Shown here piece by piece: positions 1 to 64,000 of a DNA stretch of 64,000 nucleotides. The notes beneath the pieces were generated by a model. The model had not been told where the DNA came from. It saw only the letters and a program-made list of their open reading frames with translations, and searched no databases. Source of the stretch: Enterobacteria phage vB_EcoM_IME281. The position numbers and the translations under genes are program-made. The DNA is taken from the sequence record MH051913; one strand, given 5' to 3'. Every line of letters begins with the position of its first letter. The first letter of the stretch is position 1.

Positions 1-132
1 ATTTGCCATACAAACGCTTTGAATGCTCCAATCCGTAAGAGATATGCTTTAGAGATGGCTAATTATAATGAGTATGTAAATCAAACTAAACGTAATGACC
101 TTGAAATCTTTATTAAGGAATGTAAATCATGA
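1..132 (+). CDS. 3' end of an upstream hypothetical gene (partial)
   Basis: Open frame running in from the window edge, stop at 130-132, ATGA overlap with next gene. Confidence 0.4.
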   Translation: MCHTNALNAPIRKRYALEMANYNEYVNQTKRNDLEIFIKECKS

Positions 133-419
133 ATAAAATTGAAATTGAAATCCCAGAACACAACGACGAGAAATCTGCAGAAAAGGCTATCTATGCTCTT
201 CTGAATAAAGTGAATACCATCGAACATGAATGTGAAGCTATTGCCGATAAGTATGGTATCCAATTCGGTACCGGTGATTATGGTTCAGGCCGTACATATT
301 ATCCTGTCGGTTATGAATGCTCCCAGTGGTTTAAAGATGAAATTGAAAACAACGGCGGTGAAGTTGAAAATGGTGTCGTTACAGTTGGTGCTTGGGTCTC
401 CTCTTCGGCAATGTGCTAA
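129..419 (+). CDS. small acidic protein, tandem paralog family member 1 (C-terminal W-x-SSS-x-x-C)
   Basis: 96-aa ORF with AAGGA SD; shares ADKY core and C-terminal GAWVSSSAMC with four neighbours. Confidence 0.7.
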   Translation: MNKIEIEIPEHNDEKSAEKAIYALLNKVNTIEHECEAIADKYGIQFGTGDYGSGRTYYPVGYECSQWFKDEIENNGGEVENGVVTVGAWVSSSAMC

Positions 420-428
420 GGAAACGCT

Positions 429-710
429 ATGATGAATGATTACCGTAAAAATAAAGAGCTGGCTGAAGCAGTAAATGATATTCATAAAGCTATTCGTCGT
501 GCTGAGGAAATTGCAGACAAATATGAGACTCATTTTAATATATACCCTGCTCGCGGTATGGGCGGTGACTATTATTCTCCTGGCGCCCTGAAAGCCGACC
601 TTGCTCACTGGGAAGAATACGGTGAAGCTCAGTACGCTATTGTAAACCAACATGATTACACTACCAGCCTAGAAAATGGTGGATGGGTATCCTCTTCTTC
701 TGAATGTTAA
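429..710 (+). CDS. small acidic protein, tandem paralog family member 2
   Basis: 93-aa ORF; SD TAAGGAA overlaps upstream stop; C-terminus GGWVSSSSEC. Confidence 0.7.
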   Translation: MMNDYRKNKELAEAVNDIHKAIRRAEEIADKYETHFNIYPARGMGGDYYSPGALKADLAHWEEYGEAQYAIVNQHDYTTSLENGGWVSSSSEC

Positions 711-719
711 GGAATTATT

Positions 720-917
720 ATGTCTCGTGAACTAGATTGTGCAATCCGTACTGCCGCGGCGGCTATTGAAAACGTTATCCAGATTTGCAAAGAAGAACGT
801 GAAGAAGCTGATATCTATATCGATGGTCAACGTGACCTGGAACGTCATATCACGCTTTATAACGGTTGTATTACTATTAGTGGTACCTCTTGGGTGTCCT
901 CCTCTTACGAATGCTAA
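720..917 (+). CDS. small acidic protein, tandem paralog family member 3
   Basis: 65-aa ORF; SD overlaps upstream stop; C-terminus TSWVSSSYEC. Confidence 0.65.
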   Translation: MSRELDCAIRTAAAAIENVIQICKEEREEADIYIDGQRDLERHITLYNGCITISGTSWVSSSYEC

Positions 918-926
918 GGAAATAAA

Positions 927-1136
927 ATGACTATTGATGAAATTGAAAAACAAATCCGTGAATTAGTACGTAAAGGTCAGTCCGTGGCTGACGAAACAGG
1001 TCAGCACTTCCACGCCGGCGGCGAAGAATATATTCCAGCTTCTAGTCCGGAATATGGCGATTACGAATGGGCCCGTGATGATTACGGTATTCCTGAAGGT
1101 GAAGGTTTCTGGTTTAGCTCCTCTATGTCTTGCTAA
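927..1136 (+). CDS. small acidic protein, tandem paralog family member 4
   Basis: 69-aa ORF; SD overlaps upstream stop; C-terminus GFWFSSSMSC. Confidence 0.65.
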   Translation: MTIDEIEKQIRELVRKGQSVADETGQHFHAGGEEYIPASSPEYGDYEWARDDYGIPEGEGFWFSSSMSC

Positions 1137-1146
1137 GGTGATAAAA

Positions 1147-1371
1147 ATGACTGATATTAATGAATTAGAAAAAGCGGCACTTGAACTGGCTGCACTGTAT
1201 AAGAAAGTAAAAGATATGGCTTCTGCTCAGGATTTTGGTGTTGAGCTCGACGATTATGACGGTGAAGTTCGTCTCGAAGATTGGCTGAATAGTTCTTGTT
1301 ATGGTGAAGAAGCTGGTCGTACCTTCGTTGCTCGTGCCGATGGTAAAATCTGGTACCCAAGCTCATGCTAA
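1147..1371 (+). CDS. small acidic protein, tandem paralog family member 5 (degenerate C-terminal motif)
   Basis: ATG at 1147 after AAGGTG SD (track ORF starts earlier at 1054); C-terminus KIWYPSSC. Confidence 0.6.
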   Translation: MTDINELEKAALELAALYKKVKDMASAQDFGVELDDYDGEVRLEDWLNSSCYGEEAGRTFVARADGKIWYPSSC

Positions 1372-1592
1372 AATTGAAAAAACGATACATTCGTAAAATA
1401 AATGGTCTTCGCGATTATGCCAAAGGTTGGCCACTAAGTATTATTATGGCTGATAGACACCCACGTTATAATACTGAGATGACTTATTACAAAAAGTACG
1501 ATTCATATTGTCGGTCTAAAGCGGGTCGTTTAGATGGTTCTTATGAGGACTATTTTGGTAAAAAACCTACTCGTGTTTCGTTAGGAAAATAA
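1365..1592 (+). CDS. hypothetical basic protein
   Basis: 75-aa ORF, codon usage consistent with neighbours. Confidence 0.4.
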   Translation: MLKLKKRYIRKINGLRDYAKGWPLSIIMADRHPRYNTEMTYYKKYDSYCRSKAGRLDGSYEDYFGKKPTRVSLGK

Positions 1593-1622
1593 TTTAACCA
1601 CATGGATGTGATAGGAGGACTT

Positions 1623-1952
1623 ATGCATAAAGATTCAGTATTCAAATATCTTTTGAAAACAGATAAAGAATTCTATATGAATGGGCAAGCTTTCTTGTTC
1701 GTTCGTGGTAAACGTGAGATGTTTTACAAATGCGACCTCTCAATGCACCATCATATGTATCACACCCATGGCGAGCCTATACTGGGGTTCTCTGGTGACG
1801 AAACTAGACGTATAGCTATGTACTACGACCATTTTAAGCTCAATGATTGTGGTGACAACGCTTTGGTCTGGAATCCATCTTGGCGTCGTTGGGATACGGT
1901 AGACAACGATAAATTATTTTTAGAATATTGCAGAAGTGATGTACAGCTCTAA
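1623..1952 (+). CDS. hypothetical protein
   Basis: ORF; AGGAGG SD 6 nt upstream of internal ATG at 1623. Confidence 0.5.
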   Translation: MHKDSVFKYLLKTDKEFYMNGQAFLFVRGKREMFYKCDLSMHHHMYHTHGEPILGFSGDETRRIAMYYDHFKLNDCGDNALVWNPSWRRWDTVDNDKLFLEYCRSDVQL

Positions 1953-1995
1953 AAATACGTGTTACTATTACCCTACACAAACATGAGGAGAACAT

Positions 1996-2235
1996 ATGTG
2001 GTATTACGCTCCGATGTCCGATAAGTCTAATGAACCGGTACGCATTACTCGTGCCAAGTTTAAAAAGATTTATGGCTTTGCTTATAAGAAGTCTGATTAC
2101 GGTGTTCGTTTTGAAGATGCTCACTGTATCAATGATCCTTATGCAGAAGAAATCTCTAATGAGATAATTCCTATCGTTGAGAGTAATTCCAATGATATGT
2201 GGGAATTACATAATACTTACGTTGCCGAAATTTAA
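1996..2235 (+). CDS. hypothetical protein
   Basis: 79-aa ORF with GAGGAG SD. Confidence 0.55.
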   Translation: MWYYAPMSDKSNEPVRITRAKFKKIYGFAYKKSDYGVRFEDAHCINDPYAEEISNEIIPIVESNSNDMWELHNTYVAEI

Positions 2236-2254
2236 GTTTACTGAGGAAAATATT

Positions 2255-3214
2255 ATGATGCTAGTTATTGGTTCTCGTGCACTGCACCACGCAGGTCTGA
2301 TTGAAAATAAGTATATCGAAAATTCTGATTGGGATTTCATTGCCGACCAAGGCTCATGGAACCACTTTAAAGCTCGGATGTTCGGCGCCCATGTACACGT
2401 TGACAATCCTGATGTTCAGGCTTTCAAATGTATGCATAATGGTAAAGAAACCTATTTCGAAGCTTATATCGTCCGTGCCCTGACTAATGTACGAGAAATT
2501 ACCGGTGAGCTCCAAGATGAAGACTACACCTCAAGCTATCGTCTCCTGAAATATGCTGAAAATCATATTAAAAAGGACCGTCTTACAGGTTTCTATTGGG
2601 CGACGCCTGATATCTGTCTGGCTATCAAAACCTCTCATCGTTTCCTGAAGAATAATCCGTTCTTCTTGAAAACTATGTCCCACATCAAATACCTTCGTAA
2701 TAAAGGTATCACCCTGAATGAAGAACTCCGGGAAATTATGCTGCAACGTCAAAAAGAAACGTTGAGCTATTCCCATCCTAAATTGGATGTAAACAAATCA
2801 TCGTTCTTTAATGATACCATTTATACGCTAGACCATGACTCCATCCATGAAGCAGTAGCATTGGCAGGGCGTCCTGCATATACCTTTTATATGAAGGAAG
2901 GTTCTGAAGTCATGACCTCTCGTGAGAAGTTCGAGGCTTTGCCTGAAGCTATTAAATTGGCTGGTGTGTATGAAGAAACTTGTGTCCTGGCACTAGAACG
3001 TTCACAGGTTCCTAATGACTTCAATATTTCACCATCATTAAGTTTCTATATGGCTCTTGAGAAAGTGTGTACCTCAATCACTTCAGGTTGGTTCCGTGAG
3101 TACGCCTGGGAAAACTACCAAGCTGTGGTTAATATGTACAAGACTTTAGGTGAAAACGACTACATCAAACGATTCCAAGACAACCATCATTTAATTCGTC
3201 CTTTCGAAAAATAA
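2255..3214 (+). CDS. hypothetical protein (319 aa)
   Basis: Long ORF; TGAGGAAAATATTATG initiation context; weak GS...D-x-D motif, function not assignable. Confidence 0.7.
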   Translation: MMLVIGSRALHHAGLIENKYIENSDWDFIADQGSWNHFKARMFGAHVHVDNPDVQAFKCMHNGKETYFEAYIVRALTNVREITGELQDEDYTSSYRLLKYAENHIKKDRLTGFYWATPDICLAIKTSHRFLKNNPFFLKTMSHIKYLRNKGITLNEELREIMLQRQKETLSYSHPKLDVNKSSFFNDTIYTLDHDSIHEAVALAGRPAYTFYMKEGSEVMTSREKFEALPEAIKLAGVYEETCVLALERSQVPNDFNISPSLSFYMALEKVCTSITSGWFREYAWENYQAVVNMYKTLGENDYIKRFQDNHHLIRPFEK

Positions 3215-3226
3215 TTGCACAAAACA

Positions 3227-3264
3227 GTGTACAAGGTCTATAGGTGTGATACTATAGACCTATC
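3227..3264 (+). promoter_or_regulatory. early promoter cassette (sigma70-type, PeSL-like)
   Basis: GTGTAC-N17-TG-a-TACTAT then TAGACCTATCAA box; 9-bp inverted repeat AGGTCTATA/TATAGACCT. Confidence 0.6.
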
Positions 3265-3292
3265 AAAACAACAGAGTGAAATGGAGAATAAA

Positions 3293-3508
3293 ATGAAACT
3301 TTCTAACCAAGCAATCAACATGTTAAACGAAGTTCGTGCAGCTGGTGCTAAATGCCTGATGGTTAACACTCGTGACGGTGACCTTCGTCAAGCATTTGGT
3401 GAATTGAAATCTGCTGACCTGGTTAAATGTTCAGTTGGTATTGGTAACGCACTTCGTGTATCCTTATCCCCTAAAGGTAAAATGTACTTTTCAACAAAAA
3501 GTAAGTGA
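3293..3508 (+). CDS. hypothetical protein
   Basis: ORF downstream of early promoter cassette; GGAG SD lies inside the upstream ATG so second ATG preferred. Confidence 0.55.
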   Translation: MKLSNQAINMLNEVRAAGAKCLMVNTRDGDLRQAFGELKSADLVKCSVGIGNALRVSLSPKGKMYFSTKSK

Positions 3509-3518
3509 GGAAAATATT

Positions 3519-4208
3519 ATGAACGGCCCGAAAACTTTTAATTCTCAAGCTCGTGCAGTCGGTGGTTTTGCTCAAGATATCAGTAATGATATGATTAAAA
3601 ATGAGCCTATGTTCTTTAATTGTGATGCTTATTTTGCTCATAAACACGGCGGTCCTATTACTCGTAGCTTTATTGAAAACCTGCCTGAAGATTGGCAATG
3701 TGGCCCTGATATTGTATTTGATTCCCGTGTACACATGTTAATGCCTGGCTGGTACCCTGCAATTCCAGGCTTCCACCATGATGATGTACCACGCCCGGAT
3801 ATTCCGGTCGGTCAACACTTTATTACCGCAGGGCAACCTGATTATGATAATCCTCGTTACCATTCTGAACATATTCTTGGTCTTGTTAACGCTGATGTGT
3901 GTCCTACCCATTTTGCAACCGGAACTGCACAGTTCAGTCGGATTCCTGAAGGCGAACTTATCTATCGCCAGTGGCATAAAGAAGTTCTGGAAAAAATTGA
4001 GTCCAATGAATTAACCAAGTGGGATGCTCCTGACCGCACGTTACTCCAGTTTGATTGGCAGACATGGCATACAGGTTCTCGTGCAGTAAGTAATGGGTGG
4101 CGCTGGTTTGGTCGTGTGTCTCGTAATACAGACCGTGTTAAAAAGATTACAAATGAAATCCGCGTTAATGCTCAAGTATATCTGGAATTCCCTATGGAGG
4201 GCTGGTAA
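3519..4208 (+). CDS. hypothetical protein (229 aa), His/Asp-rich
   Basis: ORF with GAGGAAAATATTATG context; function unknown. Confidence 0.7.
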   Translation: MNGPKTFNSQARAVGGFAQDISNDMIKNEPMFFNCDAYFAHKHGGPITRSFIENLPEDWQCGPDIVFDSRVHMLMPGWYPAIPGFHHDDVPRPDIPVGQHFITAGQPDYDNPRYHSEHILGLVNADVCPTHFATGTAQFSRIPEGELIYRQWHKEVLEKIESNELTKWDAPDRTLLQFDWQTWHTGSRAVSNGWRWFGRVSRNTDRVKKITNEIRVNAQVYLEFPMEGW

Positions 4209-4795
4209 TGGCCCTTTATGAACCTGGTTGTATGGGTATTGATACAAACTTCATCCGTCGGTCGGAAAATGCTGGAATTATTATCCCAAGTGGTGAGACT
4301 ATGATTATTAAAAAGTCCTGGCGAAATATAGATGACGGTGATGAAGGAATTTCAGCCAGTACAATAGATTGGTCAGGTTGTACTGCCGAAATGAAACAGC
4401 TTTTAATTGAGGAATATAAAATGGGCTATATCGTAAACGGCTGGCAAGCGGAACCACATAAAGAACAGACTCCAGACCCATTGATTTGTTATAGCAAAAA
4501 ATACGGCTTCCGTGCATGGAGTGATGAATACGACAAATTGGTGAGTTCTAGATTCTATGTTTGGATGGGTATATTATTTTTCCCACTCCTAGGGTTTTTC
4601 CTGACAACAGATAATGACCTGCCTATTTGTGTATTCGCTTCAGCGATGTCTGCTGCTATCTTAGGTCTTATCGCATCATTTTTATGGACATCGGTTATCG
4701 AAGTACCTTTTCGTATTTCTAAAGTTAAAAAGGTATATGATGATATCACTAAGAAAAATACATTAAACTCTTTTATTAAGGAATGTCGTAAATGA
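4208..4795 (+). CDS. hypothetical membrane protein
   Basis: 195-aa ORF with C-terminal hydrophobic segments; ATGG overlap with upstream stop. Confidence 0.65.
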   Translation: MALYEPGCMGIDTNFIRRSENAGIIIPSGETMIIKKSWRNIDDGDEGISASTIDWSGCTAEMKQLLIEEYKMGYIVNGWQAEPHKEQTPDPLICYSKKYGFRAWSDEYDKLVSSRFYVWMGILFFPLLGFFLTTDNDLPICVFASAMSAAILGLIASFLWTSVIEVPFRISKVKKVYDDITKKNTLNSFIKECRK

Positions 4796-5028
4796 GCATT
4801 GCAATTTATATTAAATCTGAGTCATGTGATTCATATCTATATTCCTATGATACCGGAACATCAGAAGAGAAAATTAAAGAAGACTTAGAAAGCGATATGG
4901 ATATGTTCTGTCCTATTGGTGACTATATGCTTCAAGTGTCTGATAGTGAAAGTCCATCATCAGAAAATAGACTTCAAATTATTATGCAAGATATTTTTAA
5001 ACAATCATGGGAACGAGACGATGGGTAA
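4792..5028 (+). CDS. hypothetical acidic protein
   Basis: 78-aa ORF, overlaps nudE start. Confidence 0.45.
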   Translation: MSIAIYIKSESCDSYLYSYDTGTSEEKIKEDLESDMDMFCPIGDYMLQVSDSESPSSENRLQIIMQDIFKQSWERDDG

Positions 5029-5470
5029 GAAAGCTAAGGAATTATCGGCAGGTATTTTATTCATGACCGTTGATAAAGAACTGGTCATGGGCCGTGTAAC
5101 AGGCTCTCGTAATCCAGAGAACATGCGTCATAAATGGGACATTCCTAAAGGTCATGTCGAACCAGGCGAAGAGCCTATTCAAGCGGCAATGCGTGAAACC
5201 GAAGAAGAGATTGGATTCACAGCATACGATCCTGCATTCCTGAAAGACCTAGGTGAGTTCAAATATTCAAGCAATAAGAATCTACATCTGTTCTTATATA
5301 CAGTGCCTGTGGAACACGAGCAGTTCAAGGATTGCAAATGTACGGCTTACCATACGTTCCCTGATGGTCGTACTATTCCTGAATTCGATGCGTTCGCCTT
5401 GATTAAACGTCCGCAATGGGAATATGTCATGGGTAAGTCGATGTTTAAGGTTTTAGATTCGCTCTTTTGA
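5021..5470 (+). CDS. nudE: Nudix hydrolase
   Basis: Nudix box GHVEPGEEPIQAAMRETEEEIGF; sits immediately upstream of lysozyme as T4 nudE does; start at MGKKAK not track start 4916. Confidence 0.85.
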   Translation: MGKKAKELSAGILFMTVDKELVMGRVTGSRNPENMRHKWDIPKGHVEPGEEPIQAAMRETEEEIGFTAYDPAFLKDLGEFKYSSNKNLHLFLYTVPVEHEQFKDCKCTAYHTFPDGRTIPEFDAFALIKRPQWEYVMGKSMFKVLDSLF

Positions 5471-5478
5471 TATAAATA
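5471..5478 (+). promoter_or_regulatory. late promoter (gp55-dependent) for lysozyme
   Basis: Exact TATAAATA 22 nt upstream of e start codon. Confidence 0.75.
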
Positions 5479-5498
5479 CCTCCTATACTCAGGAGGTA
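5477..5498 (+). promoter_or_regulatory. SD-sequestering hairpin at lysozyme translation start
   Basis: TACCTCCT-atactc-AGGAGGTA; 3' arm is the SD. Confidence 0.7.
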
Positions 5499-5500
5499 TT

Positions 5501-5995
5501 ATGGATATTTTTGATATGTTACGTCAAGACGAAGGTCTTGATTTAAATCTTTATAAAGACACTGAAGGTTATTGGACTATTGGTATTGGCCAGTTAGTTA
5601 CCAAGAACCCATCTAAAGATGTTGCTCGTGCTGAACTTGATAAGCTTATGGGCCGAGTTTGTAATGGTCGTATTACTATGGCTGAAGCCGAACAACTCTT
5701 TAACCGATCGGTTGAAAATGCTCGTAGAGCTATTCTGCGTAATCCTAAATTGAAACCTGTTTACGATGTATTGGACGAAGTTCGTCGTTGTGCTTTAATT
5801 AACATGGTCTTCCAAATGGGTGAAGCAGGTGTAGCAGGGTTCACTAACTCTTTACGTATGCTCCAACAGAAACGTTGGAACGATGCGGCAGTTAACCTGG
5901 CTCAATCCCGTTGGTATAAACAAACCCCTAATCGTGCTAAGCGCGTGATTTCAACATTTAAAACAGGTACTTGGAAAGCATATGAAAACTTATAA
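5501..5995 (+). CDS. e: endolysin (T4 lysozyme)
   Basis: 164 aa, collinear with T4 lysozyme ([13 protein letters not shown]...[10 protein letters not shown]); late promoter and SD hairpin upstream. Confidence 0.97.
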
Positions 5996-6380
5996 TGAAT
6001 TTATCGCAGAGAATGTAGTTCCTGCATCTAAAGAACTTCTGGCGATGTTTGAATCAGAAGAATTCACCGAAGAACTGAACGAGAACCTGACCCAGGCCAC
6101 TCCTCAGGTTATTCGCGTTCGTAATGCCCTTCAGACTGGCATGCAGGCTCGTGTATCTAAGACTATGAAGCTGGCATTCACTACTTCTAAGAACGAAGAC
6201 TATGGCGATGGTATCGCTATGAACACCGGACAGTATTATGTTGAGTGGAATGGCGAAACCGGTACTGCTAAGATTCGTCAGACACGTGCCGCTGGTGGCA
6301 AAATGCTGGACGTTAAATTGAACGTTAAAGAGAAAGACGTCGCAGCTTTGTTTAAGAATTGGATGAAAACTTACAAATAA
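5982..6380 (+). CDS. internal (capsid-packaged) protein with N-terminal capsid targeting sequence
   Basis: Begins [10 protein letters not shown], the CTS seen on T4 internal proteins; position between e and denV. Confidence 0.7.
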
Positions 6381-6430
6381 GTTTACTTCTCCTGTAGGCA
6401 TGATACTATAGACCTATCAACTACAGGAGA
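6381..6430 (+). promoter_or_regulatory. early promoter cassette (PeSL-like) upstream of denV
   Basis: GTTTAC-N17-TACTAT with TG; inverted repeat CTCCTGTAG...CTACAGGAG places SD in 3' arm. Confidence 0.7.
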
Positions 6431-6438
6431 TTAAAAAA

Positions 6439-6855
6439 ATGACTCGTATCAACCTTACCTTAGTATCTGAATTGGCTGACCAACACTTAATGGCTGAATA
6501 TCGTGAATTACCACGTGTTTTCGGTGCAGTTCGTAAGCATGTTGCTAACGGTAAACGTGTTCGTGATTTTAAAATCAGTCCTACTTTTATCCTTGGCACA
6601 GGCCATGTTACATTCTTTTACGATAAGCTCGAATTTTTACGTAAGCGACAAATTGAGCTTATAGCCGAATGTTTAAAACGTGGTTTTAATATCAAGGATA
6701 CTACGGTCCAGGACATTAGTGATATTCCTCAGGAATTCCGTGGTGATTATGTTCCTCACGAAGCTTCTATCGCTATTTCACAAGCCCGTTTAGACGAAAA
6801 AATTGCACAGCGCCCTACCTGGTACAAACATTATGGTAAGGCTATTTACGCTTAA
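6439..6855 (+). CDS. denV: endonuclease V, pyrimidine dimer DNA glycosylase
   Basis: 138 aa, collinear with T4 endonuclease V ([28 protein letters not shown]...). Confidence 0.95.
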
Positions 6856-6897
6856 TTAAATCCGTGATAGAATACTTCTATCAACTTAAGGAATAAT

Positions 6898-7197
6898 ATG
6901 AAAACTTATCAAGAATTTATTACAGAAGCCAAAGCCCCTAAAGCATTTCAAATTGGAGTCCAAGGCACTTTAGACCAAGAATATGTTGACGCTATTGTAG
7001 CAAGCCTCGGTAAACAAGGTGTACAAGTGGATTTGGTTGATTTTACTAAAGGCAACACTTTTAATATTGTTACATCTAAAGGCTCTTTAGCTAAAGTTAA
7101 AAAGGCCTTTGGTGTAGCCCAAGCATACGAAATCGACCACTCTGAATTAGAAAATAAAGGTCGCCAGAATACAATTAAAGGTTCTGGTTCTTTCTAA
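6898..7197 (+). CDS. internal protein with capsid targeting sequence
   Basis: Begins MKTYQEFITEA (CTS motif); 99 aa. Confidence 0.65.
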   Translation: MKTYQEFITEAKAPKAFQIGVQGTLDQEYVDAIVASLGKQGVQVDLVDFTKGNTFNIVTSKGSLAKVKKAFGVAQAYEIDHSELENKGRQNTIKGSGSF

Positions 7198-7293
7198 TAA
7201 AGGCAAGCCGACCCTCTCCTCATGAACGTCGCGTCCTCTGAGTGATGGACCTTTCCCTACCTGTAATAAGGTCGAGCCCAAGTGCGGTAAAGG

Positions 7294-7322
7294 GTTTACA
7301 TACGGATACATGGATGAATTAT
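7294..7322 (+). promoter_or_regulatory. possible early promoter
   Basis: GTTTAC-N17-AATTAT; weaker -10. Confidence 0.35.
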
Positions 7323-7356
7323 GTGCCAAGGAACGGCCCCTCTACTGGAAACCACT

Positions 7357-7884
7357 ATGAAATTTTTAACTCCCATTTATCTAACCTTAATGCACGCCTT
7401 CGCTGAACGCGCCATTGAACGTTTAGACTCGGACCAATATACCTGGTACGAACCCACTTCAAGAATGCAAGAGTTTGGTACTCTTCGACTTGACGGCGGG
7501 CGTCAAACAGGTAAAACAAGTGCCCTTGCCCAGTTCGCAGCTGATTGGGTTTCCAAGGGTAATGATGTGATTGTTATGTCAAGTTCTTCGCATCGCTCAC
7601 GAGAAATCTGTAATATAATAAAAAGGGTTTCTAAGGCCCAACCGCACCTTCAAGTAGAAGGTCCTGGGTTTGTTGTATATGATACCGTGCGTTCATTTTT
7701 AGACGAAGACAACTTCCATAAGTATCGTGGTCTATCAGTTACTCGATTATTGATTATTATCGAAGAGCCAATGCGCCTTCCATCGATGGATAAGTTCTAT
7801 GAAGCTTACCAGGTAATGATTAACAAATTTATGTGCCAGGGTTCTAAACCTCTGCCACTGTTCTTTGTGATAGGAATGCAATGA
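7357..7884 (+). CDS. hypothetical P-loop NTPase
   Basis: Walker A-like GGRQTGKTS; start taken at MKFLTPIY; weak promoter upstream. Confidence 0.55.
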   Translation: MKFLTPIYLTLMHAFAERAIERLDSDQYTWYEPTSRMQEFGTLRLDGGRQTGKTSALAQFAADWVSKGNDVIVMSSSSHRSREICNIIKRVSKAQPHLQVEGPGFVVYDTVRSFLDEDNFHKYRGLSVTRLLIIIEEPMRLPSMDKFYEAYQVMINKFMCQGSKPLPLFFVIGMQ

Positions 7885-8177
7885 TGACTGATGAAGAGCT
7901 TTTTGAGTTCTGCTATTTCTCACGTAAGGTTCGAAGAGAGGACCTTACTGCAAATTTCGAATATGCTTATTTCTATCCATTAGAGTATGTATTCATGTCA
8001 GGGCCCTTTAAGGGCTCTCGTTTTAGATGTCATGCCCCAAGCATCCGATTAATGAAACAGGTTCCTTACTTCACTCTCGAGTTCATCTCTGGGCCGTGTA
8101 AGGGTATTATTACTCGCAGTCTCTTGACGTATGACCAAGAGATTCATATGATTTCTGACTGGAAAAAATATGTCTAA
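7881..8177 (+). CDS. hypothetical protein
   Basis: 98-aa ORF, ATGA-coupled to upstream gene. Confidence 0.5.
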   Translation: MMTDEELFEFCYFSRKVRREDLTANFEYAYFYPLEYVFMSGPFKGSRFRCHAPSIRLMKQVPYFTLEFISGPCKGIITRSLLTYDQEIHMISDWKKYV

Positions 8178-8388
8178 ATTGACTATTGAAGGTTCTGAAG
8201 AAGTTCTGAAGATGTTTGTTGACTGGTTCCACGAGCAAGGCGAACAAGGCTTTATGGAATGTTGGGGCGGCGGCCAATGGAATGGTAAAGAAATTGTTTA
8301 CCCGACCACGTATATCTCTGTTAGTGGTGGATATGATGGCCTTCGTTTTGTAGAATATGATATTGCATCTGATGAGGAAGTAAAATGA
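8170..8388 (+). CDS. hypothetical protein
   Basis: 72-aa ORF, overlapping coupled start. Confidence 0.5.
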   Translation: MSKLTIEGSEEVLKMFVDWFHEQGEQGFMECWGGGQWNGKEIVYPTTYISVSGGYDGLRFVEYDIASDEEVK

Positions 8389-8663
8389 TTGAAGATATCA
8401 AAGGTTACAAGCCGCATACCGACGATAAAATCGGTAAAGTGAATGCCATTAAAGATGCTGAAGTTCGATTAGGCTTAATCTTTAAAGCATTAGAAGAAGA
8501 ATACGTTGAAGCCTTTACATGCTCAGGTGTCGATAAAATGAGTGATGAAGAATTCGACCTCACTCATGAACGTCTCGCCCAGATTCGTACGGCAATCGAA
8601 CGCTTGAAAGAAGCATCCATGTGGGCCTGTCGTTCCGTTTTCCAACCTGAAGAAAAATACTAA
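8385..8663 (+). CDS. hypothetical protein
   Basis: 92-aa ORF, ATGA overlap. Confidence 0.5.
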   Translation: MIEDIKGYKPHTDDKIGKVNAIKDAEVRLGLIFKALEEEYVEAFTCSGVDKMSDEEFDLTHERLAQIRTAIERLKEASMWACRSVFQPEEKY

Positions 8664-8668
8664 AAGCA

Positions 8669-8718
8669 GTTTACATCTCCTGTAGACGTGGTACTATAGA
8701 CCTATCAACTACAGGAGA
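8669..8718 (+). promoter_or_regulatory. early promoter cassette (PeSL-like) upstream of regB
   Basis: GTTTAC-N18-TACTAT; same CTCCTGTAG/CTACAGGAG inverted repeat as at denV. Confidence 0.7.
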
Positions 8719-8725
8719 TTACAAA

Positions 8726-9184
8726 ATGTCAGAAATTAATTCAGAAGTATTCATCCGCCGCAACAAATTACGTCGTCAGTTCGAAACCGAATTTCGTGAA
8801 CTTAACGCGTCCATCAAAAAAGCCGCCATTAAGAGCGGTGTCCCAGCTTTCTTTATTAAGTACTCTAATCACTTGTTGGACCGTGCTATCCAACGTGAAA
8901 TTGACGAAAAATATGTTTTCTCTTTGTTCAAGAAGCTCCATAACCATGTTAAAGAAATCCATGAATTTTTAATCCAGGAGCCTCTTCCTGACATAGAATC
9001 TGAAATTGTCCCAGGTAAAGTGTATCGTCCACTGCGTCTCGAGATTACTGATAAAACCTTATGGTTGGGTATGACCGTAGATCGTAAACATCCTGATAAA
9101 GGATATTCATTAAAATGTCGTATGGCATTTGTTAACTCTAAACGTTTAGAAGGTAAAACCAGCACGAAAGTAATCTATCTTTAA
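8726..9184 (+). CDS. regB: RegB endoribonuclease (cleaves GGAG in early mRNAs)
   Basis: 152 aa collinear with T4 RegB (EVFIRRNKLRR...HLLDRAIQREIDE...RLEITD); early promoter cassette upstream. Confidence 0.9.
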   Translation: MSEINSEVFIRRNKLRRQFETEFRELNASIKKAAIKSGVPAFFIKYSNHLLDRAIQREIDEKYVFSLFKKLHNHVKEIHEFLIQEPLPDIESEIVPGKVYRPLRLEITDKTLWLGMTVDRKHPDKGYSLKCRMAFVNSKRLEGKTSTKVIYL

Positions 9185-9196
9185 TAATGAGGTCTC

Positions 9197-9736
9197 ATGA
9201 AAAAAGTATTAGCCACTTTACTATTGACAGTTAGTATGTCTGCCTATAGCGTAGAGCCTACTTTCAGTAATGAACAACTCGATAATTTACATTATGCGTA
9301 TGCTTTCGGTGAACAATACCAAAAGTCGGGAAAGTTCAAAGAAAACCCTAATCAAAAAGGATTAGGATATATAATGGCCGGATTATTATGGCAGGAATCA
9401 TCTGCTGGAATTAATCAAGGTTTAAATAAAGATAAGCACCATGCTTATGGCATGTTCCAAAATTACTTGCCTACGTTAAGAAGTCGTGTTAAACAGGTAG
9501 GTTGGAAGATGTCAGACAAAGAAATAATCCGTATGGTCCAAAAACGACAGAACAGTGCCTCTTGGGCCTACATTGAGCTGTCTTATTGGATTGATGTTCA
9601 CAAAGGTGACCTGAGAAAAGCGATTGCTTCTTATAATGCGGGCTGGAATGTCAAAGCAGGCAGTAAATATGCTTCCGAAGTTCTAGAAAAGGCCAATTAC
9701 CTAAAATCTAAAAAGATGTTTGAGGCGGTGTATTAA
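9197..9736 (+). CDS. secreted lytic transglycosylase-like (SLT domain) protein
   Basis: Signal peptide; SLT motifs LWQESS and AYNAG; position matches T4 vs.1. Confidence 0.65.
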   Translation: MKKVLATLLLTVSMSAYSVEPTFSNEQLDNLHYAYAFGEQYQKSGKFKENPNQKGLGYIMAGLLWQESSAGINQGLNKDKHHAYGMFQNYLPTLRSRVKQVGWKMSDKEIIRMVQKRQNSASWAYIELSYWIDVHKGDLRKAIASYNAGWNVKAGSKYASEVLEKANYLKSKKMFEAVY

Positions 9737-10093
9737 ATGATTAAGCAGATGACTATAGCGCTTATGTTGATTGCTCCGGGAGTATTAGCGTCACAAGTTG
9801 ATGATAGTAATAATTCAATTGTCGAGTATGCTACCCGTACAGCAAAAGATTATTGTCATCCGAGTAATACTGAATGCATTATCGAATTCAGTTCAAAAAT
9901 CACAGCTGCTTTTAAAGATGGCCAGAATGACGTAGAGCATCGCCGAATGAAAGAGAAAACTCTTTCTAAAAGATACGAGCAACGTCTAAACGTTACTGAA
10001 TGTATTCCATCTGATAAAAAGTACAAAGAAATGTGCGCGTCTATGGTAGACAGACTCGTTGATTCATACAATCGAGGATTAAATTCTAAATGA
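9737..10093 (+). CDS. hypothetical secreted protein
   Basis: N-terminal signal peptide-like segment; 118 aa. Confidence 0.5.
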   Translation: MIKQMTIALMLIAPGVLASQVDDSNNSIVEYATRTAKDYCHPSNTECIIEFSSKITAAFKDGQNDVEHRRMKEKTLSKRYEQRLNVTECIPSDKKYKEMCASMVDRLVDSYNRGLNSK

Positions 10094-10569
10094 TTATTGA
10101 TTATATTAAGGGCGATATTGTCGCCCTATTTCTCCAAGGTAATATTATTGCACACGGGTGCAACTGTTTCCACACAATGGGTTCTGGCGTAGCCGGACAG
10201 TTGGCAAAGGCTTATCCAAAAGTTTTAGAAATAGATAAAACCTCTACTGAATATGGTTCTCGTGATAAATTAGGCAATATGTCTATTGTTTTTAAACATA
10301 AGCCTACAGGTTTTGGCATGTGCTATAACTTGTATACGCAATACGAACCAGGCCCTAATCTTGATTATGGCGCTTTAGTAAATTGTATGATAGAATTAAA
10401 TCTACAAGCAGAAACCCTTTTGTTTAAACCAAGAATTTATATCCCTCGCATTGGTTGTGGTATTGCAGGTGGAGATTGGGAAAAGGTTTCTAAATTAATC
10501 AACATGTTTACTCCTGACATTGATCTGATAGTGGTGGATTATGAAAGCCCATTACCCGCATCCGTTTGA
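10090..10569 (+). CDS. macrodomain protein (ADP-ribose binding / hydrolase fold)
   Basis: Macro motifs NIIAHGCNC..MGSGVAGQLA and IPRIGCGIAGGDWEKV. Confidence 0.75.
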   Translation: MIIDYIKGDIVALFLQGNIIAHGCNCFHTMGSGVAGQLAKAYPKVLEIDKTSTEYGSRDKLGNMSIVFKHKPTGFGMCYNLYTQYEPGPNLDYGALVNCMIELNLQAETLLFKPRIYIPRIGCGIAGGDWEKVSKLINMFTPDIDLIVVDYESPLPASV

Positions 10570-10753
10570 CCCTAAAAACAAAGCGGAAATTATTCGACGC
10601 TGGACCGAAACTCGAGTAACTAAATGTCCTATAAAAAGTCAACACAACACCGATAAATGGTATATTGGCGAATATGTTGAATATACTTTTATAGATAAAA
10701 ATAAACGTAAACAGCACGTAGAAGAATATTGCTTAAAGGTACAATGGTTATGA
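10541..10753 (+). CDS. hypothetical protein
   Basis: 70-aa ORF overlapping macrodomain 3' end; uncertain. Confidence 0.35.
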   Translation: MKAHYPHPFDPKNKAEIIRRWTETRVTKCPIKSQHNTDKWYIGEYVEYTFIDKNKRKQHVEEYCLKVQWL

Positions 10754-10956
10754 GCCAAGCCCGAATTCTTAAAACGGCTAAATGTGAAAAATGCGAATGG
10801 CCAGTAATCGCAGCTTTATGCAACGATGAAATGGAATGTGAATTTGATTACTGGTGGTACTGTTCTAATAAAGGATGTTCTAATCATAAGGGTGAAGGTT
10901 TTCATTCTGGTTATTGTGAACATCCTAAATTTGTGCGATATGGTGAACCTAAATGA
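10729..10956 (+). CDS. hypothetical Cys-rich (likely Zn-binding) protein
   Basis: Multiple CxxC-like pairs (CEKCEW...CSNKGCSNH...CEH). Confidence 0.5.
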   Translation: MLKGTMVMSQARILKTAKCEKCEWPVIAALCNDEMECEFDYWWYCSNKGCSNHKGEGFHSGYCEHPKFVRYGEPK

Positions 10957-11126
10957 GTTTGAGTAAAGAACAAAAAGATAAATTGTTTGAGCTTATCCAT
11001 GAGCTCATGGAACTTAATACAGAATGTGAATTTGATAACTCTCTAGACTGGGATTGGCATGCTGGTGAAGAAGATGAGTTTTCTAAAAAGGAAAATGAAT
11101 TAATTGCTTATGTAAATAGTCTTTAA
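10953..11126 (+). CDS. hypothetical small acidic protein
   Basis: 57-codon ORF (not in track), ATGA-coupled. Confidence 0.4.
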   Translation: MSLSKEQKDKLFELIHELMELNTECEFDNSLDWDWHAGEEDEFSKKENELIAYVNSL

Positions 11127-11135
11127 GAAGGTAAT

Positions 11136-11708
11136 ATGGCTCAACTTTATTTTCACTATGCTGCAATGAATTCTGGGAAAACTGCTTCATTGCTAACAGC
11201 CGCTCATAACTACAAAGAACGCGGTATGGGCGTACTCCTTTTAAAGCCTGCGATAGACAATAGAGAATCAAGCCATAGCATTTCATCTCGTATAGGGATT
11301 AGCCAGGAGGCTAATGCAGTGACTCCGGATATGGACCTATACGAGTTCTATCGTTGGGCTGAATCTCAAAAAGATATCCACTGTGTATTTGTGGATGAAG
11401 CACAGTTCTTAGAACCGGCACAGATAAAACAACTGGCGAAGATAGTAGACAATTATAATGTTCCAGTTATGTGCTATGGGCTAAGAACTGATTTTCAGGG
11501 TAAACTGTTTCCTGGCTCTGCTGAATTACTCGCTACAGCAGATAAACTCGTTGAGTACAAAGGTGTGTGCCACTGTGGCCGTAAAGCTACTATGACTGCT
11601 AGGGTCCAAGATGGTATCGCAATTAAGGACGGCGCCCAAGTTTCTATAGGTGGCAACGATTCTTACGTGTCATTGTGCAGGAAGCACTGGATAGAAATAA
11701 CGAGTTGA
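11136..11708 (+). CDS. tk: thymidine kinase
   Basis: P-loop NSGKTAS, Zn-ribbon CHCGRKAT; collinear with T4 Tk. Confidence 0.95.
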   Translation: MAQLYFHYAAMNSGKTASLLTAAHNYKERGMGVLLLKPAIDNRESSHSISSRIGISQEANAVTPDMDLYEFYRWAESQKDIHCVFVDEAQFLEPAQIKQLAKIVDNYNVPVMCYGLRTDFQGKLFPGSAELLATADKLVEYKGVCHCGRKATMTARVQDGIAIKDGAQVSIGGNDSYVSLCRKHWIEITS

Positions 11709-11715
11709 GGGTACT

Positions 11716-11994
11716 ATGGACCTAAATTCAAAGATTTTAATTCTAGCGTTCGCTGTGGCTATTTCTTACATTGTTCTTTCGCCTATCATGGATGATGCGG
11801 CTTACAAAAGAGAGATAGAAGTTGTAGCAGCGACGTATAATGCTAATAATAAAGAATGCCCTAATAAAAATGGAATGGATTTAATTAAAGCACATTATAT
11901 GCTTTCCATTACCTCGCCTATACAGAGGAATTGGGTTGAATATAATTTTAACGACGTGTTCTATTCTTATTGTCGTAAGCTTAAAAAGCTATAA
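11716..11994 (+). CDS. hypothetical membrane protein (position of T4 rI.-1)
   Basis: N-terminal TM segment; 92 aa; between tk and rI. Confidence 0.5.
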   Translation: MDLNSKILILAFAVAISYIVLSPIMDDAAYKREIEVVAATYNANNKECPNKNGMDLIKAHYMLSITSPIQRNWVEYNFNDVFYSYCRKLKKL

Positions 11995-11997
11995 ATA
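11990..11997 (+). promoter_or_regulatory. late promoter upstream of rI
   Basis: Exact TATAAATA. Confidence 0.5.
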
Positions 11998-12087
11998 GTA
12001 ATACTAACCGTAGAGCTTTAGCTTTTGGTAATCGCTATCGGTTAAGGCCGAAAGGCAAATTCGTATAAAATAACAAAGGACTTTTGT

Positions 12088-12381
12088 ATGGGTATTTTCC
12101 GTACAGTGGCTTGTATCCTTATGATTGGATGTTTAAGCCCAACATCTTCACTAGCAAACAAATCCGACCCTAAATTGATGGACGCCTTTGCTAGTAGTGC
12201 GATGCCAGTTTATGCGCAAATGAGTAAACCTAGTGTAAAGGCCTCCGAAGACTACTGGGCTTATGTAACTGCTTCTTGGAAAATTTCAAATTGCAATACA
12301 ATAGAGTCTTGCTCGATTGAAGGTCGGGCTATCGGAGAACGATACGCTAAACTAATGAAGGTAGATGATGAAATTCAATGA
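12088..12381 (+). CDS. rI: RI antiholin-like lysis inhibition protein
   Basis: 97 aa, N-terminal signal anchor, C-terminal C..C-I-E-x-x-A-x-x-YA..M pattern as in T4 RI; adjacent to tk; TATAAATA upstream. Confidence 0.65.
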   Translation: MGIFRTVACILMIGCLSPTSSLANKSDPKLMDAFASSAMPVYAQMSKPSVKASEDYWAYVTASWKISNCNTIESCSIEGRAIGERYAKLMKVDDEIQ

Positions 12382-12751
12382 TTTCGTACTTAGTCGAGGG
12401 ACTGAAGTAGATTCTTATATTGGTTGGCTGTTGGTTTCTTTAGCCTATTTTAAGTCAGCCCATTTGGAAACCAAAAGCTATGCAAGACACAAAGCATATG
12501 ACTTCTATTATACAGAAGTTCAAGGACCACTAGACCAGTTCAGTGAACAGTATTTAGGATTTAGTGGCAAAGAATATAAAGCATCACTACCATCTGCTTC
12601 AGAACTGCCTAAAGACCCCATAGATTTTCTTGATGAACTTATTAAAGCGTCTGATAAAATCTACAAAAATCTTCCTAAGGCCATCCAATCGACTTTGGAC
12701 GACATCACTGGTGTCTTTTACCAGACTAAGTATTTGTTAACGTTAGAATAA
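12365..12751 (+). CDS. hypothetical protein (position of T4 rI.1)
   Basis: 128-aa ORF followed by intrinsic terminator. Confidence 0.5.
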   Translation: MMKFNDFVLSRGTEVDSYIGWLLVSLAYFKSAHLETKSYARHKAYDFYYTEVQGPLDQFSEQYLGFSGKEYKASLPSASELPKDPIDFLDELIKASDKIYKNLPKAIQSTLDDITGVFYQTKYLLTLE

Positions 12752-12754
12752 TCA

Positions 12755-12784
12755 AAGGTCTCACTTCGGTGGGACCTTTTTTCG
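12755..12784 (+). terminator. intrinsic terminator
   Basis: AAGGTCTCAC-UUCG-GTGGGACCTT then T-run. Confidence 0.7.
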
Positions 12785-12791
12785 TTTAGGT

Positions 12792-12845
12792 GTTTACTTC
12801 CTCTAGGAACGTGATACTATAGACCTATCAACTAATGAGGAGAAC
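12792..12845 (+). promoter_or_regulatory. early promoter cassette (PeSL-like)
   Basis: GTTTAC-N17-TACTAT-AGACCTATCAACTAATGAGGAG. Confidence 0.7.
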
Positions 12846-12848
12846 AGT

Positions 12849-13085
12849 ATGAAACTTACAAGTACTACGGTTTCATTGGAATATGAAATCAATAACCGCC
12901 TCCTTGAGATTAAGATATTCGACGACCGAAGTATCTTTGCTGACTACCGAGGGTACAGAATTCGCCTAGAAAAGGACGAGCTCAAGGAACCACGGCTCCT
13001 TAAAGACACATTAAAGGGATGTGGGTGTAAGCTGAAGACCACTCAAGCCCAAGAATTAATTTCTACTATCAACAAATACTGGTGA
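12849..13085 (+). CDS. hypothetical protein
   Basis: ORF downstream of early promoter cassette, GAGGAG SD. Confidence 0.55.
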   Translation: MKLTSTTVSLEYEINNRLLEIKIFDDRSIFADYRGYRIRLEKDELKEPRLLKDTLKGCGCKLKTTQAQELISTINKYW

Positions 13086-13089
13086 TATT

Positions 13090-13272
13090 ATGTTAACTAC
13101 TGAACAGATTGAGAAAATTATTAAACTCGCCCAGCATATTGAAAACGCATCCAATGACCTAGCTGTTGAATATTGCGAAGGTTATTCATATTCTGGAATA
13201 GAGCAGTGTAAACGAGATTTGGCTAATTCTAAAGCGGCCTTGGTTGAGTATCTTAATGAGTTGAAAGCATAA
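13090..13272 (+). CDS. hypothetical protein
   Basis: 60-aa ORF. Confidence 0.4.
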   Translation: MLTTEQIEKIIKLAQHIENASNDLAVEYCEGYSYSGIEQCKRDLANSKAALVEYLNELKA

Positions 13273-13393
13273 TGGCTGATGGCACAGGAGCCTGAAGATG
13301 ATTTACTATCTTGAACCTTGGGCTTGGTCAACAATGATTATAGGCCCTATTTTAATCGGTTTATTCTTTTCATGGTTAGTGAGGAAATTGTAA

Positions 13394-13591
13394 ATGTTAT
13401 ACGATCCAAATGGTTGTTCTGAAGATGGTGTGATTGCCCTTTTAGCAGATGTTGAAGAATCTGACGATGACGTCTTTGTTAAAGATTGGGAAGAAAAAGG
13501 TGGAATCACGCTCCAACAAGAAAATGATATGATTTGTCTGAATGCAGACCAAGTCGAAGAGCTTTATAGTATTTTAAAACATAACCGTTGA
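13394..13591 (+). CDS. hypothetical acidic protein
   Basis: 65-aa ORF with GTGAGGAAATTGTAAATG context. Confidence 0.5.
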   Translation: MLYDPNGCSEDGVIALLADVEESDDDVFVKDWEEKGGITLQQENDMICLNADQVEELYSILKHNR

Positions 13592-13601
13592 GGAATAGAA
13601 A

Positions 13602-14162
13602 ATGATTATTGAAACAACTGAATTGTTTGGCGAACTGTCCGCTGAAGTAGTTAATAACGCAATTGAGCTTTCACAAGAAGACGATAAAATCGTACTGACT
13701 ATCGCTGATATTAAACCGCTTTATGATTTAATGGTTTTAGATAGACACGATTATCTTAACGGTCGGGCTAGTGCTCCTATCGATATCAATGATGATATGT
13801 TTGCCTATATCTATAAAAATGAAACCGGGTTTAATCTGGAAAATGGTATTGAATGTCTGAGCATCAGCGATTCTGATAAATTCTTTGATTGTATTTTCAA
13901 ACTGTTCCAGGAAGAATGCAAGCCGGAAGTTGAATGGAAAGTCCCTGGCCAAGATGCCGTGATTCGTTCTAGTGAAACCTTTGAAGGTGATGAAGAAGAA
14001 CTGAATTATGATACTGAATTAACCGTGTATCAACATCAGGGCCGTGATTTGTTATCCTTGACCCAAAGACACGATGGTGAAAGTGAAGTGGTATTTACTA
14101 AAGACGAACTAAAAGTTTTAGTCTCTTATCTGAACTCTGTTATCCCAACTATGAACTCTTAA
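13602..14162 (+). CDS. hypothetical acidic protein
   Basis: 186-aa ORF with GAGGAA SD. Confidence 0.6.
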   Translation: MIIETTELFGELSAEVVNNAIELSQEDDKIVLTIADIKPLYDLMVLDRHDYLNGRASAPIDINDDMFAYIYKNETGFNLENGIECLSISDSDKFFDCIFKLFQEECKPEVEWKVPGQDAVIRSSETFEGDEEELNYDTELTVYQHQGRDLLSLTQRHDGESEVVFTKDELKVLVSYLNSVIPTMNS

Positions 14163-14172
14163 GGAAAATATT

Positions 14173-14631
14173 ATGATTATGATTATCAATGCAAACTCTT
14201 GGCACGCTAAACTTCATGACCGTTTTTATGACAGTCATTCTCGACCGCACTCTTTATGTGCTTACTTCTGGAAAATGGTTTGGGCTTGTTTTGCTTGTGC
14301 TGTTGTTGCAGGTAGTACGCTTTTTGGATTAACTGTTGCAGGTGTTGGTGTATTAGAGCATTTCTTTGTATTAAGTACCCCTGTTCTGTTGAGTCTAGGG
14401 TTTGTTTTAGGATTGGTTGCAATAGCTCTTATTATTGCGCTATCCATTGGTTTGGCATTCGGTGCGATGAATTTACACGCATGGTATGATGCCCGTAGAG
14501 AAGAAAAGGAATGGCAACGTATTCAAGCTGAGCGTGAAGGCCGAGAAACTAAAGAAAACATCGTTATTCAATACATTAAAGCTCGTAAATCTAAGGTCTG
14601 TCCGGTAATCCACTTCGAGGACAAAGAATGA
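14173..14631 (+). CDS. hypothetical membrane protein
   Basis: Two hydrophobic helices; 152 aa. Confidence 0.55.
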   Translation: MIMIINANSWHAKLHDRFYDSHSRPHSLCAYFWKMVWACFACAVVAGSTLFGLTVAGVGVLEHFFVLSTPVLLSLGFVLGLVAIALIIALSIGLAFGAMNLHAWYDARREEKEWQRIQAEREGRETKENIVIQYIKARKSKVCPVIHFEDKE

Positions 14632-15638
14632 GAACAGTTATGAAAGGCTACTTCGGTAGTCACCTTTATGGAACAAGTACTCCAGAATCTGATGTTGATT
14701 TTAAAGAAATCTTTGTTCCACATCCGCGTGATATTCTGTTAGGTACGGCTATGAACCATACCAACCTGAATACGAATAACACTGCTTCCAAAAACACTAA
14801 AGATGATGTTGACCACGAGCTTTACAGCCTGAAATATTTCTTTAAACTGGCGGCAGATGGCGAAACCGTTGCTCTGGATATGCTCCACACTCCACCTGAA
14901 ATGGTGGTTAAATCTGATTTACCTGGTGTATGGAAATTTATCCAAGACAATCGTTCTCGGTTCTATACGACTAACATGAAAGCCTATTTAGGGTACGTCC
15001 GTAAGCAAGCTTCTAAATATGGTGTTAAGGGTTCTCGACTAGCTGCACTGCGTGGTGTACTGGCTATTGTTAACCAGATTCCTGAACAGTGGGTCGATTA
15101 TCAAGAAGGAATCCCTGATAGACTTCGTCGTACTAAGGTAGAAGATATCAAACACAGACTCCCTGAAAATGAGTTCTGTGAATGGGTATTCCATAACCAT
15201 GAGAAAACAGGTCCGCAAACGTTCTATACTGTTCTAGGACGTAAGTACCAAACTACTTTGTCTTTAATCGAGCTCAAGCAATCTCTGAATAAGCTCGATG
15301 CTGAATATGGTGAACGTGCCCGTAAAGCTGAAGCTAACGAAGGTATTGACTGGAAAGCTCTGAGCCATGCTTATCGGGCTGGGTATCAATTGTTGGAAAT
15401 CTACCAAACAGGCGACCTGGTATTCCCATTGCGCGAAGCCTCTATCATTAAGCTGATTAAGGCCGGTGAACTTCCATTTAAAGAGGTCCAAGAACTTCTT
15501 GAAGACACTGTTGATTTAGTCGAAGTACTGGCTATCCAGGCTCATAAGAACGGTATGCCTGCTAAGGTAGATATGAAGTTCTGGGACAAGTTTGTTGAAG
15601 AGGTATACCTTGACAACCACAACTCTTATTATCGATAA
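14628..15638 (+). CDS. predicted nucleotidyltransferase (Pol-beta-like fold)
   Basis: hG[GS]-x10-D-x-D motif FGSHLYGTSTPESDVDF near N-terminus; 336 aa. Confidence 0.6.
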   Translation: MRTVMKGYFGSHLYGTSTPESDVDFKEIFVPHPRDILLGTAMNHTNLNTNNTASKNTKDDVDHELYSLKYFFKLAADGETVALDMLHTPPEMVVKSDLPGVWKFIQDNRSRFYTTNMKAYLGYVRKQASKYGVKGSRLAALRGVLAIVNQIPEQWVDYQEGIPDRLRRTKVEDIKHRLPENEFCEWVFHNHEKTGPQTFYTVLGRKYQTTLSLIELKQSLNKLDAEYGERARKAEANEGIDWKALSHAYRAGYQLLEIYQTGDLVFPLREASIIKLIKAGELPFKEVQELLEDTVDLVEVLAIQAHKNGMPAKVDMKFWDKFVEEVYLDNHNSYYR

Positions 15639-15645
15639 CGAAGAA

Positions 15646-15834
15646 ATGAAGGTCTTTTTATCATATGGAAGACCCCATAAAACCCGACGTTGGTATCTTG
15701 AAGCTGTCTGTAAAGAAACCGGACGTCGAGTCAATATCAAGTACGTGTGCAAACCTACGCCTAAACAGACAAGACAATTTGTTAACTGGGCTATAAATGA
15801 TATACGCTTCCATAATTTTTGGAGCGCAATTTAG
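15646..15834 (+). CDS. hypothetical small basic protein
   Basis: ORF followed by intrinsic terminator. Confidence 0.4.
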   Translation: MKVFLSYGRPHKTRRWYLEAVCKETGRRVNIKYVCKPTPKQTRQFVNWAINDIRFHNFWSAI

Positions 15835-15856
15835 GAACCTTCGGGTTCCTTTTTTG
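15833..15856 (+). terminator. intrinsic terminator
   Basis: AGGAACC-UUCG-GGTTCCT then TTTTTT. Confidence 0.75.
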
Positions 15857-15874
15857 GGTTTAGTGCAAAAAAGA

Positions 15875-15910
15875 GTTTACACCCTCGTAGAGCATGTTAT
15901 TATGGACCTA
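15875..15910 (+). promoter_or_regulatory. early promoter cassette (PeSL-like)
   Basis: GTTTAC-N17-TATTAT-GGACCTATCAA. Confidence 0.6.
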
Positions 15911-15940
15911 TCAAATCTACTGAGTGAAATGGAGAATATA

Positions 15941-16921
15941 ATGTTAACTATCAAAATCAACAAAGGTATCTATCGCGGTAATGTAATCTCCGGTACGTTC
16001 ATGAGTTCAGGTAAAACCTGGTTCCCTAATAAAATTCATGAATCCGAAGCTCACCTCGGTGATGGTAAGGTATTTGTACAGATTGATGGTGTTGAACGTG
16101 GTGTATGGGTGTTCAAATGTGACGTTGAAATGGAAGGTGCTGAAGCTCCTGCAATGGTTACTGAATCCGCTGAAGAAATGAAACATCGCATCAACAAACG
16201 TTTTAAAGTAATGAACATGATGACTAACGGAATCATCGATGGTAAAATTCGTTCCCTTATCATCTCTGGTGCCGCAGGTATTGGTAAAACTTATTCTTTG
16301 GATAAAGCATTACAGAATGCCCACGAAAATGAAACTATCGAATATAAATCAATCAACGGAAAGATTAGTGGAATCGGTCTTTACGAGCAGCTTTGGAATA
16401 ACCGCGGCCCTAATAGTGTTCTTCTTATCGATGATGTTGATGTATTCTCTGATATGGATATCCTGAACCTGTTAAAAGCAGCATTGGATACCGGTGAAAA
16501 ACGTAAGGTGTGCTGGAGCACTTCAAGTTCTTATCTCGATGATAAAAATATCGATAAAGAATTCGAATACGAAGGCACCATCGTGTTCATCACCAACGTT
16601 GATATTGACCGTGAATTAGAGCGTGGAACTAAACTTGCTCCGCACCTCCAGGCTTTAGTATCTCGTTCAGTTTACTTAGACCTCGGAGTTCACTCTAACG
16701 AAGAGATTATGGTTCGTGTTGAAGACGTTATCCTGTCCACTGATATGATGCAAAATCGAGGTCTGACCGATGCTGAGACTTATCAAGCACTGGCATGGAT
16801 GAAGGCTAATGTATCTCGTCTTCGTAACGTATCATTACGTACAGCTCTTTATCTGGCGGACTTCATTGCCACCGATAAAAATGACTGGAACGAAATTGCT
16901 GAAGTTACACTTCTGAAATAA
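15941..16921 (+). CDS. predicted P-loop ATPase
   Basis: Walker A SGAAGIGKT, Walker B LLIDDVD; early promoter upstream. Confidence 0.6.
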   Translation: MLTIKINKGIYRGNVISGTFMSSGKTWFPNKIHESEAHLGDGKVFVQIDGVERGVWVFKCDVEMEGAEAPAMVTESAEEMKHRINKRFKVMNMMTNGIIDGKIRSLIISGAAGIGKTYSLDKALQNAHENETIEYKSINGKISGIGLYEQLWNNRGPNSVLLIDDVDVFSDMDILNLLKAALDTGEKRKVCWSTSSSYLDDKNIDKEFEYEGTIVFITNVDIDRELERGTKLAPHLQALVSRSVYLDLGVHSNEEIMVRVEDVILSTDMMQNRGLTDAETYQALAWMKANVSRLRNVSLRTALYLADFIATDKNDWNEIAEVTLLK

Positions 16922-16930
16922 AGGTGAATT

Positions 16931-17272
16931 ATGTTTGAACAATTTATTTACAATCTTTATAAAGCAGGTTTGGCCCATCGTGATGCCATGAAACAGTCCG
17001 TCGAGGACTATGATAAAGAAGTTATCGACGGATATACTAATAGAGTTTATAAAACAGATTGTGAAGAAGGAGATTACAAGAGACTGCTCTTGGCTGCGAA
17101 GACCCAGGCCTTAATAAATCTAGACCGTAAGCAGGTAAAGTTGGCAGGCGACTTCCGAGGTGAACTCTGCGCCATCAGGAATGAATATCGCATTCGTATT
17201 GAACATCAACGGAAACCTAATACCCAATCAGCGTGGTTTAGTGGACATGCCGGTGAAAAAAGTTTCTATTAG
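16931..17272 (+). CDS. hypothetical protein
   Basis: 113-aa ORF. Confidence 0.5.
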   Translation: MFEQFIYNLYKAGLAHRDAMKQSVEDYDKEVIDGYTNRVYKTDCEEGDYKRLLLAAKTQALINLDRKQVKLAGDFRGELCAIRNEYRIRIEHQRKPNTQSAWFSGHAGEKSFY

Positions 17273-17274
17273 TT

Positions 17275-17323
17275 GTTTACATCTCCAGTAGAAATGATAC
17301 TATAGACCTATCAACTACTGGAG
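17275..17323 (+). promoter_or_regulatory. early promoter cassette (PeSL-like)
   Basis: GTTTAC-N17-TACTAT; inverted repeat CTCCAGTAG/CTACTGGAG (compensatory variant of denV copy). Confidence 0.7.
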
Positions 17324-17329
17324 GTTATC

Positions 17330-17854
17330 ATGAACGCTAAAGATATTTTTTCACTGATTAATTTTAACAATGGTAATTTCAAATCTGAAAAACAAAGCAA
17401 GTTCTTTAACGACGTTGCTTGTGGTAATGAGATTACCGTATCTGGAGGAGAGATTTACAAAAGCCGTTGGAACTGGATTGTTGTCATTGATTCAGTTGGT
17501 ATTGTAGAGCTCTATAAAAACACTAACAAAAAACGTACTCTTCACTGGAGTCGTGAAACCAATCAAGCTTATCAAGCTGAACGTAACAAACGTTTAATGC
17601 CTACCGAATCTGACCTGGCAAACGTTAAATCTGATATCGCTTATTTCGATAATCTGATTGCCGAGGAACAAGCGGTTATTGATAAGTTTGATGAAATCAA
17701 AGCTTGTAAAGAGATTCCTGAATTCATGCGGGAATCAGTAAATGAACAGTACGCCCTCACTTCAGGTCGTATCGAGCAGTACAAATCACAACGAGCTGAA
17801 CGCCAAGCTCTGCTTCAGAAATTTGAAGAGCGTTTAAAGACGGTTCTCGCATAA
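17330..17854 (+). CDS. hypothetical protein
   Basis: 174-aa ORF downstream of early promoter cassette. Confidence 0.6.
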   Translation: MNAKDIFSLINFNNGNFKSEKQSKFFNDVACGNEITVSGGEIYKSRWNWIVVIDSVGIVELYKNTNKKRTLHWSRETNQAYQAERNKRLMPTESDLANVKSDIAYFDNLIAEEQAVIDKFDEIKACKEIPEFMRESVNEQYALTSGRIEQYKSQRAERQALLQKFEERLKTVLA

Positions 17855-17880
17855 ACGCTTTATACCAAGGATGGTATAAT
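17855..17880 (+). promoter_or_regulatory. possible middle-type promoter (MotA-box-like + TATAAT)
   Basis: aCGCTTTA then 12 nt then TATAAT. Confidence 0.4.
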
Positions 17881-17917
17881 GGTTCTAGGTTCTTAATTAC
17901 TTACTGAGGAAATTATT

Positions 17918-18763
17918 ATGTCACAGGCAATTAATCAAATTCGTTCTGAAGTTAAAAAAGTTGTTAAATTTGGTCGTATTCCTAGTTCTAAAGAAGTGGT
18001 TGAAAAGGTCCTATATATGATGTGGGACAAGTTCAATGTTTGTACTGTTAAAGATGACTTCACTAAAATCTTTGACAAGACTAAAGGTTCGTTTACGTTA
18101 GAAGACCGAGTCATGAAAACCCTTCGTAAAACGGGTATGTTGTCTCGTGCTAATGCCAAAATTATTCTTAAAAATTATAACAAAGGCTACGACCTCTATG
18201 GTCGTTTAATCCCGGCGATGTCATTTGATGAAGTTGTTCAAGACCTTCATGCCAACCAACGACGTCTACTGGCGCTTGGCGCTCGACTTGCAAAAGGTCA
18301 AGATAAGCAAATGCCATTTAAGACTAATGGTTCGGGTGATTGGATTATCTTTAATATTGTTAACCACCCTGGAAATGAAAATGAGTACACCATTTCAACT
18401 TTTAGTGGTTGCCAATATGACAACTGGAAGTTCCATCTGCGCTTGGCCCTATCTGAATTAGAACAACACAGTGTTCTTAGTTTTGGTGATGCTGAAACTG
18501 GAGTAGGTCAACGTATTAAACTTTATAAAATTAAAGACCTGGCTGAAGAGCATTCAGAACAAGCTCCTAAAATGGAACCTGTACCAGTGCGAAGCAATGA
18601 GAAACATCAAGCCCAGATTGAGTATTTTAGCAATTTGCTTACTTGCTTGAATGTTACAATCCAACAACAAGATGATGAGATTTTCCGACTCTCTGGTCTG
18701 AATGCCAAAGCTAAGGCTGAACGCCAGAAATATATCGATATCCTAAATCTTCTTAAGGATTAA
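17918..18763 (+). CDS. hypothetical protein
   Basis: 281-aa ORF; promoter-leader duplicated at 25690-25770. Confidence 0.6.
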   Translation: MSQAINQIRSEVKKVVKFGRIPSSKEVVEKVLYMMWDKFNVCTVKDDFTKIFDKTKGSFTLEDRVMKTLRKTGMLSRANAKIILKNYNKGYDLYGRLIPAMSFDEVVQDLHANQRRLLALGARLAKGQDKQMPFKTNGSGDWIIFNIVNHPGNENEYTISTFSGCQYDNWKFHLRLALSELEQHSVLSFGDAETGVGQRIKLYKIKDLAEEHSEQAPKMEPVPVRSNEKHQAQIEYFSNLLTCLNVTIQQQDDEIFRLSGLNAKAKAERQKYIDILNLLKD

Positions 18764-18847
18764 TTATGGAATGGCTCGCTGTTCTTGGATATGTAATCGT
18801 AGCCACGGGTGTTCTGAGGCTAATTTTCTCAAACATTGTAGGTTAAT

Positions 18848-19063
18848 ATGGAAATCTTAGGTTTTATTCTCCTTTACTTTGTGCTAGGATTTATGACGAC
18901 CTTTATCATTCATAAATCAGGTGATTGGAATCCAATCGAAATTGAATCAAGCTATGATGCAGTATTCATTACACTAGTATGGCCCCTACTTTGGGTTGTT
19001 TTGGTCATTATGATGGTGTTTTGGCCTATTGCTAAATTCTATGAAAAATTATTTGGACTTTAA
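18848..19063 (+). CDS. hypothetical membrane protein
   Basis: 71 aa, two hydrophobic segments. Confidence 0.5.
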   Translation: MEILGFILLYFVLGFMTTFIIHKSGDWNPIEIESSYDAVFITLVWPLLWVVLVIMMVFWPIAKFYEKLFGL

Positions 19064-19064
19064 T

Positions 19065-19946
19065 ATGAACATTAAAACACGTAAAGAATACTCTATATAC
19101 GACCATGACACTACTCGTCGTATCGCTATTGACCGGTTAGCAGACTTTGGTTATATTTGTAATGGTAATTATACTTATGGCGTAGGACGTAAAGGAACTT
19201 ATATCGGTTCTTTGAACGATTATTGCCGTTGCCCAGCCCACCTGTTTGGTGCAACATTGCGGGCTAATATCAAAGACCTCTTGGCTACCGCAGGACGTAT
19301 TTCTACGGTTCCTGTTAATATCAAAAGTATTAATTTTACGGCTCGTAACCTAGTCATTAATATTCTGCCTGATGGTATTCAAGTTCGTTTCCGTCCCACC
19401 TCAAAAGGCAATAAAGCCCTTCGTGAAGCATTCGAAACCTTATTCAGGGAAGCAATGACTCGTATTAAGGCAGTAGAATCATATAAAGTTACAACCGATG
19501 AATATGCCGATTGTTCTGGGCGAGCAGATGCAGTTTATTTTAATGTTAAACTAGCTCGCGAATATCTTTTATCTTATGCCCCTTATCAACCCCAACAAAA
19601 GGACCCACAAATGGAACGTCGTATATCTATCGCTACCTCTACAGTATCATGTGACAGTGTAGGCCAGTATGCAGCCTATGACAAATTCAAAACCACTGCT
19701 GTGCCTAGTCCATTCAATTCCGAACCATATCATTGGAAAATTAAACCTGATAATTCTTTGGTTGTTACTAACCCTACGATGAAACCTATTGAGACCTATT
19801 ATGCAGATAGCATTCAGGAATCAATCCACCGTTTAAATGGTCAGATTGAAGATGAGAAAAAGAGCATTCAAGACGTATTGACCCGCATCAAGAATATGGA
19901 AAACCAGCGTGACAAGCTCAGCGCGGCACTATTAGCTCTAAAATAG
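19065..19946 (+). CDS. hypothetical protein with C-terminal coiled coil
   Basis: 293-aa ORF. Confidence 0.6.
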   Translation: MNIKTRKEYSIYDHDTTRRIAIDRLADFGYICNGNYTYGVGRKGTYIGSLNDYCRCPAHLFGATLRANIKDLLATAGRISTVPVNIKSINFTARNLVINILPDGIQVRFRPTSKGNKALREAFETLFREAMTRIKAVESYKVTTDEYADCSGRADAVYFNVKLAREYLLSYAPYQPQQKDPQMERRISIATSTVSCDSVGQYAAYDKFKTTAVPSPFNSEPYHWKIKPDNSLVVTNPTMKPIETYYADSIQESIHRLNGQIEDEKKSIQDVLTRIKNMENQRDKLSAALLALK

Positions 19947-19947
19947 T

Positions 19948-19977
19948 GTTTACATCCAAGGACGGATGGAGTATAAT
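19948..19977 (+). promoter_or_regulatory. early promoter
   Basis: GTTTAC-N18-TATAAT. Confidence 0.6.
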
Positions 19978-20005
19978 CCTTTTATCAACTACTGAGGAGA
20001 ATATC

Positions 20006-21016
20006 ATGACCCGTACTGAATACATCAATGCCTTTACTAAGTATATCACTGACAATACCCCTCCATTAACACCGTATGAGGTGATAGTTTCTAATATCAA
20101 TAAATGGGTAGACCAAATTGATAAAGCATTATCCAATTGTTTCAAAGATGAAATCGAAAAGATTGCAGGCCGTTTGTTTATTTCTGATATCGTAGATACA
20201 TTTAAAGGTTCTCGACTGCTTTCACGGTTGGTCAATAAGGATATCCTTTCAGAGTTTGGCAAAGAGAAACACCCAGGTTCCAGCCACGTTGTTAGCTACC
20301 AATGGTTTGGTGATGTTTTAAAAAGCTATATCAAAATGAAAGGTACCGACCCTAAGGGCTTATTTCCTTTACGTTGGGCCGGTGAATTTAAGGCTAACTC
20401 CGCATTAATTCTAAAAGCAGCAACCAAAACCTTTGTAAAGGGTGATTGTCGTACTATCCACCCTATGGCTGATGGCATGATTAAAACAAACAACTATAAA
20501 GGGAAGGTGCTTATTTCTATTATTTGGTCGCCTAGTTGGAAACCTAAAGAAGTTGAAGTTTCGAAATACCAAGATATTTCCTACAATACCCTGAATATTG
20601 TAGAACAAGCTTTAGCTTTGATGGATACAGTAGAGAAATATGAGATTCAAGAAATCAACCACCACTTAGGCTGGAAAGGATATGAAGTTTTAGTAACAGT
20701 TCGCGAAATCAAATGCCCTGTTCCAAAAACCGACGCTGAAATTTACCAAGAAAAATGTGAGGAAATTGTGAACACTGATAAAGAGCCTGCAACCTTAGAA
20801 GACTTGATTGATGAGCTGAATGGCCCAAGGCTACTGGCCTGTGCACCAATTACTAAATCCAAGCCGCCAGAAGTAGTTGCTCTGGAAAAAGCATATAAAG
20901 ATGCCCTTGCTATCAACAAAAAACTGACCGGACAATATACTGCTGCCAAGAAACTTTGGGAAGAGTCTACCAATCGTCTGGATAAACTGGAACAAGCCCT
21001 GGAGCTGTTGAAATGA
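20006..21016 (+). CDS. hypothetical protein with C-terminal coiled coil
   Basis: ATG at 20006 after GAGGAG SD and early promoter. Confidence 0.6.
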   Translation: MTRTEYINAFTKYITDNTPPLTPYEVIVSNINKWVDQIDKALSNCFKDEIEKIAGRLFISDIVDTFKGSRLLSRLVNKDILSEFGKEKHPGSSHVVSYQWFGDVLKSYIKMKGTDPKGLFPLRWAGEFKANSALILKAATKTFVKGDCRTIHPMADGMIKTNNYKGKVLISIIWSPSWKPKEVEVSKYQDISYNTLNIVEQALALMDTVEKYEIQEINHHLGWKGYEVLVTVREIKCPVPKTDAEIYQEKCEEIVNTDKEPATLEDLIDELNGPRLLACAPITKSKPPEVVALEKAYKDALAINKKLTGQYTAAKKLWEESTNRLDKLEQALELLK

Positions 21017-21234
21017 AATACCAATTAGCTGACGATATTGACCAAACTATTCCTGATTGGAATGCTGTTATTAAAATTGTCGAACGTCGTGAAAAAGCTT
21101 CTAAGAATGTTCCAAACTGTCCTATGTGTGGAACTGAACAGGTCCAGTTGGTTCAATGGCGCCATAATCCGCTTCAGTATAAATGCCGCCATTGTAAACA
21201 CCGATTTGAGCGAGACGAAAATGGCAAAGCGTAA
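21013..21234 (+). CDS. hypothetical zinc-ribbon protein
   Basis: CPMCG...CRHCKH. Confidence 0.5.
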
Positions 21235-21457
21235 AGAATATGTAGAGGCCGCCGATAAGGCGGTTCGTGAACTTACTCTGGCTTATTATAAAGAGCATGG
21301 TAAATTCCCGGACAGTTATTCAGTATTGAAATCTGCTTTAACTCGTTCATATAATAATATGCGTTCAGAAGTTTATGATATTATGGACAAACATAAAGAA
21401 CAAACCGGTCAATACCCGGATTATACTGAGACCTTCAAACAAGTATTAGGAATTTAA
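21221..21457 (+). CDS. hypothetical protein
   Basis: 78-aa ORF from MAKRKEY. Confidence 0.45.
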
Positions 21458-21458
21458 A

Positions 21459-21722
21459 ATGTTTAAAATTTATGGTTATGATTCAAATATTCATCGTTGT
21501 GTTTTCTGTGATAATGCTAAACGTTTTTTGGATGTTAAGAAACAACCTTACGAATTCATCAACGTTATGCCAGAAAAAGGTGTGTTTGATGATGAGAAGA
21601 TTGCTCAACTCCTGGCTGCACTTGGTCGCGAATCTCAAATCGGTTTGACTATGCCGCAAGTATTTGCCCCTGACGGAACTTCTATTGGTGGCTTCGACCA
21701 ACTGCGAGAATATTTCAAATGA
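21459..21722 (+). CDS. nrdC: glutaredoxin (thioredoxin-like) for ribonucleotide reductase
   Basis: 87 aa collinear with T4 NrdC (MFKIYGYDSNIHRCVFCDNAKR...GGFDQLREYFK). Confidence 0.9.
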   Translation: MFKIYGYDSNIHRCVFCDNAKRFLDVKKQPYEFINVMPEKGVFDDEKIAQLLAALGRESQIGLTMPQVFAPDGTSIGGFDQLREYFK

Positions 21723-21880
21723 TTGAATTAATGTTGGGTATTTTGTATCTTATCATTGGCATTGGTTATGCTAAGACCTTAGCTAAATTGGATGATTCCG
21801 GTGATTTTTGTGGGTGGTTGACGTCTATGATTTGTTGGCCTTTATTTCTGGTTGGTGCTTCATTCTGGAACTTCAAATGA
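21719..21880 (+). CDS. hypothetical small membrane protein
   Basis: 53-codon hydrophobic ORF, ATGA-coupled to nrdC. Confidence 0.4.
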   Translation: MIELMLGILYLIIGIGYAKTLAKLDDSGDFCGWLTSMICWPLFLVGASFWNFK

Positions 21881-22053
21881 CCGAATTTGATACAGCTTAT
21901 GAAACCTGCGCAGGAGAGTTTGATACTCCTGCCCCTAGTAAAGAAACCGTATTGGCAAATCTCCCGGTTTGGTTAAAAGAAGAAGCCAACGAATGGGGCT
22001 GGACTGATACCTGTGTACGTGACCAACTATTTGAATTTATGGCGGAGTTATGA
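21877..22053 (+). CDS. hypothetical acidic protein
   Basis: Coupled ORF starting MTEFDTAY. Confidence 0.45.
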   Translation: MTEFDTAYETCAGEFDTPAPSKETVLANLPVWLKEEANEWGWTDTCVRDQLFEFMAEL

Positions 22054-22358
22054 TTGAATTAAATGAACAGACTATTTTTCTAGGTGATGGTACTGAAGAT
22101 GACCTGGAATATAAACTATACGAGTATATGGTTTGGTTGGCTAAAGCAGAAGGTATTGACTTTGTTGTGGCTAATCCATATGGCGAGAACACCGTTGTAA
22201 TCGGTGGCACTGCTTATGAAGTCCAATGGCAATACGTTGGGCTTGAATCTGAAGAATTTGAAGAAGATGAACATGGTGATTGGCATCCAATCGGTCCTTG
22301 GTATTGGGAAGACGGTGAACCCGATTTTGAAGTATCAAGTTGGTGGCGTGACCATTAA
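22050..22358 (+). CDS. hypothetical acidic protein
   Basis: 102-aa ORF. Confidence 0.5.
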   Translation: MIELNEQTIFLGDGTEDDLEYKLYEYMVWLAKAEGIDFVVANPYGENTVVIGGTAYEVQWQYVGLESEEFEEDEHGDWHPIGPWYWEDGEPDFEVSSWWRDH

Positions 22359-22474
22359 GCCCTGGTATACCGCTCGATGGGAAACCGTCGAGCCAGAGGA
22401 ACCGGTTTACAACGATTCCGAAATAGATTATAATGAACCTTCAAACAATGATTTAATCGATATGGAGTTTGGAT

Positions 22475-22648
22475 ATGAGTACCAAAATTGAAGTTGGCCG
22501 TCATAAAGGCCGTCTGATTGAACATTCACTTTACGAATTGTCGGATTCCCGTAAGTTACCTGATGAAGAATCTGCTTTAATTTTTGCTGCAGCCGATTAT
22601 ATTCATTGGCTTGAAGCTCAACTTCGCTTTTCCGATGAGGCCTTCTGA
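22475..22648 (+). CDS. hypothetical protein
   Basis: 57-codon ORF not in track, ATGA-coupled to next gene. Confidence 0.4.
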   Translation: MSTKIEVGRHKGRLIEHSLYELSDSRKLPDEESALIFAAADYIHWLEAQLRFSDEAF

Positions 22649-22950
22649 TGAATTTATTTGAATTTGAAGGTAAAACTGTTCGTATTACTGAAGAAGATGT
22701 CGACCATTATGTTGACTGGCCTGAATTAAACGGCAATCGCGGTTTTGAGTCAGGCGAGCTCTGTGAAGGTGCTGAAGTTAAAATCTTGAAGGTGGAGATT
22801 TCTCCATGGGGCAATCCTGAAATCATTGGCGTAACTGCTATCGAATTCAATGGTAAGGTATACGAATACACTAAAGAAATGTTTGAAGATACTAAAGCTT
22901 CATTCTGGTGTTTTTGGACTAACGATGATAATGAATTTGAGGTCGCATGA
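22648..22950 (+). CDS. hypothetical acidic protein
   Basis: 100-aa ORF. Confidence 0.5.
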   Translation: MNLFEFEGKTVRITEEDVDHYVDWPELNGNRGFESGELCEGAEVKILKVEISPWGNPEIIGVTAIEFNGKVYEYTKEMFEDTKASFWCFWTNDDNEFEVA

Positions 22951-23132
22951 AAACTGCATTAGTCTATACCGAAAAGTTAAATGGTGACAAAGTCTGGAAA
23001 CTTCTTATTAAAGGAAGTCCTACCGACCAGTTTATGGCCACCTGTATTGGATTGTATACTCGTCCTACTAAAAAGATGATTCGTCAATTTAAACGGTTAC
23101 ATCGCTCGTTTTATAGTACATTCGAAAAATAA
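22947..23132 (+). CDS. hypothetical basic protein
   Basis: 61-aa ORF. Confidence 0.4.
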   Translation: MKTALVYTEKLNGDKVWKLLIKGSPTDQFMATCIGLYTRPTKKMIRQFKRLHRSFYSTFEK

Positions 23133-23138
23133 TAAATA
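23131..23138 (+). promoter_or_regulatory. possible variant late promoter upstream of gene 49
   Basis: AATAAATA (one mismatch to TATAAATA). Confidence 0.3.
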
Positions 23139-23162
23139 CCCTTATCTAATACAGGTAAGGGT
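23138..23162 (+). promoter_or_regulatory. SD-sequestering hairpin at gene 49 start
   Basis: ACCCTTA-loop-TAAGGGT; 3' arm contains the AAGGG SD. Confidence 0.55.
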
Positions 23163-23167
23163 TTATT

Positions 23168-23641
23168 ATGTTGTTGACTGGTAAATTATACAAAGAAGAA
23201 AAACAAAAACTTTATGATGCACAGGATGGTAAGTGTTTAATCTGTACCCGTGAATTAAACCCTGATGTTCAAAGCAACCACCTTGACCATGACCACGAAT
23301 TAAACGGGCCAAAAGCTGGTAAGGTTCGTGGGTTACTATGCAACCTGTGTAATGCCGCAGAAGGACAAATGAAGCATAAGTTTAACCGCTCCGGTCTTAA
23401 AGGTCAAAACGTTGACTACCTCGAATGGTTAGAGAATTTGCTTGTCTATCTGAAATCTGATTATACTGAAAACAATATCCATCCTAATTTCGTTCCTGAT
23501 AAAACCAAAGAGTTCAGTAGATTAGGTAAGGAAGAAATGATTGCTGAAATGCTTTCACACGGAATGACTTATAATGAATCTGACACAAAGAAACAAATGG
23601 TCGATTCATTTAAAAAACAACTGAGGAAATCGCTTAAATGA
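23168..23641 (+). CDS. 49: endonuclease VII (Holliday junction resolvase)
   Basis: 157 aa collinear with T4 endo VII (MLLTGKLYKEEKQK...HLDHDHELNGPKAGKVRGLLCNLCN). Confidence 0.95.
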   Translation: MLLTGKLYKEEKQKLYDAQDGKCLICTRELNPDVQSNHLDHDHELNGPKAGKVRGLLCNLCNAAEGQMKHKFNRSGLKGQNVDYLEWLENLLVYLKSDYTENNIHPNFVPDKTKEFSRLGKEEMIAEMLSHGMTYNESDTKKQMVDSFKKQLRKSLK

Positions 23642-23735
23642 TTAATTTTTATGCCTTAACCGAATCTATGAACGATATTATCCGGCGCATGGGTGTTGAG
23701 TATCCTGCTCAATGGTTATTTGTTGTAACTAATAC

Positions 23736-23963
23736 ATGGACTATCGTATGAATAAATTTCGTAATGCTGCTTCTGATATCCTGGCCAATATTACATTTGT
23801 CCTGTTTATTGTGTGCCTTTTAATCCTGGTTATCCCATTTGGATTGCTGTTCGTTATTATTGGTGCATTGAGTACTGAAAAGGGTCTTGAAGAGTCTGAG
23901 TTCGACAAACGAATCCAGGCTGTTCATAGTGTTATTTCTAAAATGATGAAGGTGAAAGAATGA
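23736..23963 (+). CDS. hypothetical membrane protein
   Basis: 75 aa with TM helix. Confidence 0.5.
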   Translation: MDYRMNKFRNAASDILANITFVLFIVCLLILVIPFGLLFVIIGALSTEKGLEESEFDKRIQAVHSVISKMMKVKE

Positions 23964-24256
23964 AACGTTTTGAAGAGTATGTAGCTTTGAATTGGACCGC
24001 ATGGGACAAGTTCGGTAATGACTGGTACTTCCATGACTGTGACCTGAACCCTGAATTCTTTAAAGGTAAGGAAGACGACCTTAAGGACATCTATGCTCTG
24101 TCAGAGATTCATGGTATTAAACCAACGGTTTATTTCTCTTTTGATGACACGGGTTTCCTTATCCAGATTTACGTCCCATACGGAACTAATGAAGACGAAG
24201 TTATCAAAACTTGGGACTACCAAGGAGTTATTTCCTGTGGACCAAAAGTTAACTAA
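23960..24256 (+). CDS. hypothetical protein
   Basis: 98-aa ORF. Confidence 0.5.
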   Translation: MKRFEEYVALNWTAWDKFGNDWYFHDCDLNPEFFKGKEDDLKDIYALSEIHGIKPTVYFSFDDTGFLIQIYVPYGTNEDEVIKTWDYQGVISCGPKVN

Positions 24257-24554
24257 AATTGAGATTTACGGTATCCCTGAGACAGTCATGCGCTGTCCAG
24301 GGTGCATTGCAGTTCTATCGCTCCTAAATTCCCTTTCTATCCAATATACTTTCTATCCTGTGATTAACCAGACGCCGTCAGGCGCAGTATATGATAAGCC
24401 TCTTATAGTATCATTGGCCAAACGTGCCGGCTTCAAGAGCTTAGCTATACGCTATCCTGTAATCTTTGTTGATAATAAGAAAATAGAAAATATTCCTGCC
24501 TTCAAATCCCTTTTGATTGAGCTTGGCTATGACCGAGATTTAATTGAAGATTAG
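24237..24554 (+). CDS. NrdH-like glutaredoxin (CPGC redox motif)
   Basis: GTG start 9 nt after AAGGAG; IYG...CPGC thioredoxin-fold motif. Confidence 0.5.
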   Translation: MDQKLTKIEIYGIPETVMRCPGCIAVLSLLNSLSIQYTFYPVINQTPSGAVYDKPLIVSLAKRAGFKSLAIRYPVIFVDNKKIENIPAFKSLLIELGYDRDLIED

Positions 24555-24555
24555 T

Positions 24556-24607
24556 GTTTACTTCCTCTCCTCACGTGTTATAGTCTATCCTATCAACACA
24601 TGAGGAG
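24556..24607 (+). promoter_or_regulatory. early promoter cassette (PeSL-like)
   Basis: GTTTAC-N17-TATAGT; inverted repeat CTCCTCACGTG/CACATGAGGAG. Confidence 0.65.
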
Positions 24608-24613
24608 AACATT

Positions 24614-24790
24614 ATGACTATCCAAGATAAAGAAATTAAAGTCAACCAGTATTATTCAATCAACGGCAAAGCTGTTCTAGTAACTGAAATATCTAGCCTA
24701 GACGTGTGGTATACCATAATTGACCTTAATATTAAAATGATTTGTGACCGTGGTGTATTTTGTTCGATAGCTAAGGAAATTAAATTATGA
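24614..24790 (+). CDS. hypothetical protein
   Basis: 58-codon ORF downstream of early promoter cassette. Confidence 0.45.
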   Translation: MTIQDKEIKVNQYYSINGKAVLVTEISSLDVWYTIIDLNIKMICDRGVFCSIAKEIKL

Positions 24791-25041
24791 GCCTGAAATT
24801 GCATTCAATGAAAAATGTCATCACCCTTAATCTGGATGATGAGCGCCTAATTTTTCTCACCGTCACTGATAAGAATATTGAAATTGCAAATGGTCCTAAG
24901 ACTTATTGCTGTCCTGTTAAGAATTGGAAGCATGTAACCTTTTTGACCCTGACCGACCGTCTGAAAGACCTTAAGTTGGATTTGGATATCAAAGACATCC
25001 AGTACATTAAAAACCTTATTGGATACAAACTGTTGAGGTAA
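24787..25041 (+). CDS. hypothetical protein
   Basis: 84-aa ORF. Confidence 0.5.
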   Translation: MSLKLHSMKNVITLNLDDERLIFLTVTDKNIEIANGPKTYCCPVKNWKHVTFLTLTDRLKDLKLDLDIKDIQYIKNLIGYKLLR

Positions 25042-25043
25042 CT

Positions 25044-25337
25044 ATGGGTAAAACTATCCGTCGTAAAGAATTGCCATCTAGAGATTTTAATTGCATTGCT
25101 AGACGTAAAGCACCTGATGGCGTATCGGAAGAAACTTTGAATGAAAATATCTTCCGGTCAGATAAATGGAAACGCTTTAGCGGCGTTGATTCTGAAGTTA
25201 AGAATGAAATGAACCGCCAACTTCGTAAAGAAGTGAGAAAACTGAAAAAAGATGTTTACAGCGACGATGAACCTGATTACAATACTTCTCATCGAGTTGC
25301 AAAACGTAAATCAAACGAATGCTATCGTTACAGCTGA
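25044..25337 (+). CDS. hypothetical basic protein
   Basis: 97-aa ORF. Confidence 0.5.
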   Translation: MGKTIRRKELPSRDFNCIARRKAPDGVSEETLNENIFRSDKWKRFSGVDSEVKNEMNRQLRKEVRKLKKDVYSDDEPDYNTSHRVAKRKSNECYRYS

Positions 25338-25344
25338 GGAAAAT

Positions 25345-25476
25345 ATGAATATCAAACGTATGCTTTTTAAACAAGGATTATACACTTTAAATGTTACTCC
25401 AAAAGGCGATACGACTAAGTGGTCAGTAAATGACTGGATTAAATTTATTGATGAAAATGGCAACTGGAAAATTTAA
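25345..25476 (+). CDS. hypothetical small protein
   Basis: GAGGAAAATATG context. Confidence 0.4.
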   Translation: MNIKRMLFKQGLYTLNVTPKGDTTKWSVNDWIKFIDENGNWKI

Positions 25477-25677
25477 ATGAATCCTGAATCTAAATTATCA
25501 CAACGAATTGCTGAAGCCCGTCGTCAGTTCTTTGAAAATATGATAGCTCAAGGTATTGATGACGAAGTTTTTCTAAACTGGTTTTGGAATAACAAATATT
25601 CAAAATGCGCAGGAGCAATATTAATATCAGCCGCAATGATGTATGAAGGTTGGAAAGGTGCATTAGCACAAAAATAG
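25477..25677 (+). CDS. hypothetical protein
   Basis: 66-aa ORF. Confidence 0.45.
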   Translation: MNPESKLSQRIAEARRQFFENMIAQGIDDEVFLNWFWNNKYSKCAGAILISAAMMYEGWKGALAQK

Positions 25678-25706
25678 TTTACAAACTCTTGGGACCAGAG
25701 TATAAT
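25677..25706 (+). promoter_or_regulatory. early promoter
   Basis: GTTTAC-N18-TATAAT; inverted repeat GGGACCA/TGGTCC around -10. Confidence 0.6.
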
Positions 25707-25746
25707 GGTCCTATGGATTATAAATTTTTAAACTGAGGAAATTATT

Positions 25747-26076
25747 ATGTCACAAGCTATTAAAAACGTACTGAACTCTTTCGCTTTCGATAAAGTTAAT
25801 GAACTGATGAAAACTGGCTTTGTAACTCCTCAGGTTCTTGACCAATGGGTTGCTGAACTGTTACCAATCATGCACTCTAAAGACCAAAAAATTGGTAAGA
25901 ACGGTATTCGTGAAATCCTGGTTCAATATATTCTCGACGAGTTTGATGTGGCCGCCTTTGGTGTCGAATCTAAAGCTTGGCAGCCAGGTGAAATCACAGA
26001 CAAAACCATCCGTCGTATGAAGAATCAACGTAAGAAAAAATTCGTTGACCTGAAAATTGTTAAGGCAGCTAAATGA
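25747..26076 (+). CDS. hypothetical protein
   Basis: 109-aa ORF; leader and first codons identical to gene at 17918. Confidence 0.55.
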   Translation: MSQAIKNVLNSFAFDKVNELMKTGFVTPQVLDQWVAELLPIMHSKDQKIGKNGIREILVQYILDEFDVAAFGVESKAWQPGEITDKTIRRMKNQRKKKFVDLKIVKAAK

Positions 26077-26321
26077 GTAATTTGCCTGAAGATGTATCGG
26101 TTATAATAGTCCTTAAAGCTTTAGCCGGTTTCCAACGTACCCCTATGATGAATAATAGTGAAACCATTATAAAAGCGGCTAATATGCTAAGTGGAAGTCA
26201 TCGCGATTTCAGGATATTTCCTATAAGCTCTAAGACCACTTATATGAAAATGCCCGATCCTAAAATAGCTTGGGATGAAGGCATGACATTAAATGAATTT
26301 GAGGATTATTTAAATGATTAA
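26073..26321 (+). CDS. hypothetical protein
   Basis: 82-aa ORF. Confidence 0.5.
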   Translation: MSNLPEDVSVIIVLKALAGFQRTPMMNNSETIIKAANMLSGSHRDFRIFPISSKTTYMKMPDPKIAWDEGMTLNEFEDYLND

Positions 26322-26580
26322 AATAAAACTCTCTAATTACGATAAAAACTTGGAAATGATTGCTATGAAAGAAGAACTCCTGAATGATGTCCGCTTTACA
26401 GGTTATGCAGTCCAATTTAATGGTGATGGGGCTCTCCAGATTGAAGGTGGCCACTTTATTATCGAATATGAATTTAAACGGTACTGGCTATACGCTAAAG
26501 ATGAAGTTGGCGGTATTGATTACGTCGATGAGTTTGATAATCTTGATGATGCATTAGAAGGAGCTCGATTCCTACAATGA
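26314..26580 (+). CDS. hypothetical acidic protein
   Basis: 88-aa ORF. Confidence 0.5.
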   Translation: MIKIKLSNYDKNLEMIAMKEELLNDVRFTGYAVQFNGDGALQIEGGHFIIEYEFKRYWLYAKDEVGGIDYVDEFDNLDDALEGARFLQ

Positions 26581-26840
26581 AACCCATATCCACCACCCTC
26601 GCTTATGAAGGTCTCGGATTTTTCTTAATAGATAACTGTATGGATGTTGAGTTTGTTTGTGGTGAGACTTCTTTAGTATGGAAGTCTCATATTTCCAAAT
26701 ACAACCATCGGGATTATCCGGAACTTTTTAAAGAATTTTGCGGATATATGTCCGAACATGGATGTACTGATACAATTTCTTATCCCGAGTTCATACAAAT
26801 CCTTGAAACAGTATTTAAGGCTTATTGCTTACTCCGTTGA
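26577..26840 (+). CDS. hypothetical protein
   Basis: 87-aa ORF. Confidence 0.5.
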   Translation: MKPISTTLAYEGLGFFLIDNCMDVEFVCGETSLVWKSHISKYNHRDYPELFKEFCGYMSEHGCTDTISYPEFIQILETVFKAYCLLR

Positions 26841-26875
26841 TGCTTTAAACGGGTCTCCAAATACTATGATATAAT
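26841..26875 (+). promoter_or_regulatory. possible middle-type promoter upstream of gene 55
   Basis: MotA-box-like TGCTTTA followed at 13 nt by ATACTA/TATAAT. Confidence 0.45.
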
Positions 26876-26906
26876 AGACCTATGATTTGAGTTATCTGAG
26901 GTAACA

Positions 26907-27464
26907 ATGACCGAAATTAAACTGACTAAAAATAACTATGTAAATAATAAGGAGCTTCTGAAAGCCATTACCCAGTGGAAAACAGAACTCCGAGAAAATA
27001 CCGACCCTAATAAAATAGTTCGTCAGAACGACGTTATCGGCTTGGCTATTATGCTCATTGCTGAAGGCCTTTCTAAGCGTTTCAACTTCTCCGGATATAC
27101 CCAATCTTGGAAGCAAGAAATGATTGCTGATGGAATCGAAGCCTCTATTAAAGGTCTTCATAACTTCGACGAAACAAAATACGACAACCCACATGCATAT
27201 ATCACTATGGCTTGTTTTAATGCCTTTGTTCAGCGTATCAAGAAAGAACGTAAAGAAATGGCAAAGAAATACAGCTACTTCGTCCATAACGTTTATGACG
27301 CCAATGACGACGACATGGTAGGTATCGCAGATGAAACTTTTATCCAGGATATTTACGACAAAATGACTCAGTATGAAACCTCTTTAGTTAAAGCGCTAGG
27401 GTCTGATAAGAGCGCCGAATCTAAAGTTGGTGAGCTGGATTTTTTATATGGAACTCAAGATTAA
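26907..27464 (+). CDS. 55: late-transcription sigma factor gp55
   Basis: 185 aa collinear with T4 gp55 (NYVNNKELL...[42 protein letters not shown]). Confidence 0.93.
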
Positions 27465-27675
27465 CCTGGTAGGCCTTTTAGAAGAAGTAGATGGAGAGTA
27501 TTCGGCAATTCCTTATGTTCTTAAAATGTATCTTAAGGATATTGCCAAGCTTCCTATTGTAATAGACCCAAAACACCCTGATTCGGTAGAAATTAAAGCT
27601 GAAAAAGGAACATTAACTTATAACTATCACGTTACCGACGAAGATTTTTATATAAAACTGAATTACAAGGATTAA
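27448..27675 (+). CDS. hypothetical protein
   Basis: ORF overlapping gene 55 end; start uncertain. Confidence 0.4.
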
Positions 27676-27676
27676 T

Positions 27677-27988
27677 ATGCAAAGCACCGACATTTCTCAA
27701 TTGACCGAAGAGCAAATTGAAGAAGCCCAGAAGCGTTTAGAAGAGAATAATGCTAAAGAAGCCGCTTCTCAAGCTGCCAAAATTCTTAAAAAGAATGCCC
27801 GTGAAATTAAGCGTCTTAATACACACGCACAGGGCGCTGTTCTCGAAAACAATTTCGAAGCTTACAAATATGCTATAATTAAATTACGTGGTATTTACCG
27901 TCAACCAACTACTGACGAAATCGTTAGAGTTATGTGGGAAACTACGCGTAAACAGATTTGGGAAATTATCAATGGCGCTAGTAAATAA
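27677..27988 (+). CDS. hypothetical protein
   Basis: 103-aa ORF. Confidence 0.55.
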   Translation: MQSTDISQLTEEQIEEAQKRLEENNAKEAASQAAKILKKNAREIKRLNTHAQGAVLENNFEAYKYAIIKLRGIYRQPTTDEIVRVMWETTRKQIWEIINGASK

Positions 27989-28172
27989 ACCCTTTAAACG
28001 GCTTCTTATTGGAGCCGCCTTCAGACTTCGCTCATACGGTAATATTTGTATTAAGCAGACTGAAACCGAATATAAAATGGTTGGGCAGTATTCCGATGAA
28101 ATTTTTCGGATTGAGCCTGTAGCCAAGGTTTGGGTTGATTCACATCAACTTAAGAAGTGGTGGCAACGATGA
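27972..28172 (+). CDS. hypothetical basic protein
   Basis: ORF from MALVNK. Confidence 0.4.
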   Translation: MALVNKPFKRLLIGAAFRLRSYGNICIKQTETEYKMVGQYSDEIFRIEPVAKVWVDSHQLKKWWQR

Positions 28173-28191
28173 TAACATGGACAGGTGGCTA

Positions 28192-28283
28192 ATGAAAGAC
28201 GAACATCCGGATTTTTAAGCTATGAATGACGAATACGAAAAAGTTTAAGAGGTTTTATGAATGACGAATTCGATGGATTTTGA
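28192..28283 (+). repeat. three tandem ~30-bp direct repeats, each an 8-codon mini-ORF (MKDEHPDF, MNDEYEKV, MNDEFDGF)
   Basis: Direct reading: atgaaagacgaacatccggatttttaa / atgaatgacgaatacgaaaaagtttaa / atgaatgacgaattcgatggattttga. Confidence 0.6.
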
Positions 28284-28434
28284 TAAGATTAAATCTGACA
28301 AAAATGAGATGATACTTAAATTTGAAGCTGCTCGTATTAAAGCGGAAAATGAAGGTACTATTACCTATAAGCCTATCAAGTTCAGGTCTTCTCATGAACC
28401 TCTGTATGGCGTATTAATTGGTAAAGGAGCTTAG
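28261..28434 (+). CDS. hypothetical small protein
   Basis: 57-codon ORF overlapping third mini-ORF in another frame; terminator follows. Confidence 0.35.
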   Translation: MTNSMDFDKIKSDKNEMILKFEAARIKAENEGTITYKPIKFRSSHEPLYGVLIGKGA

Positions 28435-28446
28435 GCTCCTTTTTTG
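28425..28446 (+). terminator. intrinsic terminator
   Basis: AGGAGC-ttag-GCTCCT then TTTTT. Confidence 0.65.
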
Positions 28447-28488
28447 CTTTATATTCGGATGATAAAATGAACCAACTGAGGAGAACAT

Positions 28489-28632
28489 ATGGAATTACTT
28501 TTAGGATATGTCGTGTTATTCATGGCATTCTACACATTCACACGAGCCTGTTGGATAGGATTCTTTTCTACTCCTGATGGGTTCATCTCAATAATTTTAT
28601 TTTGCATTGCGATAACGGTGCTCGGCTTATGA
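28489..28632 (+). CDS. hypothetical small membrane protein
   Basis: 47-codon hydrophobic ORF with GAGGAG SD, ATGA-coupled to gene 47. Confidence 0.4.
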   Translation: MELLLGYVVLFMAFYTFTRACWIGFFSTPDGFISIILFCIAITVLGL

Positions 28633-29651
28633 AAATATTAAACACTGGTGACTGGCACCTTGGAGTGAAGGCCGATGATGTGTGGGTACAAAATATCCAA
28701 CGTCAAGGTATCCAAGACGCTATCAATTATTCTAAAGCAAATGGTATTACCGTGTGGATTCAATACGGTGATATCTTTGACGTTCGTAAAGCAATTACCC
28801 ATAAGTGTATGGAATTCGCTCGCGAAATCTCTGATTTGCTTAAAGCTAATGGCATTACCATGTATACCATTGTTGGTAATCATGATATGCACTACAAAAA
28901 TACCTTGACTCCTAACGCAGCTTCTGAAGTTCTGGGTAAATATGACCATATCAAGGTTATTGAGAAACCTACTACGGTTAACTTTGATGGCACCGAAATT
29001 GATTTGATTCCATGGATGTGTGAAGAAAACACTACTGATATCATGGACCATATCAAAAATACCACAGCAGATTTCTGTATTGGACATTGGGAATTAAATG
29101 GTTTCTATTTCTATAAAGGAATGAAATCTCATGGTTTAGAACCTGATTTCCTTAAAAAGTATAAGCAAGTTTGGTCAGGTCACTTCCACACTATTTCTGA
29201 TGCAGCAAACGTCAAGTACATTGGTACTCCATGGACCCTTACTGCAGGTGATGAGAACGACCCTCGTGGTTTCTGGATTTTCGATACCGAAACTCATAAA
29301 ATGGATTTCATCATTAATGAAACCTGTTGGCATCGTAAGATTCATTATCCTAACGAGACTATCGATTACAAAGATTTTACAAATATCGCAGTTCGTGTTA
29401 TAGTCGATAAAATCGATGACGGTCTTACTAAGTTCGAATCAGAGCTTGAAAAGGTTGTTCACTCTTTACGTATTGTGTCTAAGGTAGATAATAGTGTTGA
29501 TATCGATGATTCTGAAGAGGAAGACGAAGTTAAATCCCTCTTGGATATGATGTATGATTATATCGATGCCCTTCCTGATGGCCACACTGAAGCCGATGTT
29601 AAAGCCCTTAAGACTATGGCTGCACAACTTTATAATGAGGTTACACGATGA
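28629..29651 (+). CDS. 47: recombination endonuclease subunit gp47 (Mre11/SbcD-like)
   Basis: Calcineurin-like phosphoesterase motifs GDWHLG, GNHDM, GHFH; synteny with gene 46. Confidence 0.9.
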   Translation: MKILNTGDWHLGVKADDVWVQNIQRQGIQDAINYSKANGITVWIQYGDIFDVRKAITHKCMEFAREISDLLKANGITMYTIVGNHDMHYKNTLTPNAASEVLGKYDHIKVIEKPTTVNFDGTEIDLIPWMCEENTTDIMDHIKNTTADFCIGHWELNGFYFYKGMKSHGLEPDFLKKYKQVWSGHFHTISDAANVKYIGTPWTLTAGDENDPRGFWIFDTETHKMDFIINETCWHRKIHYPNETIDYKDFTNIAVRVIVDKIDDGLTKFESELEKVVHSLRIVSKVDNSVDIDDSEEEDEVKSLLDMMYDYIDALPDGHTEADVKALKTMAAQLYNEVTR

Positions 29652-29911
29652 CTTTAGATGAATTCAAAAAATCGGGACTTGAACTGGAACACGACTGTAT
29701 AGTTATTGATGATGATGGTCAACCTAGTACAATTAAGTTCTGGTTTGAAGCCGTGAGCACTCGTGATACCGGCGAGCTTATTAAAGTTTATGTTGCTACC
29801 GATTGGGCTGTAGAATTTAGCTTTAATGTAATGGTAGATGATACTCCAGAAACATTAATTCATATGGCTGAATCATGCATCAAGGATGCTTATAACGATG
29901 AAGACTTTTAA
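29648..29911 (+). CDS. hypothetical acidic protein
   Basis: 87-aa ORF between 47 and 46. Confidence 0.5.
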   Translation: MTLDEFKKSGLELEHDCIVIDDDGQPSTIKFWFEAVSTRDTGELIKVYVATDWAVEFSFNVMVDDTPETLIHMAESCIKDAYNDEDF

Positions 29912-31580
29912 GTTAAAGAAAGTAACGTATAAAAATATTATGTCGGTCGGGCAGCAGCCCATTACAATCCAACTTGATAAGGTCCAAAAGACCTTAGTCA
30001 CTGGTAAAAATGGTGCAGGGAAATCAACATTCCTTGAAGCTGTAACATTTGCTCTGTTCGGTAAGCCTTTTCGTGATGTTAAGAAAGGGCAGTTGATTAA
30101 CTCAAGTAACAAGAAAGACCTTTTGGTCGAACTGTGGATGGAATATGATGTCAAAGAATACTATATCAAACGCGGGCAAAAACCCAACGTTTTTGAAATC
30201 TCTTGTGACGGTGAACGTCTTGATGAATCTGCCAGCAGTAAAGACTTCCAAGCGGAATTTGAACAGCTTATCGGAATGTCCTACGCAAGCTTCAAACAAA
30301 TTGTCGTACTCGGCACAGCTGGATATACCCCTTTTATGGGCCTATCCACTCCTGCAAGAAGAAAACTCGTCGAAGACCTCTTAGAGGTTTCCGTATTAGC
30401 GGATATGGATAAGTTGAACAAATCTTTGATTCGTGAGACTAATAGCCAAATCCAAGTAATAGACGTTAAGCAAGATTCTATTACCCAACAAATTAAAATT
30501 TATAATGACAACGAAGAACGCCAACGTAAATTATCTGGCGAGAACGCGGCCCGTCTACAATTAATGTATGATGAGCTCGTTAAAGAAGCCAGGACTGCGA
30601 AGGCGAGCATAGAATCCCTGACTGATGAATTACTCAATGTTATCGTAGATGATGACCCTAGCGATTCCATGAGTGACCTGAGTAATAAAGGATTTGCAAT
30701 CAAAAATGATATGGCAACCTTTACAAAGGTGGTTAAGTTATACGAAACCGGTGGTCACTGCCCTACGTGTATGCAAGGGTTAGAAGAGCATGGTAATATC
30801 CTTACTAAAATTAAGGATAAAAACTTTGAGCTTCAAAAATCTTTGGATAAGATTAATGAGCAATACCAAGAGCTCAAGCTCATTAAAGACCAAGTAACCG
30901 AACAACGCAATAAAGCATTGGCTATTAAATCTCAGATAGCTACTCATAAGCAGCAAGCCATTACTGCTGTAGAGAAAGCCAAAAAGGTTAAGGTATTAAT
31001 TGACCAAGCGGCAGCTGAGTTCGTAAGTAATGCCGAAGAGATTGCTGCGCTTCAAGCAGAGCTTGATAAAATCGTCTCTACCAAATCGTCCTTGGTAATG
31101 GAAAAATATCATCGTGGAATTCTGACAGAAATGTTGAAGGATGCAGGTATTAAAGGTTCCATTATTAAGAAATACATTCCTATCTTTAATAAGCAGATTA
31201 ATTCTTATTTGAAGATTATGGAAGCGGACTACGTCTTTACCCTAGACGAAGAATTCAATGAGACGATTAAATCACGTGGACGTGAAGACTTTAGTTATGC
31301 TTCATTTTCACAGGGTGAGAAAGCACGTATTGATATCGCACTACTTTTTACCTGGCGTGATATTGCTGAAAAAGTCAGTGGAGTCCACATTAGTACATTA
31401 GTGTTGGATGAAGTTTTTGATGGAGCAGTTGACGCTGAGGCTGTTAAGGCGATTGCAAGTATTCTTAATAGTCTTGAAGACAGTAATGTTTTTATAATCA
31501 GCCACAGGGACCATGACCCTCAAGCATATGGTCAGCATTTACAAATGAAAAAGGTTGGTCGATTTACAATTATGGAATAA
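29898..31580 (+). CDS. 46: recombination endonuclease subunit gp46 (Rad50/SbcC-like ATPase)
   Basis: Walker A GKNGAGKST, coiled-coil middle, C-terminal signature/Walker B LVLDEVFDG; 560 aa. Confidence 0.92.
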   Translation: MKTFKLKKVTYKNIMSVGQQPITIQLDKVQKTLVTGKNGAGKSTFLEAVTFALFGKPFRDVKKGQLINSSNKKDLLVELWMEYDVKEYYIKRGQKPNVFEISCDGERLDESASSKDFQAEFEQLIGMSYASFKQIVVLGTAGYTPFMGLSTPARRKLVEDLLEVSVLADMDKLNKSLIRETNSQIQVIDVKQDSITQQIKIYNDNEERQRKLSGENAARLQLMYDELVKEARTAKASIESLTDELLNVIVDDDPSDSMSDLSNKGFAIKNDMATFTKVVKLYETGGHCPTCMQGLEEHGNILTKIKDKNFELQKSLDKINEQYQELKLIKDQVTEQRNKALAIKSQIATHKQQAITAVEKAKKVKVLIDQAAAEFVSNAEEIAALQAELDKIVSTKSSLVMEKYHRGILTEMLKDAGIKGSIIKKYIPIFNKQINSYLKIMEADYVFTLDEEFNETIKSRGREDFSYASFSQGEKARIDIALLFTWRDIAEKVSGVHISTLVLDEVFDGAVDAEAVKAIASILNSLEDSNVFIISHRDHDPQAYGQHLQMKKVGRFTIME

Positions 31581-31597
31581 GCCTCTTATTGAGGCTT
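31579..31597. terminator. bidirectional hairpin between convergent gene 46 and HNH gene
   Basis: AAGCCTC-ttatt-GAGGCTT overlapping both stop codons. Confidence 0.5.
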
Positions 31598-32323
31598 CAT
31601 TTTACAGTTATCGAAATGCCAACGATTCATATTACCGGAATTCCCTTGTTTACCACAATGAGGGCATTCTACCTTCTTTTCTGATTTTTTGCGTCCGTTA
31701 GGATTTTTCTTACAAAAAACTTTATGAGCCGCAATAACACAGGATTTTCCTGAAAGGCCACAGAATTCACATTCCACAATTTTATGGACCATGTTTTCTA
31801 GGCCTTTCTTTATTTTTAATTTTTGCTCTTCAGATATAGAGCGGTCTACTTTATTAGGGCCTTTAGGACAGTTATCGAAATGCCATCTGTTCATATTGCC
31901 TACCAATCCAGTTTTGCCACAGTGTGGACAGGTAACTCTAGGCTTTTTTAAAGCGGAAATTGACATTTTCTTTCTGGTTTCTTCCGAGAATTCTTTATCC
32001 TTTTGGGCTTCTGAATTCTTACGACGAAGCCATCCAAATAATTTATTTTTAGACCTATCAGCTTTTGGTGAGCTAACTGTCATCATTCTTGCTGCATAGA
32101 CTAACGATGCGTTATCTGGATGGATTTTAACTAACAACTGGTGAGCCAAGTAATGTTCTTCAGGTGTTAAGTCTACCAAGTTTAAAGCGTCATCCGTCCC
32201 ACCCATGCATTGTGGTATAATGTGATGACGTTCTTTATAGGTAGTTAAATTTCTATTAACTGCTCGTTGAATAAGCTTTTCGTATATTGATTTATAATTC
32301 ATTATCAAATCCTTATTTGACAC
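31586..32323 (-). CDS. free-standing HNH homing endonuclease with C-terminal zinc-finger repeats
   Basis: HNH core HHIIPQCMGGTDDALNLVDLTPEEHYLAH; three CPHCGK..GNMNRWHFDNC-like repeats; only sizeable minus-strand gene. Confidence 0.85.
   Translation of the reverse strand: MSNKDLIMNYKSIYEKLIQRAVNRNLTTYKERHHIIPQCMGGTDDALNLVDLTPEEHYLAHQLLVKIHPDNASLVYAARMMTVSSPKADRSKNKLFGWLRRKNSEAQKDKEFSEETRKKMSISALKKPRVTCPHCGKTGLVGNMNRWHFDNCPKGPNKVDRSISEEQKLKIKKGLENMVHKIVECEFCGLSGKSCVIAAHKVFCKKNPNGRKKSEKKVECPHCGKQGNSGNMNRWHFDNCKMKPQ
31586..32323 (-). mobile_element. HNH homing endonuclease gene inserted between genes 46 and 45
   Basis: Opposite orientation to all neighbours; HNH family typical of T4 mob genes. 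Confidence 0.7.
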
Positions 32324-32345
32324 AGCGACCGATAAAGATATTTAT

Positions 32346-32540
32346 ATGGCTTCCAATTTTATAACAGGCCAGCATTTGTTGGCCGTTCCAGAAATAAAGA
32401 GATATGTTTTAGTTAACAACTTCTCTGGAGACGAACATCTTGTTACTGAAGATTATCTCCAAAATGCTTTTAAGTCAGAATATGTTACAATCATGTCAAA
32501 TAGAAATCCAGCATGGTTTGTCTATGAGTACTTTGATTAA
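32346..32540 (+). CDS. hypothetical protein
   Basis: 64-aa ORF. Confidence 0.5.
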   Translation: MASNFITGQHLLAVPEIKRYVLVNNFSGDEHLVTEDYLQNAFKSEYVTIMSNRNPAWFVYEYFD

Positions 32541-32542
32541 AT

Positions 32543-32566
32543 TGCTTTAAAATATTGATTTATAAT
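32543..32566 (+). promoter_or_regulatory. possible middle-type promoter upstream of the gene-45 module
   Basis: TGCTTTA then 11 nt then TATAAT. Confidence 0.5.
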
Positions 32567-32596
32567 ACATTTACCAACTAAATGAGAGAAAATATT

Positions 32597-33016
32597 ATGT
32601 TTGCTACTTCTAATGGCGTTACCGTTAAAGATATCCAAGTTAAAACCATCCGTACTGATTCCAACCCACATAATCAGAACCGTATCCGTAAATCATGGGT
32701 ACTGAATATTGATACCGACTCTGCACGCCGACTGCAGTCTCTTCCACAAGAAACCAAGTTTATGCTGTACAGTATCATCGATAATGATGTATCTGATAAG
32801 TGGATTGAAATCATGCGTAAACACTTTAAAGATTCTTTGGCTGCAGGTGCTAAACTTGTTATCGACCGCGACGGTTCTGAACGTTTAGAAGATGATTATT
32901 GCGTCGACCCTGATGAGCAGTTGCTTGAAGCCGGTTCTATTATTGCTTCCAAGATTCCAGAGTATATTGAATCTCTGCCTGAATCAATCCGTAAACAAAT
33001 GATCGTAATTGCTTAA
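32597..33016 (+). CDS. hypothetical protein (possibly RNA polymerase-binding RpbA by position)
   Basis: ORF from MFATSNG after GAGAGAAAATATTATG; middle-type promoter upstream. Confidence 0.5.
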   Translation: MFATSNGVTVKDIQVKTIRTDSNPHNQNRIRKSWVLNIDTDSARRLQSLPQETKFMLYSIIDNDVSDKWIEIMRKHFKDSLAAGAKLVIDRDGSERLEDDYCVDPDEQLLEAGSIIASKIPEYIESLPESIRKQMIVIA

Positions 33017-33041
33017 TAATTTGACTTGATAAGGAAACATT

Positions 33042-33740
33042 ATGAAATTCTCTAAAGAAACCCTGAACATTCTTAAAAACTTCTCTGGTATTAACCCAGG
33101 CATTATGCTTAAACCAGGTAACACCATTCTGACCCGATCTGTTACCGGTGCAAGTTATGGTGAAGCTACTGTAAGTGATACCTTCGATATCGAAGCAGCA
33201 ATCTATGATTTGAATGGCTTCTTAAGTATTCTGTCTTTGGTATCGGAAAGTGCTGAAGTTTCGGTAAGTGAAGACCAAACAACATTAATTATTAAAGACC
33301 AACGTTCAACAATTAAGTGGCCTATTGCCGACCCAAGCACAATCGCATTCCCAAGTAAAGCTATTCCGTTCCCTGTGGCCGAAGTTATTTTCGACCTGAA
33401 AGCCGAAGATTATCAACAGTTGATGCGTGTGTCCTCTGGTCTGAGTATTGATACATTTGCAATCACTGTAGACGATGGTAAAATTGTTATCAACGGTTAT
33501 AAACAAGTCGACGATAAAGAATTAACTCGCCCATTGTATTCTCTGGTCGTGGCCGACCATGATGGTCCTGACTTTAAGTTCATCATTAACAAAACCAATA
33601 TGAAAATGATGCCTGCTGATTATCATGTGTTGTTATGGGCGCGCGGTGAAGGTCAGGATGCTCGATTTGCAGCTAAGTTTGAAGGTACACAAGCTTCTTA
33701 TGTATTAGCTATGGAAGCAGGCTCAAGCCACTCGTTCTAA
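33042..33740 (+). CDS. 45: sliding clamp gp45
   Basis: 232 aa collinear with T4 gp45 (IYDLNGFL...KIVINGY...FEG..A.YVLA.EA). Confidence 0.93.
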   Translation: MKFSKETLNILKNFSGINPGIMLKPGNTILTRSVTGASYGEATVSDTFDIEAAIYDLNGFLSILSLVSESAEVSVSEDQTTLIIKDQRSTIKWPIADPSTIAFPSKAIPFPVAEVIFDLKAEDYQQLMRVSSGLSIDTFAITVDDGKIVINGYKQVDDKELTRPLYSLVVADHDGPDFKFIINKTNMKMMPADYHVLLWARGEGQDARFAAKFEGTQASYVLAMEAGSSHSF

Positions 33741-33746
33741 AGCATA

Positions 33747-33763
33747 GGGAGGAATTTCCTCCC
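33747..33763 (+). terminator. stem-loop after gene 45 (weak terminator or processing/stability element)
   Basis: GGGAGG-aattt-CCTCCC with a short T tract. Confidence 0.4.
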
Positions 33764-33801
33764 TTGGAGTATAATGTAAAAACAAACCTGAGGAAATTAA
33801 T

Positions 33802-34761
33802 ATGCTTACAGTAAATAATAATGAATTCATGTGGGAACAGAAATATCGTCCAGGTACTTTATCTGAATGTATTCTGCCTGCTCATGATAAAGAAACTCTC
33901 CAAGCCATTGTTAATAAGGGCCTAATCCCTAACATTATCCTAGTCTCTGCTTCACCAGGCACAGGTAAAACTACCGTGGCTAAAGCATTGTGTGCTGATA
34001 CAAATTCAGACATGTTGTTTGTTAACGGTTCCGACTGTCGTATTGATTTCGTTCGTAACGAACTTACTCGTTTTGCATCTTCTAAATCTATCGAAGGTAA
34101 ACGTAAGGTAATTGTTATTGACGAATTCGACCGTGCTGGTGTTGCTGAAGCTCAACGCCACCTTCGTTCATTCTTAGAGGCCTATTCCTCAAACTGTTCT
34201 GTAATTATTACAGCAAACAATATTGATGGTATCATCGGTCCACTTCAATCCCGTTGTCGTGTAATTAAATTTGGTGAAGCCACTCCAGCTGACCAAACAG
34301 CCATGATGAAAGAAATGATTCATCGTGCCGTAGCAATTTGTAAAAACGAAAATATCGAAGTCGAAGACCTTAAAGTTATTGCGGCTTTAGTTAAACAAAA
34401 CTTCCCTGACTTCCGTAAAACAGTTAACCAACTGGACCGTTATTCCTCAAGTGGTAAAATCGATACAGGCATTTTGAGTATTGTAATGAATACCAATTCG
34501 CCTATTGATGAAGTAGTGGCTGCACTGAAAGATAAAAACTTTAAAGAACTCCGTGCATTAGCTCCTCGTCATGTCAATGATTATGCCAACTTTATTATGG
34601 CATTGGCTAACGAACTCTATGGTAAATTGCCTGGACCAAGCATTGTTAGAATGTATGAAATCATCGGTGAAAATAACCAATACCATGGTATTGCTGCTAA
34701 CCCAGAAATTCACCTGACTTATCTGTTTATCCAACTTGCTCTGGAGCTCCAATGGCTATAA
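33802..34761 (+). CDS. 44: clamp loader large subunit gp44 (AAA+)
   Basis: Walker A SPGTGKTT, DEFD Walker B; 319 aa as T4 gp44. Confidence 0.93.
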   Translation: MLTVNNNEFMWEQKYRPGTLSECILPAHDKETLQAIVNKGLIPNIILVSASPGTGKTTVAKALCADTNSDMLFVNGSDCRIDFVRNELTRFASSKSIEGKRKVIVIDEFDRAGVAEAQRHLRSFLEAYSSNCSVIITANNIDGIIGPLQSRCRVIKFGEATPADQTAMMKEMIHRAVAICKNENIEVEDLKVIAALVKQNFPDFRKTVNQLDRYSSSGKIDTGILSIVMNTNSPIDEVVAALKDKNFKELRALAPRHVNDYANFIMALANELYGKLPGPSIVRMYEIIGENNQYHGIAANPEIHLTYLFIQLALELQWL

Positions 34762-35324
34762 GTCTTTTTGATGATGACGTTGAACTGAATGAACATGAAG
34801 TTGCTTGGAAACAACGTAACGACGCTGCTATTCAAGCCTTAGCCGATTCATTTAAAGAAAAGGCTGAAAACGAATTGTTTGCCATTATGAACGATATCAC
34901 ATACGGTAAAAAACAACGTAACTTGGCTCAATCGGAAAACTATAATCAATTTTGGCTAGATAATAGTTTGAGCCAACACGTAGATTGCATTATGCAAGCC
35001 GCGATGGTTAACTGTCTTAAACTTGATGACCAAAGTCACTTCAATTATCTTTTACATGCTGTTCCCAAGGGTAAGAGATTTGGTAAATGGGCTAAGGCCC
35101 ATGATGATGAAGTTAGTGTAGTTTTTATTACTCGTTTATTGATGAAATACCATTCAATTAATAATGATGACGCTTATCGTTATCTCGAGACTTATAAAAT
35201 TAAAGGCCATCTTCCAGCAATGCTTAAGAAGATGAAAGGGTTGGTTACGGACGAGTTCCTGAAATCCGTAACTAAAAATGTGAAAGAACAAAAAGACTTG
35301 AAAAAGAAAGCATTGGAATGGTAA
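34752..35324 (+). CDS. 62: clamp loader small subunit gp62
   Basis: 190 aa ORF overlapping gp44 stop, between 44 and regA as in T4. Confidence 0.8.
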   Translation: MAISLFDDDVELNEHEVAWKQRNDAAIQALADSFKEKAENELFAIMNDITYGKKQRNLAQSENYNQFWLDNSLSQHVDCIMQAAMVNCLKLDDQSHFNYLLHAVPKGKRFGKWAKAHDDEVSVVFITRLLMKYHSINNDDAYRYLETYKIKGHLPAMLKKMKGLVTDEFLKSVTKNVKEQKDLKKKALEW

Positions 35325-35330
35325 ATTAAA

Positions 35331-35693
35331 ATGATTGAAATTACTCTGAAACAACCTGAAGACTTTTTGAAAGTGAAAGAGACCCTGACTCGTATGGGTA
35401 TCGCTAATAATAAAGAAAAGAAACTATATCAATCCTGTCACATTTTGCAAAAGCAAGGACGGTATTATATTGTCCACTTTAAAGAGATGTTGCGTATGGA
35501 TGGCCGCCAGGTAGATATCGATGGTGAAGACTACCAACGTCGTGATTCTATCGCCCAGCTTCTTAAGGATTGGGGACTTATTGATATAGTAGACGATTCT
35601 GAATTGTTCGAAATTACTAATAATTTCCGTGTCATTTCCTTTAAACAGAAAAATGACTGGGAACTATTGTCTAAGTATACGATTGGTAATTAA
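35331..35693 (+). CDS. regA: translational repressor RegA
   Basis: 120 aa collinear with T4 RegA (MIEITLK.PEDFLKVKETLTRMGIANNK...QSCHILQK). Confidence 0.93.
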   Translation: MIEITLKQPEDFLKVKETLTRMGIANNKEKKLYQSCHILQKQGRYYIVHFKEMLRMDGRQVDIDGEDYQRRDSIAQLLKDWGLIDIVDDSELFEITNNFRVISFKQKNDWELLSKYTIGN

Positions 35694-35694
35694 T

Positions 35695-35910
35695 ATGATT
35701 CTTGAAATTGAAACGTGTGAACGTCTTAAAGAGGTGTATGGGCTTTCACCAACTCAAACTGTTTTTGACCTTTCCGAAGAGCTCCAAATAGAATTTCAAA
35801 AGGACCACCATAAGTTACTACATCCAGGTCAGCAAGTCTTCCAGGCTATGATTAAAACTAAAGACGAAGATGGCAATCCGACTATTAAACGCTTGACAAT
35901 AGAAATTTAA
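35695..35910 (+). CDS. hypothetical protein
   Basis: ORF between regA and 43, followed by terminator. Confidence 0.5.
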   Translation: MILEIETCERLKEVYGLSPTQTVFDLSEELQIEFQKDHHKLLHPGQQVFQAMIKTKDEDGNPTIKRLTIEI

Positions 35911-35913
35911 GCA

Positions 35914-35935
35914 AAGGGACTTCGGTCCCTTTTTG
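35914..35935 (+). terminator. intrinsic terminator upstream of gene 43
   Basis: AGGGAC-UUCG-GTCCCT then TTTTT. Confidence 0.7.
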
Positions 35936-35992
35936 GAGTATAATGATTCATCAACAAATAAAAGACAATCACTCGTCTATAAAGGAAATGAA

Positions 35993-38704
35993 ATGCAAGA
36001 ATTCTATTTGACAGTCGAACAAATCGGTGATAATATTCTCGAACGTTACATCGATAAAAATGGTAACGAACGTAGTCGTGAAGTTCCTTACAAGCCTACA
36101 ATGTTTATGCATGCTAACCCAGAGCAAGCCGTAAAATATATTGACATCTACGGTAAGGGCTGTGTTAAGAAAGAATTCGATTCAATGCGCGATGCTTCTC
36201 AGTGGATGAAGCGCATGGACGATATGGGTCTCGAAGCCCTTGGTATGGACGACTATAAATTAGCCTATTTGTCTGATACCTATCGTAAAGAAATCAAGTA
36301 TGATTCTTCCAAGATTCGTATTGCTAACTTCGACATCGAGGTAACATCCCCTGATGGATTCCCTGAACCTGCCCAGGCTAAACATCCTATCGATGCCATT
36401 ACTCACTACGACTCGATTGATGATAAATTCTATGTATTTGACCTTTTAGTTTCACCTTACGGTACGGTCGAAGAGTGGTCGATTAAAATCGCTGAGAAAC
36501 TCCAAGACGAAGGTGGTGACGAAGTTCCACAAGAAATCATTGACAAAATCGTTTATCTTCCGTTTAATTCTGAAGAAGAAATGATGCTTGAGTATCTGAA
36601 TTTCTGGCAACAGAAAACTCCTGTGATTTTGACTGGATGGAACGTTGAATCATTTGACGTGCCATACGTTTATAACCGTCTGAAAAATCTGTTTGGTGAG
36701 AACACTGCTAAGCGATTAAGCCCACATCGTAAGACTCGTGTTAAAGTTATCGAGAATATGTACGGTGTTCGCGAAATTATTACACTGTTCGGTATCTCTG
36801 TTCTGGATTATATCGACCTTTATAAAAAATTCAGCTTTACTAACCAGCCTTCTTATTCTCTGGATTATGTTTCTGAATATGAATTGAAAGTAGGTAAGTT
36901 GAAATATGATGGTCCTATCTCCAAGTTACGTGAGACGAACCACCAACGATATATTTCCTATAACATTATCGACGTATATCGTGTTGTGCAGATTGATATG
37001 AAACGCCAGTTCATTCTTCTTAGTCTGGACATGGGTTACTATGCCAAGATGCAGATTCAGTCGGTGTTCAGTCCAATTAAGACTTGGGACGCTATTATCT
37101 TTAATAGCCTTAAAGAACAGGGTAAAGTTATTCCTCAGGCCAAATCGCATGCGGTTCAACCTTATCCAGGTGCTTTCGTTAAGGAACCTATTCCTAACGC
37201 GTACAAATATGTAATGAGTTTCGACCTTACATCTCTGTACCCGAGTATCATTCGACAAGTGAATATAAGCCCAGAGACCATCGCAGGCACATTCGCCAAC
37301 GCACCGATACATGAATATATTGCCGGAACTGCTCCGCGTCCTAGCGACACCTACAGTTGCTCTCCTAACGGCATGATGTACTATAAAGACCGTGACGGTG
37401 TGATTCCTACAGAAATCACGAAGGTGTTCTTACAGCGTAAAGAACATAAAGGTTATATGCTTGCAGCTCAACGTAATGGTGAGTTAATTAAAGAAGCATT
37501 AGAAAATCCTAATCTGTCTGTTGATAGTCCACTGGATATCGATTATCGTTTCGACTTCTCTGACGAAATCAAAGCTCAGATTAAAAAATTGTCAGCATCT
37601 TCTTTAAAAGAAATGTTGTTCAAAGCCGAACGTACTGAAGTCGCAGGTATGACTGCTCAGATTAACCGTAAGTTGCTTATCAACTCCCTTTATGGTGCAC
37701 TTGGTAACGTATGGTTCCGTTACTATGACCTCAGGAACGCAACTGCAATCACATTGTTTGGTCAAATGGCCCTCCAATGGATTGAACGTAAGGTTAACGA
37801 ATATCTGAATGGCGTGTGCAAGACTGAAAACCAGAAGTTCGTGCTCTATGGTGATACTGACTCCATTTATGTTAAGGCTGACGCAATCATCAATAAAGTA
37901 GGCGAAGACAAATTCCGTGATACCAACCATTGGGTAGACTTCTTAGATAAATTTGCACGTGAACGTATGGAACCGGCTATTGATGCAGGCTTCCGTGAGA
38001 TGTGCGAATACATGAACAACAAACAGCACTTGATGTTCATGGACCGAGAAGCTATCGCTGGTCCTCCGCTTGGTTCTAAAGGTCTTGGTGGATTCTGGAC
38101 AGGCAAGAAACGTTATGCACTGAACGTTTGGGACATGGAAGGTACTCGTTATGCCGAACCACACTTGAAAATCATGGGTCTCGAAACTCAGAAATCAAGT
38201 ACGCCTAAAGCGGTTCAGAAAGCACTGAAAGAATGTATCCGTCGTATGCTTCAAGAAGGCGAGGCTTCTTTGCAAGAATATTTCAAACAGTTTAATAAGG
38301 AATTTAACGAATTAGACTATGTAAGCATTGCTGCAGTATCCAGTGCTAACAACATCGAGAAATATAATGAAGGCGGATTCCCTGGTTCTAAATGCCCGTA
38401 CCACATCAAAGGTTGCTTAGCTTACATGCGTGCTTCTGCTGGTGATTTGACTATGCCTCGTATCGTTGATGGTGAAAAGGTATATGTACTGCCACTTAAA
38501 GAAGGCAACCCGTTCGGTGAAGCTTGTATGGCATGGCCGTCAGGTATTGAACTTCCGATTCAGATTCGTGACCAAGTCCTCCGTTGGATGGACTACAACG
38601 TACTGTTCCAAAAGACCTTTATCAAACCTCTGACCGGTTTTACTGAGTCTGCTAAAATCGACTACGAGAAAAAAGCAACATTATTTGACATGTTTGACTT
38701 TTAA
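35993..38704 (+). CDS. 43: DNA polymerase gp43 (family B)
   Basis: Exo motifs FDIEV, YNIIDV; pol motifs SLYPSI, YGDTDS; starts MQEFYLTVEQIG (track start 35933 is upstream in-frame). Confidence 0.97.
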   Translation: MQEFYLTVEQIGDNILERYIDKNGNERSREVPYKPTMFMHANPEQAVKYIDIYGKGCVKKEFDSMRDASQWMKRMDDMGLEALGMDDYKLAYLSDTYRKEIKYDSSKIRIANFDIEVTSPDGFPEPAQAKHPIDAITHYDSIDDKFYVFDLLVSPYGTVEEWSIKIAEKLQDEGGDEVPQEIIDKIVYLPFNSEEEMMLEYLNFWQQKTPVILTGWNVESFDVPYVYNRLKNLFGENTAKRLSPHRKTRVKVIENMYGVREIITLFGISVLDYIDLYKKFSFTNQPSYSLDYVSEYELKVGKLKYDGPISKLRETNHQRYISYNIIDVYRVVQIDMKRQFILLSLDMGYYAKMQIQSVFSPIKTWDAIIFNSLKEQGKVIPQAKSHAVQPYPGAFVKEPIPNAYKYVMSFDLTSLYPSIIRQVNISPETIAGTFANAPIHEYIAGTAPRPSDTYSCSPNGMMYYKDRDGVIPTEITKVFLQRKEHKGYMLAAQRNGELIKEALENPNLSVDSPLDIDYRFDFSDEIKAQIKKLSASSLKEMLFKAERTEVAGMTAQINRKLLINSLYGALGNVWFRYYDLRNATAITLFGQMALQWIERKVNEYLNGVCKTENQKFVLYGDTDSIYVKADAIINKVGEDKFRDTNHWVDFLDKFARERMEPAIDAGFREMCEYMNNKQHLMFMDREAIAGPPLGSKGLGGFWTGKKRYALNVWDMEGTRYAEPHLKIMGLETQKSSTPKAVQKALKECIRRMLQEGEASLQEYFKQFNKEFNELDYVSIAAVSSANNIEKYNEGGFPGSKCPYHIKGCLAYMRASAGDLTMPRIVDGEKVYVLPLKEGNPFGEACMAWPSGIELPIQIRDQVLRWMDYNVLFQKTFIKPLTGFTESAKIDYEKKATLFDMFDF

Positions 38705-38706
38705 GT

Positions 38707-38750
38707 GTTTACATACCACATGGAACGTGGTAGTATCCTTCCTATCAACT
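38707..38750 (+). promoter_or_regulatory. early promoter cassette (PeSL-like) upstream of imm-like gene
   Basis: GTTTAC-N18-TAGTAT then CCTATCAACTACATGAGGAA. Confidence 0.6.
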
Positions 38751-38766
38751 ACATGAGGAAATTATA

Positions 38767-39003
38767 ATGGAAGCTTTAATCGTTAGTGCTGGTGTTTTAG
38801 GATTCGGTTCTCTGGTTATTATGTTCATTGGTTACTTTTTACCATGGATTCTGGCCCTTCTGCGAGGCACTCGTAGCAATGTCGGAATCTTCTTCCTTAA
38901 TCTCCTGTTAGGGTGGACGATGATTGGTTGGGTAGTGGCTTTAATCTGGGCTATCGTCGCTGAACGTAAATCAAACGCACAAATCATTATCGTTAAACAA
39001 TGA
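38767..39003 (+). CDS. superinfection immunity (Imm)-like membrane protein
   Basis: 78 aa, two TM helices, LLGWTMIGWVVALIWA motif; directly downstream of gene 43 as T4 imm. Confidence 0.6.
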   Translation: MEALIVSAGVLGFGSLVIMFIGYFLPWILALLRGTRSNVGIFFLNLLLGWTMIGWVVALIWAIVAERKSNAQIIIVKQ

Positions 39004-39137
39004 AGATAATTATTTTATTTCTTATAATGGCTGCCTTTACCGTTTATTGGGCAGTGGCAATTCCTCCAATGATTCCAACATTAATCATGGGATGGATTAT
39101 TCTTATAGCACAAATTAAGTATAACTGTTTTAATTGA
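39000..39137 (+). CDS. hypothetical small membrane protein
   Basis: 45-codon hydrophobic ORF, ATGA-coupled. Confidence 0.35.
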   Translation: MKIIILFLIMAAFTVYWAVAIPPMIPTLIMGWIILIAQIKYNCFN

Positions 39138-39144
39138 GGATATT

Positions 39145-39645
39145 ATGAAAAAGTTAATTATCGCAATGAGTATGCTCCTATCAGGTTGCGCAGTCCAATA
39201 TGGTGATGCAGTTTCTGCTGATGAAGTTGGTAAAGCTCGTATCGCAGCTGAACAGAAACAATTCGACGGCGAAATGAAATTCCGTGCCGGTTCTGGACTT
39301 GTGTACACCCGAGCTAATAATCAATGTGGTAATAACTGTGCAAAATATGCTCAAAGGGAAATCGAATTCCAACGTGAACAAGAGTCTAAGCGTGAAGCGG
39401 TACTAGCCAAACACCAGGCAGAAATGAAGCGCCAAGATGATTTGTACAAAAAGCAGAAACTGTATGCCATGTGTGTAAACCATATCAATCTACAGATTTC
39501 TGTCCACGAGGCTCGTTATTACGAAATGCTCGAAACCGAGAGCTTCGATAAGGCTCGTGATTATAAGAAACAAATCAACAAGCTTAAGACCAAAGTGCCT
39601 GCTGCAGTAGAACAGTGCATGGAATACGGTAAAGATAAGATTTAA
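39145..39645 (+). CDS. predicted lipoprotein
   Basis: Signal peptide with lipobox LLSGC; 166 aa. Confidence 0.6.
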   Translation: MKKLIIAMSMLLSGCAVQYGDAVSADEVGKARIAAEQKQFDGEMKFRAGSGLVYTRANNQCGNNCAKYAQREIEFQREQESKREAVLAKHQAEMKRQDDLYKKQKLYAMCVNHINLQISVHEARYYEMLETESFDKARDYKKQINKLKTKVPAAVEQCMEYGKDKI

Positions 39646-39706
39646 GCAATAGAAATTTATTAAAAAATAGTGTATAATGTACCTACATTCACTTGAGGAA
39701 CAGATA

Positions 39707-41380
39707 ATGAAAAAGGTTGTTATTTTAGGCGCAGGTCTTGGCTCACGGTTGTATCCAATTACTAACGAAATCCCAAAGGTATTGGTTAACTACAAACAAC
39801 ATACGGTATTAAAACATTTGTATGATTTGTATAGTAACCAATCAGATGAAATTATTCTGGTTATTCACAGCAAATTTAACGACCTCGTTAAAGGCTATAT
39901 TAAATCCATTAACATGATTACTGGTGATAAGCCTAAATTCACTATTCGTAACGTTGATGTTGCTAATGGTTCAGCTCATGCTATCGATTGCATTGCCGAA
40001 GATATCATTGGCCATAATGTCCTGTTTAACTGGTGTGACATCATTCCTATCGGTCATAAAGTTGAATGGGGTAACGACTATTGTTATACCTATGGAACTG
40101 ACTGTCGCTTTACATTTGAAGAACCGTACTTACGTGAAATTGGTACCGGTGGCGGTGTAGTTGGTTTGTATCAGGTAGCCAATTGGACAGGTTTCGACCG
40201 TTCTAATTATGGCGAAGACCTTGCTGATAACCTGGATTCAATGGTCTATTTGACTGAACGTAAACTGGATTTTGTAGTTGATGTCGGTGACAAATTGAAA
40301 CTTGCCAAGGCCCATGAAGATTCTGAAATTAACCGTGAATTTAATAAATTAGAGTTCACCGAGAATCTGGCTATTAAAGTACCAACTAACGAATTAGGTA
40401 AAGAAATTCAATCTAAAGAAATCAATTGGTATAATTCTATTGATTCTGAATTCGTTCCTAGCATTGTAGACTTTTCTCCAGGCGAATTCATTAAAATGGA
40501 ACGTATCTTTGGTCGTACCATGGCAGATGCCTACCGGTTTATGTCCAAAGAAACTAAAGTCCTCATGGTTTATAAGGTCATTAGTGCATTACGTTCATTC
40601 GGTGGAACTATCGATAACCCGTCCGATGAGCAGTGGTATTCCGATGTTAAGAAAGAAGTATTGGACAAGGTCCTTATTCGTAATGCTTCTATTGCCGGAT
40701 TGATTGAAGGCTTTGCTCCACAGGGCATTACCCATGTTAACGATTTCAAAGTAGGCGACCCCGAAAAACTTCTCCGCCATGCACTAGAAATTCTGTCCGA
40801 ACATAAAGAACCGTACCAACTTATTCACGGCGACCCGCACTACAGTAATATTATGTTGTCGGATGAAGGTGATATTAAAATCATCGACCCGCGTGGTTAT
40901 TTTGGTAATAGTTCTAAAGGCCCTGCGATTTATGATGAAGCTAAGGTGCTTTATTCTATCGATGGCTATGACAAATTTAACTCAGACCCTCTATGGGGTG
41001 GATTAACTCGTAACGGAACCCGTGTATTCGTTGATATCGAAAAGGTTATGCCTTTAGACGATATTCCTATGTGCACATTTAAGCACAAGCTCTGGATTGC
41101 TGTTATTTGGATGGCTCTGGCAGGTTACTTTAAGAATAACCCTCTGAAAGCTCTGGGTGCTTATTATAACGGTTTGTATCAACTGAGTGTGCTGCTTAAG
41201 CGGCATCCTCGTAAGCGTAAGCTTATCACAGGTGAATTTGTCGATGAAGTTCGTGACCCTATCACGGCTCAAATTATTACTCGTTGCCCTGATAAGTGGG
41301 TTTTGCTTGACCAGGAAACTGGTGTAAAATATAAACCTACAGGTTCTACTGAACTCCACAAACAATGGAAGAAAATTTAA
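39707..41380 (+). CDS. bifunctional sugar-phosphate nucleotidyltransferase / kinase (NTP-transferase N-domain, APH/ChoK-like kinase C-domain)
   Basis: N-terminal GAGLGSRLYPITNEIPKVLV (G-x-G-x-R-L-x-P-x-T..PK); C-terminal Brenner motif IHGDPHYSN and IIDPRG. Confidence 0.75.
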   Translation: MKKVVILGAGLGSRLYPITNEIPKVLVNYKQHTVLKHLYDLYSNQSDEIILVIHSKFNDLVKGYIKSINMITGDKPKFTIRNVDVANGSAHAIDCIAEDIIGHNVLFNWCDIIPIGHKVEWGNDYCYTYGTDCRFTFEEPYLREIGTGGGVVGLYQVANWTGFDRSNYGEDLADNLDSMVYLTERKLDFVVDVGDKLKLAKAHEDSEINREFNKLEFTENLAIKVPTNELGKEIQSKEINWYNSIDSEFVPSIVDFSPGEFIKMERIFGRTMADAYRFMSKETKVLMVYKVISALRSFGGTIDNPSDEQWYSDVKKEVLDKVLIRNASIAGLIEGFAPQGITHVNDFKVGDPEKLLRHALEILSEHKEPYQLIHGDPHYSNIMLSDEGDIKIIDPRGYFGNSSKGPAIYDEAKVLYSIDGYDKFNSDPLWGGLTRNGTRVFVDIEKVMPLDDIPMCTFKHKLWIAVIWMALAGYFKNNPLKALGAYYNGLYQLSVLLKRHPRKRKLITGEFVDEVRDPITAQIITRCPDKWVLLDQETGVKYKPTGSTELHKQWKKI

Positions 41381-41763
41381 TGTCGCATCGAGTAGAAAAT
41401 AAGCCACATTTATGTTTTGATATCGATAACACAATCACGATTTGGAACCATGACCGTGATTATGAGAACTTTAAACCGGACACCGAAATGGTGTCCATGA
41501 TTAATAAGCTTTATGATGAAGGGTACGAGATTACATTATTCACTGCCCGCGGCATGACTTCATGTGGCCCAGGTCGAATCTTGGTTGAAGTAGTTCCTGC
41601 ATTGGTTAAGAACCTTGAAAAGATTGGATTGAAATATCATAATCTGCTTACGCATAAGCCGAGTTATACTTTTATCATCGATGACCGAGCAATCCGTCCT
41701 GACCACTTTAAAGAAATGGTTCGTGAAGGAACTCTTGATAGTTATAAGGCCTATCATCCATGA
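41380..41763 (+). CDS. HAD-superfamily phosphatase
   Basis: HAD motif I CFDIDNTIT; 127 aa; TAATG coupling to upstream gene. Confidence 0.65.
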   Translation: MSHRVENKPHLCFDIDNTITIWNHDRDYENFKPDTEMVSMINKLYDEGYEITLFTARGMTSCGPGRILVEVVPALVKNLEKIGLKYHNLLTHKPSYTFIIDDRAIRPDHFKEMVREGTLDSYKAYHP

Positions 41764-42296
41764 ATCCAAAAATCATTGTTATAGACGGCCCGGATAATTC
41801 CGGGAAGTCCACTTTAATTAAAAATCTGTTATCCAATAAGAAATACCGCCTTATTGATTTTCCTAAAAAGATTAATGGCAAGTGTATTTCATTAGGAACT
41901 GATAACGATAAGGCTTTAGTTGAAACTCTGTATAAGTTTTTAGACCCTAATTTCGTTTATATCCTTGACCGTGGTTATCCAAGTAATATTGTTTACTCAG
42001 GATTCCTTCGTGGTGAAATGGACCCTTATGTAGAACTGGAAGATTGGAAAGGGTTTAAATCCGAATTTAACGTTATCGAGGTTATTTTAACTCGCAATCC
42101 ATTAGACGAAGACTTCGAAGACGACCTTATTAAATTAACCAAAGATGAGTTCAACCTAACTATCCGGCAATACGAAACATGTTTTGAAAACGTGTTTAAA
42201 ATCTTAAATCATGACGGCCATAATAATTTGCTTAATGTTGATATGGTAGAATTAAAACGTCTGAACGAATATATTGAAAATAAGGTGAATAAATGA
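41760..42296 (+). CDS. P-loop kinase (nucleotide/nucleoside kinase-like)
   Basis: Walker A IDGPDNSGKSTL at N-terminus as in thymidylate/deoxynucleoside kinases. Confidence 0.6.
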   Translation: MNPKIIVIDGPDNSGKSTLIKNLLSNKKYRLIDFPKKINGKCISLGTDNDKALVETLYKFLDPNFVYILDRGYPSNIVYSGFLRGEMDPYVELEDWKGFKSEFNVIEVILTRNPLDEDFEDDLIKLTKDEFNLTIRQYETCFENVFKILNHDGHNNLLNVDMVELKRLNEYIENKVNK

Positions 42297-42991
42297 AACA
42301 CATTACCGCTGTTAGTTTTGAAAATGCATTTAAACAAATGAACGAAGAAATCCTGGAAGCTCCACAGTTTGCAGTTGATTCTCGTATCGGACGTTGTTAT
42401 GAAATTGGTTCTGCTTCGGTAGAAGTACTGGATGCAAGCACCTATAAATTCACCGACCCACGTATCAATCGTATTAGTTATGAATATGCCGAATCCTTTT
42501 GGAAATTTATGATTTCTGGTGGTACTGACGCTGCCGAAGCATTTAAGGAATACCCTAATGTTGCTAAGTTCATTGATAAGCCGAAAAGTGATGTATTGCC
42601 TGCAAACTTCAACACTTTCTATGGACCTCGAATTGTGGCCCAACTCCCAGCCCTACTTAAAGAGCTTAAAGAAAAGGCTAACTCGCGAAGAGTTGTGTTC
42701 CAGATTCTCCAAGAACAAGACCAAGCCCTCCTTGATTCTGACGAATCCTTAGAATATCCTTGCACCGATTCGGTAACGTATTATATTCGTGACGGACGTT
42801 TGTATGCACACACCCATATGCGTTCACAAAACTGCGCCGTTGTTATGCAGCTGGATTTCTATCTGCAGGGTAAACTGATGGCATTTATTGCTGAACAGTG
42901 TGGTGTCGGTTTAGGTACATATTCCCACACCATGGTAAGTGCACACGTGTTTGAACGTGATTTTGACTACGTCCGAGGTTTCCTGAAATGA
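42293..42991 (+). CDS. 42: dCMP hydroxymethylase-like enzyme (thymidylate synthase fold), divergent
   Basis: Catalytic Cys context YPCTDSVTYYIRD and MRS..; Asp in QLDFY at the dCMP-specificity position; position of T4 gene 42. Confidence 0.75.
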   Translation: MKHITAVSFENAFKQMNEEILEAPQFAVDSRIGRCYEIGSASVEVLDASTYKFTDPRINRISYEYAESFWKFMISGGTDAAEAFKEYPNVAKFIDKPKSDVLPANFNTFYGPRIVAQLPALLKELKEKANSRRVVFQILQEQDQALLDSDESLEYPCTDSVTYYIRDGRLYAHTHMRSQNCAVVMQLDFYLQGKLMAFIAEQCGVGLGTYSHTMVSAHVFERDFDYVRGFLK

Positions 42992-43881
42992 GTTTGTTTA
43001 TCGTTCCTATTTTCAGTATGCGTAGTTACGAAACAGGTGAATATGCCGTCCTTAAGGACGGCAATTTTCAACTCCATTTAAATCGTGCTCGTCCAGGTGA
43101 TTATCTGGCTTATCCTAGAAATTCGAGCGATATCAAAGAATGCATTGAATTATTCCCAGAACTGAATTTCGTACCACTTTGGTATAAAGAAAATGCTTAT
43201 GAAACCCGTAAACATTTCTGGTCTGAAAATGAGTTTGTAGTCGATTCACTAATCGAATACTATGATTGCTCAGGACTGGTGACCGATATCACCGGTTATG
43301 ATGGTGCTCATACTGTACAATTCAACTTTAATATCACAATGGACCCTGAAGTTCCTCGTTATTATATCGACGAGTTCATTGATATTGATGTGGCTTCAGT
43401 TGAACGTTCACTTTATACTACAGTCTTGAATCAATGCCAGAAAGACGTCCTGGTGTCACGAGGTGCATCCTCTGATAAGATTTTTGTAGACCAAAAGGTA
43501 ATTAATCCTGCAGTAATTGAGCGTTACTCTGAAGGTCTAGCGCCTATTAAAATTGATGGTATTTTCCATCCATTCCGTATTTCGGATAAGTGTTATCAAT
43601 TCGAAAGAGTTGTAGACCAAGCTGCCGCTGAAGGTGCTCGTCTTTATATCACCGACCCTAATGATTCATTTAAGCGCGAAGACTATCGTCCTGATGTAGA
43701 GATTATTAAATTCAAACCGAGTAAGGTTGAATATTATCAAATTCTGAAATCAAGACCACATATCATTTATCATGAGAACCCAGGTTTAGTATTCCATCCT
43801 GGTCTGGCTGAATTCATTTATTTCGGTGCCAATATTCATTCTGAATACGAAATGCCACGTTATGAGGACGTAGTATGCTAG
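42988..43881 (+). CDS. hypothetical protein (candidate DNA sugar transferase by position)
   Basis: 297-aa ORF where T4 has beta-glucosyltransferase; no motif recognised by eye. Confidence 0.6.
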   Translation: MSLFIVPIFSMRSYETGEYAVLKDGNFQLHLNRARPGDYLAYPRNSSDIKECIELFPELNFVPLWYKENAYETRKHFWSENEFVVDSLIEYYDCSGLVTDITGYDGAHTVQFNFNITMDPEVPRYYIDEFIDIDVASVERSLYTTVLNQCQKDVLVSRGASSDKIFVDQKVINPAVIERYSEGLAPIKIDGIFHPFRISDKCYQFERVVDQAAAEGARLYITDPNDSFKREDYRPDVEIIKFKPSKVEYYQILKSRPHIIYHENPGLVFHPGLAEFIYFGANIHSEYEMPRYEDVVC

Positions 43882-44006
43882 GTCCTCTATTGCTTTTTAT
43901 AGGTTTGGTATTATTCTCTTTCGGAGCCTTGCTATTATTAGTGTGGCTCGAGAAACGAGAAGTTCGGAAGATAGTCGATAAGGCTATCAACCGAGGAATT
44001 AAGTAA
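43875..44006 (+). CDS. hypothetical small membrane protein
   Basis: 43-codon hydrophobic ORF overlapping upstream stop. Confidence 0.35.
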   Translation: MLGPLLLFIGLVLFSFGALLLLVWLEKREVRKIVDKAINRGIK

Positions 44007-44083
44007 TGCTGTAGCTGTGAAGTGATATAATTACCCTATCTTAAAACGTGAGAAAAATATAATGATGCCTATGGAAAAATATA

Positions 44084-45256
44084 ATGTCTGATTTAAAATC
44101 CCGTTTGATTAAAGCTTCTACTTCTAAAATGACTGCCGACCTGACCAAATCTAAATTGTTTAATGGTCGTGACGAAGTTCCTACTCGTATTCCTATGCTT
44201 AATATTGCATTGGGTGGTGCGTTGAATGCAGGCTTACAATCAGGTTTGACAATCTTTGCTGCACCGTCTAAACACTTTAAAACGTTGTTTGGATTAACTA
44301 TGGTTGCGGCATATATGAAGAAATATCCAGACGCAATTTGCTTGTTCTATGACTCTGAGTTCGGTGCTTCAGAATCTTATTTCCGTTCAATGGGTGTTGA
44401 CCTGGAACGTGTAGTTCATACGCCAATCCAGTCAGTCGAACAACTGAAGGTTGACATGACCAACCAATTAGAAGAAATTACTCGTGGTGAAAAGGTTATT
44501 ATCTTTATCGACTCCATCGGTAACACTGCTTCTAAGAAAGAAACCGAAGATGCTTTGAACGAGAAAGTTGTAGGTGATATGACTCGTGCTAAGTCTCTGA
44601 AATCTCTGTTCCGTATCGTAACACCTTATCTGACTATCAAGGATATTCCTTGCGTAGCAATTAACCATACGGCTATGGAAATTGGTGGAATGTATCCTAA
44701 AGAGATTATGGGTGGCGGTACTGGTATTCTGTACTCTGCTTCTACCGTATTCTTTATCTCTAAACGTCAGGTTAAAGATGGTACCGAGCTCACTGGTTAT
44801 GACTTCACCCTGAAGGCCGAAAAATCTCGTACTGTTAAAGAGAAATCAACGTTCCCAATTACTGTGAACTTTGAAGGCGGTATCGACCCGTTTAGTGGTC
44901 TGCTCGAAATGGCTACTGATATCGGTTTTGTCGTGAAACCTAAAGCCGGTTGGTATAATCGTGCATTCCTTGACGAAACCACGGGTGAAATGGTTCAAGA
45001 AGAAAAAGCATGGCGTGCTAAAGCTACCGATTGCGTTGAGTTCTGGGGACCGCTGTTTAAACATGCTCCGTTCCGTGAAGCAATCGAGAATAAGTATAAG
45101 CTCGGTGCAATTAATTCTATTAAAGAAGTTGACGATGCAGTGAACGACCTTATTAACTCTCGTGTCTCTAAGAACGTTGCTGTTAAATTAGGTGGAAATA
45201 CCCAAAGCGCCGCTGATATCGAAAACGATTTAGAAGAGATGGATTTAGATGACTGA
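44084..45256 (+). CDS. uvsX: RecA-like recombinase UvsX
   Basis: 390 aa collinear with T4 UvsX (MSDLKSRLIKASTSK...LFYDSEFG...KETEDALNEKVV.DMTRAKS.KSLFRIVTPY). Confidence 0.95.
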   Translation: MSDLKSRLIKASTSKMTADLTKSKLFNGRDEVPTRIPMLNIALGGALNAGLQSGLTIFAAPSKHFKTLFGLTMVAAYMKKYPDAICLFYDSEFGASESYFRSMGVDLERVVHTPIQSVEQLKVDMTNQLEEITRGEKVIIFIDSIGNTASKKETEDALNEKVVGDMTRAKSLKSLFRIVTPYLTIKDIPCVAINHTAMEIGGMYPKEIMGGGTGILYSASTVFFISKRQVKDGTELTGYDFTLKAEKSRTVKEKSTFPITVNFEGGIDPFSGLLEMATDIGFVVKPKAGWYNRAFLDETTGEMVQEEKAWRAKATDCVEFWGPLFKHAPFREAIENKYKLGAINSIKEVDDAVNDLINSRVSKNVAVKLGGNTQSAADIENDLEEMDLDD

Positions 45257-45578
45257 TTTATCTGATTTAGATAATTTTGTTAAAGACACTGAAGAGGGTC
45301 CTAGTGACCCTCGTTATTATGAGAAATCGTTAGATATAATCCGTAAGTCAATGGGTTCGGTTAAGCAGGAAATTATGCTTACTTTACCCGATGGCACTGC
45401 TCACATCGTTTATGTGATGAATATTGTTATTGAGAAAGATGGAAAAGTGTCGGTTGATTTCGGAACGCCTTCCGAAGACCGAAAAGAAGAGCTAGCGCTT
45501 CATGTAGAAAAATGTGTTACAATGCAAATACAAGAAGAACTGGATAAAATTAAATCTAAGAGGTGGTGGAAGTGGTAG
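45249..45578 (+). CDS. hypothetical protein (position of T4 gene 40)
   Basis: 109-aa ORF between uvsX and 41. Confidence 0.5.
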   Translation: MTDLSDLDNFVKDTEEGPSDPRYYEKSLDIIRKSMGSVKQEIMLTLPDGTAHIVYVMNIVIEKDGKVSVDFGTPSEDRKEELALHVEKCVTMQIQEELDKIKSKRWWKW

Positions 45579-47002
45579 AAACTATTTTGGCTCAACTGCT
45601 AGGCAATAGTGATTATTTCACTAAGGTCTGGCCTTATATGAATGATTCTTATTTTGACCAGGGTCCGGCAAAGACCCTTTTCAAAGAAATCAAAAAACAT
45701 GTCAATGAATATAATGCGGTGCCTTCTAAAAATGCTTTGAGTATTGCATTAGATAACAGCACCCTTTCAGAAGTTGAACATCAAGGAGCTAAAGAGCTTT
45801 TAAATTCTCTGAATGCAGGCCCTGAAGACCAAGAATGGTTGGTTAAAGAGACAGAGAAATATGTTCAGAAGGCAGCGATGTATAATGCCACTTCAAAAAT
45901 TATTGAAATTCAAACTAATGCAGACCTTCCGGTTGAGCAACAAAATAGAAAACTCCCAGGTATTGGTGCTATTCCAGATATCATGCGTGATGCATTATCG
46001 ATTTGTTTCGATTCTGAATTAGGCCACGACTGGATGGATGACTATGAAGAACGTTTTAAAAGTTATTCTGATAAAGCCTGTAAGGTTCCATTCCGTCTTA
46101 ATATTCTGAACAAGATTACTAAGGGTGGCGCTGAGTTTGGTACTGAAAACGTATTGTTGGCAGGAACAAACGTAGGTAAGTCTCTTGGACTGTGTTCATT
46201 GGCTGCTGATTACCTTCAATCAGGTTATGATGTTCTTTATATCTCCATGGAGATGGCAGAGGAAGTATGTGCTAAGCGTATCGATGCTAACCTTCTGGAT
46301 GTATCACTGGATGATATCGATGATGGTCACGTCTCATGGCCTGAATATAAAGCTAAGATGGATAAGTGGCGTTCAACTGCTACTTTAGGTCGTTTAAAGA
46401 TTAAACAGTACCCTACTGGTGGTGCTAATGCCGATACATTCCGTGCATTATTAAACGAATACAAGCTCAAACAAAACTTTGTCCCACAGGTCGTTATCGT
46501 CGACTACCTGGCCATCTGTGCATCTTCTCGTACGAAAGTTTTCTCTGAAAACAGTTACGGATTGATTAAGATGGTTGCTGAAGAACTACGTGGGCTTGCA
46601 GTAGAGAAGAAATTATTGCTGTGGACGGCAGCCCAGACTACTCGTGGTGCGAACGTTGCAGCCGAAATCGATATGGCCGATATTGCTGAATCTTTTGGTA
46701 TTGCACATACTGCAGACTTCATGTTAGGTGTGGTCGAGACAGAAGAGTTTGCTCAGATGGGTATGCAAATGGTTAAGCAGCTTAAATCTCGTTATGGTGA
46801 TAAGAGCTACTACAACAAATTTAAGATTGGTGTTAAGAAAGGAAACCAGCGTTGGTATGAAGTTGAAGACGATTCCAACCCAGGCCCTGTGAACACCGTT
46901 CGTGAGGCTACAGGTGAAATGAATCGCCAAGCTGAAGTCAATCGCCAGACACGTGTTAATAGAAGTGATTTAGACGATTTAGCAGCATCTATCAAATTTT
47001 AA
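45563..47002 (+). CDS. 41: replicative DNA helicase gp41 (DnaB-like)
   Basis: Walker A GTNVGKS, LYISMEMAEEVCAKRIDANLLDV; collinear with T4 gp41. Confidence 0.95.
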   Translation: MVEVVETILAQLLGNSDYFTKVWPYMNDSYFDQGPAKTLFKEIKKHVNEYNAVPSKNALSIALDNSTLSEVEHQGAKELLNSLNAGPEDQEWLVKETEKYVQKAAMYNATSKIIEIQTNADLPVEQQNRKLPGIGAIPDIMRDALSICFDSELGHDWMDDYEERFKSYSDKACKVPFRLNILNKITKGGAEFGTENVLLAGTNVGKSLGLCSLAADYLQSGYDVLYISMEMAEEVCAKRIDANLLDVSLDDIDDGHVSWPEYKAKMDKWRSTATLGRLKIKQYPTGGANADTFRALLNEYKLKQNFVPQVVIVDYLAICASSRTKVFSENSYGLIKMVAEELRGLAVEKKLLLWTAAQTTRGANVAAEIDMADIAESFGIAHTADFMLGVVETEEFAQMGMQMVKQLKSRYGDKSYYNKFKIGVKKGNQRWYEVEDDSNPGPVNTVREATGEMNRQAEVNRQTRVNRSDLDDLAASIKF

Positions 47003-47025
47003 GGAGCTTCGGCTCCTTTTTGTTT
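47002..47025 (+). terminator. intrinsic terminator after gene 41
   Basis: AGGAGC-UUCG-GCTCCT then TTTTTGTTTT. Confidence 0.75.
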
Positions 47026-47030
47026 TAAGG

Positions 47031-47079
47031 GTTTACATCTCCTATAGGCATGATACTATAGACCTATCAACTTGGAGAA
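47031..47079 (+). promoter_or_regulatory. early promoter cassette (PeSL-like)
   Basis: GTTTAC-N17-TACTAT-AGACCTATCAA. Confidence 0.7.
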
Positions 47080-47083
47080 CAAA

Positions 47084-47401
47084 ATGAAAACTATCGATTG
47101 TAAAGCAGAACATAAAGTGTATTACCACGGAAGTTGTAGTGATGCTAATATTGGTAATATGCTTTGTCCTCCTGAGGAAACAGGAGTTCTGTCTGAAACT
47201 GGTCGTAAGAAAAACCTGAATCGTGTATTCTTTACTGAGGATATTGGTTTGGCTAAGATTTATGCTGGACGAGCTGCTCGTTCAGTGGGAGGAGAACCTC
47301 GTCTTTATCGTGTAATTGCTCCGGTAGATGTGGTTTGTTTAAATGATACTAAAGGCGCTACGGTATATCATGCCGAATGGGCCTTCTGTGAGGAAATCTA
47401 A
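47084..47401 (+). CDS. hypothetical protein with H-G-S motif (possible minimal ART-like fold)
   Basis: ATG at 47084 downstream of early promoter cassette (track start 47072 is TTG); YYHGS...FFTED...AEWAFCEE. Confidence 0.5.
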   Translation: MKTIDCKAEHKVYYHGSCSDANIGNMLCPPEETGVLSETGRKKNLNRVFFTEDIGLAKIYAGRAARSVGGEPRLYRVIAPVDVVCLNDTKGATVYHAEWAFCEEI

Positions 47402-47605
47402 ATGTTTAAATTAGAGATCGTAGTGTTTATTGGTTGGTTTGAAAATGGTAATATGTTTACCAAAGAAACTGCGCTGGATGTTAGTGACCAAAAAATGATT
47501 GAATGGGTTACAGTGCAGTATGCAGAAGTGAATAATGCACTGGTGAAAGCCTTTGTTAATGACAATAAAGTTTTTGAATATGATGCCCGCATTGAGGAAA
47601 TCTAA
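47402..47605 (+). CDS. hypothetical protein
   Basis: 67-aa ORF; preceded by GAGGAAATCTAAATG junction repeat. Confidence 0.45.
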   Translation: MFKLEIVVFIGWFENGNMFTKETALDVSDQKMIEWVTVQYAEVNNALVKAFVNDNKVFEYDARIEEI

Positions 47606-47746
47606 ATGGAAGAAGTAGAATGTGTAGTGTGCGGCTGTTCAGTTTGTGAAGACGAAGCCGTTTTTGACGCGTATGATAATGCGACTTGTTTAGACTGTGA
47701 CAGTGAATTCGAAGAAATTGCTCATAAACATGAAGACGAGGAATAA
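47606..47746 (+). CDS. hypothetical small Cys-rich acidic protein
   Basis: 46-codon ORF CVVCGCSVCED...CLDCD; same junction repeat upstream. Confidence 0.4.
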   Translation: MEEVECVVCGCSVCEDEAVFDAYDNATCLDCDSEFEEIAHKHEDEE

Positions 47747-48043
47747 ATGAATATTCAAATTATGAAGCCTGTTAAAAGTGGCTTTTGGGACCGGTCTTTC
47801 GGTAAGCATAAGATTTATGCAGATCGTATTAACAGTCGCTGGGAACTTGTCCTTTCTCAGGAAACTAAAGGCGAAATGGATTTTGTAGAGTTCTACGAAT
47901 TCGATGTTCGTCCTACTAAGCGCCAGATTCGTCAGTGCAAAAAAGCTTTTCGTGCTTATGTTGGTGGTGAGGTTCTCCGTCGTCAACGTCGTCTGATAAT
48001 GGAATCACAGTTAGTAACTTTAGATTACGCTAAAGTAAAATAA
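47747..48043 (+). CDS. hypothetical basic protein (RPTKRQ-motif paralog A)
   Basis: 98 aa; shares VRPTKRQIRQCKKAFRAY with ORF 48832. Confidence 0.5.
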   Translation: MNIQIMKPVKSGFWDRSFGKHKIYADRINSRWELVLSQETKGEMDFVEFYEFDVRPTKRQIRQCKKAFRAYVGGEVLRRQRRLIMESQLVTLDYAKVK

Positions 48044-48045
48044 GT

Positions 48046-48098
48046 GTTTACAACGGTCTATGGTAGTGATACTATAGACCTATCAACTAATGAGGAGT
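48046..48098 (+). promoter_or_regulatory. early promoter cassette (PeSL-like)
   Basis: GTTTAC-N18-TACTAT-AGACCTATCAACTAATGAGGAG. Confidence 0.7.
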
Positions 48099-48103
48099 TA
48101 AAA

Positions 48104-48397
48104 ATGAAAAAGTTATTAATCGCAGCAATCCTTACAGTAGCATCATGTGGCACAGCTCCAGTTACAGCTGGGTTGGATAAAGACCTTTGTGAATGGTCTA
48201 TGACTGCAGACCAAGAATCAGTTGAACATCAGATTTATGCTGATATCATGAACATCACTAAACGTGACCGTCCTGATATGGTTAAAGAAGTATCCGACCA
48301 ATTGGCTTCTAGCGGTGTTATGCAGTATAACTATGTTCTGTACTGTGATGCTAATTTCGATAACAAAAATATCGTTAAAGAGGTGACAGGTGAATAA
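48104..48397 (+). CDS. secreted/lipoprotein, spackle-like by size and position
   Basis: Signal peptide with lipobox-like VASC; 97 aa; lies in the 41-61 interval where T4 sp is. Confidence 0.5.
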   Translation: MKKLLIAAILTVASCGTAPVTAGLDKDLCEWSMTADQESVEHQIYADIMNITKRDRPDMVKEVSDQLASSGVMQYNYVLYCDANFDNKNIVKEVTGE

Positions 48398-48830
48398 GAT
48401 TAACAGAAATTTGGTTATCAAAAAACTTCGTTGTAAAAATCCAAATGCCCAGGCATACAGAATGTATTGGAGCGACGACCATCAATACCTGGGTTATTTT
48501 ATTGTTGATAGCGATGATAGGATTGTATTTGCCCATAAACTTCTTAATAGAGAATTAAACCACTGGCAAGAACTTATTGCTGTTAAGTCTAAATTATTTT
48601 CGCGCAATACAATACACCAATTGGTTTATTTTTTCGCTGATGGTTTTCCTGACAAGGTTGAATTTGAAGGATTCGAATTTAAAGATATCCTCCCGGACAA
48701 TGAATTTAACGACTGCGTTAATATGGATATCCCTAGCAAGTATATCAAAAACAGTCTGTTGAAAATTCTGGAAGCTCCGGTTTATTCAATCGACGACCAG
48801 ATTTTTAATGCCTTTATGAATCGAGGTTGA
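48390..48830 (+). CDS. hypothetical protein
   Basis: 146-aa ORF. Confidence 0.5.
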   Translation: MNKINRNLVIKKLRCKNPNAQAYRMYWSDDHQYLGYFIVDSDDRIVFAHKLLNRELNHWQELIAVKSKLFSRNTIHQLVYFFADGFPDKVEFEGFEFKDILPDNEFNDCVNMDIPSKYIKNSLLKILEAPVYSIDDQIFNAFMNRG

Positions 48831-48831
48831 T

Positions 48832-49053
48832 ATGTTTGTTTTAACTCAATTCTCTAAAGCGGTATATGGTTACTCTTGTCAGTGGGAAGTCTTTATTGAT
48901 TCTCCTTCACCTAAGTATGGTGTTTTTGGACGAGTAACTACTCAAGCTTATGTTGCACGGCCAACTAAGCGCCAGCTTCGTAAACTTAAAAAGGCCCATC
49001 GTCAACTGATTAAAAGAAGGGAACAATATGAGTGCAATGTGTACGGGCTCTAA
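48832..49053 (+). CDS. hypothetical basic protein (RPTKRQ-motif paralog B)
   Basis: 73 aa; VARPTKRQLRKLKKAHRQ. Confidence 0.5.
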   Translation: MFVLTQFSKAVYGYSCQWEVFIDSPSPKYGVFGRVTTQAYVARPTKRQLRKLKKAHRQLIKRREQYECNVYGL

Positions 49054-49219
49054 GATTTCTGTATTCGAGTTGTTCGAAGAATATGAAATCGTATCAAAAG
49101 ACCAAGAAGCTATCCATGTTATTGCTGATGATGGTGTGACCTGGATTATCCCACTTTACCACGAAGATACGTACGAAGTCACTGACGCCAACGGTGACAA
49201 AGCTATTTTCGTAATATAA
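49028..49219 (+). CDS. hypothetical acidic protein
   Basis: 63-aa ORF. Confidence 0.45.
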   Translation: MSAMCTGSKISVFELFEEYEIVSKDQEAIHVIADDGVTWIIPLYHEDTYEVTDANGDKAIFVI

Positions 49220-49222
49220 ATA
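49215..49222 (+). promoter_or_regulatory. late promoter
   Basis: Exact TATAAATA upstream of small ORF 49236. Confidence 0.5.
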
Positions 49223-49235
49223 AGGCCAGGAGCCT

Positions 49236-49397
49236 ATGAAATCTTTTAAAGAAGTTATGAACGAAGATATGGTCGCAGGCGATGCTGGTGGAAATCCATC
49301 TAATATTGCCTCCGGAACTACCTCAGGCGCAGTCGTCAACAAAGGGCCTGAACAAATCCCATCTAAAAAGCGTAAAGAAAAATCCGAAAACGAATGA
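49236..49397 (+). CDS. hypothetical small protein downstream of a late promoter
   Basis: 53-codon ORF with AGGAG SD, TATAAATA 14 nt upstream of SD. Confidence 0.4.
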   Translation: MKSFKEVMNEDMVAGDAGGNPSNIASGTTSGAVVNKGPEQIPSKKRKEKSENE

Positions 49398-49435
49398 TAT
49401 AATGGCTCTATTAATTTAGAGCCCAAGGAAAAATA

Positions 49436-50464
49436 ATGTCATATGTCGATAGAGAATTTGCTGTACGTGCCTTGAATTACCAACCTAAATTCAGACAAGT
49501 AACTGGTAGTGATTTTAAATTAAATTGTCGTTGTCGTGTATGCGGTGACTCCCAAAAGGATGAGAACAAAGCTCGTTTTTGGGCCTATCCGGCCAATGAC
49601 GGTTCCATTATGTTGCATTGTTTTAACTGCGACTATTCAGCAGGAATTAAGAAGTACCTATATGAATATGAGCCTGATTTATATCGCGAATATATTCTTG
49701 AGAAACATAAAGAGCAATCGTTCGGGAGACAAGCTGCACCTAAGGTGGAGATATCTGAAAAAATTAAAGCTAAGATGCCTGTCATCGAAAAGCTTAATTT
49801 CTGCGAACGATTAGATAGAATGCCGAAGGACCATCCTATTATCAAATATGTGACGCTGCGTTGCATTCCTGAAAATAAATGGAATCGACTATGGTTTACT
49901 AAAGAATGGCCTGCATTGGTTAACTCAGTTAATCCAGGGACCTATTCTAAAGAAATGCCTGAGCCTCGTTTGGTTATTCCTATTTTCAATAAGGATAAAC
50001 AAATAGAAAGTTTCCAGGGTCGAGCTTTACGTAAAGATGCTCCACAAAAATATATTACAATAAAAGCTCATGACCAAGCTACAAAAATATATGGAATGGA
50101 TACGGTTGATGAACGTCAATTGGTATGGGTTATGGAAGGACCGATTGATTCTTTATTTGTCCCTAATGCCATAGCAATTACTGGCGGGTCTTTGGACTTG
50201 GCTATGGTTCCATGTAAAGAAACTCGTGCTTGGGTAATGGACAATGAACCCCGTCATCCTGACACAATTAAGCGTATGCAACGATTAGTTGATGCCGGCG
50301 AAAGGGTCCTATTCTGGGACAAGGCTCCATGGCCTTCTAAAGATATAAATGATATGGTTATGAAAGATAAAGCTGATATAAATGATATATTGGCGTATAT
50401 GAAAGCTAATATAGCCCAAGGTCTAATGGCAAAAATGAGGCTTTCAAAATATTCTAAAATTTAG
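49436..50464 (+). CDS. 61: DNA primase gp61
   Basis: Zn-finger CRCRVCGDSQKDENKARFW...CFNCDY; 342 aa as T4 gp61. Confidence 0.93.
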   Translation: MSYVDREFAVRALNYQPKFRQVTGSDFKLNCRCRVCGDSQKDENKARFWAYPANDGSIMLHCFNCDYSAGIKKYLYEYEPDLYREYILEKHKEQSFGRQAAPKVEISEKIKAKMPVIEKLNFCERLDRMPKDHPIIKYVTLRCIPENKWNRLWFTKEWPALVNSVNPGTYSKEMPEPRLVIPIFNKDKQIESFQGRALRKDAPQKYITIKAHDQATKIYGMDTVDERQLVWVMEGPIDSLFVPNAIAITGGSLDLAMVPCKETRAWVMDNEPRHPDTIKRMQRLVDAGERVLFWDKAPWPSKDINDMVMKDKADINDILAYMKANIAQGLMAKMRLSKYSKI

Positions 50465-50661
50465 ACAGGAACTCCGCTAAAGAATCCAATTATGCTTAAT
50501 ACGTGTTCCATTGTAACCGCTGGTAAAATTACCCCTTGGCTAGCGGCTACAGGAACTACTAAAAGATTCCAAAGGAATACGTCTAGCGCAAGAAAACCTA
50601 ACATCATTTTCTTGTCTTTCTTTTCAGCCAATTTCCAGATTTGGTAAAAAATACTACCCAT
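50461..50661 (-). CDS. hypothetical small membrane protein (minus strand)
   Basis: 66-aa ORF, strong AGGAGG SD 6 nt upstream on minus strand, lies in otherwise noncoding gap. Confidence 0.5.
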   Translation of the reverse strand: MGSIFYQIWKLAEKKDKKMMLGFLALDVFLWNLLVVPVAASQGVILPAVTMEHVLSIIGFFSGVPV

Positions 50662-50755
50662 GTTATCCTCCTGTTAAATTAATATTTATTCGCTTTAATC
50701 TAGCAGTTTATAATTATCTAACTTACTAACAAATGAATTGATAAGGAAAAATATA

Positions 50756-51277
50756 ATGGCTCATTTTAATGAATGTTCTCAACTGATTGCCGGTGCCGAT
50801 AAAGCTGAAGAAGCTTATTTTAATGCTCTGATTCACGAAGATAAAGACCCTCTGCAGGTTATGCTTGATATGCAGAAATCTTTGCAGGTTCGTTTAGCTA
50901 AAGATAAGCCTGAATATAATCGTCATCCTGATGATTTGGCCACTGCGGGTGAAGTTGTCGATTGGCTTCGCAACCAGAAAGATTATATTGATGACGAATT
51001 CCGTGAACTTATGACTTCTCTTGGTGGTATGAGCAATGGTGAAAAAGATGCATCTGCAGTATGGAAGCCTTGGAAAGCTCAACATGCTGAACGTCGTGAA
51101 ACCCTGATTAACGATTTGTCTCCTGAAGACCAGCTCGAAATTAAATTCGAAATGATTGATATTCTGCACTTTGTTCTGAATATGTTCCAGGGTCTTGGAC
51201 TGACCGCTGAAGAAATCTTTAAACTGTATTACCTGAAAAATGCCGAGAACTTTGCTCGTCAAGACCGAGGTTATTAA
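50756..51277 (+). CDS. 56: dCTP pyrophosphatase gp56
   Basis: 173 aa collinear with T4 gp56 (MAHFNEC...DPLQVMLDMQ...EIFKLYYLKN.ENFARQDRGY). Confidence 0.93.
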   Translation: MAHFNECSQLIAGADKAEEAYFNALIHEDKDPLQVMLDMQKSLQVRLAKDKPEYNRHPDDLATAGEVVDWLRNQKDYIDDEFRELMTSLGGMSNGEKDASAVWKPWKAQHAERRETLINDLSPEDQLEIKFEMIDILHFVLNMFQGLGLTAEEIFKLYYLKNAENFARQDRGY

Positions 51278-51279
51278 GT

Positions 51280-51287
51280 TATAAATA
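51280..51287 (+). promoter_or_regulatory. late promoter for soc
   Basis: Exact TATAAATA ~30 nt upstream of soc ATG. Confidence 0.7.
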
Positions 51288-51318
51288 CACCTGTAATTAA
51301 ACAACAAAGGAGTTAATT

Positions 51319-51552
51319 ATGGGTGGTTTCGTTAATATCAAAACCTTTACACATCCAGCTGGTGAAGGTAAAGAAGTTAAAGGTGTTGAAGTATCTGTCC
51401 CGTTTGAAATCTATTCAAACGAGCATCGTATTGCGAATGCACACTATCAGACATTTCCTTCTGAAAAGGCGGCATACACTACTGTAGTAACTGATGCAGC
51501 CGATTGGCGAACTAAGAACGCGGCGATGTTTACGCCTACCCCAGTAGTTTAA
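51319..51552 (+). CDS. soc: small outer capsid protein Soc
   Basis: 77 aa; GFVNIKTF...AHYQTFPSEKAAY as in T4 Soc; TATAAATA late promoter upstream, terminator downstream. Confidence 0.9.
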   Translation: MGGFVNIKTFTHPAGEGKEVKGVEVSVPFEIYSNEHRIANAHYQTFPSEKAAYTTVVTDAADWRTKNAAMFTPTPVV

Positions 51553-51557
51553 TTATA

Positions 51558-51581
51558 AGGAACCTTCGGGTTCCTTTTTTG
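51558..51581 (+). terminator. intrinsic terminator after soc
   Basis: AGGAACC-UUCG-GGTTCCT then TTTTTT (same hairpin sequence as at 15833). Confidence 0.75.
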
Positions 51582-51590
51582 GTTTTAAGG

Positions 51591-51620
51591 GTTTACTTTC
51601 TAAGAAGGTTATGTTAAGAT
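51591..51620 (+). promoter_or_regulatory. possible early promoter
   Basis: GTTTAC-N18-TAAGAT with TG. Confidence 0.45.
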
Positions 51621-51648
51621 GGTCTCTTATCTTATAGAGGAGAATGCT

Positions 51649-51858
51649 ATGTTAAATCGTTGGATTAAACCAAATAAAACTTTAGATGAAATTATCGCTA
51701 ATCATGTATTGAAAAAGTACTTCTATACGCCTTGGTATACCGAAGTTATTGTCCATTCATTTATGATGCATGAAGACGGTTCTATCGAATTTAATGCCGA
51801 AATCCGTCACGAGACTGATGATATTGATAAAGTTGAATTTAAACGAGGTTTCCTATGA
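51649..51858 (+). CDS. hypothetical protein
   Basis: ORF from MLNRWIK after AGAGGAGAA SD and early promoter. Confidence 0.5.
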   Translation: MLNRWIKPNKTLDEIIANHVLKKYFYTPWYTEVIVHSFMMHEDGSIEFNAEIRHETDDIDKVEFKRGFL

Positions 51859-52172
51859 TTCGTTGGCTTAAGAATTTTTTCAAGACCAAACCTGGTGAAG
51901 GGGTGGTTCCTATCTCAGGTCTGAAGGAATATGTTTATGTGGGCGATGGTATGATGGAAGAAGTTATACGGCAACCTGAAAAAGCAGGTAATGTGGGCCT
52001 GGGTGCCCTTCCTTTGAATTCTAAAAAGTTTAAAGAACATTTAGAAGCTCGTCGCACAAGCCATATTGATAGTACTCCTATTATGGTTGCGGCTGCTGTT
52101 AGTTCATGGACCGGCGATTCGTCTTATTCTGACTCAGGAAGCTGCGGCTCATCGTCCGGCTCGTGTGATTGA
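51855..52172 (+). CDS. hypothetical protein
   Basis: 105-aa ORF. Confidence 0.5.
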   Translation: MIRWLKNFFKTKPGEGVVPISGLKEYVYVGDGMMEEVIRQPEKAGNVGLGALPLNSKKFKEHLEARRTSHIDSTPIMVAAAVSSWTGDSSYSDSGSCGSSSGSCD

Positions 52173-52372
52173 TGAAACCTTTATCATGGCTTAAAGATTG
52201 GCTAGACCGTCCTGGTGATTATCTTGATGACGGGTGGTTGGACCAAGCTAATGCAGAAATGAAACGCGAGTCCGAAGAATGGATTCTTAAAGGTATCCGT
52301 GAAGAACGCGAAAAGAAATTAGAACGCGAAGCTCTTAGAATTATGCGTGACATCTATGGGGATAAATCATGA
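52169..52372 (+). CDS. hypothetical protein
   Basis: 67-aa ORF. Confidence 0.45.
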
Positions 52373-52536
52373 CTACTGAAGAGGCCGAAAAACAAGCTAA
52401 AGAGGCACTGGATTTGCTTCTTAAAATTGGTAGTAAAATGATGGAAGAAAACGAGAAATACATCCAAGAAAATAAAATTCCGGATGGTCCTTTAGTAGGT
52501 AAACTAAAAAGAGGAAAATATAATGAAAGTCTATGA
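52369..52536 (+). CDS. hypothetical protein
   Basis: 55-codon ORF not in track, coupled. Confidence 0.4.
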
Positions 52537-53011
52537 ACTCGAATTCCATGTACGTGATTCTGCCGGACAAACGCGTCCTTATGATGCTACGGTGTGTCTT
52601 ATCTTTGTCGACAATGGTATGAATTCTATAACCCAGTTAGAAACACGATTAAAAGATATTAAGCTGCCAGAAAATATTATGATGAAGGCGTATCATAATA
52701 AAAATGTTGATGTTGCTGAAGGTTGTCCTTTTAGCCTGGCTGAAGCATTACATATCAAGGGTTATCGCCATCCGGACCCGGATGGCGAAGGAACAATGGA
52801 CATTTTCTATAAAGATACCGATAGAATGTCCAACGAACGTCTTAAAGGTCGTACTTATCTTATTTCCGCTACCGAAGACCTTATTGAAGTTGAACGTCAG
52901 ATTTGGAAGCACTTTGATATTGGATTGCGCTTTACCATGACTGAAGACGCTATTCGTGATGCTAAGGTACGAGCTCGTATGTACGAGTACGGTCCTATCG
53001 GTGGTTACTAA
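52523..53011 (+). CDS. hypothetical protein
   Basis: 162-aa ORF. Confidence 0.55.
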
Positions 53012-53199
53012 TGGACTTATTTGATATGTTTGTCATTCCGGACCCTGAGCCTGAAACAACTCAGGAGCCGCCTGTTGACCTTGTCAACGAACTTGATATG
53101 ATTATACGGAAGCATGGTTTTAAGTTGCCTAAAGAGGTCCTTAGTGACCTTGCTTCTTATTACTTAGACCCTCCACCCTGGGCTCCTTGGGTAAAATAA
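53011..53199 (+). CDS. hypothetical protein
   Basis: 62-aa ORF. Confidence 0.45.
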   Translation: MDLFDMFVIPDPEPETTQEPPVDLVNELDMIIRKHGFKLPKEVLSDLASYYLDPPPWAPWVK

Positions 53200-53201
53200 A
53201 G

Positions 53202-53253
53202 TTTTACACCTCCTCCCTTCATGTTATAATGACCTCTAAATCACTGGAGGTCA
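53202..53253 (+). promoter_or_regulatory. early promoter with SD-sequestering hairpin upstream of mod-like gene
   Basis: TTTTAC-N17-TATAAT; hairpin TGACCTC...GAGGTCA contains the SD. Confidence 0.6.
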
Positions 53254-53254
53254 T

Positions 53255-53824
53255 ATGAACATCGAACAAAAATGTCTTTATCAAGACCGAATCAATTCCA
53301 AATTTTCAAAATCTGAACAAGCCTTGTTAGAGAAATGTCTGGATGCCAAAAAGGACCCTAACTTCCATTACGACCTTGACAAACTGGTTCGTAAGCATGT
53401 TACTTCGGCCGTTCCCGTAGAGTTGTATCGTGGGATTACCACCAGAGAACTTGAGCAATTAGAGCTCCTTTCAGTAGGATGTCAATGGTCTCCTGGTCGA
53501 GTTACTTCTTTTAGTACACAATACTCTCAGGCTCGTCAGTTCGCAGGGTCATGGGAATATGGAACCAAAACCATTTTAAGTCTCAGGAATGCACCCTTCA
53601 TTTTTGACTACTACAATCATGCTATCGACCTTGTTCTTGCAGGGAATGTAGACGAACTCGAAATAGATGAAACCCGTATTGACCTCTATGATATGGTTGA
53701 AACTGAATGTGAGTTCATGGTCTCTAGTCTATCGCGATTTGAGATTGTGGAAATCGAAACTATCAAAAGAGACCCATATGACATCGAGTACAAAATAATT
53801 CATTTAAAAATGTTATATTTTTAG
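53255..53824 (+). CDS. ADP-ribosyltransferase, ModA/ModB-like
   Basis: R-S-E triad candidates LYRGIT, SFST, ECEFMV; position between soc and dda as T4 modA/modB. Confidence 0.7.
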   Translation: MNIEQKCLYQDRINSKFSKSEQALLEKCLDAKKDPNFHYDLDKLVRKHVTSAVPVELYRGITTRELEQLELLSVGCQWSPGRVTSFSTQYSQARQFAGSWEYGTKTILSLRNAPFIFDYYNHAIDLVLAGNVDELEIDETRIDLYDMVETECEFMVSSLSRFEIVEIETIKRDPYDIEYKIIHLKMLYF

Positions 53825-53875
53825 TTTACAGGCAAGGATGCTTATGTTACTATCTTTCTATCAACTGAGGAGAAT
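53824..53875 (+). promoter_or_regulatory. early promoter cassette (PeSL-like)
   Basis: GTTTAC-N18-TACTAT then TCTATCAACTGAGGAG. Confidence 0.65.
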
Positions 53876-53878
53876 AAT

Positions 53879-54493
53879 ATGTTATATCCAAGCCATAAAT
53901 TAGCAGAATTTATCAACAATGCCAAATGCGATGATTTCCGTGAGAATACTCAGATAGAAATTGATGAGGTGTATTCTGATTTAGAACAGAGCACGCTCTG
54001 GCAGTGTATGGAAAATAAACCTGATTCTATCCAGGAAACTCTGAACAAAATTATTCGTAAGAACCTGACTTCTGTAGTGCCTGATAAGCTCTATCGCGGT
54101 ATATCTAAAAAGACCCTGAAGTATCTAGAGTCCACAATGTGTGTGGGTGCGGTAATTGAATTCGACCGTGTGATGAGCTTCTCTAAAGACTTCAACGTAG
54201 CAAGGAATTTCGCATCTTATAACTTCTACGGCACATTTAATATCTTTTGTATTAATGATGCGCCATTTGTGTACAATTATCAGGAAGAAATCTTTAAAAT
54301 GTTATGTGCTGCGCCCCCTGAAGAGTTCCCAGGCGCATTTCCTGAATCTACACGTGTAGCAAACTTACAATTAATTAATGATGAAGATGAGATGATGTTC
54401 CCTGCGGGAACTACGCTGCGCGTAGACTCTATTGAGAGAAATCCTAAATGGAATAATTACACCATTTGGAATCTTTCCGTTCTTTCTTACTGA
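53879..54493 (+). CDS. ADP-ribosyltransferase, ModA/ModB-like paralog
   Basis: LYRGIS, SFSK, EDEMMF; tandem paralog of the preceding gene. Confidence 0.7.
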   Translation: MLYPSHKLAEFINNAKCDDFRENTQIEIDEVYSDLEQSTLWQCMENKPDSIQETLNKIIRKNLTSVVPDKLYRGISKKTLKYLESTMCVGAVIEFDRVMSFSKDFNVARNFASYNFYGTFNIFCINDAPFVYNYQEEIFKMLCAAPPEEFPGAFPESTRVANLQLINDEDEMMFPAGTTLRVDSIERNPKWNNYTIWNLSVLSY

Positions 54494-54562
54494 ACCACCC
54501 GGTTTAATTGAAAGGCAAAGTCCTTGATTCATTATACCGTTGAAAATTTAAAGCAAAAAAGT

Positions 54563-54600
54563 GTTTACTTTATCAAGCAACATGATACTAGACCTATCAA
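54563..54600 (+). promoter_or_regulatory. early promoter cassette (PeSL-like)
   Basis: GTTTAC-N17-TACTAG-ACCTATCAACTA (one-base deletion relative to consensus). Confidence 0.6.
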
Positions 54601-54629
54601 CTAATCGTCCGTAAGATGAGAAAAATATC

Positions 54630-55379
54630 ATGCCTACTATTAAAACTAACGATGAATTTGAGTTAAAGGTTTACAACCGCCGCAAACACACCAAAGCTTC
54701 TGCTTATAAACGTGGTAAGGACTTCAATCTGTCTAGTAAATATGTTCGTAGACTTCTCGAACAAAAAGTGTGCGCTTATTCAGGCGAGTACTTTGATGAA
54801 AATTCAGTTAATGATAAGATTTCATTTGAACGTTTTAACAACGATATCGGCTATATTGAGGGTAATGTAATCCCAGTTAAAGTTAAGTATAACAGCTTAC
54901 GTGCCGATTTGTCCCTTGATGAACTGAAACGTGCTCAGACTCGTTTAGCAGTTCGTATTTCAGGTAGTTCTAAAATGCCTAATAGTTTTAAAGTTACCCC
55001 TGATAATTATTATAAAATCCGTAAAATCGTTAAAAATATAAAAGATACCCAAAGAGGTCTTAAAAAACGTGAAAAACGTCTTAAAGACCTTATTAAATCA
55101 GGAGCTACTGATAAGACTCCTTCTGTTATCGCAGTTAAGGCCCGTATCCACGGTTCTAATGCTTCAATCGGTACTATGGAAAAAGGTCTTAAATCTTTAA
55201 TTGGTGGACCTGACTGGCGTGTCAAGTTTAAATTGTCTGAAGCAGAAACGCGTTACGATATGTATGATAAAATTATTCAAGGTCTGGAGCGTTTAGAACA
55301 CCTTTCTTTTATTGACAAATTGAAGTTGAAAAAAGGTCTTCCGCTGAATGCTTCAATTTTTTCACTGATTAGAGGTTAA
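54630..55379 (+). CDS. hypothetical basic protein (Srd-like by size and position)
   Basis: 249-aa ORF downstream of early promoter; between mod-like genes and dda. Confidence 0.45.
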   Translation: MPTIKTNDEFELKVYNRRKHTKASAYKRGKDFNLSSKYVRRLLEQKVCAYSGEYFDENSVNDKISFERFNNDIGYIEGNVIPVKVKYNSLRADLSLDELKRAQTRLAVRISGSSKMPNSFKVTPDNYYKIRKIVKNIKDTQRGLKKREKRLKDLIKSGATDKTPSVIAVKARIHGSNASIGTMEKGLKSLIGGPDWRVKFKLSEAETRYDMYDKIIQGLERLEHLSFIDKLKLKKGLPLNASIFSLIRG

Positions 55380-55380
55380 C

Positions 55381-55680
55381 GTGATGTACTATGCATACGT
55401 ATTGGTTCACAAGGACAAAGACGGGTATGAAATTCCGTTAGAAGATGCCGGTGAAGTGACTTTGTATTCGACAAAGATTGGGGCTGACACTGCTTTAGAG
55501 GCTTATGAAATCTCAACAAAAAGATATCTTCGGCTTGGACGCCTTGAAACAGTGTGCACGCCAAGAAAGTGGTGGTTTGATAAGTGGGAAACTAAAACAG
55601 TTTTTCCTACCAAAGAACGGGCCCGAGAATTAAAATTGATTTTAGACACTTTATATGTTAAGCGAGTAAAATTGGCATGA
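55381..55680 (+). CDS. hypothetical protein
   Basis: 99-aa ORF immediately upstream of dda. Confidence 0.5.
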   Translation: MMYYAYVLVHKDKDGYEIPLEDAGEVTLYSTKIGADTALEAYEISTKRYLRLGRLETVCTPRKWWFDKWETKTVFPTKERARELKLILDTLYVKRVKLA

Positions 55681-57008
55681 TTACATTTGAAGACTTGAAT
55701 ATCGGGCAACGGACGGCCTTTAAAGAAATCATTGAAGCTATTAAACGACGTAAGGGCGAATGGATTACATTGAATGGTCCTGCAGGTACAGGTAAAACGA
55801 CCCTTACTAAATTTATCCTTGACCACTTAGTCAAGAATGGCGAACTCGGAGTTATTTTGACCGCACCTACACACGCGGCCAAGAAGGTATTGTCGAAACT
55901 CGCAGGCCAAGAAGCATCGACAATCCACCGAATCTTAAAGATTAACCCGACTACATACGAAGACCAGGATATTTTTGAACAACGTGAAGCTCCTGACTTG
56001 AGCAAATGTAATGTTCTTGTGGTCGACGAAGGCTCAATGATTGACGGCAAGCTGTTTAAGATTATCGAAGCTTCGGTTCCACCATGGTGCACTGTACTAG
56101 GGATTGGCGACCGAGCACAGTTACAACCTGTAGAACCAGGAAGTGATGGAAGCCCTCAGTTGTCTCCATTCTTTACTCATCCTAAAATTAAACAGCTGCA
56201 CCTTACTGAAGTAATGCGTAGTAATGCTCCCATCATTGAGGTTGCTACTGAAATCCGTAATGGTGGATGGTTCCGAGATTGTATATTCGAAGGTCACGGT
56301 GTCCATGGTTTTAAATCTCAAACGGCTTTAAAAGATTTTATGATGAATTATTTTTCCATCGTAAAAGATGCCGATGCCTTGTTTGAGAATAGGATGTTTG
56401 CTTATACAAATAAATCAGTTGAAAAACTGAATAGTATTATTCGTAAAAAGCTTTATGAAACCGATGCGCCTTATATCAAGGGCGAAATCCTCGTGATGCA
56501 AGAGCCTTTTATTAAGGAACTTGAATACGACGGTAAGAAATTCTCTGAAACCATTTTTAATAACGGCCAGATGGTTCGTATTTTAGATGTGAACCACACC
56601 TCATTGTTCTTGTCTGCCAAGGATGTAGGCACTCGCCAGATGATTAATTACTGGGACCTCCAGGTTGAATCTGTTGATGAGGATGACGAGTACTATGTAG
56701 AACACTTGAAAGTTATTGATGAGGCTTCAGTTGAGAAGTTCCATTATTTCTTGGCTAAGGTGGCTACTGAGTACAAGGCTATGCGTGGAACTGGTAAGAA
56801 ACCTAAGTGGGCTGATTTCTGGAAAGCTAAGCGAATGTTCACTAAGGTTCGAGCTCTTCCGGTGAGCACTGTTCATAAATCACAGGGTCTTACTGTCCAA
56901 AACAGTTTCATCTATACTCCGTGCATGCACATGGCAGATGCCAATTTAGCTTCACAGCTGGCTTATGTTAGTATTACCCGTGCTCGTACTGATGCCTATT
57001 ATGTTTGA
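55677..57008 (+). CDS. dda: SF1 DNA helicase Dda
   Basis: Walker A GPAGTGKTT, Walker B VVDEGSM; 443 aa. Confidence 0.93.
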   Translation: MITFEDLNIGQRTAFKEIIEAIKRRKGEWITLNGPAGTGKTTLTKFILDHLVKNGELGVILTAPTHAAKKVLSKLAGQEASTIHRILKINPTTYEDQDIFEQREAPDLSKCNVLVVDEGSMIDGKLFKIIEASVPPWCTVLGIGDRAQLQPVEPGSDGSPQLSPFFTHPKIKQLHLTEVMRSNAPIIEVATEIRNGGWFRDCIFEGHGVHGFKSQTALKDFMMNYFSIVKDADALFENRMFAYTNKSVEKLNSIIRKKLYETDAPYIKGEILVMQEPFIKELEYDGKKFSETIFNNGQMVRILDVNHTSLFLSAKDVGTRQMINYWDLQVESVDEDDEYYVEHLKVIDEASVEKFHYFLAKVATEYKAMRGTGKKPKWADFWKAKRMFTKVRALPVSTVHKSQGLTVQNSFIYTPCMHMADANLASQLAYVSITRARTDAYYV

Positions 57009-57015
57009 GGAAAAT

Positions 57016-57255
57016 ATGATTAAAGTAACTAAAGACCAATTTTATAAGTTGAAATTCGAGACGGAATATATTATTAAGGTCAACCCAGACGATACAAATA
57101 TCCGTGGCAAGGCTCATAAGGTCTTGCATTCACTTAAAGAGATTGAAAGTGATTTTATTGCAGTGCAAAAACTGATGGACGACAATATCTCTTCGGTTTA
57201 TATTGAAGACTATACTGTTGGCCAAATCCGAGACCTTATGAGGTACGTTAAATGA
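57016..57255 (+). CDS. hypothetical protein
   Basis: ORF from MIKVTKDQ after GAGGAAAATATG. Confidence 0.5.
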   Translation: MIKVTKDQFYKLKFETEYIIKVNPDDTNIRGKAHKVLHSLKEIESDFIAVQKLMDDNISSVYIEDYTVGQIRDLMRYVK

Positions 57256-57926
57256 AAGATATAATTATTGACTTCGAAACCTTTGCCACTACCCAAAATG
57301 CAGCAGTTATAGACCTCGCCGTAATTGCTTATGACCCCAATCCAGAGGTAGTAGAATCGTTTGAAGAGCTTACTCAACGCGGCCTTCGTATTAAATTCGA
57401 TTTGGCTTCTCAACGCGATAAACGTCTGTTCTCTAAAAGCACATTGCAATGGTGGAAAGAACAAGGACCTGAAGCACGTAAAAACCTGGCTCCGTCCGAA
57501 ATTGATGTGAGTACTTCTATCGGCATTGGTAATTTCCTGGAATACTGCCGTAAAAACGAAGTGGACCAATGGAAATCGCAGATGTGGTGCCGCGGAATGT
57601 CCTTTGACTTTCCAATCTTAGTGGACCTTATTCGCGATGCTTATCGTTCTGAAGGTGTTCCTGAGAACGAAATCGATACCACTAAGTTGGAACCGGTTAA
57701 ATTCTGGAACCAACGTGATATCCGCACGGCCATTGAAGCCTATTCATTGACGCGTGGATTAAGCATGTGCCCTCTGCCTAACGGAACATTGAATGGCTTT
57801 GTAGCCCATGACTCTATCCATGACTGTGCTAAGGATATCTTGATGCTGAAATATGCCCAACGATATGCTTTAAACCTGGAAGATGTTCCTGAGAATCCGG
57901 ACCCATTAAGTGTAAAAAATCGATAA
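57252..57926 (+). CDS. dexA: exonuclease A (DnaQ-like 3'-5' exonuclease)
   Basis: IIDFETF exo motif I; CRGMSFDFPILVDLIRD and FVAHDSIHDCAKD as in T4 DexA. Confidence 0.88.
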   Translation: MKDIIIDFETFATTQNAAVIDLAVIAYDPNPEVVESFEELTQRGLRIKFDLASQRDKRLFSKSTLQWWKEQGPEARKNLAPSEIDVSTSIGIGNFLEYCRKNEVDQWKSQMWCRGMSFDFPILVDLIRDAYRSEGVPENEIDTTKLEPVKFWNQRDIRTAIEAYSLTRGLSMCPLPNGTLNGFVAHDSIHDCAKDILMLKYAQRYALNLEDVPENPDPLSVKNR

Positions 57927-57930
57927 AAGT

Positions 57931-57982
57931 GTTTACTTCTCCTCATGACATGATATTATCTACCCTATCAACATGAGGAGAA
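57931..57982 (+). promoter_or_regulatory. early promoter cassette (PeSL-like)
   Basis: GTTTAC-N17-TATTAT; perfect 11-bp inverted repeat TTCTCCTCATG/CATGAGGAGAA. Confidence 0.7.
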
Positions 57983-57986
57983 CAAA

Positions 57987-58496
57987 ATGAAAATTTATCG
58001 AGTTGAGTCATCGTTCAGTATCTTAGATGATGGAAACGCTATCACAATACGACGAGACCTCTGTACCCAAATGACCCCGTATAGAAGTACAACAGACTCA
58101 TGGAGTGAAGGCTGGTTATTAGAAGTAGGTTTAGACAGACCTATTTTTAGACATCATCATAGCATTAATAAAAATATCCCACTACCAAGTCAAGATAAGT
58201 TGCTGGTAGAAAATTCTAATAAAACCATTAGAACTAAGTGGAAACGACCTGATTATGAAGGCTGCGACGATTATATTCCAGGCTGGTTTGTTAACCTCTA
58301 CCATTTTGCTTTTGCCAGTGAGTATGATATGATGCGCTGGTTCACTCGTGAAGAGCGTAAAGAATTATCTTCTAAAGGATTCTATCTTGCTGTTTACGAA
58401 ATACCTGAAGATGAGGTTGTCATTGGTGGCCGCCAAGTAATGTTCCGCAAATCCTATGCCGAACTCGTAGATTTTATTGAATTGAGAACAATATGA
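57987..58496 (+). CDS. hypothetical protein
   Basis: 169-aa ORF downstream of early promoter cassette. Confidence 0.55.
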   Translation: MKIYRVESSFSILDDGNAITIRRDLCTQMTPYRSTTDSWSEGWLLEVGLDRPIFRHHHSINKNIPLPSQDKLLVENSNKTIRTKWKRPDYEGCDDYIPGWFVNLYHFAFASEYDMMRWFTREERKELSSKGFYLAVYEIPEDEVVIGGRQVMFRKSYAELVDFIELRTI

Positions 58497-59041
58497 AATT
58501 TAATTACAACCCTAAATACACCCCGAATCCGGCAGCTAAACTGATTGATTTTGATGTTTTAAGCACTTATGTATGCCCTGTTAAACCACTGGAAATTAAG
58601 GAAACCACTATGACTACTCAGACTATCGAAATCGGCAAAACCTACAAACTGGTTGAACCTGAAATTAAAACTAAGGCCTTGATTTCTGGTTATAAAACTC
58701 TGACTGATGTTTTTGGCGAAGGCGAATTTATTGTTGAAGAATTCGCCAAAAGTGAGTGGTTTGACAAATCTTACGTCATCCACGGTCGCCGGTTAGATAA
58801 TAACAAAATAGAGAAAAACCTGGTTTATGAAGATGAGTTCATCCTGTTCCAAGAAGTTGAAGAACAAGGCCCTACCGACCTGTTGTGTGCTGCTGTGGCT
58901 ATCCGTCGTCCTTTTGATAATCCTATCTGTGGTTGGGTAACAGACCAGTGGATTGAAGATGGTGTTGAACTCCTGAACGTTGTACATGCTGGTGATTTTA
59001 GCATAGTACCTCGTAGTGCAGTGGTTAACGTATTGAATTAA
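58493..59041 (+). CDS. hypothetical protein, paralog pair member A (shared TDQW[IV]E[DG]GV C-domain)
   Basis: 182-aa ORF. Confidence 0.55.
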   Translation: MKFNYNPKYTPNPAAKLIDFDVLSTYVCPVKPLEIKETTMTTQTIEIGKTYKLVEPEIKTKALISGYKTLTDVFGEGEFIVEEFAKSEWFDKSYVIHGRRLDNNKIEKNLVYEDEFILFQEVEEQGPTDLLCAAVAIRRPFDNPICGWVTDQWIEDGVELLNVVHAGDFSIVPRSAVVNVLN

Positions 59042-59043
59042 TA

Positions 59044-59079
59044 GTTTACTTTATCGAGAGCCATGTTATAATGGCTCTC
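59044..59079 (+). promoter_or_regulatory. early promoter
   Basis: GTTTAC-N17-TATAAT; 9-bp inverted repeat GAGAGCCAT/ATGGCTCTC flanks -10. Confidence 0.6.
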
Positions 59080-59114
59080 ATGGATTATAAACCTTTAACC
59101 AAGAGAGAAAAATT

Positions 59115-59681
59115 ATGATTACTATTTCCGATATCGGCAGTATCGTTCGTGTATCCAAAAAGTCTCGTTCAAAAGCTGCGGGCAGTTTAGTTGAAGTTGT
59201 TAGCATCCAACTTAAAGAAGGTGACAGTGAAGAAAATTATGAAGTAAAAGTTCGTATCATTCCTAAAAATCGCCAGACTGAAACTCAATTCGGTTATGTG
59301 CGTGCTAAATTCTTGGAATCGACTGAATTTACCGGGTACATCGCTCCTGTAGTTGAAGAAGTTGAATCCCATGATGGGTATGTATGTGAAAGCAATGATA
59401 TCCGTGGCGTAGTAGCTCAAGACGTTGAAACTATCGACCAGTCCCATGTTGGCGTTGATTTCAAATGGAAATTAGGTCGAGGAGTGTGTTTTAATACTCC
59501 TAAACCGTTCAAATATGTTGACGAACCTTTTGGTACTTACGAAACCAGTAGCATGTCTGGTTACATCACAGACCAGTGGGTTGAAGGTGGCGTTAAGCTC
59601 TATAACATCGTGTTCCTTGGAACCTTTAAGGTTGTTCCTGAAAGCTTTATTGTTGAATATGCTAACATTCACCGTGCATAA
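59115..59681 (+). CDS. hypothetical protein, paralog pair member B
   Basis: 188-aa ORF; C-terminal ITDQWVEGGVKLYNIVF matches member A. Confidence 0.55.
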   Translation: MITISDIGSIVRVSKKSRSKAAGSLVEVVSIQLKEGDSEENYEVKVRIIPKNRQTETQFGYVRAKFLESTEFTGYIAPVVEEVESHDGYVCESNDIRGVVAQDVETIDQSHVGVDFKWKLGRGVCFNTPKPFKYVDEPFGTYETSSMSGYITDQWVEGGVKLYNIVFLGTFKVVPESFIVEYANIHRA

Positions 59682-59694
59682 AGTTTAAAAAATA

Positions 59695-59745
59695 GTATAC
59701 AATACGGTAGGGTAGTGATACTATTTACCCTATCAACAAATGAGA
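59695..59745 (+). promoter_or_regulatory. early promoter cassette (PeSL-like)
   Basis: GTATAC-N18-TACTAT then TTTACCCTATCAA; inverted repeat TAGGGTA/TACCCTA. Confidence 0.55.
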
Positions 59746-59755
59746 GGAAAATAAA

Positions 59756-59974
59756 ATGGCTAAAGTTACTGTGAACTCGACTCGTGAAGAATTTGAAGAT
59801 GTTCTGTTCAACCCTGATTTAATCGTGGTTCAAAAGGAACATTCTGATACGTTTTCTCATTTATCGTCGGTTTATGTATACGAAAATCAAGGTGATAAAA
59901 ACCCTATCTATGCAGTGTTCCGTGAAATCACTGCTGAAGGCACCGACTTCTGGAAGGAAACTTACAATGCTTAA
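59756..59974 (+). CDS. hypothetical protein
   Basis: 72-aa ORF downstream of early promoter. Confidence 0.5.
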   Translation: MAKVTVNSTREEFEDVLFNPDLIVVQKEHSDTFSHLSSVYVYENQGDKNPIYAVFREITAEGTDFWKETYNA

Positions 59975-60404
59975 TCAAGAACTCGAATTTGAAAAAGGTA
60001 AATGGTACTATTTTAAAGATGACGCTGCAGAAGCTGAATTCCGTAAGCTGAATGCCCATAATATTAGGAATCCTGATAATTCTAGCTTAGCCGATATTAT
60101 TGTCAATGCTGAAGGGTTTTGCCCTGTTAGATTAGCGGCAGGTTATGTGATGAACGTGGACTTGGCTTATGGTGATAACATTGATATGGTTTTATATCCA
60201 AGCGAGCGTAAATTCTTTACGGAAATGGTTGTAGTTGACAGTGAAGACGAATGGGCCGAAGATGGTTTTTCTGAAGACGAAGACCAGTCTGAAGATGCAG
60301 CCCCATCTGAACCGAGTGATTTCCCTTTGACTAAAATCACTATCTCTAATAATTCTGAAGCCTGGACTGTTTACCAGATGCTGAAAGCGCACTTTAAGGA
60401 ATAA
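59967..60404 (+). CDS. hypothetical acidic protein
   Basis: ORF from MLNQELEF. Confidence 0.5.
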   Translation: MLNQELEFEKGKWYYFKDDAAEAEFRKLNAHNIRNPDNSSLADIIVNAEGFCPVRLAAGYVMNVDLAYGDNIDMVLYPSERKFFTEMVVVDSEDEWAEDGFSEDEDQSEDAAPSEPSDFPLTKITISNNSEAWTVYQMLKAHFKE

Positions 60405-60405
60405 T

Positions 60406-60582
60406 ATGCCACTTTATGATTACAAATGCCAATCCGAAGACTGTGCAAAAGAATACGAAAAAATCAAGAAAATCTCTGAAAGAGATAATGATGTTTGCCC
60501 TGATTGCCATCGGCCGGCTGTTCGGCTAGTTTCAGCTCCTAAACATGTTAACGGCGGGTTCTATGACCTGCTAACTAAGTGA
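60406..60582 (+). CDS. FmdB-family zinc-ribbon protein
   Basis: MPLYDYKCQSEDCAKEYE...CPDCHRP pattern. Confidence 0.55.
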   Translation: MPLYDYKCQSEDCAKEYEKIKKISERDNDVCPDCHRPAVRLVSAPKHVNGGFYDLLTK

Positions 60583-60588
60583 GAAATT

Positions 60589-60849
60589 ATGAAATATGTT
60601 AATCGTTCTATTGCGGCTCTTGTACTAGCAGTTTCGTTGGTTGGTTGTACTGATGCTGATAATGCTGTTAAAGTTTTGAATGCAAACGGGTTCGATCAGG
60701 TCCAAATCACAGGTTATAGCTTGTTTGGATGTTCTGAAGATGACTTCCAACGTACAGGATTCATTGCTGTAGGTCCTACAGGTAAAACTGTTAAGGGTAC
60801 CGTGTGCTCAGGATTACTGTTTAAAAACTCTACTATTCGATTCGAATAA
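60589..60849 (+). CDS. predicted lipoprotein
   Basis: Signal peptide with lipobox LVGC; terminator follows. Confidence 0.55.
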   Translation: MKYVNRSIAALVLAVSLVGCTDADNAVKVLNANGFDQVQITGYSLFGCSEDDFQRTGFIAVGPTGKTVKGTVCSGLLFKNSTIRFE

Positions 60850-60868
60850 GGGCTTCGGCCCTTTTTTT
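60849..60868 (+). terminator. intrinsic terminator
   Basis: GGGC-UUCG-GCCC then TTTTTTT. Confidence 0.7.
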
Positions 60869-60898
60869 GTTTACGCTCCAATAAAGCCATGATATAAT
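60869..60898 (+). promoter_or_regulatory. early promoter upstream of GIY-YIG endonuclease
   Basis: GTTTAC-N18-TATAAT with TG. Confidence 0.6.
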
Positions 60899-60921
60899 CT
60901 TCATAAATTAAAGGAGGATGT

Positions 60922-61599
60922 ATGTTTATAGTTTACTTGACGATTTATTCCGGAGACAAATTACCTCCATTTTATATAGGTTCGACTAGCCTAGAAAAAC
61001 ATTTAAACGGATACCACGGCTCCGTAAAATCTAAAAAGTACCAAGAGATTTACAAGTCTGAATTGGCTGCCCATCCTGAGCTTTTCGATAGTTTGATAGT
61101 TGAAGAATTCGAGACAAGAGAAGAAGCTACTAAAGCGGAGTATAAGTATCAAGTCCTTAATAATGCGGCTAAATCTGATTTATTTTTTAATAGAGCAACT
61201 GCAGCACCTAAAGGATTTTTCGGCTCCGACGTTAGTAAAGAAAACAATCCTTTCTTTAACAAACATCATTCTCATGAAACTATAAAAATCCAATCAGGCC
61301 TTAAATTAGGTGAACTTAACCCTATGTATGGGATTAAACGCCCTGAACATTCCAAAGCAATGGCTAAAGAAAACAACCCTTTCTTTGGTAAGAAACATAC
61401 AGACGAGGCCTTAATCAAATGCGGTCTTAAAAATCGTAAAAGCCCTGTTTGGGAATATGAATCCGCTTTAGAAGATTTATGGTTAGAATTAGATAAACCT
61501 AAACTGGCTAAATTCATGAAAGAAAGTATTAAACGTGGATTTCCTGAAGGGTCCTATAAAAATATTTTAAAACAATTCGAGAGAAAACATAATGATTGA
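60922..61599 (+). CDS. GIY-YIG homing endonuclease (Seg-like) with NUMOD3-type repeats
   Basis: GIY-YIG core VYLTIYSGDKLPPFYIGST; three NP[FM][FY]GK repeats. Confidence 0.85.
   Translation: MFIVYLTIYSGDKLPPFYIGSTSLEKHLNGYHGSVKSKKYQEIYKSELAAHPELFDSLIVEEFETREEATKAEYKYQVLNNAAKSDLFFNRATAAPKGFFGSDVSKENNPFFNKHHSHETIKIQSGLKLGELNPMYGIKRPEHSKAMAKENNPFFGKKHTDEALIKCGLKNRKSPVWEYESALEDLWLELDKPKLAKFMKESIKRGFPEGSYKNILKQFERKHND
60922..61599 (+). mobile_element. free-standing GIY-YIG homing endonuclease gene abutting gene 39
   Basis: Own early promoter; 3' end overlaps start of topoisomerase gene by 8 nt. Confidence 0.65.
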
Positions 61600-63412
61600 T
61601 AATAAAATTGAAATGCTTTCAGATAAGGAACACGTTCTTAAGCGTCCTGGAATGTACATCGGAAGTGTATCATTTGAAGACCATGAACGATTTCTTTTCG
61701 GCGAGTTTACCAAAGTACGGTATGTAGCGGGTGTTCTTAAATTAGTTGATGAAATCATCGATAACTCAGTTGATGAAGCTATTCGTACTAATTTTAAGTT
61801 TGCCAACAAAATTTCAGTAAGCATTGATTTAAGTTCTAATAAGGTTACTGTAGAAGATAATGGCCGTGGTATTCCTCAAGCTCTAGTGGTTACTCCTGAA
61901 GGTGAAGAAATCCCAGGACCCGTCGCGGCTTGGACAAAAACCAAGGCAGGCGGTAACTTTGGTGATGACTCTGAACGTGTTACCGGTGGTCAAAACGGTG
62001 TCGGTTCCAGTTTAACAAATATATTCTCTGTGATGTTTACAGGCACAACTTCTGATGGTAAATCTGAACTTATTGTTAACTGCTCTAATAACGCTGAAAA
62101 CGTTTCTTGGAAATCAAAGCCATCTAAAACTAATGGAACCAAAGTAGAATTTGTACCTGATTTTAGCCACTTTGAAATGAACCAATTTGAAAAAATTTAT
62201 CAAGATATTACCATTGACCGACTTCAAACCTTAGCAGTCATTTATCCTGATATTGAATTTAAATTTAATGGTAAGAAAATCCAAGGGTCGTTTAAAAAAT
62301 ACGCCAAACAGTTCGACGAAGAGTGCATTATCCAAGAACAGGACAATTGTTCGATATCTATAGGACGCTCTCCTGATGGATTCCGACAATTAACGTACGT
62401 GAACAATATTCATACTAAAAACGGTGGTCACCACGTTGAATGTGTTATGGATGATATTTGTGACGAGCTTATCCCACAAATTAAGCGTAAGTTTAAAATT
62501 GAAGTAACCAAAGCCCGTATTAAAGAATGTTTAACGATGCTGATGTTTGTGCGAAGCATGAAAAATATGCGATTCGATTCCCAGACTAAAGAACGTCTAA
62601 CATCGCCGTATGGTGAAATTCGTTCGCATATTCAGTTAGATTCTAAAAAACTAGCTAAATCCATATTAGCTAATGAAGCTGTGTTGATGCCTATTATTGA
62701 GGCTGCATTAGCACGTAAGCTCGCTGCTGAAAAGGCTGCCGAAACAAAAGCTGCTAAGAAAGCTTTGAAAGCCAAGGTCCATAAGCATATTAAAGCCAAT
62801 ATGTATGGCAAAGATGCTGATACGACTTTATTCCTTACGGAAGGTGATTCTGCAATGGGTCCTTTCATTGAAGTTCGTAATAAAGACCTCCAAGGTGGTT
62901 ATCCGTTACGCGGAAAGGTTATGAATACCTGGGGTATGACTGCTGCCGATATCATGAAGAACAAAGAATTGTTTGATATCTGTGCAATCACTGGACTGGT
63001 TATTGGTGAACCTGCAGATAAAACCAACTATCGTAATATCGCTATCATGACTGACGCCGATGTGGATGGTACTGGTTCGATTTATCCTTCGTTATTAGCT
63101 TTCTTTAGTCAGTGGCCGGAATTGTTTGAACAGGGACGAATTCGTTTCTGTAAGACTCCTGTAATCATTGCTCAGGTTGGTAAAGAACAGGAATGGTTCT
63201 ATGATGTACCTAGTTATACCAAAGCTAAGGACTCTCTACCTAAGCATTCTATTCGTTATATTAAAGGACTCGGTTCTCTTGAGAAGGCTGAATACCGTCG
63301 AATGATTCAAGACCCTAAATTCGATGTAGTTCAATTACCTGAAGATTGGAAAGACCAGTTCGAAATGCTCCTTGGAAACGACCCACAGCTGCGTAAGGCT
63401 TGGATGTCATAA
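61592..63412 (+). CDS. 39: DNA topoisomerase II large subunit (gp39 fused with gp60 region; GyrB-like ATPase + TOPRIM)
   Basis: GHKL ATPase motifs (EDNGRGIP, GGQNGVGSS), TOPRIM EGDSA; 606 aa continuous ORF. Confidence 0.93.
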   Translation: MIDNKIEMLSDKEHVLKRPGMYIGSVSFEDHERFLFGEFTKVRYVAGVLKLVDEIIDNSVDEAIRTNFKFANKISVSIDLSSNKVTVEDNGRGIPQALVVTPEGEEIPGPVAAWTKTKAGGNFGDDSERVTGGQNGVGSSLTNIFSVMFTGTTSDGKSELIVNCSNNAENVSWKSKPSKTNGTKVEFVPDFSHFEMNQFEKIYQDITIDRLQTLAVIYPDIEFKFNGKKIQGSFKKYAKQFDEECIIQEQDNCSISIGRSPDGFRQLTYVNNIHTKNGGHHVECVMDDICDELIPQIKRKFKIEVTKARIKECLTMLMFVRSMKNMRFDSQTKERLTSPYGEIRSHIQLDSKKLAKSILANEAVLMPIIEAALARKLAAEKAAETKAAKKALKAKVHKHIKANMYGKDADTTLFLTEGDSAMGPFIEVRNKDLQGGYPLRGKVMNTWGMTAADIMKNKELFDICAITGLVIGEPADKTNYRNIAIMTDADVDGTGSIYPSLLAFFSQWPELFEQGRIRFCKTPVIIAQVGKEQEWFYDVPSYTKAKDSLPKHSIRYIKGLGSLEKAEYRRMIQDPKFDVVQLPEDWKDQFEMLLGNDPQLRKAWMS

Positions 63413-63454
63413 TAAATACGTACGGTACATGAGTACCGTATAAAAGGAGACTTT

Positions 63455-63616
63455 ATGAGAAAGTACTGGGTTACGCTCGTCACAGGTGAATATGGTTATC
63501 TCTGGACAGATACACGTCCTCTTTTTGCCGAGTACGTTACTATCACAGTTGAAACATGGGACGGCGAAGTTTACCAAACCCGTGGTCAAGTTTATAGAGT
63601 CGATTCAAGCAACTAA
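63455..63616 (+). CDS. hypothetical small protein
   Basis: 53-codon ORF with AAGGAG SD, terminator downstream. Confidence 0.45.
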   Translation: MRKYWVTLVTGEYGYLWTDTRPLFAEYVTITVETWDGEVYQTRGQVYRVDSSN

Positions 63617-63620
63617 TTAA

Positions 63621-63638
63621 GGGCCGCAAGGCCCTTTT
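63621..63638 (+). terminator. intrinsic terminator
   Basis: GGGCC-gcaa-GGCCC then TTTT. Confidence 0.65.
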
Positions 63639-63642
63639 CGGG

Positions 63643-63672
63643 GTTTACAACAGATTAAAAGTGTGATACGAT
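63643..63672 (+). promoter_or_regulatory. early promoter
   Basis: GTTTAC-N18-TACGAT with TG. Confidence 0.5.
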
Positions 63673-63690
63673 TCTCTAAGAGGTGAGAAT

Positions 63691-64000
63691 ATGATTATGC
63701 AAGATAATAGTATAGTGAACACTGACAACTTGGCTTTGTCTTTTATGGAGACGGCAATTCGCAATTGTAAAGACGAAGGAGTAGTGATTACAAGCGGCAA
63801 GGGACTAGAATATCTCAAGGCTGTAAAATCTATTGCCTTAAAGATTAAAGATAACCAGGCGCTCTCTCCTATTGTCCAGGAAAAGGTTCTAGAGATATTG
63901 TATCGCCACAGAGAGCACAAAAGTACAATGGGTTCTATGAGAAGAATTCTGGCTGAACTGGGTTCTACCAGAGAATATGTTCAACATGAGGTAGTTAAAA
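63691..64000 (+). CDS. hypothetical protein (5' part, runs off window)
   Basis: ORF after early promoter and GAGGTGAGAATATG context; no stop before window end. Confidence 0.5.
   Translation, partial: MIMQDNSIVNTDNLALSFMETAIRNCKDEGVVITSGKGLEYLKAVKSIALKIKDNQALSPIVQEKVLEILYRHREHKSTMGSMRRILAELGSTREYVQHEVVK

Follow-up and report, generated by a model that had tools for sequence, protein, structure and literature searches.

The question raised by positions 28192-28283 of the DNA stretch analysed here (the window: 64,000 nucleotides of Enterobacteria phage vB_EcoM_IME281, record MH051913) is whether three tandem reading frames of only 8 codons each are genes, regulatory leaders or by-products of repeated DNA. 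The window comes from a JS98-like T4-type phage of the genus Dhakavirus. Judged by their conservation pattern, the three frames are genuine. They are members of a widespread family of tiny phage genes that has escaped annotation and encodes acidic peptides ending with phenylalanine, whose amino acid sequences selection has apparently preserved in unrelated phages. The explanation which we consider probable is that the units are translated as micro-cistrons and that selection acts on the sequence of their peptides.

All three frames quoted in the sequence-only reading were recovered from the plus strand. Unit A, ATGAAAGACGAACATCCGGATTTTTAA (28192-28218), encodes MKDEHPDF and is of the DEHPDF type; unit B, ATGAATGACGAATACGAAAAAGTTTAA (28222-28248), starting 3 nt past the stop of unit A, encodes MNDEYEKV (DEYEKV type); and unit C, ATGAATGACGAATTCGATGGATTTTGA (28257-28283), encodes MNDEFDGF (DEFDGF type). 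The start-to-start distances are 30 and 35 nt. The array is located between two small genes of the same strand, a-gt.3 (27972-28172; 66 amino acids, phrog_1648) and a-gt.2 (28261-28434; 57 amino acids, Pfam DUF5486), both identified from the list of open reading frames and the mapped JS98 annotation, with a PHROG match for the former and a Pfam match for the latter; homologues of a-gt.2 occur in 768 phage records. Unit C overlaps the annotated start of a-gt.2 (ATG at 28261), which is read in the +1 frame, so that the array runs into this gene. A further frame, mini-ORF 0 (28169-28192, plus strand), has the sequence ATGATAACATGGACAGGTGGCTAA and encodes the 7 codons MITWTGG; its ATG overlaps the TGA stop of a-gt.3 (28170-28172) in an ATGA, and it is joined to unit A by a TAATG overlap. 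It had been overlooked in the sequence-only reading. The Shine-Dalgarno (SD)-like sequences which that reading assigned to the outer two units are indeed present. AGGTGG at 28183-28188, before unit A, is weak (anti-SD duplex of -5.9 kcal/mol, spacer of only 3 nt), and AAGAGG at 28247-28252 on the plus strand (-6.5 kcal/mol) is common to unit C and a-gt.2, with spacers of 4 and 8 nt, respectively. Unit B is without an SD sequence (-3.3 kcal/mol).

A repeat search reported the array, its units being about 74-92% identical over 12-35 nt, and Tandem Repeats Finder did not report it because the units are too diverged. The head motif ATGAANGAYGAR has 3 copies in the 64-kb window, all of them in the array (shuffle mean 0.33; 0 of 100 shuffles reach three), and in all six frames of the window the units are the sole tiny ORFs with a D[DE]xxx[FVL]-stop ending (shuffle mean 0.47). 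No RNA structure is predicted in 28140-28300, a region less structured than its shuffles (z=+1.0), and an Rfam scan of 27400-29000 returned only a chance match at the terminator described below and no family at the units.

Regarding the gene context, the array had been described as the leader of the recombination nuclease operon. This proved wrong: the gene directly after the units is a-gt.2, and between them and gene 47 lie a terminator and a putative promoter. The terminator scan placed an intrinsic terminator, AAAGGAGCTTAGGCTCCTTT followed by a T run, at 28423-28450 of the plus strand, after a-gt.2 and thus between the array and the 47.1/47/46 genes; T4, T2 and RB69 have the same arrangement. 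It is followed, at 28445-28468 of the plus strand, by a site read from the sequence (TGCTTTA, 11 nt, TAAAAT) which, by its match to the T4 middle-promoter consensus, we regard as a candidate MotA-type middle promoter of 47.1/47. Such a promoter-like site is likewise kept in T4, T2 and RB69. From the array to gene 47 the order is therefore a-gt.2, terminator, candidate middle promoter and 47.1.

The strongest evidence for the reading frames comes from relatives of the a-gt.3/a-gt.2 junction. In 17 distinct junctions of Dhakavirus and Gaprivervirus every unit has an intact frame and stop, the substitutions being synonymous. The view that preserved frames and stops speak for function is borne out by this result; disrupting frameshifts or stops in relatives had been named beforehand as the sign that would speak against it. 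Junction lengths of 109, 132, 139-140 and 206 nt reflect the differing number of units, of which relatives have two to four. Over codons 3-8 of the three unit types, 13 of 18 third positions vary against 3 of 36 first and second positions (Fisher p=3e-6, calculated from sequences that are related and not independent), which is a coding substitution pattern in the mini-ORF frame; the 3 changes at first or second positions all stem from the 1-nt deletion variant of T4. The loci compared in this way were retrieved only via a-gt.2 or a-gt.3, i.e., independently of the units. The IMG/VR scans discussed below were made with degenerate codons and can recover synonymous variants only, so that the selection test rests on the smaller anchored set; a metagenome scan with an a-gt.2 alignment returned only 13 loci.

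The individual units follow the same pattern. The peptide of unit A is identical to that of the T2 mini-ORF, with 4 synonymous differences and an exchange of TAA and TGA between the two. The variants of unit B (TAC/TAT, AAA/AAG, AAT/AAC, ATG/TTG) are all synonymous or preserve the start; this unit is missing from ESCO10 and VR5, and WG01 and IME341 contain an A-B hybrid. In unit C all 6 third positions and none of the 12 first and second positions vary, and the changes, synonymous in the mini-ORF frame, do alter a-gt.2 (N to S, M to T). The AAGAGG motif is conserved, and the 3 nt that follow it vary freely (TTT, TCA, TTG, CTA, GCG). Mini-ORF 0 occurs in 8 nucleotide variants, which differ at 4 of 6 third and 1 of 12 first and second positions, and its alternative frame, MD[RGC][WR]L, is not conserved among the relatives. 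Among the scanned contigs, start exceptions are CTG for ATG in eleven and ATA in one. In T4 and in one metagenomic contig, independent 1-nt deletions fuse MKDEH to a-gt.2, by which the free peptide is lost; there, the peptide is thus dispensable. In T4 the affected codons are those of the a-gt.2 N-terminus (annotated with 63 amino acids, MVATVKDEHPTSEIDYNK...), whose KDEHP is orthologous to unit A and to the T2 mini-ORF at the same junction; the deletion puts these codons in frame and leaves no free peptide ending in DF, while in the window, T2, RB69 and others the ORF of 8 codons is separate and ends at a stop of its own. Homing endonuclease genes lie beside a-gt.2 in T4 (mobB) and in Kuravirus (HNH genes).

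Related peptides are encoded far beyond this junction. They are found in T2, RB69, RB43, phiEco32-like, rV5-like and epsilon15-like phages and in lambdoid phages of Proteus, either as ORFs of 8-14 codons or as modules joined in frame to give ORFs of 28-39 residues. The modules are acidic, aromatic-ended hexapeptides (DEHPDF, DEFDGF, DEYEKV, DERPDL, EDVDFF, VGFGEG), and the family is defined here as ORFs of up to about 40 codons ending with [DE][DE]x[PDE][DGK][FVL]-stop, as is the case for the DEHPDF, DEYEKV and DEFDGF ends of units A, B and C. Scanning IMG/VR for DEHPDF-stop yielded 38 contigs and for DEFDGF-stop more than 120; outside Dhakavirus and Gaprivervirus, DEYEKV-stop gave mostly chance matches and served as a rough control, indicating about 8 chance matches per pattern. 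Versions of 8 codons are MKDEHPDF in T2 and IME537 and MHDERPDL in RB69. MHDEFDGF was found 48 times in epsilon15-like prophages, flanked by a regulator gene and terS, and the region encoding this peptide has matches in 638 E. coli genome records, which represent 635 of the 5426 complete genomes. In the Proteus lambdoid phages MFDEFDGFDEHPDF, followed by its stop, stands after a tR'-like terminator; E. coli genomes yielded no copy of this version. Other temperate phages have MKKxFDEFDGF versions with AAGGAGG SD sequences and terminators after them.

As to the longer forms, RB43 ORF231w, a hypothetical protein of 28 amino acids (MNTEDVDFFDERPDLIDSGCFEDEHPDF and stop), carries the same modules in one frame (EDVDFF-DERPDL-...GCFEDEHPDF) and adjoins uvsY, not a-gt.2. 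Kuravirus has a 30-amino acid ORF ending with GCFEDEHPDF, in addition to MYDEFDGF, and rV5-like phages have 39-amino acid chains of the same modules preceded by an AAGGAG SD. The Klebsiella phage Potts1 protein gp82 (30 amino acids, hypothetical) is encoded between a-gt.3 and a-gt.2 and ends with a VGFGEG module; mini-ORF 0 is related to this end and to that of an ORF from another locus. In RB43 and Potts1 the modules are thus joined in a single frame, whereas in the window each module is a cistron with its own start and stop. Members of the family have about 28 different gene clusters as neighbours and are often located next to recombination or replication genes, namely 46/47 in the window, gp47 directly downstream in another locus, uvsY in RB43 and RNase H in Kuravirus. 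PHROG and Pfam scans with the 26-30-amino acid relatives gave nothing significant (best phrog_12503, E=0.24), and none of the examined records has the family annotated as such. A literature search for the peptide strings, a-gt.2/DUF5486 and T4 ribosome profiling returned nothing relevant, neither ribosome profiling nor peptide data. Of the three functions suggested by the sequence-only reading, micropeptides fit best, because identical peptides are found free-standing, with strong SD sequences and terminators after them, in many unrelated phages; nothing supports the attributes secreted or signalling that were attached to them. A ribosome loading site alone would leave the conservation at the amino acid level unexplained.

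If the units are translated micro-cistrons, ribosomes leaving a-gt.3 would be passed from mini-ORF to mini-ORF by termination-reinitiation, and the relay would end at a-gt.2. Its junctions would be, in order, the ATGA and the TAATG overlaps, the 3-nt gap and finally an SD sequence with an 8-12-nt gap; each unit of the window has either a start touching or close to the previous stop (ATGA, TAATG, 3-nt gap) or an SD sequence of its own (AAGAGG). The heads (GACGAA) and tails (TTTAAGAGG) of the units are repeated, and unequal recombination between them presumably makes the array grow and shrink.

Several other explanations have to be weighed against the selected peptide. The units might be cis-acting regulatory uORFs, in which the nascent acidic peptide would slow release at the stop codon and the paused ribosome would control what lies downstream, i.e., the start of a-gt.2 translation at an ATG 17-22 nt before the unit C stop, or, in other phages, formation of a terminator hairpin starting 2-9 nt past the stop. 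This is what remains of the earlier suggestion of leader-peptide uORFs once its operon context is removed, and we rate it as rather unlikely. It would account for the stop codon being conserved along with the last six residues, for the hairpins or terminators 2-9 nt past the stop in epsilon15-like phages and five further loci, for the position of the ORF between the late regulator and the first late gene in two temperate groups, and for the fact that in T2, RB69, JS98, Kuravirus, UPEC06 and one further locus the next gene, whichever it is, has its start, read in +1, within the closing codons of the mini-ORF. However, terminators near stop codons are common anyway, units A and B and the MYDEFDGF ORF of another locus stand free, with neither hairpin nor overlapping start, and in the 28-39-residue versions conservation extends to internal modules at a distance from the stop. 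To our knowledge, no such arrest motif has been described. The likeness to leader peptides, be it attenuators such as pheL or arrest peptides such as TnaC, lies in a short ORF before a gene or terminator, and the epsilon15-like and Proteus phages come closest, with a tiny ORF in the late-operon leader beside a terminator. The units of the window, in contrast, have neither alternative hairpins nor a directly following terminator, the only one being that after a-gt.2; Asp, Glu and Phe are spread through the motifs with no run of regulatory codons; and members of the family also close operons or serve as internal modules in longer peptides. Still less probable is a neutral scar, namely a functionless tandem copy of the a-gt.2 5' end, with its SD, ATG and first codons, left by slippage or unequal crossing-over. 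The identity between the units would agree with such an origin, as would the differing copy number in close relatives and the hybrid units, both of which repeat recombination predicts, and unit A read in frame with the body of a-gt.2 gives MKDEHPDFDKIK, resembling the fused N-terminus of T4. A scar would, however, gather changes at all codon positions and lose starts and stops, yet the variation is almost purely synonymous; each unit type is conserved individually across genera, and the same peptides occur in phages without a nearby a-gt.2.

It is also quite improbable, slightly more so than the scar, that the array is a recoding device, in which a-gt.2 would really begin with unit C, joined to it by a prfB-like +1 frameshift at GGA-UUU-UGA and giving MNDEFDGFDKIK..., or in which ribosomes would hop as in T4 gene 60, from GAU-UUU-UAA in unit A to GAU-UUU-GAU in a-gt.2, giving MKDEHPDF-DKIKSDK.... 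In favour of recoding, a-gt.2 is always +1 to the overlapping mini-ORF in all lineages seen, tRNA-Phe could slip onto a +1 pairing at UUU-UGA, the overlap is under constraint in the mini-ORF frame and not in that of a-gt.2, GGATTTT is common to units A and C at the would-be take-off and landing sites, and the two independent 1-nt deletions described above create just such an in-frame fusion (e.g., MKDEHPTSEIDYNK). As at the +1 sites of prfB and antizyme, a shifty codon meets an in-frame stop and the main ORF is in +1. The shift codon is, however, not conserved: UUU-UGA occurs in the window and Kuravirus, and the UUC-UGA of T2, the CUC-UGA of RB69 and the CUC-UAA and AUC-UAA found elsewhere cannot re-pair. 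The UUU is preceded by GAAUUCGAUGGA, which has no SD-like run such as the stimulator that prfB carries about 3 nt before its shift codon. Moreover, a-gt.2 always keeps its own ATG, 8 nt from the conserved AAGAGG in the window and well spaced from its SD elsewhere, at positions that differ by lineage (gATGaa in T2, ATGACG in RB69 and JS98), as would be expected if initiation of its own had been selected; and in the a-gt.2 frame the homology to T4 reaches upstream of the stop (MDFDKIK versus IDYNKIR). As for the hop, the matched GAU-UUU codons are present in the window, with a stop right after the one in unit A, a match that tandem duplication would yield too. WG01 and IME341 are without the DEHPDF tail that the take-off needs, there is no stable take-off hairpin, and the nascent chain would have only 8 residues. 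Units that are free-standing or followed by a terminator cannot be recoding signals in any case. The least probable explanation, in our opinion hardly tenable, is a nucleic acid element (protein-binding repeat, RNA structure, or homing or recombination site) in which the frames would be incidental. It would be suggested by direct repeats in an intergenic-like gap, by the neighbouring homing endonuclease genes of T4 and Kuravirus, and by the near-identity of the T2 and Kuravirus units over about 25 nt; it is opposed by the lack of predicted structure and of an Rfam match at the units, and by the existence of all synonymous codon versions, which a sequence-specific site could not tolerate.

Two other candidates were rejected. 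Units A, B and a-gt.2 share frame 1, yet stop-codon read-through would have to pass three stops (TAA, TAA, TGA). An antisense gene as the source of constraint was dismissed, since the only nearby minus-strand ORF (28255-28395) misses units A and B.

The units may also be set beside very short translated ORFs known from elsewhere. The bar minigenes of phage lambda have 2-3 codons and act by peptidyl-tRNA drop-off and tRNA starvation, the sequence of the peptide being irrelevant. They and the synthetic minigenes of 3-8 codons resemble the units in their size, and bar also in its location on a phage genome. In one account of such minigenes, the length extends up to 8 codons (PMC2490762). The units of the window differ from the bar type, in that they have 7-8 codons and a conserved amino acid sequence.

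How the peptides would act in trans is a matter of speculation. They may be free mimics of acidic tails with a terminal Phe carboxylate, the docking motifs of DNA-metabolism proteins. Acidic tails ending with Phe are known from E. coli SSB (...DFDDDIPF) and RecA (...ETNEDF) and from T7 gp2.5 and gp4. The resemblance is partial: units A and C would have in common with them a run of Asp and Glu and an aromatic last residue whose carboxylate is free, but the tails belong to large proteins, whereas these would be free peptides, with PDF or DGF at the end instead of IPF, and unit B ends with KV. That the free peptides competitively mimic docking tails of the SSB, RecA or gp2.5 type is an unlikely, speculative extension by analogy. 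Free peptides of 7-8 residues should be short-lived in the cell, which counts against the translated micro-cistrons as well, as do the loss of the free peptide in T4 and one contig and the CTG and ATA starts.

ORFs as short as these are ignored by gene finders, and yet T2, JS98, phiEco32-like, rV5-like and temperate phages share a preserved amino acid sequence encoded in only 8 codons. Should the peptides be produced, conserved protein-coding genes would reach down to a smaller size than before, and a modular class of phage micropeptides would be added whose targets could be searched for with cheap synthetic peptides. If the units act in cis instead, short leader peptides that depend on their own sequence would be a novelty at the boundaries of phage operons. 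On either reading, the family constitutes a concrete test set for small-ORF discovery methods. Should the mimicry of acidic tails hold true, these would be the smallest conserved genes yet described, single Phe-ended acidic modules of 7-14 codons in many phage families, with which a phage could rewire the replication and recombination of host or phage DNA; a single relay in JS98 would supply three or four different modules, just upstream of the Mre11/Rad50-type nuclease genes.

Two annotations are corrected by the comparison, namely the start of T4 a-gt.2 and a Kuravirus ORF of 35 amino acids, which had been called in the wrong frame. The 30-amino acid ORF of Kuravirus contains VVILGSKSDW, which presumably resembles a PurE motif.

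Over 1 kb around the mini-ORFs, the window shares 99.5% identity with Escherichia phage JS98 (Dhakavirus, T4-type), whose annotation was mapped onto it to obtain the gene order. On the + strand, gp55 and a-gt.5 are followed by a-gt.4 (27677-27988), a-gt.3 (27972-28172), a gap of 88 nt, and a-gt.2 (28261-28434; Pfam DUF5486). An intrinsic terminator (28423-28450) lies 3' of a-gt.2, and directly after it, within the stretch 28423-28468, comes a MotA-type middle-promoter-like site (TGCTTTA, 11 nt, TAAAAT), which we take to be such on the basis of the known T4 consensus; the same pair is present in T4, T2, and RB69. Next are 47.1 (28489-28632), gp47 (28629-29651), 46.2, and gp46. As the mini-ORFs occupy the gap between a-gt.3 and a-gt.2, they do not directly precede the recombination nuclease operon as its leader, the place assigned to them in the sequence-only reading.

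The three mini-ORFs named in that reading are found exactly as described, unit A at 28192-28218 (MKDEHPDF), unit B at 28222-28248 (MNDEYEKV), and unit C at 28257-28283 (MNDEFDGF; peptides are given up to the stop codon), including the SD-like sequences at units A and C; none precedes unit B. Their common head, ATGAANGAYGAR, occurs three times in the 64-kb window, always at the array (mean of 0.33 in shuffled sequence, where three was never reached), and no other tiny ORF ending in D[DE]xxx[FVL]-stop is present in the window. Two elements had been overlooked. A first mini-ORF, MITWTGG (28169-28192, + strand), overlaps the a-gt.3 stop with its ATG (ATGA) and the ATG of unit A with its TAA (TAATG), and unit C overlaps the start codon of a-gt.2 (28261), which is read in the +1 frame relative to unit C and shares the AAGAGG SD with it. 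No start in the chain is more than 12 nt away from the stop before it. The reading frame of a-gt.2 (frame 1) is also that of units A and B, with TAA, TAA, and TGA in between (28192-28263); unit C alone is in frame 0.

Among close relatives (Dhakavirus and Gaprivervirus), 17 distinct junction sequences measure 109, 132, 139-140, or 206 nt. JS98, CLB_P2, C6, and MN01 carry the first mini-ORF and units A, B, and C; ESCO10 and VR5 lack B; WG01 and IME341 have a single hybrid with the head and upstream context of A and the tail of B; in YenP8 and RZ, MNIGCFEDEHPDF replaces the first mini-ORF and A; and in ECML-359, B is followed by a 28-codon ORF ending in QDEHPDF and then by C. Unit number thus changes through recombination between repeats. 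Despite this turnover, frame and stop are intact in every unit of all 17 junctions. For the substitution count, units were found by approximate matching in loci retrieved only via a-gt.2 or a-gt.3. In codons 3-8 of units A, B, and C, 13 of 18 third positions are variable versus 3 of 36 first and second positions (Fisher p=3e-6, which overstates independence, as the anchored sequences share kinship), and all three of the latter stem from the variant with a 1-nt deletion that T4 carries. The first mini-ORF behaves likewise (4/6 third positions versus 1/12 others), conservation in relatives does not extend to the alternative frame that overlaps it, and the three bases 3' of the SD vary freely. 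All six third positions of unit C are variable, leaving its peptide unchanged and altering the a-gt.2 reading (N to S, M to T). Taken together, these patterns identify the mini-ORF frame as the one under selection. The proposal of a functional repeat finds partial support, and the genomic context it gives needs correction.

An eight-codon ORF is found at this junction in other genera, too. T2 and IME537 encode the unit A peptide with four synonymous differences and TGA instead of TAA, in an ORF whose start overlaps the stop of a-gt.3 and which contains, in the +1 frame, the beginning of a-gt.2 (gATGaa). The RB69 version reads MHDERPDL; in RB69-like contigs, MREIDLGIF is followed by MHDEHPDF. 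T4 (L012, MT984581, 471-662) lacks one base compared with T2 and IME537 (CCAGAC to CCGAC), by which MKDEH is joined in frame with a-gt.2; this explains the greater length of the annotated T4 a-gt.2 (63 aa). After the deletion, an internal ATG opens a 7-codon ORF, MNIRLLK. An independent one-base deletion in metagenomic contig L056 has the same outcome. Like most small T4 genes, the element is dispensable, since T4 and a few further lineages no longer have the free peptide or its ATG.

The mini-ORFs belong to a widespread, apparently undescribed family of phage micro-ORFs, newly outlined here; ORFs of 8-14 codons carried no annotation in the records examined, and the peptide strings had no match in the searchable literature. 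In phiEco32-like podophages, a conserved 30-codon ORF, MNEGVVILGSKSDWFYGGISGCFEDEHPDF, precedes MYDEFDGF, which overlaps an a-gt.2 homologue. Comparison of five Kuravirus sequences identifies the 30-codon frame as the conserved one; in vB-EcoP-XT18 (L061, 1397-1504), an overlapping 35-aa ORF (MKELLFLAVNQ...) in an unconserved frame is annotated. RB43 ORF231w (MNTEDVDFFDERPDLIDSGCFEDEHPDF) follows uvsY, with no a-gt.2 nearby, and Potts1 gp82 (30 aa, ending in VGFGEG) lies between a-gt.3 and a-gt.2. Degenerate-codon scans of IMG/VR, which recover synonymous variants only, returned DEHPDF-stop in 38 contigs, 33 matches ending ORFs of at most 40 codons, such as MFDEFDGFDEHPDF, the rV5-like MKDEFDGFIGYGEGIRQSEDVDVFVGFGEGISSDEHPDF with an AAGGAG SD, and MI[RM][KN]FR[FY]SDEHPDF before a terminator. 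DEFDGF-stop gave at least 120 matches; those listed include at least 48 exact MHDEFDGF ORFs and MKKxFDEFDGF ORFs of 10-11 codons with AAGGAGG SDs and subsequent terminators. DEYEKV-stop, a rough control, gave about eight matches apart from those in the JS98 group and in a single rV5-like contig, none of the eight with family features. The genes flanking the tiny ORFs on either side belong to about 28 different clusters; in L152, one such ORF is located directly upstream of gene 47, and in Proteus lambdoid phages one comes directly after the tR'-like terminator that lies 3' of a Q-like gene. Epsilon15/phiV10-like prophages have the order regulator gene, MHDEFDGF, terminator, terS, and this region is matched in 635 of 5426 complete E. 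coli genomes. In phage TL-2011b (L232, about 1340-1460) and E. coli CE10 (L233), the unannotated stretch that separates the last early gene (for a putative regulator) from terS comprises, in this order, a GTGACATGTCAC palindrome, MHDEFDGF, and a terminator 5 nt past the stop.

The mini-ORFs are probably translated. In the window, ribosomes would pass from a-gt.3 via the four mini-ORFs to a-gt.2 by termination-reinitiation; unit B, devoid of an SD, would be difficult to reach by any other route. That the same modules are conserved when free-standing, as last cistron before a terminator, and as internal parts of 28-39-residue chains points to the peptide itself, not the mere act of translation, as the selected product. 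The modules are Asp/Glu runs with a free C-terminal residue that is aromatic or aliphatic, and they resemble the docking tails of SSB, RecA, and T7 gp2.5. We prefer the speculative view that the peptides might act in trans as tail mimics.

A serious alternative is a cis-acting pausing peptide, which would account for the conserved stop codon and its frequent position 2-9 nt before a hairpin or within the start region of the next gene, whichever gene that is; however, units A and B here and the unit of contig L047 have neither hairpin nor overlapping start, and internal modules are conserved, too. The T4 fusion and the matching GGATTTT suggest two recoding routes into a-gt.2, either +1 frameshifting of the prfB kind at UUU-UGA or a hop out of unit A like that in gene 60. 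Several points speak against them: a-gt.2 retains an SD and an ATG of its own, whose positions differ between lineages; the codon at the shift site varies; no hairpin is present; and the take-off sequence is missing from some relatives. The substitution pattern contradicts a neutral duplication scar; synonymous codons used freely, absence of RNA structure (z=+1.0), and absence of an Rfam match contradict a nucleic-acid element.

Recurrent neighbours of the tiny ORFs are genes in which a GPKRS zinc ribbon and a domain resembling a-gt.2 are fused. A small zinc-ribbon protein (C..C...GPKRS[IY][MF]C..C) is often encoded 3' of the tiny ORFs (L141, L155, L072, and L064, comprising IMG/VR contigs and UPEC06), and its fusion in some phages to an a-gt.2-like C-terminal domain (...PDYEAIHNAKVDMLRRFEEAK...YKKI) makes a-gt.2 a candidate for one half of a family of two-domain proteins. 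In prophage-like IMG/VR contigs L121 and L132, the tiny ORF MKKKRMNDEFDGF follows and overlaps the gene for a 123-aa protein whose C-terminal part resembles the N-terminal zinc-binding domain of ClpX; in 11 related contigs, the tiny ORF has CTG in place of ATG. Tandem arrays are not unique to JS98, since the 163-kb contig L086 (around 1780-1870) carries MILDEFDGF and MPCVLDEFEGFDEHPDF before a hairpin and the next gene. Just after gene 46 of the window, a 245-aa ORF on the opposite strand (31586-32323, - strand), with an HNH-like motif (HHIIPQCMGG) and repeated zinc-finger-like segments (CPHCGK...NMNRWHFDNC), looks like a homing-endonuclease-type insertion.

Follow-up and report, generated by a model that had tools for sequence, protein, structure and literature searches.

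Enterobacteria phage vB_EcoM_IME281 (sequence record MH051913) carries, antisense to its neighbours and between genes 46 and 45.2, a gene that is probably a free-standing Mob-type HNH homing endonuclease gene, that is, a selfish mobile element of T4-like phages that spreads by homing. The gene seems to be intact and to have come from a related phage not long ago, and we consider its product most likely an active nicking homing endonuclease with a target in the terminal part of gene 46 or at its junction with 45.2. The window analysed here is a stretch of 64,000 nucleotides of this phage. The element is already known as an ordinary homing endonuclease gene and annotated so in public records, RefSeq holding the identical protein (YP_010094365.1, phage vB_EcoM_IME281) under the label “homing endonuclease”. 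As a discovery it has little value, because the Mob family, the HNH-plus-zinc-finger layout and the co-conversion of flanks are textbook T4 biology. It does provide a clean experimental pair: IME281 and the EcWhh-1/JS10-type phages are near-identical for several kb on either side, and a 1-kb cassette is their sole local difference. Together with phage UP19, which holds a rival GIY-YIG endonuclease gene at the same junction, the pair forms a system for nick-based homing, self-immunity and the competition of two endonucleases for one site, and how Mob enzymes home by nicking is an open mechanistic question (PMC2988022).

The original prediction placed a minus-strand open reading frame at 31586..32323, and this frame is present as reported, encoding 245 aa when counted from the GTG at 32323, which is the longest-ORF start. 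The ATG at 32302, giving 238 aa, is the more likely start because it has an AAGGA Shine-Dalgarno sequence 7 nt upstream and because all annotated orthologues are 717 nt and 238 aa long. Further upstream lies a perfect T4-type late promoter (Table 1), which shares one base, the first of the start codon, with 45.2 on the opposite strand. Five copies of TATAAATA occur in the 64 kb, and the one belonging to the endonuclease gene is the only copy on the minus strand. In F2 and Roth78 the orthologues are preceded by the same motif, and KpCCP1 has CTTAAATA; the late promoter is conserved in two other genera, as is the 5′ leader across genera. The gene had been placed between 46 and 45, which is right on the gene 46 side but not on the other, where 45.2 (32346..32540) comes first, rpbA second and 45 third. 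Two corrections of the annotation are therefore due, one to the start codon and one to the neighbours, 46 and 45.2.

Table 1. Features of the endonuclease locus in the IME281 window.
Feature	Position	Strand	Remarks
Endonuclease-linked gene 46 allele, last 213 nt	31368..31580	+	Walker B, D-loop and H-loop codons
Hairpin AAGCCTC-TTATT-GAGGCTT	31579..31597	.	Spans both converging 3′ ends; conserved in F2
Insertion relative to empty allele, 775 bp	31581..32355	.	Net length difference 772 bp
Endonuclease coding sequence (more likely start)	31586..32302	-	238 aa; TAA stop 31586-31588; PHROG 655 E 1.6e-69
Zinc finger 3 (predicted) CPHCGKQGNSGNMNRWHFDNC	31604..31666	-	Residues 213-233; C213, C216, H229, C233 invariant
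Zinc finger 2 (predicted), divergent CEFCGLSGKSCVIAAHKVFC	31712..31771	-	Residues 178-197; ligand spacing conserved in orthologues
Zinc finger 1 (predicted) CPHCGKTGLVGNMNRWHFDNC	31868..31930	-	Residues 125-145; strand-strand-helix in model
HNH (beta-beta-alpha-metal) nuclease core	32123..32239	-	Residues ~22-60; E24, H26, H27, P30, G35, N41, H50, H54 invariant
Shine-Dalgarno AAGGA	32310..32314	-	7 nt ahead of ATG 32302
T4-type late promoter TATAAATA	32339..32346	-	Perfect match; 36 nt upstream of ATG 32302

The earlier reading of the product as a free-standing HNH homing endonuclease agrees with its family relations, which place it in the T-even Mob family. The protein matches PHROG 655, annotated as ‘homing endonuclease’, and in tblastn it aligned with T6 mobE at 35.5% identity across 99% of the query (E 1e-26) and with RB3 mobE at 44.7% identity over residues 1-102; in total 3111 homologues were found. 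By these alignments it is shown to be a full-length homologue of Mob type, the class of T-even free-standing HNH enzymes known as MobA-E. The HNH core motif HHIIPQCMGGTDDALNLVDLTPEEHYLAH quoted in the original prediction is found in the protein. Loss of the catalytic His or Asn residues, the mark of an inactive remnant, is not seen: the roles tested were those of the general-base His, the structural Asn and the metal-binding His, and H27, N41 and H50, together with E24, H26 and H54, are invariant in alignments of 34 and of 48 sequences. These residues are located on the strand-strand-helix of the predicted structure (pLDDT 92). General-purpose models were less informative. Pfam HNH and HNH_5 (PF01844, PF14279) scored 12.7-15 bits (E 0.03-0.14), below their gathering cut-offs of 21.4 and 27.5; the relatives P0025 and P0029 likewise stay below these thresholds, and the shortfall arises because the family is too divergent for those models. 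The sub-threshold HNH and assorted zinc-ribbon matches from Pfam and NCBIfam were discarded as unfit for classification. A sequence search of the PDB gave no significant chain, the matches being spurious ones to flavivirus E and CTCF (E at least 0.15), and Foldseek against the PDB with the whole model returned nothing at E <=0.001; since an extended multi-domain model is a poor Foldseek query, we treat the fold evidence as supportive and no more. The open reading frame is unbroken in all nine carriers examined, comprising six Dhakavirus phages (IME281 included) and three phages from other genera, and dN/dS against orthologues is 0.04-0.2, a ratio by which the gene is shown to be under purifying selection. 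Identity of the endonuclease between genera is 68%, 58% and 42-46%; because this roughly matches the divergence of the backbone, the deep history of the gene could be one of vertical descent with repeated loss.

The protein was also expected to end in a triplicated zinc-finger module. Three units of the form C-x2-C-x11/12-H-x3-C are present (Table 1; numbering from the ATG), each predicted to fold as beta-beta-alpha with pLDDT ~92, and on this model the CCHC array is presumed to be the DNA-binding region. “Triplicated” describes the architecture well but the sequence loosely, for finger 2 keeps the ligand spacing alone, and fingers 1 and 3 are identical at 18 of 21 aa yet at 45 of 63 nt. In a repeat search around the insertion, finger 1 against finger 3 was the sole meaningful repeat, and neither target-site duplications nor duplicated gene ends were found. 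[quoted passage not shown] Across the family the number of fingers ranges from one to five, or NUMOD3 repeats are present instead, and finger 3 is the only one seen in all members examined. In P0029, four NUMOD3 motifs (E 1.7e-29) stand where the inner fingers would be, and P0025 has a NUMOD3 match at residues 103-119 (E 0.023). For the IME281 protein, NUMOD3 (PF07460) was absent among the 25 best of 37 Pfam matches, and its N-terminal 120 residues, including the segment aligned to the P0025 motif, gave no NUMOD3 match at E ≤ 0.1. Membership of the classical C2H2 family (PF00096) is not supported, the ligands being C-C-H-C and no Pfam match significant; the array bears a weak Foldseek resemblance to CTCF/TRAF fingers (E at least 0.03), with similar topology. 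Phage FB shares the nuclease domain, differs in fingers 2-3 and shows linkage to another gene-46 allele class, a pattern that plain linkage of adjacent DNA explains as well as an exchange of fingers does.

Comparison of the junction among relatives, recommended by the original prediction, revealed that the site is empty in most of them rather than occupied in all. Empty 46/45.2 sites were found in EcWhh-1, JS98, JS10 and ~30 further Dhakavirus records, and in ~35 enterobacterial T4-type loci of IMG/VR. There, the stop codon of gene 46 and the start codon of 45.2 overlap in the sequence ATGA; the insertion alters the end of gene 46 to …TIME* and the start of 45.2 to MASNF…, which reads MSDF… in the empty form. 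F2, Roth78 and KpCCP1 have an orthologue of the endonuclease gene at this site, inverted as in IME281, and UP19 has an unrelated GIY-YIG endonuclease gene, on the plus strand, at exactly the same nucleotide junction. Occupancy is sporadic and spans at least four genera, and its polymorphism among close relatives is the behaviour of a homing endonuclease gene.

If the target lies near the 46/45.2 junction, carriers are expected to have an allele of their own at the end of gene 46, as was indeed observed. Among the 11 phages sampled, this end falls into three deep allele classes which track occupancy perfectly and are 65-71% identical to one another. In the 114 nt before the tract of IME281, the empty and mob-linked classes are 97-100% identical, and the GIY/FB class, whose tract begins further upstream, stands at ~80%. 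Compared with EcWhh-1, gene 46 shows 74 nt differences in the 70 codons of the tract against 12 in the other 494 codons, and the backbone of the 46–44 region is otherwise ~100% EcWhh-1/JS10-like. The patch 31368..32355, made up of the 213 nt of gene 46 and the endonuclease gene with its promoter, instead shares 98-99.5% identity with KIT01/MX01-type phages. Among roughly 1000 T4-type records matching the 213-nt tract, identity of >=95% is confined to those carrying the same endonuclease. Judged from this distribution, the tract is DNA that moved together with the endonuclease gene. Its donor lineage was not identified, the best match beyond the carriers being 73-77% identical; by protein the tract is most Dhakavirus-like (83-87%). 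The crossovers lie between 31253 and 31368 on the left and between 32356 and 32390 on the right, which makes the transfer one-sided, with 213-327 nt on the gene-46 side versus at most 35 nt on the 45.2 side; the transfer tract of UP19 likewise has 364 nt versus ~0.

Flanking DNA was therefore transferred along with the gene, as expected for a homing endonuclease gene, on a background of high mosaicism. A control over the whole window against EcWhh-1 and MX01 uncovered many other mosaic patches, e.g., much of 1-24 kb and 51.9-53.3 kb, and several of those unlike EcWhh-1 are MX01-like and similar in size to the endonuclease patch. Because such patches are frequent, general recombination could have moved the cassette without any action of the endonuclease, and we accordingly gave the transfer patch less weight as proof of homing; the patch follows logically from the presence of the gene, and alone it does not prove repair initiated by the endonuclease. 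One may then suppose that the enzyme is inactive or weakly active and arrived as a passenger of the ordinary, frequent recombination between co-infecting T4-like phages, and many T4 homing endonuclease genes are indeed untested or defunct, e.g., I-TevIII in T4 (PMC2790892, PMC2988022). We judge this unlikely in view of the unbroken reading frames and low dN/dS reported above, the invariance of all catalytic residues and zinc ligands, the conservation of the gene's own late promoter and 5′ leader across genera, the sporadic use of one site in several genera, and the perfect linkage of occupancy to a deeply diverged allele on the target side.

Where an active enzyme would cut is a separate matter. 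The same element may cut at the 46/45.2 junction itself, so that the insertion splits the site in the manner of an intron and the Dhakavirus gene-46 tract is hitch-hiking DNA, not an immunity allele. We regard this as a real possibility, albeit not the one we favour. One argument for it comes from Mosigvirus: at the end of gene 46 the carrier F2 differs very little from PNJ-6, whose site is empty (5 SNPs over the final 85 nt), so that self-immunity does not depend on a heavily recoded flank. This pair, used to localise the target, contains no diverged tract, which weakens the idea of a recoded immunity allele. The HNH gene of IME281 and the unrelated GIY-YIG gene of UP19 were moreover inserted at the identical nucleotide junction, and the HNH enzyme I-HmuI nicks within a few nt of its own insertion site (cited in PMC2790892), which we count in favour of a cut at the junction. 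However, on the 45.2 side of the junction the sequence varies by genus, 45.2 following immediately in Dhakavirus and after a 54-nt spacer in Mosigvirus, the transfer tracts of both IME281 and UP19 are strongly one-sided toward gene 46, and the free-standing relative MobE acts >100 nt away, within the neighbouring gene (PMC2790892).

In the homing scheme that we favour, the endonuclease gene would be transcribed late from its own promoter, on the strand opposite to the surrounding early/middle genes. In a co-infecting phage without the gene, the zinc-finger array and linker would bind the conserved gene-46 3′ end or the 46/45.2 junction, where the HNH domain would nick the bound target, the nick possibly being turned into a double-strand break. 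Recombination-dependent repair would then copy the endonuclease gene and the adjoining gene-46 segment from the donor, which may itself escape cutting because its gene-46 3′ allele has diverged or because the insertion interrupts the site. The scheme follows MobE, which nicks T2 nrdB ~120 nt inside the neighbouring gene; co-conversion results, and polymorphisms of the target give MobE its protection (PMC2790892). MobA is a nicking enzyme as well (PMC2988022), and both enzymes cut one strand instead of making a double-strand break. For the IME281 lineage, the target and the type of cut are inferred.

A main role other than homing would require that the protein serve as a zinc-finger DNA-binding regulator, or as a nuclease that benefits the phage through competitor exclusion, degradation of host DNA or recombination at gene 46. 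There are precedents, in that autorepression is a second function of intron endonucleases such as I-TevI (PMC2988022) and that SegB has lately been reported to help in immune evasion (PMC13096335). In IME281 itself, 20 nt of the leader (32313-32332) match the D-loop codons of the empty-type gene 46 at 16 of 20 positions, a weak match equalled in 15 of 500 shuffles. Against this, the gene is dispensable and missing from most relatives, and marker exclusion is a consequence of homing, not an alternative to it; we consider a primarily non-homing role very improbable. It is also rather doubtful that the CCHC fingers form a modular, swappable recognition array, a natural zinc-finger nickase that could be re-targeted by exchange, with the leader acting as a homing-site-like operator for I-TevI-like autorepression.

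Among known systems, the proposed homing resembles in its geometry that of SegG at gene 32 and SegF at gene 56 of T4, free-standing enzymes that cut the neighbouring conserved gene away from their own insertion site (summarised in PMC2988022). In this ‘intronless homing’ the intervening donor sequence is co-converted, which results in marker exclusion. A cut inside the adjoining conserved gene, at a distance, is likewise predicted for IME281, although the nuclease families and the sites differ. The UP19 endonuclease gene shares the identical 46/45.2 junction, an almost identical backbone and a diverged gene-46 3′ tract of its own, and its product has a C-terminal CCHC finger of the same kind (…CPYCDKIGSNNIMKRWHFDNC; tblastn E 1.5e-8). 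Unlike the IME281 protein, it has a single finger and an unrelated catalytic domain (TIGR01453 group I intron endonuclease, E 1.3e-8; PHROG 314), and its gene is oppositely oriented. I-HmuI of the Bacillus phage SPO1, whose structure is solved, resembles what is predicted for the IME281 protein in being an HNH nickase whose DNA-binding tail is long and has several modules, but it is intron-encoded and has NUMOD-type helices plus a helix-turn-helix in that tail instead of zinc fingers. I-TevI, encoded in the T4 td intron, shares late-promoter expression, a modular layout of nuclease, linker, zinc finger and DNA-binding domain, and co-conversion of flanks; it differs in being an intron-encoded GIY-YIG enzyme that makes a double-strand break and uses a single Cys4 finger as a distance ruler, and its operator autorepression is proven, whereas the IME281 gene shows a weak sequence hint of it.

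A close known relative is MobE of T4, T6 and RB3, encoded between nrdA and nrdB, which shows homology over the full length, the same N-terminal HNH domain followed by a separate DNA-binding region at the C-terminus, and the same sporadic, intergenic position beside a conserved essential gene whose flanking segment is co-inherited. The insertion site and the presumed target, gene 46, differ, and the IME281 protein has three CCHC fingers and a nicking activity that is predicted. Moreover, mobE is co-oriented with its neighbours, promoterless and limited by an internal terminator (PMC2790892), whereas the IME281 gene runs against its neighbours, with a late promoter of its own. In orientation it is matched by segD, located between genes 23 and 24, which is the one T4 homing endonuclease gene opposite to its neighbours; segD encodes a GIY-YIG enzyme, no segD-specific promoter was found and its transcript is thought to be very low (PMC2988022). 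With a perfect TATAAATA that is conserved in other genera, the IME281 gene illustrates how an inverted endonuclease gene overcomes the problem of its orientation, namely by a dedicated late promoter, which T4 segD does not have.

The surroundings of the gene fit a free-standing, intergenic element. An Rfam scan of 31000-33100 (E up to 1) gave no match, group I/II introns included, and the endonuclease gene accordingly has no intron context. It had been described as the only substantial minus-strand gene of its operon, and a check of minus-strand ORFs of >=100 aa extends this to the entire 64-kb window, where all the others overlap plus-strand genes except 285..653, which we dismissed as a gene because its translation is noise-like. 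The gene converges on gene 46, as originally reported, with the gene 46 stop at 31578-31580 facing the endonuclease stop, and the two genes do have a hairpin in common, with a 7-bp stem and a 5-nt loop. The left arm lies over the gene 46 stop, the loop contains the endonuclease stop and the right arm falls within the last endonuclease codons. A consensus terminator scan made no call at this hairpin because the T tract is short. The extended hairpin folds at -16.3 kcal/mol (z = -3.4; equally good in 1 of 200 shuffles) and probably ends or stabilises both transcripts.

We found the minus-strand ORF as originally predicted, including the quoted HNH stretch, in a T4-type Dhakavirus of the JS98/JS10 group where the genes run in the order 47, 46.2, 46, minus-strand ORF, 45.2, rpbA, 45, 44 and 62. 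Gene 46 adjoins it as claimed, however the other neighbor is 45.2 and not gene 45. The convergence on gene 46 and the common hairpin were confirmed, the two stops being 5 nt apart and both inside one hairpin (extended fold -16.3 kcal/mol, z -3.4). The start had to be moved: GTG 32323 only opens the longest ORF, while ATG 32302 has an AAGGA ahead of it at 7-nt spacing and all annotated orthologues are 717 nt long, so the protein most likely starts at this ATG and consists of 238 aa. Exactly this protein is public as YP_010094365.1, “homing endonuclease” of phage vB_EcoM_IME281, and near-identical proteins are found in MX01, Bp7 and KIT01, the KIT01 copy being annotated as “mob-like endonuclease.” The endonuclease is therefore of a known kind, publicly annotated already, and its novelty is low. 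It is also the only substantial gene on its strand, since no second convincing minus-strand gene was found in the 64-kb window; only one further minus-strand ORF of >=100 aa is free of plus-strand ORF overlap, and this one, with a hydrophobic, low-complexity translation, is probably not a gene.

Features of the window discussed in the text
Feature	Position	Strand	Remark
Gene 46	29886..31580		
Endonuclease ORF	31586..32323	minus	longest ORF
Shared hairpin	31579-31597		
Leader segment	32313-32332		
Late-promoter element	32339-32346	minus	TATAAATA
45.2	32346..32540		
Gene 45	33042..33740		
Left crossover	31253-31368		
Right crossover	32356-32390		
Diverged/replaced patches vs EcWhh-1	1-24300, 51900-53300		several closer to MX01
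MX01-closer patches, examples	2100-2700, 3400-4000, 13400-13700, 15300-15600, 22500-23100, 51900-53300		22500-23100 absent from EcWhh-1
Second homing-endonuclease-like gene	60922-61599	plus	225 aa, directly upstream of gene 39
Gene 39	61592..63412		topoisomerase large subunit
Other ORF of at least 100 aa	285-653	minus	probably not a gene

The identity as an HNH homing endonuclease is supported by a match to PHROG 655 “homing endonuclease” (E 1.6e-69) and by tblastn similarity to T6 mobE, a T-even free-standing HNH endonuclease gene (35.5% identity over the whole length, E 1e-26). This search of 50,697 phage records matched 1078 of them, among which were RB3 mobE and many others labelled “MobE-like” or “MobB-like,” and a large protein collection held 3111 homologues at E <=1e-5. 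Pfam HNH models gave sub-threshold scores against the endonuclease, and a PDB sequence search with it returned no match. All catalytic residues are in place: two alignments, of 34 and of 48 diverse family members, show no substitution at E24, H26, H27, P30, G35, N41, H50 or H54, counted from ATG 32302, nor at C213, C216, H229 or C233 of the last finger. The Mob class combines a conserved N-terminal HNH domain with a protein-specific C-terminal DNA-binding region of zinc-finger type (PMC2790892; PMC2988022; PMC10448857). Here it holds three C-x2-C-x11/12-H-x3-C units (residues 125-145, 178-197, and 213-233), although “triplicated” describes them only in part, as two are near-identical and finger 2 shares ligand spacing alone with the others. 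Fingers 1 and 3 agree at 18 of 21 residues and 45 of 63 nucleotides with 8 synonymous codon changes; judging from these sequences, they are an old duplication kept by protein-level selection and not a recent DNA repeat. Family-wide, the stretch from nuclease to last finger is modular, with 0-4 extra fingers or NUMOD3 repeats. A confident AlphaFold model from the 48-sequence alignment (pLDDT 92.2) predicts the HNH residues on a strand-strand-helix core and each of the three fingers as strand-strand-helix.

A perfect T4 late-promoter element lies 36 nt ahead of the ATG. The window holds five copies of this element, a total at chance level, and the one on the minus strand is that of the endonuclease. 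The F2 and Roth78 orthologues are preceded by TATAAATA and the KpCCP1 orthologue by CTTAAATA, and in these other genera the leader as far as the Shine-Dalgarno is recognisably conserved too. If this reading of the sequence is correct, the endonuclease gene would be transcribed late, against surrounding early/middle genes, and early read-through out of gene 46 would be antisense to it. In T4, segD is the sole endonuclease gene likewise inverted versus its neighbors, however no promoter was found for it (PMC2988022), unlike the late promoter predicted here. The leader segment, kept in F2 and Roth78, matches gene-46 D-loop codons of the empty-site phage EcWhh-1 (2028-2047 of its locus) at 16 of 20 positions, with 15 of 500 shuffles as good; the match may reflect an operator similar to the homing site, of the I-TevI kind, or chance.

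Absence from some relatives, as the original prediction had it, is well documented. Of the Dhakavirus records that span this stretch, KIT01, 04086, MX01, Bp7, and FB are carriers, UP19 and UGJNEcP3/P4 have a different gene at the site, and ~30 more, with JS98, JS10, and EcWhh-1 among them, are shorter there by 772 bp. The endonuclease was likewise found in none of ~35 enterobacterial T4-type IMG/VR loci where 46 is followed by 45.2/rpbA/45. In the empty genomes the 45.2 start overlaps the gene 46 stop, and the insertion disrupts this ATGA coupling, so that gp46 now ends in …TIME and gp45.2 begins with MASNF…. At this junction, and inverted in the same way, orthologues are found in F2 (nearest relatives Mosigvirus), Klebsiella phage Roth78, and Slopekvirus KpCCP1, with 68%, 58%, and 42-46% identity, respectively. 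UP19, with a backbone ~99.9% identical to that of the window, carries an unrelated plus-strand GIY-YIG endonuclease of 227 aa (2195-2878 of its locus) exactly at the equivalent of junction 31580/32356. Its C-terminal finger is of the same CCHC type (…CPYCDKIGSNNIMKRWHFDNC), and UP19's own diverged gene-46 3′ tract begins at about window position 31217. The most useful by-product is this one site with three natural states, empty, HNH, and GIY-YIG, each linked to a gene-46 3′ allele of its own.

Sliding identity over 29.4-35.2 kb revealed the transfer footprint. EcWhh-1 and UP19 are 97-100% identical to the window except in a patch around the gene, inside which KIT01, MX01, Bp7, and 04086 reach 96-100%, against backbones of ~83-97% outside. 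Versus EcWhh-1, the last 70 codons of gene 46 carry 74 nucleotide differences (35 codons changed only synonymously, 13 non-synonymously), the remaining 494 codons only 12. At >=95% identity, this 213-nt allele is confined to records with this endonuclease; outside them the closest match is ~74-77%, and at the protein level the tract is most Dhakavirus-like. Within Dhakavirus, the last 213 nt of gene 46 form an empty class (EcWhh-1, JS98, and two IMG/VR genomes; 92-99% within-class identity), a mob-linked class (window, KIT01, and MX01; 98-99.5%), and a GIY/FB class (UP19 and FB; 84%), with 65-71% between classes. Over the 114 nt just before, empty and mob-linked classes agree at 97-100%, against ~80% for the GIY/FB class, where the tract starts further upstream. 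In the Dhakavirus sampled, the divergence step is sharp, adjoins the endonuclease gene and is perfectly linked to occupancy, the same kind of step as at characterized T-even endonuclease targets such as nrdB/mobE (PMC2790892). In FB the endonuclease (2189-2905 of its locus) is chimeric, with ~89-99% DNA identity to the window from N-terminus to finger 1 and just 54-71% in fingers 2-3, beside a gene-46 tract of the UP19-like class (84%) and not the mob-linked one; such a pattern could result from one crossover within the gene or from exchange of a finger module. In Bp7, gene 46 is annotated as two fragments (501-2001 of its locus) with small indels within the endonuclease-linked tract, which may stem from sequencing errors or from genuine damage beside the endonuclease gene.

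That said, any inserted gene must, as a matter of logic, lie in some patch of this kind; the information is in how tight and one-sided the patch is and in the linkage of allele classes to occupancy, rather than in its existence. As a control, the entire window was cut into 200-nt pieces and compared with EcWhh-1 and MX01. It is by no means EcWhh-1-like throughout, affinity switching across much of 1-24 kb and in the 51.9-53.3 kb patches, in several cases towards MX01. The genome is highly mosaic, so patches made by ordinary recombination are common. Furthermore, in a second genus the gene-46 3′ end hardly differs between the occupied F2 and the empty PNJ-6, which are 98.6% identical to each other, thus a heavily recoded flank is no general requirement for self-protection; the same likeness speaks for a live alternative, a target spanning the 46/45.2 junction.

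None of the nine carriers examined (six Dhakavirus, the window among them, and three of other genera) has an interrupted ORF, and dN/dS is 0.04-0.16 against close Dhakavirus copies and ~0.2 against FB and F2. Together with the invariant active-site and zinc ligands, the conserved promoter, and the cross-clade acquisition, this sequence evidence favors a functional enzyme. By homology to MobE and MobA, the precedent for strand-specific nicking (PMC2790892, PMC2988022), its chemistry would most likely be strand-specific nicking that becomes recombinogenic.

Other possibly mobile genes were noticed. The second homing-endonuclease-like gene matches PHROG 10820 “HNH endonuclease” (E 1e-46) and PHROG 314 “homing endonuclease” (E 1.6e-20); EcWhh-1 has it and MX01 lacks it at that position, therefore it is polymorphic too. 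Between 45 and 44, MX01 (4355-4921 of its locus) and Bp7 (4339-4917) have an extra ORF of ~570 nt, missing from the window, KIT01, and EcWhh-1, which may be another mobile insertion.

Follow-up and report, generated by a model that had tools for sequence, protein, structure and literature searches.

A predicted arabinosyl-5-hydroxycytosine DNA hypermodification cassette between imm and uvsX in a Dhakavirus coliphage

The window analysed is a stretch of 64,000 nt from Enterobacteria phage vB_EcoM_IME281 (MH051913), a coliphage of the JS98-type Dhakavirus group. Its close relative UP19 is 99.5% identical across positions 39707-43881, and the whole UP19 genome was used beside the window as a stand-in for genome-wide checks of gene absence. 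The order of genes is DNA polymerase, an imm homologue (Pfam Imm_superinfect, E 5e-18; 43% identity to T4 Imm), a five-gene cassette and uvsX. The ORF list places all five genes on the + strand with the coordinates of the initial annotation, and the overlapping start and stop codons agree with its description of co-oriented, coupled genes between imm-like genes and uvsX. The cassette and two further ORFs are as follows.

39707-41380, + strand: predicted AfhE-like fusion (557 aa), NTP_transferase N-terminal and APH-type kinase C-terminal
41380-41763, + strand: predicted AfhF-like HAD phosphatase (alternative start 41365)
41760-42296, + strand: thymidylate-kinase-like P-loop nucleotide kinase (178 aa), orthologue of RB69 gp45 and DLP3 gp78
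42293-42991, + strand: predicted 5-hydroxy-dCMP synthase (232 aa; thymidylate synthase superfamily), acting as a flavin-dependent dCMP 5-hydroxylase
42988-43881, + strand: predicted arabinosyltransferase 1 (GT1; GT-B fold; 297 aa), orthologue of RB69 gp47:46 and DLP3 gp79
43875-44006, + strand: hydrophobic 43-aa ORF, overlapping the GT1 stop codon
50756-51277, + strand: gp56-type dCTPase/dUTPase (Pfam dUTPase_2, E 4e-6), accessory and beyond the cassette

Translational coupling was read from the junctions, which are TAATG between the fusion and HAD genes, ATGA at the next three (HAD/kinase, kinase/ThyA homologue and ThyA homologue/297-aa ORF) and ATGCTAG between the 297-aa and 43-aa ORFs. The fusion start was placed at 39707 because a GAGGA ribosome-binding site lies 8 nt upstream. 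For the HAD gene, the most likely start is 41380 rather than 41365, given the TAATG overlap, the UP19 annotation and the start of the RB69 gp51 alignment. The 43-aa ORF, which has no match in Pfam or PHROG and is unannotated in UP19, may be a sixth coupled gene of uncertain cassette membership. The gp56-type gene corresponds to UP19 gene 158525-159046, annotated as a nucleoside triphosphate pyrophosphohydrolase, and would be expected to provide dCMP and to keep dCTP out. All motifs quoted in the initial annotation (GAGLGSRLYPITNEIPKVLV, IHGDPHYSN, IIDPRG, CFDIDNTIT and IDGPDNSGKSTL) were found.

The ThyA homologue encoded at 42293-42991 (Pfam Thymidylat_synt, E 4e-13) had been described as a divergent dCMP hydroxymethylase, with hmC as the modified base, and neither claim was upheld. 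The protein matched PDB 9IQU, 9IQC and 9IR2 (E 2e-125), with 80% identity to 9IQU, the crystallised HY126 enzyme, 79% to RB69 gp48 and 71% to DLP3 gp80, against 25% to T4 gp42, the structure of which (PDB 1b49) was matched at a mere E 1.5e-4. An active-site alignment with E. coli ThyA, T4 gp42, 9IQU, RB69 gp48 and DLP3 gp80 revealed C146, L143E, N177D and the diagnostic D169N. The combination of Cys146, N177D, an acidic residue 143 and D169N marks the 5hodCMP synthase that helps to define the characterised cluster, whereas the Asp at ThyA position 169 that goes with a folate-dependent hydroxymethylase of the gp42 type, present in T4 gp42 and ThyA, is Asn in this protein. The HY126 (9IQU) and RB69 gp48 enzymes are flavin/O2-dependent dCMP 5-hydroxylases, and every tested homologue with the diagnostic D169N produced 5hodC (PMC13326640). 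On this likeness, 42293-42991 is predicted to encode a 5-hydroxy-dCMP synthase.

In a T4-like route, hmC would be produced by a divergent dCMP hydroxymethylase and then decorated with a sugar at its hydroxymethyl group, yielding arabinosyl-hmC or some other glycosyl-hmC. Such a route would be in keeping with the thymidylate synthase family membership, with N177D and the acidic residue 143 in common with T4 gp42, with the label dCMP hydroxymethylase in several public records and with the first report of RB69 DNA as arabinosyl-hmC (PMC6024577). However, the RB69 base has been re-determined by NMR and MS as arabosyl-5-hydroxycytosine with an ether link, not arabinosyl-hmC (PMC13326640), and the revised ether-linked 5-hydroxycytosine glycoside was confirmed in Mosigvirus NP (PMC13390438). 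Together with D169N and the far greater identity to HY126 and RB69 than to T4 gp42, this makes an hmC-based route very improbable.

The initial annotation had described the first gene product as a nucleotidyltransferase fused to an APH-type kinase, and Pfam detected NTP_transferase at residues 3-100 (E 3e-8) and APH at residues 346-417 (E 1e-5), while phrog_4098 covers the protein end to end. In tblastn comparisons, identity was 44.6% to DLP3 gp82 across residues 1-542 and 41-44% to RB69 gp53+gp52 over a full-length match, and the motifs GAGLxxRLYPIT, HGDPxxSN, IDPRGYFG and FKNNPLKA are kept in both orthologues. The HAD protein had no Pfam match whatever but matched NCBIfam TIGR01689 (a capsule-biosynthesis phosphatase subfamily; E 1e-14), with 62% identity to RB69 gp51 and 64% to DLP3 gp81, and alignment with these two orthologues showed that all four HAD motifs (DIDNT, TARGM, THKP and IIDD) are kept. 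It also matched PDB 9IQW (134 aa; E 7e-54), which we take from the entry series and the close match to be an HY126 protein. An AfhE-type fusion of a sugar-1-phosphate nucleotidyltransferase with an APH-fold kinase and a small AfhF-type HAD phosphatase, both defining features of the cluster, are thus present.

The RB69 and DLP3 fusion orthologues have been equated with HY126 AfhE (PMC13326640). As He et al. 2026 is summarised in that paper, AfhE phosphorylates C1 of D-arabinose-5-phosphate, and the HAD protein AfhF takes off the 5-phosphate before uridylylation (PMC13326640). By orthology, 39707-41380 is predicted to encode an AfhE-like D-arabinose-5-phosphate 1-kinase/UDP-arabinofuranose pyrophosphorylase and 41380-41763 an AfhF-like arabinofuranose-1,5-bisphosphate 5-phosphatase. 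The NDP-sugar product proposed for the fusion is probably correct, and phosphorylated sugar intermediates would be expected by analogy with AfhE and AfhF. Salvage of a free sugar was not supported, as the homologue acts on D-arabinose-5-phosphate.

The nearest non-phage families, although weakly matched, are LicC/CTP:phosphocholine cytidylyltransferase (1jyk), choline/aminoglycoside kinases and TIGR01689, and public annotations include 'phosphoheptose isomerase', 'capsule biosynthesis protein' and 'GlmU'. These would suit a moron with a role in the cell envelope or in metabolism and no connection with DNA, activating phosphocholine, heptose or a capsule sugar. However, the genes are translationally coupled with a dCMP-modifying enzyme within a block of DNA-replication genes, they co-occur with 5hodCMP synthase and GT1 genes in about 350 Straboviridae genomes, and their orthologues make UDP-arabinofuranose for DNA modification (PMC13326640), so that a role of this kind is scarcely credible.

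The kinase (41760-42296) had no Pfam match above curated cut-offs and is 38% identical to RB69 gp45 and 40% to DLP3 gp78; a thymidylate-kinase-like nucleotide kinase is thus also present as a member of the cluster. The 297-aa ORF had no Pfam match at all, but a high-confidence structure model has a GT4-like GT-B fold, answering the question of a glycosyltransferase fold raised for 42988-43881. Identity is 65-70% to the RB69/Mosigvirus enzyme, 50% to DLP3 gp79 and 69% to that of the Klebsiella phage Marfa type. Orthology and fold point to the GT-B arabinosyltransferase 1 that the cluster encodes beside the synthase, and on predicted specificity GT1 would attach the first arabinose to the 5-OH of 5-hydroxycytosine. 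Two published results speak against this assignment. Single transferases gave no arabinosylation of 5hoC-DNA (PMC13326640), and Thanatos TH1_063, a 300-aa GT-fold protein with reported UDP-xylose pyrophosphorylase activity and a gene adjoining a ThyA homologue (PMC12838424), is probably a GT1 counterpart.

Several genes known from related systems were absent. T4 alpha-gt and beta-gt queries gave no tblastn match at E<0.01 in the window or the whole UP19 genome, as the initial annotation had held, and the same was true of the arabinose-5-phosphate isomerase (API) queried with RB69 gp55 and DLP3 gp83. The gp3-type and DLP3 gp76/77-type arabinosyltransferases likewise had no tblastn match in either sequence, and RB69 gp50 (U32-like) and gp49 were not found by tblastn in UP19. 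Pfam detected no GT domain in the larger unannotated ORFs; the two large ones without a Pfam match are common to T4/T6 and are therefore considered unrelated to arabinosylation. API was matched in 276 phage records, compared with 351 for GT1 and 366 for the fusion, which indicates that API is accessory to the cluster and not defining. The gp3/DLP3 gp76-77-type transferases were limited to 212 phage records, from Mosigvirus and Acinetobacter phages.

The fusion and kinase are just 38-45% identical to the characterised Mosigvirus/Lazarusvirus proteins and the isomerase is missing, so a different sugar supply is conceivable. The same architecture might serve another donor sugar or supply in the Dhakavirus/Marfavirus lineage (another pentose, or arabinose not derived from host Ara5P), as would fit the closeness of the fusion (80% to Klebsiella phage Marfa versus about 42% to Mosigvirus) and the kinase (85% to the Marfa type versus 38%), and the absence of Klebsiella phages from the ten commonest organism names among API matches. 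However, the fusion and HAD proteins share every catalytic motif, and many motifs of the substrate region, with their RB69 and DLP3 orthologues, and GT1 is 68% identical to the Mosigvirus enzyme. Moreover, KdsD of the Kdo pathway gives both E. coli and Klebsiella a constitutive source of Ara5P, and a phage isomerase is therefore dispensable. A changed sugar or supply is considered unlikely.

Each of the five genes has a full-length orthologue in both the RB69 and the DLP3 cluster, in the same polymerase/imm-to-uvsX slot. This suggests, with a probability of roughly 0.88, that the cassette encodes the arabinosyl-5-hydroxycytosine (ara-5hoC) DNA hypermodification pathway in its Dhakavirus form. 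The chemistry of this pathway has been demonstrated experimentally for the RB69, DLP3 and HY126 orthologues. Because the literature consulted contained no nucleoside analysis of DNA from a Dhakavirus, we infer the chemistry of the cassette, with every step in the IME281 phage read from orthology, fold and the conservation of catalytic residues. In the predicted ara-5hoC pathway, dCMP supplied by the phage dCTPase would be hydroxylated at C5 by the ThyA-family enzyme with flavin and O2, and the resulting 5-hydroxy-dCMP would be converted to the triphosphate by a gp1-type dNMP kinase (beyond the window) and host NDP kinase and put in for dC by the phage polymerase. D-arabinose-5-phosphate would be drawn from the host KdsD/GutQ pool, as the Dhakavirus genus encodes no isomerase. 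The fusion would phosphorylate C1 with its C-terminal kinase domain, the HAD phosphatase would then strip the 5-phosphate, and the N-terminal domain of the fusion would join arabinofuranose-1-phosphate and UTP into UDP-arabinofuranose. The 297-aa GT-B enzyme would transfer arabinose to the 5-OH of 5hoC, giving an ether-linked glycoside. A single arabinose per base (mono-arabinosylated 5hoC) is predicted because the genome holds one transferase only; this, the host origin of Ara5P and the place of the TMK-like kinase in the pathway are our own inferences.

Work of 2025-26 characterised the ara-5hoC cluster of RB69, of HY126 and of the Acinetobacter phage DLP3, and Dhakaviruses are named among the genera with a syntenic cluster (PMC13326640; Lee et al. 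NAR 2026). The cassette thus appears to be a genuine hypermodification cassette, yet of an ordinary, already-published kind. The initial annotation was right, as far as orthology can tell, in proposing DNA hypermodification and an RB69-type arabinosylation pathway, shared as five genes in the same slot, but not in allowing for chemistry not yet described.

The RB69/HY126 (Mosigvirus) cluster comprises gp55 API, gp53:52 AfhE, gp51 AfhF, gp50, gp48 5hodCMP synthase, gp47:46 GT1, gp45 kinase and a distal gp3 GT2. Five orthologous genes stand at the same site in the Dhakavirus, flanked by gene 43/imm and uvsX, with agreeing active-site signatures and identities of 79-80% (synthase), 65-70% (GT1), 62% (HAD), 41-44% (fusion) and 38% (kinase). 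By contrast, API, gp50, gp49 and the gp3-type second arabinosyltransferase are present in RB69 but in no part of the UP19 genome, and mono-plus-di-arabinosylation in RB69 contrasts with the mono-arabinosylation predicted here. The kinase gene lies between the HAD and synthase genes in the Dhakavirus but after GT1 in RB69, and the RB69 isomerase position is occupied by a gene for a 166-aa lipoprotein. The tri-arabinosyl-5hoC cluster of DLP3 (Lazarusvirus; gp76-gp83) shares orthologues of gp82 (45%), gp81 (64%), gp80 (71%), gp79 (50%) and gp78 (40%), and additionally has the isomerase gp83 and the GT-B transferases gp77 and gp76, which lengthen the chain to three arabinoses (PMC13326640).

The fusion (80%) and kinase (85%) are most closely related to those of the Klebsiella phage Marfa type (Marfavirus and relatives), which also has HAD-kinase adjacency and a 69% identical GT1 but infects a different host genus. 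Organism counts suggest that these clusters, too, are without the isomerase; no chemical data on the DNA of Marfa-type phages were found. The T4 hmC glucosylation system (gp42, gp56, gp1, alpha-gt and beta-gt) differs in base chemistry, with folate hydroxymethylation instead of the flavin/O2 hydroxylation predicted for the cassette. The sugar in the cassette pathway would be ether-linked straight to C5-O by an enzyme without sequence similarity to alpha-gt/beta-gt, and the donor would be phage-made UDP-arabinofuranose, whereas T4 uses host UDP-glucose.

All five genes of the cassette at 39707-43881 were found to have full-length orthologues, in the same genomic slot, in the arabinosyl-5-hydroxycytosine (ara-5hoC) clusters of RB69 (Mosigvirus) and Acinetobacter phage DLP3 (Lazarusvirus). 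This orthology supports the initial annotation, which had proposed a DNA hypermodification cassette and raised the possibility that it was the RB69 arabinose pathway. DNA of RB69 and DLP3 contains mono- to tri-arabinosylated 5-hydroxycytosine, as determined by MS and NMR (Lee et al., NAR 2026, PMC13326640), with the sugar ether-linked to C5 of a base that is not hmC (PMC13326640); hmC as the RB69 base stems from a 2018 report (PMC6024577). Independently, 5-ara-dC and 5-ara-ara-dC were found in Mosigvirus NP (PMC13390438). The system is already known, and Dhakaviruses have been named among the carriers of the syntenic cluster (PMC13326640). The cassette block shares 99.5 % identity with Escherichia phage UP19 and approximately 98 % with JS98 and JS10 (genus Dhakavirus). 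The window is collinear with positions 107651-171402 of UP19, whose complete genome was used as a stand-in for the genome parts outside the window.

Features of the cassette and its flanks, with percentage identities
35933-38704, DNA polymerase gene, flanking the cassette
38767-39003, imm homologue (Pfam Imm_superinfect, E 5e-18; 43 % to T4 Imm)
39000-39137, + strand, hydrophobic 45-aa ORF (53 % to RB69 gp54)
39145-39645, + strand, predicted lipoprotein of 166 aa (signal peptide ending in lipobox LSGC; phrog_1754, unknown function)
39707-41380, + strand, nucleotidyltransferase-kinase fusion (41-44 % to RB69 gp53+gp52; 45 % to DLP3 gp82)
41380-41763, + strand, HAD phosphatase (62 % RB69; 64 % DLP3)
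41760-42296, + strand, thymidylate-kinase-like (TMK-like) kinase (38 % RB69; 40 % DLP3)
42293-42991, + strand, ThyA homologue, the predicted synthase (79.7 % RB69; 71 % DLP3)
42988-43881, + strand, 297-aa protein, predicted arabinosyltransferase 1 (GT1; 70 % to RB69 gp47 and 65 % to gp46, two pieces of one gene that a sequencing error has broken; 50 % to DLP3 gp79)
43875-44006, + strand, strongly hydrophobic 43-aa ORF (ATG overlapping the GT1 stop codon, ATGCTAG)
44084-45256, uvsX, flanking the cassette

Translational coupling of the five co-oriented genes, as initially proposed, was confirmed by their overlapping junctions (in order TAATG, ATGA, ATGA and ATGA), which are followed by ATGCTAG into the 43-aa ORF. 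The start of the fusion at 39707 is backed by a GAGGA site 8 nt upstream, and for the HAD gene 41380 is a more probable start than 41365. A promoter and terminator scan was uninformative (17 sites versus 18.4 expected), and a TATAAT ahead of the fusion, at 39673-39678, is no more than suggestive as a candidate promoter element. The slot that separates the cassette from the imm-like genes, which in RB69 and DLP3 holds an arabinose-5-phosphate isomerase gene, is occupied here by the predicted 166-aa lipoprotein. This protein had no real Pfam match and may serve in superinfection exclusion or in the envelope, outside the pathway. The 43-aa ORF had no family match and is absent from the UP19 annotation; it may encode a small membrane protein translated together with the cassette, or be an ORF that arose by chance. 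The 45-aa ORF is a small gene beside imm that is kept in both genera, its RB69 counterpart being annotated as 'similar to T4 42-imm intercistronic region'.

The motifs quoted in the initial annotation were all located in the ORFs. Pfam assigned NTP_transferase and APH domains to the fusion, in agreement with the architecture first described, and Thymidylat_synt to the fourth gene, but returned nothing for the HAD gene. The fusion retains the GxGxRL nucleotidyltransferase signature, HGDxxxSN catalytic loop and IDPRG metal-binding motif of its orthologues. All four HAD motifs are kept in the phosphatase, which matched PDB 9IQW (E 7e-54); AfhF, equated with RB69 gp51 and DLP3 gp81, is a Mg-dependent phosphatase converting arabinofuranose (Araf)-1,5-bisphosphate to Araf-1-phosphate (PMC13326640, citing He et al. 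2026). No real match for the 297-aa protein was obtained in Pfam, NCBIfam or PDB sequence searches, the sole PDB hits being chance matches to C-type lectins (E 0.2), and its assignment needed orthology and structure prediction. The predicted structure has a clear GT-B glycosyltransferase fold; the initial annotation had called the fold unknown and asked whether it was that of a glycosyltransferase.

The ThyA homologue matched PDB 9IQU, 9IQC and 9IR2 (E 2e-125). Their sequence shares 98.7 % identity with RB69 gp48 and 80 % with the window protein; between the latter and T4 gp42 the figure is only 25 %. RB69 gp48 and DLP3 gp80 are 5-hydroxy-dCMP (5hodCMP) synthases that use flavin and O2 (PMC13326640). 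Alignment to E. coli ThyA showed Cys146, L143E and N177D in the window protein and, at position 169, Asn where both ThyA and gp42 have Asp; D169N is the hydroxylase-diagnostic residue in published work. This substitution and the closer match to 9IQU than to gp42 argue that the supposed divergent dCMP hydroxymethylase is a predicted dCMP 5-hydroxylase, and that the base would be 5-hydroxycytosine instead of the hmC first assumed.

By analogy with the orthologues, for which these steps have been demonstrated, dCMP would be converted to 5hodCMP with flavin and O2, and arabinose-5-phosphate (Ara5P) would be converted successively to Araf-1,5-P2, Araf-1-P and UDP-Araf. The entry point would then be Ara5P instead of the free sugar that had been envisaged, while the phosphorylated intermediates for which room had been left are present in the orthologues' pathway. 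On the basis of T4 knowledge and RB69 data, dCTPase (50756-51277) would supply dCMP, a gp1-type kinase (UP19 100027-100788; 51 % to T4 gp1) would phosphorylate 5hodCMP, and the polymerase would incorporate the 5-hydroxylated nucleotide. The cassette predicts that all virion-DNA cytosines are 5-hydroxycytosine carrying arabinose. A 5-hmU-style DNA kinase role, with phosphorylation of the base creating a leaving group, was not adopted as the default reading, since the glycosidic ether of the end product arises from an NDP-sugar and calls for no activated base.

Searches of the window and the whole UP19 genome by tblastn were negative for the KdsD-like arabinose-5-phosphate isomerase (RB69 gp55, DLP3 gp83), the U32-like gp50, gp49, the second arabinosyltransferase gp3, DLP3 gp76/gp77, and T4 alpha-gt and beta-gt, the last two having been noted as missing from the outset. 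Nine of the larger UP19 ORFs with poor annotation were also scanned with Pfam, which yielded no second glycosyltransferase; the two without any family are nrdC-region genes common to T4/T6. JS98-type phages have a minimal core of five genes, as apparently do Klebsiella Marfa-type phages. Phage-collection records numbered 366 for the fusion, 351 for GT1, 342 for the kinase, 276 for the isomerase and 212 for the gp3-type transferase, and the lower counts of the last two relative to GT1 indicate that the isomerase and extra transferases are accessory. Ara5P would presumably be drawn from host KdsD/GutQ, and the phage DNA would be expected to carry a single arabinose per 5hoC. Thanatos, a mono-arabosylated phage, likewise encodes one transferase (PMC13326640).

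Identities to Klebsiella phage Marfa and to Mosigvirus were unequal across the cassette, at 80 % versus 42 % for the fusion and 85 % versus 38 % for the kinase. GT1 was equidistant (69 % and 68 %) and the synthase was 80 % identical to Mosigvirus. This suggests modular exchange, with the cassette a probable mosaic of 39707-42296 and 42293-43881. The kinase also lies at another place in the gene order of RB69 and DLP3 than in the window cassette.

Lee et al. cannot tell whether the first arabinose joins the mononucleotide or DNA (PMC13326640). This fits a pre-replicative scheme, considered unlikely, in which GT1 would arabinosylate 5hodCMP, the TMK-like kinase would phosphorylate arabinosyl-5hodCMP and the polymerase would incorporate a pre-glycosylated dNTP. 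Such a scheme would account for the second, TMK-like kinase, the gp1 kinase already handling plain 5hodCMP. It would also explain the co-occurrence of this kinase with the synthase and GT1, seen in approximately 340 of 350 genomes and in the unrelated gp214-216 cluster of Rhizobium phage RL38J1 (PMC13326640), and the failure of purified single transferases to arabinosylate 5hoC-DNA (Lee et al., PMC13326640). Shewanella phage Thanatos TH1_063, a 300-aa protein with a GT fold that adjoins the Thanatos ThyA homologue (PMC12838424), is probably the counterpart of GT1 and is reported to have UDP-xylose pyrophosphorylase activity in vitro (Brandt et al., PMC12838424). This activity is hard to square with the GT-B fold modelled for GT1, and what the assay measured may be a reverse or side reaction. 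With one glycosyltransferase, one kinase and no extension enzymes, the minimal Dhakavirus cluster would offer the simplest setting for examining the pre-replicative scheme. Lacking the isomerase, it is also a convenient minimal system for studying where Ara5P comes from, what GT1 acts on and what the TMK-like kinase does.

Public annotations of the cassette genes are inconsistent and mostly misleading, and the practical value of these results lies mainly in annotation correction. JS98-type records use 'thymidylate synthase', 'dCMP hydroxymethylase', 'phosphoheptose isomerase', 'thymidylate kinase', 'capsule biosynthesis protein' and 'hypothetical'. Among records matching window 39600-43950, the HAD phosphatase is mislabelled 'phosphoheptose isomerase' and the hydroxylase is labelled 'thymidylate synthase' or 'deoxycytidylate 5-hydroxymethyltransferase'; other labels across the block include 'capsule biosynthesis protein', 'capsid and scaffold protein' and 'RNA polymerase binding protein'. 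In published work on related phages, the modification influences how sensitive the DNA is to restriction and CRISPR, how susceptible it is to defences of the type IV and glycosylase kinds, and how it behaves in sequencing and cloning, and is therefore relevant to the choice of therapy phages.

Two stretches of the window, 31569-32355 and 60866-61736, did not align to UP19. At the position matching the first of these, after the SbcC-like gene, UP19 has a homing-endonuclease gene (139432-140115), and the window probably carries a different insert there.
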